Virus record (IMG/VR): IMGVR_UViG_2879765931_000001
Strand: one strand, 5' to 3'
Length of the DNA: 30,734 bases
DNA from: a virus
Lineage: Duplodnaviria; Heunggongvirae; Uroviricota; Caudoviricetes
The position numbers and the translations under genes are program-made. How positions within the stretch are numbered: the stretch's first letter is position 1; every line of letters begins with the position of its first letter. This document shows, piece by piece, positions 1-30,734 of this stretch. The notes beneath the pieces are model-generated. The model saw only the letters and a list, made by a program, of their open reading frames with translations. It ran no database searches and was not told the DNA's origin.

Positions 1-9263: not shown

Positions 9264-9905
9264 TCAGCGACCAATCACCACAACCTGACCACCATCCCCT
9301 TCGTCTGCCGTGCTGATCTCCTGAGATACCACCCGCGACCCCACGCGCATTTCACCGTACAGAACAGGCAGAACATTGCCCTGGGCAACCATGTTATCCA
9401 GTGAGGAGAAACAGGTGTTCTGTTTGCCGTTATCCGTTGTCTGTGTACGGGGAGTTCTGGCTTTCGGTGCCAGCATCTGTGCAACACCGCCAAGCGTCAT
9501 ACTGGCACCGAGAGAAAACAGCAGATTACTCGCCATAATTCCTACCCCCGGCATCCATATAGCAACCGCCATAACAGCTGCCCCCAGCACCGCCTGAAAC
9601 ACACCGCCACTTTTAGCTCCCACCAGACGCGGTACTATGTGGATCACTGCACCATTTGCCAGCGGCTCATTAAGACGGGCAGACAATTCGGTTTCACCTG
9701 CATCACGCCCGGCAATGCGCACCTGATACCAGCCGTCACTCAGTTTCTGACGAAACGCCGGGAGCTGTGTGGCCAGTGCGCGGATGGCTTCAGCCCCCGT
9801 TTTCACACGAAGGTCGATGCGGCGGCCAAATCGTTGCAAATCCCCGTAAAGGCAGATGCGTGCCATTCCCGGTGACGCCAGAGGGAGTGTGTGCGTCGCT
9901 GCCAT
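9264..9905 (-). CDS. I: Tail assembly protein I
   Basis: 213 aa, MAATHTLPLASPGMARICLYGDLQRFGRR... matches lambda gpI; expected position between K and J. Confidence 0.88.
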   Translation of the reverse strand: MAATHTLPLASPGMARICLYGDLQRFGRRIDLRVKTGAEAIRALATQLPAFRQKLSDGWYQVRIAGRDAGETELSARLNEPLANGAVIHIVPRLVGAKSGGVFQAVLGAAVMAVAIWMPGVGIMASNLLFSLGASMTLGGVAQMLAPKARTPRTQTTDNGKQNTCFSSLDNMVAQGNVLPVLYGEMRVGSRVVSQEISTADEGDGGQVVVIGR

Positions 9906-10546
9906 TTGTCGGTATACCTCTCTCGTTTACTCAGTTGTTCAGGAATATGGTGCAGCAGCTCACCATCGCCGCAGTAAATGGCGGCATGATTCGGCACCGA
10001 TGAACCAAAACAGCACAGCAGCACATCGCCCGGTTGTGCTGATGACAACGGCACCTGATACAGCCCTGTGGCCTCCAGATTATCCAGATAGAGATTCTGA
10101 CCGTGACGCCACCAGTCATCCCCGCGATGAAAATCCGGCATCTCAATCCCCGCCAGATGATAAGCATCCCGGAACAGCGTGTAACAGTCCGTCACCCCGT
10201 GCTCAAAGCGCCGCCCGGTGAGATGCGGCACACAGCGGAACTTGTGAATCGCCCCCCGGCAGACCAGCCACCACGGCAAATCACTCTGCACCTGCAGCCG
10301 CCGGTCAGCCTCACTCAGCCAGGGCAGACCACCGGGATGACTGTGGACCAGTGCCACAATCTCACCCTGCATTTGTGCCCGCAGCCAGTCCTCCGGAGCC
10401 ATCCGGAACCGTTCCTCCGGCTCACCGGAGATATTCTCGCTGGGAAGATACCTGTCTCCCTCCGGCGTTCTCACCACGAAGCCACACGACTCCGCTGGCG
10501 CACATCGCCGGGCGTGCGCCAGAATCGCTGATTCTGTCTGTGTCAT
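9803..10546 (-). CDS. K: Tail assembly protein K (MPN/JAB plus NlpC/P60-like)
   Basis: Starts MTQTESAILAHARRCAPAESCGF at ATG 10546 (internal Met of the longer track ORF) and contains HSHPGG; matches lambda gpK. Confidence 0.88.
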   Translation of the reverse strand: MTQTESAILAHARRCAPAESCGFVVRTPEGDRYLPSENISGEPEERFRMAPEDWLRAQMQGEIVALVHSHPGGLPWLSEADRRLQVQSDLPWWLVCRGAIHKFRCVPHLTGRRFEHGVTDCYTLFRDAYHLAGIEMPDFHRGDDWWRHGQNLYLDNLEATGLYQVPLSSAQPGDVLLCCFGSSVPNHAAIYCGDGELLHHIPEQLSKRERYTDKWQRRTHSLWRHREWHASAFTGICNDLAAASTFV

Positions 10547-10550
10547 GGAT

Positions 10551-11249
10551 TTACTGAGAAAGTTTATTGATGGAAAGGAAACCGCCGAAATTACCGGTAT
10601 TGTTGCGCAACTCACACCCGCGCATACACTTGCTGCATTTGTCCTTCCGGATATCCGTTGTTGGTTTGTCGAACTCGTCAGCCACTGCCCTGCCCGTGTA
10701 ACCACACTCATCAGAACGGTAAGTCCACATACAGGTATTCGCCAGCATGATACGCCCCGGGAAAACCGCGCCATCCGTCTCCGTTGGTGTGGCCAGCACA
10801 AAAGAGGCACTGACCGCGCTCAGTTCGCTGCACTGCTCGATGCGCCAGCGGCTGATCACCTCCTGTTCCGGATCGGCGTCGCTGTTTCCGTTGACGAAGT
10901 TCACCGCATCCAGAAAACGGGCGTAAACCTTACGCCGGACCACCGTTCCGCCGACCAGACTCTGCAGATCTTCCGCCATCCCGGTGACCATGCCGTGCAG
11001 GTTAGAGACCGTCAGTGTCGGACGGGCAGCACAGCCCCTGCCGTTCAGTTCAAACCCCGACCCCTGAATGGGGTATGCCTGATACTGCCGCCCCTGCCAG
11101 GTGACCGGCTCACCTTTTTCGTTCTGCTCATTACAGAAAAAATAACGCTCACCACCGACCTCTGTCAGATCGATTTCCCAGAGCTCCACCCGGGCTGACT
11201 GCTCCGCACGGGTGCATTCATTCAGTGTTTCCTGCCGGATATCCTGCAT
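10551..11249 (-). CDS. L: Minor tail (tail tip) protein L
   Basis: 232 aa beginning MQDIRQETLNECTRAEQSARVELWEIDLTE..., matching lambda gpL. Confidence 0.9.
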   Translation of the reverse strand: MQDIRQETLNECTRAEQSARVELWEIDLTEVGGERYFFCNEQNEKGEPVTWQGRQYQAYPIQGSGFELNGRGCAARPTLTVSNLHGMVTGMAEDLQSLVGGTVVRRKVYARFLDAVNFVNGNSDADPEQEVISRWRIEQCSELSAVSASFVLATPTETDGAVFPGRIMLANTCMWTYRSDECGYTGRAVADEFDKPTTDIRKDKCSKCMRGCELRNNTGNFGGFLSINKLSQ

Positions 11250-11578
11250 CAGTTCACCACCTGTTCAAAATCGGCCGTTACAGTCACCCATAACGCCCCC
11301 ACGCTTGCCGACCATTTACGACAAACCACCCTGATCAGTTTCCAGTCATAAGGTGGCGTCCACTGAAATGCGCGGACGCCACCGTGCCGTTCCAGAAAGG
11401 CTTTTAAAGATGGGTGTTCACCTTTACGAACACGTATCGTCACGCTGTAAGTCGACAACTGGTTATTCAGTCCCGCCGCACGACGCTGTTCATAACCATC
11501 GCCCAGCTTCACTGTCACCACTTTCGGCTCTGATACCACATTCATATCCGGGCGCACTTTCCAGTGAAACGTCTCCAT
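11249..11578 (-). CDS. M: Minor tail protein M
   Basis: 109 aa METFHWKVRPDMNVVSEPKVV..., matching lambda gpM; ATG confirmed at 11578. Confidence 0.9.
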   Translation of the reverse strand: METFHWKVRPDMNVVSEPKVVTVKLGDGYEQRRAAGLNNQLSTYSVTIRVRKGEHPSLKAFLERHGGVRAFQWTPPYDWKLIRVVCRKWSASVGALWVTVTADFEQVVN

Positions 11579-14317
11579 TACCGGTATGCTCCACTTAACC
11601 GGCCACCATCACGGGCCTGCTGTTGCATAAAGTCCGCGGCCGCTTTTTTCCCGAGGTCATAAACCACCTTCAGGGCAGCCGGACCTATCTGCCCGTTCGT
11701 GCCGTCGTTATTGATCTCAATGTTGTACTGCGGGGCAAACATCACCATGCCTGAACCACCAGTATCCGCCACAACCCCCAGCTTACCATCAGCACCGCGA
11801 CGCAGTGGCAGAATGGCTTCAGGTCCCGCTTCCCCCATCACACCCGCGCCTTTTGCAAAAGCAAAAAACGTCGGACGGTTAACCACCGTGCCACTGTAGC
11901 GACTCAAATCAGCAGACTGGTAAACACCGCCATCAGCATTAGTCGTGAAGCCGAATAAAGAACCGACGCCCTTTACCGCCTGCATCATGGCCATCTGTGC
12001 CATAATTCTGGCCATATCTGACAACAGGGAAGAGGTGAAGGATTTAAAATTCAGCTTACCGGTGGTACAGAATGTCGCCAGTGCATTACCGGCACTGCTG
12101 AATGCCACTGTAAACATCTGTTCTGCCGTTCCCGCCGCATTATCCGCATCCGCCGTAAAATTCTGAAACGCCCGCATGGCACCGTTTTTCCAGTCGCCCT
12201 GCGCCACTTCCAGTTCCTGCCAGTAGCGTTTGTTTTCATTCAGTTGTCGCTTCAGGCTCCCCTTCAGCACCTCCTCAGCCCTCCGGTAGTCCTCCGTCCC
12301 GTAAGTGCCTTTCTGGCGACTGTCATTCTCAAGCTGTTGCAACTGTTGCCGGTATTCCTGCCGGATGCGCAACTGTGCCTGGTAGCGCTGCCGCTGCTTA
12401 TCCCCCATACCTGCAGTGGCAATATCCAGATTGTGCTGCTCACGCAGTGCACGTTCTTTGTCTGCCAGCTGGCTGGTCAGCTGAACCGTTTTTTTTTCTC
12501 AGGTCGTTAAGCGCTGTCTGTTTCTGCAGCTCCTGCTGTTTCACATCCAGCAGCGTCAGCGCCTGAATCAGCTCATTCTTACGGGCCAGCACACTCTTTT
12601 CATCTGCCGTCAGCTTTTTCCCGTCCAGGTCGCTGATGCGCTGCTGCAGGGCCAGAAGCTGTTTATGCGCTTCAGTCATCCTTTCAGTGGCAATGCCTGC
12701 TGACTGTCTGGCAGCAGCAATCTGCCCTTCCACCTGTGCCTGCTGCTGACTGTACTGCAGCAATAACCGGGTGGCCTCATCATTACGGGTTGCCCGTGTA
12801 TTTTTCTTAATGGCTTTTTCGTAACGTTCATTTTCACGCTGTATCGCCGCATCCCTGACAGCCTGGTCGGCGTACTGCATGGCATTAATACGCGCAATTT
12901 CCCGCTGATGTCGTGCAGCTTCCGTTTCATTCATCCGGTTCAGCGCGGCATTTTCAGCATTCCGGCGTTTCTGTTGCTCCTGGTAATTCCGTTCTGCCTG
13001 CGCTTTTGCATCCTGCAAATCCTTCCGGCGTTTTTTCTCCTGAAGATCGTTAAGACGCTGCTGATCGTACTCCACCTGTGTGGAGGCGTTTGTCCACGGA
13101 TATTTTTTCGCGCGCTGAATTTTTTCCTGTAACGCATCAATCTGCGCATCCAGCGAGTCTTCACGACCAATATTCATGGCCGCATCCCAGAACTGCTTCC
13201 ACCAGTCAGACAAGGTTTGCAGCGTACTACCCAGCGCATTGAGATTATTATCAATATCAGATGTGCGTTTACCGGTTTCCTCTGCCAGCGCAGACATGGC
13301 GATCCGGGCCGCATCACTGGACCGCCCCTGCTCCCCAAGGACGCGTATCTGCTCAAGCTGAGTGGCATTCAAAAAATGCAGCGCATTGTCCAGCGCCTTC
13401 GCGGCATTTACAGGATCATCCTTCAGCCGCTTAAACTGATTTATGGTATCGCTGACCGACTGGCCAACCGATCGCTCCATCTGTGCGGCAGCTTTCGCCA
13501 CCATACCAATATCGTTTCCATGAAATGCCCCACTGCCCACCACCTGTGCCAGCGCACCGGCTGCCGCATGTTGCGTGATACCATTCCCGGATATGGCCCG
13601 GCTGAGTTTCCACAACTGCCCGACAGTGACACCGGCATAATGTCCCGTCAGCGCCAGCTGACGGTTAAATTTCTCGCCCTCCTTCCGGCCGTCATGCCAG
13701 GCTTTACCCAGACCCAGGACCGCCGCGACAAGTCCGCCAATAACGCCGCCAGTCATCATGCCTTTCGGCGACATCAGTGCGCCTGTCCATCCGGCACGGT
13801 TAGCCAGCGTTATCCCGGATCCCCTCAGCGCACCAAAATTGCCGCGCGCCATCTGACTGATTAACACCCCCAGCTCCCGCCGGGCTGCCGCACTTTTCAG
13901 CCCCAGCGAATGTGTGGCTTTTCCTGCCCGCTCCATTTTGCGGATATACACTTCTGCAGCACTGCTTACCCCCAGCTGAGCCGCCCTGGCCTGCGCCTGT
14001 TCCTCGCGCATTTTCTGATTCAGGGCATCCACGCGCAGACGGGTTTGTTCCACCTCACGGGCCATGCGTTCATGAGCCCGTGCATTCTTCTCCACCGTCT
14101 GCGCATGGGCTGATGCTGCTGTTGCAGCCGAAGAAGCCGCCTGCATTGTCTGCCGGGCCGCCTGAGTCTGACGCTCCATAAAACGCTGCATACGGGCAGA
14201 AGACCGTTCTGCATCGCTGGCTGCACCATTCAGAAGGTTTTTGATACGGGGAATTTCATTTTTAAACTCTGCCGCATCAATCCCCAAATCAATGACCAGG
14301 TTGGCTATCTGGTCCAT
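11578..14317 (-). pseudogene. H: Tail tape measure protein H, interrupted by a frameshift in a 9-nt homopolymer
   Basis: N-terminal ORF (12440-14347; likely ATG at 14317 with GGAGGTG RBS) and C-terminal ORF (11578-12408, ending ...GQIGPAALKVVYDLGKKAAADFMQQQARDGGRLSGAYR like lambda H) are in different frames; the switch is at plus 12489-12497 (T9 / A9 on the coding strand); removing one A restores a continuous reading frame. Confidence 0.82.
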
Positions 14318-15013
14318 AACGCACACCTCCGGAAATACCTTCCCCAAGATGCATCAGTTCTTCGTCCGTTCGCTCCGGTATCCCGTTCTCTTCCGGTAAA
14401 AGGCTGAAATCAGCCACCGCAGCATCGCTGCTGCCGGACACCATTCTCACGATCAATGCCTTCAGCGAGGCAAACTGCGCATCCATCCACACATCACTGA
14501 AGCTCTGCATCCGGAAATAATCGCCCCACTCACCAAGCTCAGTGGCCGACATATCCGACAGCATCCGCCGCCAGTCTGCCCGCCGGAACTCCCGGGCAAG
14601 CCGCATGACAAACTGCATTTCCCGCGTCAGGACTTTTCCGGCGTCAGCGCCTCATGATCATCATCCCCGGCATTCTCAATGGTCCCCATACCGCTCAGCG
14701 ACAGAACCCTCTCCGCCCCCGCGCCCAGCGCATCATACGACCATGTTGTCATAATGGATGCGCAAAGCGTCTCAACATCCTGAGACTGCTCAGCATTCCA
14801 CAGTGAGCGGGAAACCAGCCAGGCATTGATATCCATTCCCATACGCAGAAAAGCAATCTGTCGTTCAGCCTCCGGCAGTTCTCCCTCCTGTGCATCAAAC
14901 TTTGCCGTTCGCTGCTGAACAAACGTCAGATATTCAATTCTCTGCAGCCCGGACAGCTCACTGAGCACCACGGACTGTTTTTCATAATTAAACGTATCCT
15001 GTTTCAGAAACAT
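14289..15013 (-). CDS. T: Tail assembly chaperone G-T fusion (inferred -1 programmed frameshift near the 3' end of G; T frame 14289-14651)
   Basis: The T frame is open from 14651 and overlaps the last 8 codons of G; the only slip-prone stretch in the overlap is CCGGAAAAG, at the position where lambda has GGGAAAG; conserved G/T arrangement of lambdoid phages. Confidence 0.6.
14627..15013 (-). CDS. G: Tail assembly chaperone G
   Basis: MFLKQDTFNYEKQSVVLSELSGLQRIEYL... resembles lambda gpG; ATG at 15013. Confidence 0.85.
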   Translation of the reverse strand: MFLKQDTFNYEKQSVVLSELSGLQRIEYLTFVQQRTAKFDAQEGELPEAERQIAFLRMGMDINAWLVSRSLWNAEQSQDVETLCASIMTTWSYDALGAGAERVLSLSGMGTIENAGDDDHEALTPEKS

Positions 15014-15071
15014 CATGTTCTCCGGATGCAAAAAGCCCCGGATAACCGGGGCAATGATGAGTATCGTCCTG

Positions 15072-15812
15072 TTATGGTGCGCTGACGGTCACCGCAGCCA
15101 CTGCCACAAACTCTCCGTCAGAGGTCATGCCCACGATGCTGACACTGCCCTGCTTCACGCCTTTCACCGTGGCCACAAGCCCGCTCAGGGTCACCGAAGC
15201 AGTCTGAGGATCTGACGAATGCACACTGATCGCTTTGTCACTGGCCCCGTCAGGTTTTACTGTAAAGGTCAGTGTGGTGGTTGCTCCCGCTTTGACACTG
15301 ACAGATGCCGGTGCCACCGTCAGTCCGGTAACACCCACGGTTTCAGTGCCTTCCTCTGCCAGATACGGACGCCCCACACCGCTGATTTTCACAGTGCGGG
15401 TCATCACGTCTTTTGAGGCAATGGTTTTACCCAGTGAGCTCAGCCAGCCGCGGAAAACATCAACAGTGCCGTTGGGATATTTGATACGAAACGCGCAGAC
15501 TTCACCGGAGTCGAACAACTGAACCAGTTTTTTCTGCCCGCTGTCACCCGGACGCCAGGCCAGCGTCGCCGAAGTATCACCAACGGATTTCTGCCCCTGG
15601 GTTGTCGTTTTCCAGTCTGCATCTTCATCATCAAGATAAGTGTCATCTTCTGCATCAGCGGTCATTTCGCCAGGTTGCAGATCCTTCACCATCGCAAGAC
15701 GCAGCCAGTCAGTGTCCGACAAAGGGTTCGCAAACGCATCGCCGTTGCCGGTATACATCCAGAACGTCGTCCCCGCACCTTTCGTCTTTGCCAGTGGATT
15801 TGGTGTGGTCAT
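15072..15812 (-). CDS. V: Major tail protein V
   Basis: 246 aa from ATG 15812 (AAGGAGG RBS); MTTPNPLAKTKGAGTTFWMYTG...DDEDADW...NGTVDVFRGW matches lambda gpV, with a C-terminal Ig-like region. Confidence 0.92.
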   Translation of the reverse strand: MTTPNPLAKTKGAGTTFWMYTGNGDAFANPLSDTDWLRLAMVKDLQPGEMTADAEDDTYLDDEDADWKTTTQGQKSVGDTSATLAWRPGDSGQKKLVQLFDSGEVCAFRIKYPNGTVDVFRGWLSSLGKTIASKDVMTRTVKISGVGRPYLAEEGTETVGVTGLTVAPASVSVKAGATTTLTFTVKPDGASDKAISVHSSDPQTASVTLSGLVATVKGVKQGSVSIVGMTSDGEFVAVAAVTVSAP

Positions 15813-15822
15813 TACCACCTCC

Positions 15823-16224
15823 TTAATTCGTGTACGTGATCTGGTACGTGATTTCCGCCATCGCCCAGGTAGCCATCTCATTATCACGTTGATAGTTAAA
15901 ACCGAGTGGGTTCAGGGTGTCGATGAGTCCGGAAAGTGCCGGTACATCATTCAGGGCCGGGAAAATGGTGCTCTCCATCCACATATCCAGCTCTGAATCC
16001 GGTGCCTGTGCCCGGATGAAGACGGCAATATGCAGAACAGCCTGCCAGTCATCTTCATCCGTCATTTTTCCGGTGTACTGAGCATCACTCAGCCACACCG
16101 CCACGGCAGGCAGTTCCTGCGCATCAATAAATGCCGGAAGCCCGTCAAAAAACGTGGCGCTGTCTCCACACTGTTCCCGAAGGCGTGCCAGCACGCTCTG
16201 ACGGATTTGTGTGTGTCGGTTCAT
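15823..16224 (-). CDS. U: Minor tail protein U (tail terminator)
   Basis: 133 aa; ...ATFFDG.PA..D...PAVAV... and ...DSELD.WMES.I.P... match lambda gpU. Confidence 0.9.
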   Translation of the reverse strand: MNRHTQIRQSVLARLREQCGDSATFFDGLPAFIDAQELPAVAVWLSDAQYTGKMTDEDDWQAVLHIAVFIRAQAPDSELDMWMESTIFPALNDVPALSGLIDTLNPLGFNYQRDNEMATWAMAEITYQITYTN

Positions 16225-16808
16225 TTACTCAGATGTAACCTCAGTTGTTGTTTCAGGGCATACCCCAGCTGTTTCGGCATTTCCGCAGCAATGATGCGGT
16301 CGCGGGCATCTTCAAATGCCTGTGTCAGCGGTCCGGACATCGGGATTTTCACCACATCAATGGGGTAACGATTTTTGCCGTCAATACGCCGCATCACATG
16401 CCAGCGACCATTCGCCAGTTGCTGAATAAACGCATCCCGGAAAAGGTATTTCCCCACTTTCAGTACGCTGCCACGATGACGTGAGTTGCTGCCATGCCGG
16501 GAGCGGGCCAGTCTGACCTGTGCGGTACCCAGCTTAATGGCGGGCAGGTTACCCCGGTTAACACGCATGCGGGCATACATTTTTCCTGAGGGGCTGGCTT
16601 TAAGCAGCCTGACACGCTCCCTGACCGTTTTCAGGGGAATACCTTTCACCTGGTTATCCCCGGCAACGGTATTCTGCGCAACCTGCCGTGTGGCGACAGA
16701 AACAATCTTTGCCGCCACACGGTTTACCGCCCATGCGCTGGTCTGTGGCACCATGCGGGTATCGAGGCTGTTCAGATTGCGGATGGCATTCTCAAGTCCC
16801 TTCATCAT
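16221..16808 (-). CDS. Z: Tail completion protein Z
   Basis: 195 aa in the gpZ position between FII and U, overlapping U by 4 nt; assigned mainly by size and synteny. Confidence 0.85.
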   Translation of the reverse strand: MMKGLENAIRNLNSLDTRMVPQTSAWAVNRVAAKIVSVATRQVAQNTVAGDNQVKGIPLKTVRERVRLLKASPSGKMYARMRVNRGNLPAIKLGTAQVRLARSRHGSNSRHRGSVLKVGKYLFRDAFIQQLANGRWHVMRRIDGKNRYPIDVVKIPMSGPLTQAFEDARDRIIAAEMPKQLGYALKQQLRLHLSK

Positions 16809-17169
16809 ATCGCCTCATTCTGGCATTATTCTGTGGGGCAGGACTGCCCCGCCTTAACCGGATATAACAGCATCCCCCGTCATCCGGAGTAATACGATCC
16901 ACAAAGAAAGAATCATCCCCGATAGTTAACGTATCCTGACGGCGTAACTGCGATATATCTGCCGTTTTCACAAACAGGCACGGTGAGGAATCCTCAAGCC
17001 GGATCCCCCCGGCAACAAAAGAAATACTTTCGGGATCATCAAAAACCCCTGTCAGGTGTGTCCCCTCAAGTTCTCCGGACGTAATGACGGCGCTGATCCC
17101 CATATCACGGAGAATGACTTCATTGACACCGGCAAGCGCAGCATCAAACAGATTATCGAAACCGTCCAC
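16792..17169 (-). CDS. FII: Head-tail joining protein FII
   Basis: MDGFDNLFDAALAG...GVFDDPESISF...DTLTIGDDSFFVDRITPDDGG matches lambda gpFII. Confidence 0.85.
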   Translation of the reverse strand: MDGFDNLFDAALAGVNEVILRDMGISAVITSGELEGTHLTGVFDDPESISFVAGGIRLEDSSPCLFVKTADISQLRRQDTLTIGDDSFFVDRITPDDGGCCYIRLRRGSPAPQNNARMRRYDEGT

Positions 17170-17180
17170 GACATCTCCTG

Positions 17181-17567
17181 TTACTGCCTTTTTGCCAGAC
17201 CACCTGCCGCCATGCTGGCAGCCACCTCAGCAGAAACACGAAACGACGTTCCCGGTGAAACAAATATCACTGAACCATTACATTTTGTATGCAGTGTCGC
17301 CAGTGCCACCACCGTAACCTGCCCCGTTTCGTCTCCGGTAACAATGCCTGGCTGTTCAGGAACTGACTCGCCTTTATGCGCGGTCGGATCATCTTTCGAT
17401 GGTGAGTACGTATCCGGCTCTGCGACCTCCCCCGCATCTCCAAGCTCTTCCTCCAGTTCCGCCACTCGCTGCGCAATATCTGCCGCACTACCGGAGACAT
17501 CCGGTTCACGCCCCAGCCTCTCAGCCAGCTCACAAAGACGTTTCAGGTTTTCTTCTTTCGTAGCCAT
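17181..17567 (-). CDS. FI: DNA packaging / head completion protein FI
   Basis: Start at ATG 17567 (MATKEENLKRL..., AGGAG RBS); C-terminal ...VTVVALATLHT...FRVSAEVAASMAAGGLAKRQ matches lambda gpFI. Confidence 0.8.
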   Translation of the reverse strand: MATKEENLKRLCELAERLGREPDVSGSAADIAQRVAELEEELGDAGEVAEPDTYSPSKDDPTAHKGESVPEQPGIVTGDETGQVTVVALATLHTKCNGSVIFVSPGTSFRVSAEVAASMAAGGLAKRQ

Positions 17568-18056
17568 ACCCGCTCCTGATTGAATGAAAAACGGGAGCAT
17601 TTAGCTCCCGCTCACGGATTATTTCACCTGCACCACCACAAACTCATCCGGATCCGGCAGCACCATCAGCGGCGCGGACTGCGTCATGGTGAATTCACGC
17701 GCCGGATCACCCACGGTCAGCCAGTGTTTCGGATAACGGGAAGACGCCACCACGCCTTCAGACAATGCCTGCGCATCCTGAATGGCACCGTAGCAACGAA
17801 TACCCTCTGCGGCCGTATTTCCCAGTACCAGTGTGCCGTCCGGCAGATAACGTTTTTCGGTACCGTCCTCTGCCACATAGGACGTTTTTGCCACCACGAT
17901 TGCCAGATCACCATAATACCCTTTGAAGGACACCACCGCCCCCAGGTCTTTCACTGCCGTTTCCAGCTGTGAATTTGAGCCACGACGGGTATCCAGTTTT
18001 TGGTAATGCTGCCAACTTACTGATTTAGTGTATGATGGTGATTTTAAGGTGCTTGC

Positions 18057-18332
18057 GTGGCTTCCATTTCCATCAGATGTCCTTCCTGCTCCGCTACTGA
18101 AGGCGTGGTGCGTAACGGCAAAAGCACTGCCGGACATCAGCGCTATCTCTGCTCTCATTGCCGTAAAACATGGCAACTACAGTTCACTTACACCGCCTCT
18201 CAGCCCGGTACGCACCAGAAAATCATTGATATGGCCATGAATGGCGTCGGATGTCGCGCCAGTGCACGCATTATGGGCGTTGGCCTCAACACGGTTTTAC
18301 GTCACTTAAAAAACTCAGGCCGCAGTCGGTAA
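18057..18332 (+). CDS. insA: IS1 InsA (transposition inhibitor / DNA-binding protein)
   Basis: 91 aa [43 protein letters not shown]... matches InsA. Confidence 0.92.
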
Positions 18333-18754
18333 CCTCGCGCATACAACCGGGCAGTGATGTGATTGTCTGCGCTGAAATGGACGAACATTGGGGCTACGTC
18401 GGTGCTAAATCACGTCAGCGCTGGCTGTTTTACGCGTATGACAGGATACGGAGGACGGTTGTGGCGCACGTCTTCGGGGAACGCACTCTGGCCACACTGG
18501 AGCGTCTTCTGAGCCTGCTGTCGGCCTTTGAGGTCGTGGTATGGATGACGGATGGCTGGCCGCTGTATGAATCACGCCTGAAGGGAAAGCTGCACGTTAT
18601 CAGCAAGCGTTACACTCAGCGCATTGAGCGACATAATCTGAATCTGAGACAACATCTGGCAAGGCTGGGACGGAAGTCACTGTCGTTCTCAAAATCGGTG
18701 GAGCTGCATGACAAGGTCATCGGGCATTATCTGAACATAAAACACTATCAGTAA
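18251..18754 (+). CDS. insB: IS1 InsB reading frame (expressed as InsAB' transposase via -1 frameshift at the A6C motif 18309-18315)
   Basis: InsB-like translation (...[33 protein letters not shown]...MTDGWPLYE...); TTAAAAAACTC slippery motif at the end of insA. Confidence 0.88.
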
Positions 18755-19480
18755 GTTGGAGTCATTACCCAGTTTTTCGCGGAACAGCTTAAAGCCATTC
18801 AGCAGACGCCAGACCTTACCATCCATAATGGCAATATTGATGGTGCCGGAAGCAAAATCACAGTACGCATCCAGATCATGCGTCGGATCAAAGGTATCGC
18901 GGTCCTGAGCGCTCCACTCCGTCCCTCCTGCCTGCGTAATGTTATTTCCCACCGACCGGCCAAAATCGACCTCAACAGTTTCAAACTGCTCTCCTTCCAT
19001 GGTGTATTTGCCATACAGCACGGCATTCACCGCCTGCATCTCTTCCACCTGGACAATGGCGTGCTCTTCCTGTTTGAGGTTATCGGTGATGATACGCAGG
19101 CGACGGTAAGCCGGGTCGTTCAGCTGGGCCGGATCTTCACCGGGAAGACGCTCCACCGCCTGCTGGTAATTAAATTCGTGTTTCGGCTTAACGTAGCCCG
19201 GGCGCAGTACACGAGTTTCACCGCCACGGTGACGCAACACCTTTCCTTCAACAACCGGGGAGACATAGGCCGCCACCGGCGTTTTTCCGGTAATTTTGTC
19301 CAGCATTACCTCTTCGGTATGGAAATTCACCGTACGGCGGAAAAACAGCTCCAGAAACAGCGCACGAAATTTAACTTTTTGTTCGGTATAACCGAGTAAC
19401 TGGCGGGTCGTAAACAATCCCATAAATCAGTTCCTTTCATTCAGAAATCAGTCAGGCTACCGCAGTGACCTGATAAAATG

Positions 19481-27459: not shown

Positions 27460-27757
27460 ACGCACTCTCCCCACCATGACACACGACGAAATGGCAGCCA
27501 AATGGATGGAAGACCCGGCTTTTAAAGCAGAATACGACGCTATCGCTGACGAATTCGCACTGCTTGATGAAATGCTGGCAGCACGCAAAGAAGCTGGCTT
27601 AACTCAGGCTGAAGTTGCCGAGCGAATGGGAACAAAAGCGACCGCGATCACCAGAATGGAAAGTAATCTCGCATCAGGTATCAGCGGCCCATCATTTGCC
27701 ACACTAAAAAAATTCGCCCGCGCTACTGGAAAAAAACTCCAGATCCGCTTCGTTTAA
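27449..27757 (+). CDS. HTH-XRE family antitoxin (HigA-like)
   Basis: 102 aa; overlaps the toxin stop by 11 nt; HTH segment GLTQAEVAERMGTKATAITRMES; classic toxin-first HigBA-like arrangement. Confidence 0.8.
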   Translation: MTGKRTLPTMTHDEMAAKWMEDPAFKAEYDAIADEFALLDEMLAARKEAGLTQAEVAERMGTKATAITRMESNLASGISGPSFATLKKFARATGKKLQIRFV

Positions 27758-27971
27758 CCACACCGCGCCGTCATTCTGGCGGCGCACCGGATAAATAGTC
27801 ATTTCCTCGCACGATGTCTTAGCCACCGGATATCCCACAGGTGAGCCGTGTAGTTGAAGGTTTTTACGTCAGATTCTTTTGGGATTGGCTTGCGTTTATT
27901 TCTGGAGCGTTTCGTTGGAAGGTATTTGCAGTTTTCGCAGATGATGTCGGTGAAACTTCGTCGATGTCGCC

Positions 27972-28382
27972 TCATTCATACCTCCTGTCGGTAAATCTGA
28001 CACCCTGACCAATAGCCCAGGCTGTTGTGTACTCGATCAGACTTGCCATGCGCTTCACGCTCATCTGCGCGCTGCTTTCGCGAATGTTGACGCATTCTCC
28101 TTCAAGGCCGGGCAAAACATCAGCTTCCTGTTTTGTTGCCACTGCATGACCGCTGATCAACAAAACCTTCCATTGTTCTGGTTTTAACCATTTGCCGCAC
28201 CATTGAACCTGACGAGCGATATCCGCCAGCATCGCGTGAAATTTTGCGTTCTGGTCAAGATTTCGCTTGTAGTCAGTAATGCGGATGGTGACTGGCTTGT
28301 CTTTATCGAGAGGAGTTGAGAGGATGGCATTTATTGCGGCTTGCTGTTGTTGCTTAGTTCGGAGGAAGATTGTTTGCTTCAT
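27972..28382 (-). CDS. ninB: NinB (Orf family recombination mediator)
   Basis: 136 aa; ...[50 protein letters not shown]... matches lambda NinB/Orf. Confidence 0.8.
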
Positions 28383-28672
28383 CGAAAATTCTTCTCTTTA
28401 ATTCCAGCGGCTCTGATAGCTTTCATTACTGCAATTACCGTTTTGTCCTTCCCATCCTCATGCCCCATCGCATAAGCACCTTCTTCACCATCTTTCCAAA
28501 AGTCGTCATTCGATTCGGGCCAGTCGATATCCAGTTCAATAGCTGCTCGCGATGCCTGCCATATCACCCAGGCAAACTCTTTTAATTCATCGTCTCCTGT
28601 GAACTGGCTTTTGTCTTTTGACCACCAGTTTTCAAACTGTCGGTAGCTATCGTTCACTTCCCTCTCCCCCAA
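28379..28672 (-). CDS. Hypothetical acidic 97-aa protein, translationally coupled to ninB
   Basis: ORF overlapping the ninB start by 4 nt; Trp/Asp-rich; no family recognised. Confidence 0.5.
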   Translation of the reverse strand: MGEREVNDSYRQFENWWSKDKSQFTGDDELKEFAWVIWQASRAAIELDIDWPESNDDFWKDGEEGAYAMGHEDGKDKTVIAVMKAIRAAGIKEKNFR

Positions 28673-28731
28673 ATAAAAAGGCCTGCGATTACCAGCAGGC
28701 CTGCTATTAGCTCAGTGATGTAGATGGTCAT

Positions 28732-28923
28732 TTAATACTCCGTCACGTTTTCCTGTCGCCACGCCTCGTCATATTCCGATTTCGGCATATTGGCGATGTA
28801 GCTATATGGCGATCCTGATTCAAGTTGCAGGAACTGGTGCGATTGCTCGTCAAGGAACAACGGAACACCACCTTCCCAACCTTCGCCGTTACGTTGTTTT
28901 TCAAGCATCAAAACAGATGCCGG
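28732..28923 (-). pseudogene. 5'-truncated ORF fragment abutting IS911
   Basis: The 68-codon track ORF begins inside the IS911 end; only the last ~63 codons are non-IS sequence; identity unknown. Confidence 0.3.
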
Positions 28924-28931
28924 TGAAGTGG

Positions 28932-30100
<1,169 letters not shown>

Positions 30101-30172
30101 TGGAGCACCTGTGTTGTTCTGAGGTGAGCATATCACCTCTGTTCAGGTGGCCAAATTCAGTGTGCCACTTCA

Positions 30173-30734
30173 AGCAAAATCAGAGGTAAGGAGATCAAGA
30201 CTTACGGCTGACGAATACCTGAAAATTTATCAAGCAGCAGAATCATCACCATGTTGGCTCAGACTTGCAATGGAACTGGCTGTTGTTACCGGGCAACGAG
30301 TTGGTGATTTATGCGAAATGAAGTGGTCTGATATCGTAGATGGATATCTTTATGTCGAGCAAAGCAAAACAGGCGTAAAAATTGCCATCCCTACAACATT
30401 GCATGTTGATGCTCTCGGGATATCAATGAAGGAAACACTTGATAAATGCAAAGAGATTCTTGGCGGAGAAACCATAATTGCATCTACTCGTCGTGAACCG
30501 CTTTCATCCGGCACAGTATCAAGGTATTTTATGCGCGCACGAAAAGCATCAGGTCTTTCCTTCGAAGGGGATCCACCTACCTTTCACGAGTTGCGCAGTT
30601 TGTCTGCAAGACTCTATGAGAAGCAGATAAGCGATAAGTTTGCTCAACATCTTCTCGGGCACAAGTCGGACACCATGGCATCACAGTATCGTGATGACAG
30701 AGGCAGGGAGTGGGACAAAATTGAAATCAAATAA
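30173..30734 (+). pseudogene. int: Lambda-type tyrosine integrase, 3' portion only (5' end replaced by IS911)
   Basis: From AKSEVRRSRLTADEYLKIYQAAESSPCWLRLAMELAVVTGQRVGDLCEMKW... to ...HELRSLSARLYEKQISDKFAQHLLGHKSDTMASQYRDDRGREWDKIEIK, essentially identical to my memory of the lambda Int C-terminal catalytic domain; homology begins exactly at the IS911 end. Confidence 0.85.

Follow-up and report, generated by a model that had tools for sequence, protein, structure and literature searches.

The length of a phage tail is proportional to that of its tape-measure protein, which in the lambda gpH family comes from an uninterrupted open reading frame (ORF) of ~850-1000 codons. Lambda gpH and its relatives of the mEp460/cdtI type are characterized by the domains TMP_2, TMP_4 and Tape_meas_lam_C and by the gene order V-G-T-H-M-L-K-I-J, and the tape-measure gene H that we analyse here shares both, its DNA being 88% identical to H of mEp460, cdtI, Ayreon and other phages. 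However, contrary to lambda gpH, a +1 frameshift divides this gene into ORFs of 625 and 276 amino acids (aa), and the gene lies inside a prophage that cannot form particles. It is thus a frameshifted allele (pseudogene) of the gpH family.

Several described systems resemble this split at a homopolymer. The pseudo-pseudogenes, in which some mRNAs regain the reading frame (Baranov et al. 2005, Genome Biol 6:R25, PMC1088944), share with it an 8-A run that has turned into a slippage-prone 9-A run in only some isolates, against a background of single-ORF homologs; contrary to those cases, the gene studied here belongs to a defunct prophage, where a rescue would have no obvious use. The Shigella flexneri gene mxiE comes from the same organism group and likewise consists of two overlapping ORFs joined at a 9-nt homopolymer. 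In mxiE, however, the two-ORF state at the T/U run is normal, conserved and needed for expression, whereas here it is a rare derived allele and the single ORF with eight A residues (A8) is the norm. IS elements also keep a conserved two-ORF arrangement, unlike this H gene. The contingency loci of Haemophilus, Neisseria and Campylobacter, finally, have in common with it a coding-region homopolymer that varies in length among isolates, but the present tract is short and unconserved in homologs, and the gene has no surface or restriction function.

The window, by which we mean the whole stretch of 30,734 nucleotides that was analysed, is an exact stretch of the chromosome CP026871.1 (4,490,253 bp). 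The element is a lambdoid prophage with ipaH, of the Shigella/EIEC type, and is syntenic with the ipaH prophage of an enteroinvasive E. coli (EIEC) strain. The matching proteins bear Shigella names at their source, including a 912-aa entry named 'MULTISPECIES: phage tail tape measure protein [Shigella]'. The features of the H gene are the following:

11578..14317, minus strand: whole gpH-like tape-measure gene, 912 aa if the tract is A8, with the G/T chaperone genes on one side and M/L/K/I/J on the other
12440..14317, minus strand: N-terminal tape-measure fragment, 625 aa, with Pfam TMP_2 and TMP_4 (gene call on an exact substring of the window, L004)
12489..12497, minus strand: A9 homopolymer, T9 on the plus strand (tract length read from the sequence)
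11578..12408, minus strand: C-terminal tape-measure fragment, 276 aa from its first ATG, with Pfam Tape_meas_lam_C
13983..13990, minus strand: junction of a 303-bp (101-codon) in-frame deletion relative to a 1013-aa allele, at the 8-bp direct repeat GCCAGGGC (coding strand)

The N-terminal ORF starts at the ATG at 14317 and passes the run as ...LNDLRKK, after which the frame is lost and 18 out-of-frame residues (NGSADQPAGRQRTCTA*) lead to the stop at 12440. The downstream frame starts directly past the tract, its first ATG at 12408 opening the ORF that ends at 11578. The original prediction held that the frames of H switch exactly at the T9 run, A9 on the coding strand, and that A8 would give one protein of ~912 aa; the tract and the ORFs confirm the former, and deletion of one T from the run reproduces the latter, yielding a single 912-aa ORF with the same junction peptide as had been proposed, ...LNDLRKKTVQLTSQLADKERALREQHNLDIATAGMGDKQRQRY... 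Relative to the ancestral A8, the tract carries a +1 insertion within the codons AGA AAA AAA A(CG), which read R K K T. The identification of the interrupted gene as a lambda-H-type tape measure is also upheld, both by its domains and by its position. Precomputed Pfam hits assign PF06791 and PF24622 to the 625-aa fragment and PF09718 to the 276-aa one, and all three occur together on the intact 912-aa protein. The placement of H between G/T and M, L, K, I, J follows from how the syntenic EIEC prophage is annotated and from the genes called on exact copies of the window.

No other homopolymer of the window reaches nine residues, the next longest being a single A8 at 3498-3505. The occurrence of such a run by chance is not rare, since 29% of the sequences simulated from the window with a first-order Markov model had an A/T run of at least 9. 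The non-random feature is therefore the fact that the frame break falls on the run, rather than the existence of the run. Compared with close relatives, the sole indel is in the tract, and it amounts to exactly one base of the run.

The 303-bp deletion listed above defines what we call the short backbone (912 aa), as opposed to the long one (1013 aa), both alleles being common (~1000 contigs or more each). The 8-bp repeat at its junction suggests that the segment was lost by microhomology. If a functional phage carried the short allele, its tail would be expected to be ~15 nm shorter. The length gap between the best E. coli matches and the window (3203 versus 2901 bases) was considered as a cause of the frame break and rejected: it consists of this in-frame deletion, ~1.5 kb off, plus one base of the tract, so that the deletion is unrelated to the frameshift. 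As for the G and T genes themselves, the lambda slippery heptamer GGGAAAG was not found near their junction.

The same chromosome contains a second copy of the tail module, at 3,513,062-3,521,800 (locus L017), which encodes an intact 912-aa protein. Against positions 8578-16750 of the window (~8.2 kb), the only difference is the extra A in the window, so that the change from A8 to A9 is very recent. Identity between the two copies collapses at 16750-17265, with 134 differences in ~500 bp, in what is evidently a mosaic boundary within the head-tail joining genes.

To establish how common each tract state is, the product predicted for each tract length was looked up as an exact protein in a public protein collection, with the following counts:

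Long backbone, A8: 1013 aa, at least 1000 contigs
Short backbone, A8: 912 aa, 995 contigs (2185 index blocks)
Long backbone, A7: 713 aa, 21 contigs, one of them common to 20 or more samples
Long backbone, A9: 726 aa, 3 contigs (CP026788.1, CP026793.1 and SRR6181323)
Short backbone, A9: 625 aa, the window and the Logan contig SRR35896918_304
Short backbone, A7: 612 aa, one Logan contig (SRR13259097)

No exact-protein match was found for the A6 or A10 products of either backbone. The 276-aa C-terminal ORF, which would result from any such frameshift, matches 31 contigs (42 index blocks). Overall, the frameshifted states make up ~1-2% of contigs, the two-ORF state being present in ~30-40 of them against ~2000 or more that are intact. 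In IMG/VR, each of the 11 close relatives has A8. When IMG/VR and the GTDB species representatives were scanned for the pattern, A8 came up 27 times, A7 four times and A5 once; the GTDB representatives alone contributed four stretches, all of them A8, two of these being in indel-rich assemblies. The A5 case (IMGVR_UViG_2537561977_000007, positions 417-454) has lost one Lys codon in frame, a 3-base change of the tract. A8 is both ancestral and the state of the majority.

When 44 copies of the gene were aligned, frameshifted states fell on at least five SNP haplotypes. A7, A8 and A9 were each found on otherwise identical gene sequences, and elsewhere no more than a few SNPs over 3 kb separate the copies. 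So many haplotypes amid near-identical genes point to recurrent events, and the tract is a mutational hot spot with repeated length changes in both directions among Shigella prophage copies. Gene conversion between prophage copies may lower the number of independent events, and the counts are to be read with the fact that some A7 cases come from older drafts, where homopolymer errors could inflate them, and that one copy (L010) has a further 1-bp length difference.

The history of the run can be followed in more distant homologs. Among 80 IMG/VR relatives, those with 85-89% protein identity mostly carry an in-frame A7 (68 of the 80), written CTG AAG AAA AAA ACA, and one carries A6, A8 being restricted to a clade of ~99% identity. 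The A8 run arose within the Shigella/EIEC clade, where it is a side effect of the codons for Arg-Lys-Lys. The idea of a conserved programmed recoding site was rejected, given that 69 of these 80 viral-contig homologs have a shorter in-frame run and that nearly all homologs have a single ORF.

One candidate reference genome stands apart. In the EIEC relative, E. coli CFSAN029787 (NZ_CP011416.1, given as a 'complete' genome), single bases are missing at dozens of places over the region matching ~4100-7150 of the window (J, lom and tail fibre), and the annotation of that genome itself flags the genes of its J/tail-fibre region as frameshifted. These deficits look like a local assembly error, which makes the genome a poor reference for indels. 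Once it had been set aside, the comparison relied on the exact-protein look-ups and on Logan and NCBI contigs.

The H gene is not the only damaged part of this prophage. An IS1 of 768 bp (18002-18769), flanked by the target duplication CAGTTTTT, splits the major capsid gene (lambda E-like); the corresponding copy of S. flexneri SFBU1023 lacks this element. At ~20155-20240 lies a deletion junction, where the alignment to the EIEC prophage leaves the protease (C) gene and resumes ~10 kb on, in the lysozyme region; the portal, the terminase, most lysis genes and a part of the protease gene are absent. The tail-tip gene J is also split, into ORFs at 6465-9203 (912 aa) and 5723-6490 (255 aa) on the minus strand, by a 1-bp insertion at 6485 outside any homopolymer (ACC-CG to ACCACG on the plus strand). 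This lesion is shared by the second copy and by several other assemblies, including a Logan contig, whereas other relatives have an intact J of 1159 aa. An IS3-family element and an integrase gene are found at the right end of the window. With this gene content, the prophage is already dead, and the formation of particles impossible.

We consider it most probable, at roughly 75%, that H was split by a genuine slippage mutation from A8 to A9, in a hypermutable tract of a defunct prophage. Repeated length change is expected from replication slippage at an 8-nt homopolymer, and Baranov et al. (2005, PMC1088944) likewise note replication slippage at homopolymers of this type. Most likely, strand slippage during DNA replication at the longest homopolymer of the gene led to the gain of one A. 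The frame would then be lost after Lys-Lys and the ribosome would stop 18 codons further on, giving a 625-aa N-terminal product, and the last 276 or more residues, including the lambda-type C-terminal domain, would be untranslated or translated separately. Since the prophage cannot make particles, there would be no selection against changes of the tract or against the break in H; a frameshift in a dead prophage costs nothing, which fits neutral decay and a break without function. Both the event and the gene are of a known kind, and the case is best read as ordinary gene decay with no new mechanism. Real inactivation had been one of the options of the original prediction and is the best reading of the data, as one lesion among several; its extension to a fixed pseudogene does not hold, A8 being found on ~1000 or more contigs per backbone.

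The best surviving of the alternatives, even if an unlikely one, is that the extra base is an artefact, that is, that both copies are truly A8 and that the ninth residue is a consensus error of long reads in the longest homopolymer of a long exact repeat. The complete genomes with A9 offer some grounds for this. All three of them, namely CP026871.1, CP026788.1 (S. flexneri ATCC 29903) and CP026793.1 (S. flexneri 74-1170), have neighbouring accessions within one series, which, to judge by the neighbouring accession numbers, apparently represents a PacBio project on historical Shigella strains and is probably PacBio-only. In addition, the tract sits inside an exact repeat of at least 8.2 kb, the hardest place to polish, where the second copy differs by this base alone, and the A8 protein is overwhelmingly commoner than the A9 product. 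However, an artefact should not recur in independent sequence of the same allele, and this A9 does: the Logan contig SRR35896918_304, drawn from 4 samples, has the same short backbone with A9 and a single SNP (15633) relative to the window over 6.9 kb. A9 on the long backbone is also present in the Logan contig SRR6181323. Another Logan contig, compared over 11.7 kb, shows only 3 SNPs relative to the window besides the difference in the tract, with no other indel despite the many 6-8-nt homopolymers there, which speaks against a general homopolymer problem in the assembly of this region. The case for A9 in CP026871.1 rests on independent assemblies, and within this limit a pure assembly artefact appears unlikely.

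A second alternative concerns only the consequence of the lesion and is compatible with the preferred explanation of a real slippage mutation. The gene could be a leaky pseudo-pseudogene, where the RNA polymerase would slip on the A9/T9 run, some mRNAs would have A8 or A11, and full-length protein would be made. Runs of 9A or 9T are slippage-prone in many bacteria, and mxiE of Shigella is cited as a user of transcriptional slippage (Baranov et al. 2005, PMC1088944). The window displays exactly the change from A8 to A9, and it combines this frameshift mutation with single-ORF homologs, as expected of a pseudo-pseudogene. However, transcription of the tail genes is doubtful, given the IS1 insertion and the 10-kb deletion upstream in the late operon, a full-length protein would find no particle to build, and the chromosome has an intact A8 copy at another place. 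Taken together, we regard a rescue of this type as quite improbable.

The same idea can be carried further, to an A8/A9 tract acting as a leaky switch, with the RNA polymerase slipping on A9 and the ribosome slipping by -1 on the A_AAA_AAA of the A7 alleles, so that some full-length protein would be made, a working tail module would be retained, and changes in tract length would tune the dosage. If it were true, Shigella lineages with a 'broken' H might complement other prophage copies or form tail-like particles, but we consider this proposal very improbable.

Scarcely credible, finally, is an adaptive contingency (phase-variable) locus, in which the tract would be retained for a benefit of switching H on and off to host or phage: even though the tract is polymorphic among isolates (A5, A7, A8 and A9), in both directions and on several backgrounds, its 8-9 nt would be short next to known contingency tracts, frameshifted states are as rare as described above, the tract consists only of Lys codons and is not kept by selection across the 80 IMG/VR relatives, whose prevalent in-frame A7, with one A6, indicates no selection for a long run, and the loss of the portal and terminase genes together with a broken capsid gene and J leaves no plausible phenotype to switch. 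Of the slippage-prone contingency site that had been suggested, the proneness to slippage stands as a mutational property, seen as A5, A7, A8 and A9 on several haplotypes, and the adaptive role does not, in view of the defective prophage and of a tract unconserved in distant homologs; the artefact that had been offered next to it is likewise improbable, since A9 recurs on the same backbone in an independent contig.

The split H is a frameshifted allele of a familiar gene that is abundant in intact form, and the finding carries little weight beyond annotation. What deserves to be flagged is that the A8 tract mutates recurrently in the ipaH prophages of Shigella, a hot spot that pipelines should not over-read as a programmed frameshift, a signal of assembly quality or a marker of outbreaks. 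The window also represents a clean natural A8-to-A9 situation of the pseudo-pseudogene type, suitable for measuring transcriptional slippage in Shigella.

Further observations concern other parts of the window. At the tail-fibre end, 1060-2823 on the plus strand holds an intact gene for an IpaH-type effector of 587 aa, with LRR_TTSS and NEL E3 ligase domains, the one cargo gene still whole amid decaying phage genes. CP026793.1 has 2 more bases in the A8 run at 3498-3505, where the tail-fibre and DUF4376 genes meet. The tail-fibre ORF has 485 aa in the window versus 367 aa in CP026788.1 and CP026793.1, owing to an indel of 4 bp at 3941-3944. Four prophage tRNA genes lie at 21414-21724 on the minus strand, namely Gly-TCC, Thr-TGT, Arg-TCT and one with a CAT anticodon, the last being assigned to Met by ARAGORN and to Ile in the record of the syntenic EIEC prophage.

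What the first reader, a model, noticed from the sequence alone, without database searches (positions are those of the whole stretch)
14627..14651. G/T overlap preserved but without the canonical GGGAAAG slippery heptamer
The T frame opens at 14651 and overlaps the last 8 codons of G, as required for the conserved -1 frameshift that makes gpGT. The only candidate slip site in the overlap is CCGGAAAAG, which is not a perfect X XXY YYZ heptamer. Either frameshifting uses a non-canonical site here, or G-T production is impaired.
Basis: partly seen in the sequence, partly recalled or inferred. Interest (0 to 1): 0.4.

Follow-up and report, generated by a model that had tools for sequence, protein, structure and literature searches.

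The report
Known GGAAAAG tail-chaperone frameshift site
The phage tail-assembly genes G and T here overlap at GGAAAAG instead of lambda's GGGAAAG, but this one-base variant is the usual, already annotated frameshift site of many related phages (N15, phi80, HK97, mEp460), so the finding is ordinary.

Summary
On the minus strand, G ends at TGA 14629-14627. The T frame (-1 relative to G) opens at 14651. The 25-nt overlap holds no X_XXY_YYZ heptamer, and the only shift-prone string is G_GAA_AAG (14639-14633).

This is not decay. The heptamer sits, without gaps, at the position of lambda's G_GGA_AAG and differs by one G-to-A change. The same junction occurs in viable phages (mEp460, Ayreon) and in all 80 related viral contigs examined. 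A >=95%-identical G-T segment is in 1,835 E. coli records.

Among 34 divergent G/T junctions from many enterobacterial genera:
- 27 carry G_GAA_AAG.
- The rest carry G_GGA_AAG, G_GTA_AAG, G_GCA_AAA, G_GGA_AAA or A_GAA_AAG.
- Synonymous positions are fixed: wobble G before the P codon in 33/34, AAG in 31/34, GAA in 28/28.

GenBank records of N15 and LLS already annotate GGAAAAG as the -1 slippery sequence.

Most likely mechanism: a low-level -1 shift in which tRNA-Lys re-pairs AAG to AAA and tRNA-Glu re-pairs GAA to GGA with a G-U pair. This would give a 242-aa gpGT.

No stimulatory structure was found. Efficiency is untested, and in vitro work calls this heptamer weakly slippery.

The prophage itself is defective. 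Verdict: already known, low interest.

The parts
14627..15016 (-). Gene G, the tail assembly chaperone (129 aa from ATG 15016; a second ATG lies at 15013). Stop TGA is at 14629..14627.
   Evidence: ORF list and translation. Pfam PF06894 Phage_TAC_2, E=1.4e-39. Annotated as gpG in the 99.9%-identical EIEC prophage.
14633..14639 (-). Slip site G_GAA_AAG (GGAAAAG). The P-site codon is GAA (Glu) and the A-site codon is AAG (Lys). After the -1 shift the tRNAs sit on GGA and AAA.
   Evidence: It aligns in register with lambda GGGAAAG. It is conserved in 27 of 34 divergent junctions. The same heptamer is annotated as the slippery sequence in N15 and LLS.
14627..14651 (-). G/T overlap window. The T frame is open from 14651 and the G stop ends at 14627. 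The shift must occur within this window.
14289..14633 (-). T part of gpGT, read in the -1 frame starting with GUC at 14633..14631 (VLTREMQFVMRLAREF...) and ending at stop 14291..14289. The predicted fusion gpGT is 242 aa.
   Evidence: Translation. Pfam PF06223 Phage_tail_T, E=2.1e-14. Homologues.
14650..14653 (-). GAGG, a weak Shine-Dalgarno-like string 10 nt 5' of the heptamer. It is a possible minor stimulator, but it is not conserved across the family.
   Evidence: The duplex-energy test is confounded by the Glu-rich tail of G.
15030..15052 (-). Intrinsic-terminator-like hairpin plus T run between the major tail gene V and G.
   Evidence: Homologous features are annotated as terminators in mEp460, Ayreon, N15 and HK97.

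Best explanation
This is the standard lambda-type G/GT tail-assembly-chaperone recoding site in its GGAAAAG form. Most ribosomes translating G terminate at TGA 14629..14627 and make gpG (129 aa). A small fraction slip back one nucleotide while GAA (P site) and AAG (A site) of G_GAA_AAG (14639..14633) are being decoded. tRNA-Lys (anticodon mnm5s2UUU) re-pairs perfectly from AAG to AAA. tRNA-Glu re-pairs from GAA to GGA, keeping the first and third pairs and forming a G-U pair in the middle. Translation then continues with GUC CUG ACG... in the T frame to the stop at 14291..14289. The product is a 242-aa gpGT, whose G part should bind the tape measure and whose T part should recruit the tail tube protein, as in lambda. 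What is shown here: the anatomy, the phase, the positional homology with lambda, the nucleotide-level conservation and the prior annotation in other phages. What is inferred: that the shift actually happens at this heptamer, that both tRNAs slip, and that the yield is low (a few per cent or less). In this particular window the prophage is defective, so the site is probably no longer used, although it is intact.
For: 1) G (PF06894) and T (PF06223) lie between V and H, and T is in the -1 frame.
2) The heptamer is at a fixed, gap-free distance from the conserved T motif LAREF..DWR. That is exactly where lambda has G_GGA_AAG, and the two differ by one G-to-A change.
3) In 72 distinct G/T protein pairs, 61 have G_GAA_AAG in phase in the overlap.
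4) In 34 junctions less than 90% identical to each other, heptamer positions 1, 3, 4 and 5 are invariant while the flanks vary.
5) The preceding codon varies (GCG, CTG, CCG, ACG, GTG, TTG, ATG, AAG) but ends in G in 33/34, against a background of 0.33. Lys is AAG in 31/34 (background 0.40). Glu is GAA in 28/28 (background 0.59).
6) The identical junction occurs in the viable phages mEp460 and Ayreon, and G-T segments about 96% identical occur in cdtI, Tritos and HannyBb. Matches of at least 95% identity occur in 1,835 E. coli records, and 1,847 of 5,426 genomes have a match at any identity.
7) The N15 record marks GGAAAAG as 'slippery sequence for -1 translational frameshift'. The LLS record marks 'minus-one programmed translational frameshift site GGAAAAG' with a joined CDS. 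HK97, phi80, Gifsy-2, mEp213 and mEp237 have the same heptamer in phase.
8) T has no conserved start codon of its own: ATG at the window's position occurs in only a minority of relatives.
9) Literature: A_AAG is the most shift-prone tetramer in E. coli (PMC4066793). NNA_AAG motifs support -1 shifting (PMC5009743). G-U re-pairing of tRNA-Glu on GGA is discussed for phage slip motifs (PMC10885494).
Against: - No experiment on this sequence exists in what I could read.
- In a reconstituted E. coli system, AUG GAA AAG gave mainly 0-frame product. The authors called it unfavourable for slippage because of the second-position mismatch of tRNA-Glu on GGA (PMC6924986).
- No significant downstream structure was found (z = +0.5 and -0.83).
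- No consensus structure appeared across 34 relatives.
- The upstream SD-like GAGG is weak and not conserved.
- The conservation statistics ignore shared ancestry among the sequences.
- The copy in this window sits in a defective prophage, so present-day function is doubtful.
Confidence: 0.85

Rival explanations
1. The shift occurs at the same place but by single-tRNA slippage. Only the A-site tRNA-Lys moves from AAG to AAA (hexanucleotide NNA_AAG mechanism), and the P-site tRNA-Glu merely frees the third base A without re-pairing.
For: The NNA_AAG mechanism is described in E. coli (PMC5009743). Relatives tolerate G_GTA_AAG and G_GCA_AAA, whose P-site tRNAs would have a true middle mismatch. 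Morganella loci have A_GAA_AAG, which loses the first-position match.
Against: Heptamer position 0 is G in 33 of 34 divergent junctions, although it is a synonymous wobble position of varying codons. That is what P-site re-pairing of the first base predicts. Tetramer-only sites were barely shifty without a pseudoknot (PMC4066793), and none is detectable here.
Confidence: 0.25
2. T is made as a separate protein from its own ATG at 14618..14616, as automatic annotation has it, and no frameshift is needed.
For: PGAP and several phage records annotate a stand-alone 'tail assembly protein T' starting at this ATG.
Against: The start codon is not conserved. At that position 32 of 34 relatives have C, not A, and the next candidate position is ATG in only about a third. 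The only purine-rich string before the ATG (GGGAA) abuts it directly. The T frame stays open back across the heptamer in all relatives. In lambda, T is made only as gpGT (PMC5009743).
Confidence: 0.05
3. The slip site is degraded. GGAAAAG is a mutated GGGAAAG, and gpGT production is impaired in this lineage.
For: It differs from lambda by one base. The in vitro data rank it as poorly slippery. This prophage copy is otherwise decayed.
Against: The same heptamer is found in plaque-forming phages (mEp460, Ayreon, N15, phi80, HK97, LLS) and in most divergent relatives, with fixed synonymous positions.
Confidence: 0.03
4. The frame change is made at the RNA level by transcriptional slippage on the A run.
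For: None specific. The site contains only four As.
Against: A run of four As is much shorter than those known, from my background knowledge, to give polymerase slippage. The conservation pattern (G at position 0, G at position 6) fits tRNA re-pairing, not homopolymer length.
Confidence: 0.01

Closest known systems
Phage N15 genes 14/15 (also phi80/LLS, mEp237, mEp213, HK97 gp13/14, Gifsy-2): G/GT frameshift at GGAAAAG
   Same: The heptamer G_GAA_AAG is identical, in the same phase and at the same distance from the conserved T motif. The gene order V-G-T-H is the same. The N15 and LLS records annotate this heptamer as the -1 slippery sequence.
   Different: Proteins are only about 35-55% identical to the window's G-T. 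In N15 and phi80 the G stop lies 5 codons after AAG; here, as in Gifsy-2, it lies 1 codon after.
Phage mEp460 / cdtI / Ayreon / Tritos G-T
   Same: About 96% nucleotide identity over G-T. The junction sequence CCGGAAAAGTCCTGA is identical in mEp460 and Ayreon. These are viable phages.
   Different: Their records annotate G and T as separate genes with no frameshift. The window copy lies in a defective prophage.
Phage lambda G/GT, slip site G_GGA_AAG (Levin, Hendrix & Casjens 1993; PMC5009743)
   Same: Homologous G and T domains (PF06894, PF06223). Same position of the heptamer and the same A-site codon AAG. No obvious stimulatory structure.
   Different: Heptamer position 3 is G in lambda, so the P codon is GGA and tRNA-Gly re-pairs fully. 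Here it is A, so the P codon is GAA and tRNA-Glu re-pairs with a G-U middle pair. Protein identity is about 34%.
NNA_AAG hexanucleotide -1 frameshift motifs (B. subtilis cdd CGA_AAG, IS1222; Licznar et al. 2003, as summarised in PMC5009743)
   Same: The A-site tRNA-Lys slips from AAG to AAA, with A as the third base of the preceding codon.
   Different: Those cases lack a matching base before the P codon or rely on a pseudoknot. Here a conserved G precedes GAA, and no structure is detected.

Membership tests
Lambda-type G/GT tail assembly chaperone with -1 programmed frameshift | A G-like chaperone gene sits between the major tail gene and the tape measure gene. | tested here: met
   PF06894, E=1.4e-39. 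The order V-G-T-H is seen in the window ORFs and in the 99.9%-identical annotated prophage.
Lambda-type G/GT tail assembly chaperone with -1 programmed frameshift | A T-like ORF lies in the -1 frame, overlaps the 3' end of G, and has no conserved start of its own. | tested here: met
   PF06223, E=2.1e-14. Frame and overlap are shown. Start-codon positions are not conserved.
Lambda-type G/GT tail assembly chaperone with -1 programmed frameshift | A perfect X_XXY_YYZ heptamer lies in phase in the overlap. | tested here: not met
   None in the 25-nt overlap. The near-cognate G_GAA_AAG is present instead.
Lambda-type G/GT tail assembly chaperone with -1 programmed frameshift | The slip site is conserved in position and phase among relatives, beyond what coding needs. 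| tested here: met
   Gap-free register with lambda. Synonymous positions are fixed.
Lambda-type G/GT tail assembly chaperone with -1 programmed frameshift | A gpGT fusion is produced at a low ratio to gpG and is required for tail assembly. | not testable with these tools
   Needs protein detection or genetics.
GGAAAAG-type G/GT slip site (N15, phi80/LLS, HK97) | The heptamer GGAAAAG is phased G_GAA_AAG in the G frame, inside the G/T overlap. | tested here: met
   Window 14639..14633. The N15 and LLS annotated features read GGAAAAG. HK97, phi80 and Gifsy-2 have it in phase.
dnaX/IS911-type stimulated -1 frameshift | A downstream hairpin or pseudoknot lies 5-9 nt after the heptamer. | tested here: not met
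   MFE z-scores of +0.5 and -0.83. The alifold consensus is essentially empty.
dnaX/IS911-type stimulated -1 frameshift | An upstream Shine-Dalgarno-like element lies about 10 nt 5' of the heptamer. | tested here: inconclusive
   GAGG lies 10 nt upstream in the window. Enrichment across relatives gives p=3e-4, but this is confounded by the Glu-rich tail, and the element is absent in the phi80 group.

The most novel reading that the evidence does not exclude
G_GAA_AAG is the commonest natural G/GT slip site in the sampled enterobacterial lambda-like tails, yet reconstituted translation treats it as nearly non-slippery. One reading is that an unrecognised in vivo stimulator exists, such as the nascent acidic G tail, the conserved Glu codon four codons upstream, or the nearby stop. 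Another is a special dependence on the mnm5s2U34 modification. Here both slipping tRNAs (Glu and Lys) carry it, whereas in lambda only tRNA-Lys does. That would make these phages doubly sensitive to the host tRNA-thiolation state.
Probability: 0.15. Interest if true: 0.4.

Novelty: already known. Interest (0 to 1): 0.1.

Why it matters
It matters little for discovery. The site is an ordinary, previously annotated form of a textbook recoding event.

Its practical value is for annotation. In the records examined here, automatic and depositor annotation often lists G and T as separate genes (E. coli CFSAN029787 by PGAP, mEp460, cdtI). Scanners restricted to X_XXY_YYZ heptamers will miss the fusion. 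The survey suggests a more useful search rule for this family: G_GNA_AAR in phase, 0, 1 or 5 codons before the G stop.

A minor scientific point also remains. A heptamer used as a 'poorly slippery' control in vitro is the majority natural site in this sample. This fits the very low gpGT:gpG ratio that tail assembly needs.

Tried and rejected
- Downstream stimulatory structure. Folding of 80-nt and 161-nt segments gave z = +0.5 and -0.83. RNAalifold over 34 relatives gave no consensus. The individual 70-nt segments average z = -1.7, but without a shared fold, so I did not count this as evidence.
- Upstream SD-like element. It is statistically enriched. I rejected it as a defining part because the G tail is Glu-rich (GAG/GAA) and the phi80 group lacks it.
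- GGGAAAT at 14623..14617 as a hidden lambda-like site. Rejected: it lies after the G stop and is out of phase.
- Heptamer frequency as evidence. GGAAAAG occurs 7 times in the window against 4.55 expected, which is not significant.
- Literature searches for the literal motif mostly returned primer sequences. Licznar et al. 2003 and Xu et al. 2004 are not held, so their details are cited only through the review PMC5009743 or marked as my own recollection.
- Independent T start, decay of the site, and transcriptional slippage were each considered and rejected (see the rival explanations).

Full report
**1. The observation.**
The relevant genes are on the minus strand. Reading that strand, gene G ends ...GAG GCG CTG ACG CCG GAA AAG TCC TGA, with the stop at 14629..14627. 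The frame one base behind it (the T frame) carries TGA at 14654..14652 and is open from 14651: GGC GCT GAC GCC GGA AAA GTC CTG ACG CGG GAA ATG.... A scan of the overlap finds no X_XXY_YYZ heptamer in phase. The only context that lets an A-site tRNA re-pair is G_GAA_AAG at 14639..14633. The string GGAAAAG is not rare in itself, with 7 copies in the window against 4.55 expected. Any weight must come from position and conservation.

**2. What the genes are.**
The predicted fusion (G through Lys, then the T frame) is 242 aa. It matches Pfam PF06894 (lambda tail assembly chaperone G, E=1.4e-39) followed by PF06223 (minor tail protein T, E=2.1e-14). The neighbours are the major tail protein upstream and the tape measure downstream. 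An intrinsic-terminator-like hairpin lies between V and G, as annotated in mEp460, Ayreon, N15 and HK97.

**3. Positional homology with lambda.**
Anchoring 74 distinct junction sequences on the heptamer shows that the downstream T motif (..F..L.LAREF.R.DWR..) is in the same register in all of them, lambda included, without gaps. Lambda has GCG GGA AAG at exactly the place where the window has CCG GAA AAG. The window's site is thus lambda's G_GGA_AAG with one G-to-A change at heptamer position 3. The T-frame reading GKVL matches the residues of lambda gpGT around its shift.

**4. Is it decay or design?**
- The identical junction CCGGAAAAGTCCTGA is present in the plaque-forming phages mEp460 and Ayreon, and in a 99.9%-identical prophage of EIEC strain CFSAN029787.
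- Seventeen phage records, including cdtI, Tritos and HannyBb, carry a G-T segment about 96% identical.
- Of E. coli complete genomes, 1,847 of 5,426 carry a matching G-T segment; 1,835 records match at 95% identity or more.
- A profile of T homologues retrieved 55 loci from species-representative genomes of many enterobacterial genera and 80 viral contigs.
- Of 72 distinct G/T protein pairs, 61 have G_GAA_AAG in phase in the overlap. The others have G_GTA_AAG (Pantoea), G_GCA_AAA-stop (Kluyvera, Ewingella), A_GAA_AAG-stop (Morganella), G_GGA_AAG (Edwardsiella) and G_GGA_AAA-stop (Providencia).
- In 34 junctions less than 90% identical to each other, heptamer positions 1, 3, 4 and 5 are invariant. 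Position 0 is G in 33, position 6 is G in 31, and only position 2 varies (A 28, G 3, C 2, T 1). The flanks carry little information.
- Position 0 is the wobble base of a codon whose amino acid varies (GCG, CTG, CCG, ACG, GTG, TTG...), yet it is G in 33/34 against a background third-position G frequency of 0.33.
- Lys is AAG in 31/34 (background 0.40) and Glu is GAA in 28/28 (background 0.59).
- These binomial figures ignore shared ancestry, but the pattern clearly shows selection on nucleotides, not on amino acids.

**5. Already known.**
The GenBank/RefSeq record of phage N15 carries a misc_feature 'slippery sequence for -1 translational frameshift' whose bases are GGAAAAG. The record of phage LLS (phi80-like) carries 'minus-one programmed translational frameshift site GGAAAAG' and a joined CDS. 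HK97 (CGG GAA AAG, CDS 'translated due to a -1 frameshift'), phi80, Gifsy-2 ('G+G' frameshift hybrid protein'), mEp213 and mEp237 all have the same heptamer in phase. Other relatives use G_GGA_AAG (lambda/DE3, Stx2a_EH1535, PhiR12_1) or A_AAA_AAG (Stx2_95, Stx1_131719). The PRFect tool derived non-'threethree' motif classes from annotated phage frameshifts and discusses G-U re-pairing of tRNA-Glu on GGA (PMC10885494).

**6. Mechanism.**
- Established knowledge: E. coli has a single tRNA-Lys (mnm5s2UUU) that reads AAA and AAG.
- A_AAG is the most shift-prone tetramer in E. coli, and cognate A-site re-pairing is the main rule for bacterial -1 shifting (PMC4066793).
- NNA_AAG motifs support low-level -1 shifting, and efficiency rises when the P-site tRNA can also re-pair (PMC5009743).
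- Here the P-site tRNA-Glu moving from GAA to GGA keeps pairs 1 and 3 and has G opposite U35 in the middle.
- The conserved G at position 0 argues that this P-site re-pairing matters, so I favour two-tRNA slippage with a near-cognate P site.
- A one-tRNA mechanism remains possible, given the G_GTA_AAG, G_GCA_AAA and A_GAA_AAG variants.
- Against high efficiency: a reconstituted E. coli system gave mainly 0-frame product on AUG GAA AAG, and the authors called it unfavourable (PMC6924986).
- This is compatible with biology, because lambda needs only about 1 gpGT per 30 gpG (PMC5009743; about 4% in PMC3296357).

**7. Stimulators.**
I found none that is convincing. The downstream 80-nt and 161-nt segments fold no better than shuffles, and there is no consensus structure across relatives. 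A GAGG lies 10 nt upstream in the window, the spacing known from my own recollection for dnaX. However, SD-like strings at that place are not universal, and their enrichment (p=3e-4) is confounded by the Glu-rich C-terminus of G. The 0-frame stop lies 0, 1 or 5 codons after AAG in different lineages; here it is 1.

**8. Rivals.**
- A stand-alone T from ATG 14618, as PGAP annotates, is unlikely. That start is not conserved and has no spaced ribosome-binding site.
- Decay of the site is contradicted by sections 4 and 5.
- Transcriptional slippage on four As is implausible.

**9. Context of this copy.**
Compared with the EIEC prophage, the window's prophage differs in four ways:
- IS1 is inserted in the major capsid gene (18002..18768).
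- About 8.6 kb, from the lysis genes to the head protease, is missing (junction near 20147..20155).
- There is an in-frame 303-nt deletion in the tape measure gene.
- An A9 run replaces A8 in that gene (12497..12489), which breaks its frame.

The slip site is intact but sits in a defective element.

**10. Verdict.**
The 'non-canonical site' reading is supported, and the 'impaired' reading is not. The feature is a known variant of a known recoding signal. Interest is low.

Noticed in passing
window 18002-18768: IS1 (insA/insB ORFs at 18057-18754) is inserted in the lambda-like major capsid gene. The flanks align to adjacent positions of the intact EIEC prophage with a 9-bp overlap, consistent with a target duplication.
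   Followed up: partly
window ~20147-20155: Relative to the CFSAN029787 prophage, about 8.6 kb is missing (L003 2094-10695: lysis genes, terminase, portal, protease, decoration protein). The prophage cannot make heads.
   Followed up: partly
window 12489-12497 (minus strand): The tape measure gene H carries an A9 run where the intact relative has A8. This splits H into ORFs 14317-12440 and 12408-11578. It could be a real frameshift mutation, a sequencing error, or a slippage-prone tract.
   Followed up: partly
window ~13983-13990: There is an in-frame 303-nt deletion in H relative to the EIEC prophage, bounded by an 8-nt repeat. It would shorten the tape measure, and hence the tail, by 101 residues.
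   Followed up: partly
window 15030-15052 (minus strand): A strong intrinsic-terminator-like hairpin (7 G-C pairs plus a T run) lies between the major tail gene V and G. Homologous features are annotated in mEp460, Ayreon, N15 and HK97. It may lower G/GT/H transcription relative to V.
   Followed up: partly
window 14617-14623 (minus strand): GGGAAAT lies just after the G stop. It looks like lambda's slippery string but is out of phase and beyond the stop, so it is a trap for motif scanners.
   Followed up: yes
L012, L014, L015, L016, L036, L037, L040, L047, L052 (G/T overlaps): The family-wide slip-site pattern is G_GNA_AAR: GTA in Pantoea, GCA+AAA directly before TAG in Kluyvera and Ewingella, and A_GAA_AAG before TAA in Morganella. 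In 8 of 34 lineages the stop codon immediately follows the heptamer.
   Followed up: partly
window 14650-14664 and homologous columns -14..-12 of the junction alignment: A Glu codon (GAG/GAA) four codons before the P-site codon is conserved in 31 of 34 divergent G genes. It is conserved at the amino-acid level, not the nucleotide level, and its role is unknown.
   Followed up: no
L003 27556-29198: The near-identical prophage in EIEC CFSAN029787 carries a frameshifted ipaH effector gene next to its tail fibre genes. Shigella flexneri loci (L006, L009) share the window's exact G-T junction variant, which hints at a Shigella/EIEC origin of the window.
   Followed up: no

Follow-up and report, generated by a model that had tools for sequence, protein, structure and literature searches.

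The closest described counterparts of the locus analyzed here are the named IS1 copies of Escherichia coli K-12 and the head gene cluster of phage lambda. IS1F of K-12 MG1655 (NC_000913.3, positions 4518472-4519239) is a 768-bp element in which insA and insB' are arranged around an A6C site, and its 23-nt ends read GGTAATGCTGCC... and ...GGAGTCATTACC. Its insB7 gene is annotated as a pseudogene, a reconstructed InsAB' fusion reaches only 162 aa, and the element has no flanking duplication. IS1A and IS1E represent the classical IS1 type, with ends that read GGTGATG... and ...CAATAAG.... IS1E is located in yrhA, where it forms a simple intragenic insertion with a 9-bp target duplication (GACATTAAA). 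In phage lambda, the major capsid gene E is uninterrupted and is found in the order D-E-FI, with the head genes Nu1, A, W, B and C located upstream.

Here we analyze a 30,734-nt stretch of DNA from a tailed virus record (IMGVR_UViG_2879765931_000001), hereafter called the window. We find, with high confidence, that its major capsid gene, which is of the lambda E type and belongs to an ipaH-carrying lambdoid prophage remnant, has been interrupted by one insertion of an IS1F-type element, and that this insertion is best read as part of the neutral decay of the prophage.

An IS1F-type element with complete ends and transposase frames

We compared the inserted element to IS1 copies from K-12 and from other E. 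coli genomes. An earlier note, made from the same sequence, had described a complete 768-bp IS1, and alignment to reference copies bears this out. The element is an IS1F-type iso-IS1 on the plus strand (Table 1). It shares 99.1% nucleotide identity with K-12 IS1F, from which it differs at seven nucleotides, and 99.9% identity over positions 1-768 with E. coli copies annotated as 'IS1 family transposase'. IS1A and IS1E have the same length, organization and family, but share only 90.9% nucleotide identity with the window copy and deviate from it at two positions in their ends. Both 23-nt ends of the window copy are identical to those of K-12 IS1F, and thus align to IS1 termini as the note had supposed. 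On the plus strand, the left boundary reads ...GGGTATCCAGTTTTT/GGTAATGCTGCCAACTTACTGAT... and the right boundary ...ATCAGTAAGTTGGAGTCATTACC/CAGTTTTTCGCGG.... A repeat finder reports terminal arms of 23 nt each that are 87% complementary and separated by 722 nt, and the element therefore measures 768 bp. This is the only pair of IS1 ends in the whole window.

The coding part is organized as in K-12 IS1F. InsA contains a zinc ribbon (Pfam Zn_ribbon_InsA, E = 5.9e-20) and a helix-turn-helix domain (HTH_Tnp_IS1, E = 4.9e-30), and the insB' frame covers positions 1-131 of the 131-position DDE_Tnp_IS1 profile (E = 1.1e-73), with all three matches far over the curated cut-offs. A -1 shift at the A6C site would generate a 232-aa InsAB' protein, compared with the 162-aa fusion of K-12 IS1F. 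This reconstruction is identical to the fusion built likewise from an E. coli copy (L007), whose coding sequence is annotated by PGAP as a programmed-frameshift IS1 transposase with matching coordinates. The element thus has the features by which the IS1 family is recognized: a length of ~768 bp, imperfect terminal repeats of ~23 bp beginning with GGT, insA with an overlapping insB', an A6C site, a target duplication of 8 or 9 bp and high identity to reference copies. As far as can be read from its sequence, the window copy is intact in all of its coding and terminal parts. IS1 copies that cover at least 80% of the element are present in 4951 of 5426 complete E. coli genomes.

Table 1. Positions of the IS1 element, the capsid gene parts and other features in the window
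Feature	Position	Strand	Description and basis
PBP-family protein, YbhB/YbcL kind	1-477	+	At the left window edge
ipaH-type type III effector gene	1060-2823	+	Intact; LRR_TTSS and NEL E3 ligase domains
Capsid gene, 3' part	17619-18001	-	Codons 216-342 and stop; ORF, Pfam
Left target duplication copy	17994-18001	.	8 bp, CAGTTTTT; sequence, repeats, excision, empty sites
IS1 element (IS1F-type iso-IS1)	18002-18769	+	768 bp; identity to IS1 copies
Left terminal inverted repeat (IRL)	18002-18024	+	GGTAATGCTGCCAACTTACTGAT; inverted-repeat finder; same as K-12 IS1F end
Promoter-like site	18009-18036		CTGCCA-16-TATGAT; overlaps IRL; consensus match alone
insA	18057-18332	+	91 aa; zinc ribbon and helix-turn-helix; Pfam
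insB' frame	18251-18754	+	Open; DDE catalytic domain; Pfam
A6C site	18308-18314	+	AAAAAAC; -1 programmed frameshift from insA to insB'; read from sequence
Right terminal inverted repeat (IRR)	18747-18769	+	ATCAGTAAGTTGGAGTCATTACC; inverted-repeat finder
Right target duplication copy	18770-18777	.	8 bp, CAGTTTTT; sequence, repeats, excision, empty sites
Capsid gene, 5' part	18770-19423	-	Codons 1-217 and two bases of codon 218; ORF, Pfam
Second IS1-capsid junction			GCAGCATTACC/AAAAACTGGATACC, in gene orientation
D-like decoration protein (HDPD)	19481-19828		Neighbor of the capsid gene
Deletion junction	20147-20155		Affected region ~19865-20240; 9-nt parental overlap, no IS sequence

A lambda E-type capsid gene split by a simple insertion

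The element is inserted in antisense orientation into a minus-strand gene. Its identification as the major capsid gene, already made in the earlier note, holds up: the ORFs found on the two sides of the insertion match Phage_cap_E at positions 1-217 (ORF 18689-19423) and 213-329 (ORF 17619-18176) of 329, and the restored protein matches the lambda capsid protein (PDB 7vi9) end to end (residues 1-341, E = 3.3e-138). Lambda gpE is thus a full-length homologue of the restored 342-aa protein, with a sequence identity of roughly 63%. The gene is flanked by a D-like decoration protein gene, and Packaging_FI is located directly downstream. This order matches D-E-FI in lambda and is also found in an annotated relative, the prophage of E. 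coli RMDEC332 (NZ_CM177021.1, locus L001). In contrast to lambda, E is split by IS1 in the window, and the upstream genes Nu1, A, W and B have been lost along with most of C.

The 5' part of the gene runs into IS1 and reaches a stop at position 18689. Its predicted product is a 244-aa chimera consisting of 217 capsid residues and of 26 IS1-encoded residues following the shared Leu-217. Outside IS1, the 3' part lacks a start codon, and its ORF begins within the element; the left duplication copy in this part repeats codons 216 and 217 together with two bases of codon 218. The extra 776 bp thus split the gene after codon 217 of 342 and leave no intact, expressible frame. The capsid gene is a pseudogene in the window genome, and the two fragments would be unable to form the capsid fold and to yield a functional protein.

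Excision of positions 18002-18777, which comprise the 768-bp element and one 8-bp duplication copy, restores a 1029-nt ORF of 342 codons. Across the join, the restored protein reads ...LFREKLDTRRGSNS..., which places the insertion between FREKL and DTRRGS, as described before. We compared the restored gene to uninterrupted genes in related loci. There are no differences over 1029 nt to five of them (L022, L023, L024, L028 and L029) and one nucleotide difference to each of five others (L001, L021, L025, L026 and L027). The empty sites in the compared relatives each contain a single GAAAAACTGGATACC. The flanks of the insertion share 99.86-99.98% identity with these relatives, and the alignment blocks meet directly at the site of insertion. 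In the collection, 2252 blocks contain the neighboring D protein, and all nine places shown carry an uninterrupted 342-codon capsid gene next to it. Seven complete E. coli genomes contain the gene in one piece, annotated as 'major capsid protein' and with 99.8-99.9% identity, and no two-piece version was found among the best 60 complete E. coli genome matches.

The same ipaH-carrying prophage is present in other Shigella genomes (AE005674.2 and CP000266.1, which we take to be S. flexneri 301 and 8401, and CP026765.1). These copies and the related, intact-looking RMDEC332 prophage share the gene order of the window, and their flanks are 99.9-100% identical to it. In contrast to the window, their capsid gene is uninterrupted and has 342 codons, and they keep the lysozyme, terminase, W, portal and protease genes, with the portal gene being frameshifted in the Shigella copies.

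The target duplication together with the empty site rebuilt with no mismatches therefore indicates a simple insertion without later rearrangement, in agreement with the earlier note. An alternative origin by recombination between two IS1 copies is ruled out by the matching duplication and by the perfect reconstruction of the empty site.

Other lesions and the order of events

We next consider the condition of the remaining prophage. A deletion has joined the lysozyme gene at codon ~18 to the S49 protease/scaffold gene, of which the last ~97 codons are left. The protease gene C resumes at codon ~405 in the window, with ~80% of the gene lost. The deleted stretch contained the lysozyme (endolysin), Rz, the small and large terminase subunits, W, the portal and most of the protease. 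With respect to the RMDEC332 prophage, the window jumps from position 19269 to position 11995 of that locus, corresponding to a loss of ~7.3 kb. Compared with the Shigella relatives, in which this interval holds IS3-family insertions, the loss amounts to ~10 kb by coordinate arithmetic. The deletion junction is found in only two other assemblies, ERR832466 and DRR016004. We considered an IS1-mediated adjacent deletion and rejected it: the junction is located 1.4 kb from the IS1 end, is free of IS sequence and lies where the two parental sequences overlap by 9 nt.

The tail genes carry lesions as well. The tape-measure gene is present as two minus-strand ORFs (12440-14347, 635 aa, and 11578-12408, 276 aa) and is shortened by an internal deletion when compared with RMDEC332. 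The gene for the tip attachment protein J consists of two overlapping minus-strand ORFs (6465-9203, 912 aa, and 5723-6490, 255 aa), pointing to a frameshift near residue 906. In the Shigella relatives, the portal gene (at about locus positions 876-2430) changes frame at around residues 325-331 in all six loci tested (L021 and L023-L027), and the capsid gene is intact in the same six. In four loci (L014, L015, L016 and L017), IS3-family insertions separate the lysis genes from the terminase gene.

In other samples (Logan assemblies; proteins P0002 and P0005), the capsid gene is truncated or shows an apparent frameshift after ...AVKDLG (~residue 236), resulting in products of 309 and 315 aa. These may be independent inactivations, consistent with relaxed selection, or short-read assembly errors.

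It could be argued that the IS1 insertion was the primary disabling event, possibly selected because it locks the ipaH prophage in the chromosome. Splitting the only major capsid gene would be enough to block head assembly, and the host would benefit from retention of the ipaH effector gene, which is intact in the window. However, six of six relatives in which the capsid gene is intact already have a frameshifted portal gene, and the prophage could thus not make heads there even though E contains no IS1. L015, L016 and L017 in addition carry IS3-family insertions, as does L014; together with the portal lesions, these show that the element was immobilized without any contribution from IS1. The insertion is also rare, with the chimera found on one contig compared to 2252 blocks for the D protein, and the larger deletion in the window genome has removed terminase, portal and endolysin. 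We therefore regard a primary role for IS1, whether selected or not, as improbable.

Parsimony rather suggests that the portal frameshift was present in the ancestor of the window, where the portal gene itself has since been deleted, and that IS1 landed in a gene no longer under selection. The insertion would then represent neutral decay and not the disabling event. Every contig with the deletion junction also fits the IS1 insertion, and either the deletion or the insertion may have come first. The earlier view that the insertion alone abolishes capsid formation remains reasonable in itself, but the insertion did not cause the death of the prophage. The point is moot because the window has lost the terminase and portal genes, along with most of protease/scaffold, by deletion and because the portal is frameshifted in the relatives.

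The target duplication is 8 bp long

The earlier note had left the duplication at 8 or 9 bp and had placed the insertion at 17993-18778. A flanking repeat is present and the site is right, but the 9-bp version (CCAGTTTTT) does not stand, and the span is one base too wide at each end. Including both duplication copies, it extends from 17994 to 18777. With the pair of positions fixed, an 8-bp flanking match would arise by chance with a probability of ~1.5e-5; excision provides the more powerful test.

The usual IS1 duplication is 9 bp long, and it is tempting to assume a canonical 9-bp duplication here, with an IS1 of 767 bp or with one base lost after insertion. CCAGTTTTT is found both at 17993-18001 and at 18769-18777; a sister copy of this isoform (L010) has a 9-bp duplication (CCATGTGTT), as has K-12 IS1E. 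The total extra DNA argues against this. Excision of 777 bp (768 + 9) yields a frameshifted capsid gene, and the extra DNA is therefore exactly 776 bp. In addition, four other copies of the isoform end in ...CATTACC, with T, G, A or C as the next base. Since ...CATTACC precedes unrelated flanks in these copies, the C at position 18769 is the normal terminus of IS1 itself. CCAGTTTTT thus only seems to be repeated because this last base of IS1 is the same as the base preceding the target. A 9-bp duplication would require an extra ad hoc event, and IS1 is documented to generate duplications of either 8 or 9 bp (PMC12428005). We consider the 9-bp reading very unlikely; as judged from the sequence, the duplication is 8 bp, compared with 9 bp for K-12 IS1E and none for K-12 IS1F, and the apparent ninth base is a coincidence.

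More far-reaching readings, by which the IS1F-type transposase would use an 8-nt target stagger systematically or the 244-aa chimera would be made and kept for its interference with head formation in superinfecting lambdoid phages, appear to us very doubtful. The 9-bp duplication of the same-isoform copy speaks against a systematic 8-nt stagger.

Distribution of the insertion

We searched for the insertion in other sequence collections. In an exact-protein index, the 244-aa chimeric product is found in one record, CP026871.1 (4.49 Mb), from which the window evidently derives. A contig from an independent short-read assembly, DRR016004 (L005), reads ...CGCGAAAAACTG/GGTAATGACTCCAACTTACTGAT at the same junction and extends 23 nt into IS1. 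A contig from ERR832466 ends two bases before the junction, and its last base is unlike that of the window. Both contigs also carry the nearby deletion junction. An exact scan of the GTDB species representatives, which do not include the window's genome, found no left junction, and we found no mention of CP026871, GCA_002950195, ERR832466 or DRR016004 in the literature. No further carrier turned up, and the insertion is thus confined to a small lineage, with CP026871.1 as its single complete genome alongside one or two short-read assemblies.

Repeated sequences are well known to cause misassembly, and IS1 is highly repeated in such genomes, but we give practically no credence to a repeat copy misplaced here during genome finishing, given that the DRR016004 assembly reads into the IS1 end across an identical junction, that a second assembly breaks two bases before it, and that an exact 8-bp duplication with a perfect empty site is unlike the product of a misjoin.

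Host and other features of the window

The ipaH gene is located beyond the tail fiber genes, where it appears as cargo. This placement is shared with the E. coli relative, and the Shigella loci compared end short of the region. A protein identical to the window IpaH is listed with the source names Shigella sonnei and 'MULTISPECIES [Enterobacteriaceae]', and other members of its protein cluster are named from S. flexneri and S. boydii. Together with the near-identity to loci such as those of S. flexneri 301 and 8401, these names and the ipaH gene itself point to Shigella, probably S. flexneri, as the host. The YbhB/YbcL-kind protein at the left end of the window suggests integration at a site resembling lambda attB. 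In contrast to the window, the E. coli relative has its prophage adjoining yecD and aspS.

Several further features were recorded. A 209-aa ORF (20273-20902, minus strand) is located between the holin and the lysozyme remnant. It has no Pfam match and is absent from the equivalent position in the RMDEC332 prophage. A protein identical to its product is found on at least 1000 contigs and is named 'MULTISPECIES: hypothetical protein [Shigella]'; the ORF may represent a moron gene. A cluster of tRNA genes (21414-21724, minus strand) encodes Gly-TCC, Thr-TGT, Arg-TCT and a tRNA with a CAT anticodon, which is assigned to Met by ARAGORN and corresponds to a tRNA-Ile in the annotated relative. At the right end, an IS3-family element (28932-30136, minus strand) contains an HTH_Tnp_1 orfA (29798-30136) and an rve orfB (28932-29771). 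It is adjoined by a phage integrase ORF (30147-30734, plus strand) that runs off the window end. Window positions 28400-28923 are absent from the alignment with L015, and this gap next to the IS3-family element indicates that IS content varies between strains.

Discussion

Our comparisons identify the interruption of the capsid gene as a single, simple IS1F-type insertion. The mechanism of IS1 transposition is well established, and we apply it here on the basis of the anatomy of the element. A -1 shift at the A6C site would yield the InsAB' transposase, which would bind both 23-nt terminal repeats and join them to a target cut with an 8-nt stagger. Gap repair would then copy CAGTTTTT onto both sides of the element. 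The outcome would be the observed one, a capsid gene divided after codon 217 with a 5' fragment that terminates after its 26 foreign residues.

The result is of use in annotation, where positions 17619-19423 are best described as a single IS-disrupted pseudogene rather than as a pair of short 'capsid' ORFs. Combined with the deletion junction close by, the junction ...CGCGAAAAACTG/GGTAATGACTCC... provides a lineage marker for a small group of carriers. Shigella chromosomes contain 229-348 IS each, among which IS1 is the most abundant and varies between strains (PMC7373316). The event reported here is of a type already known, routine genome decay that involves no new kind of element. Beyond annotation it carries little meaning, as one of hundreds of Shigella-type IS insertions.
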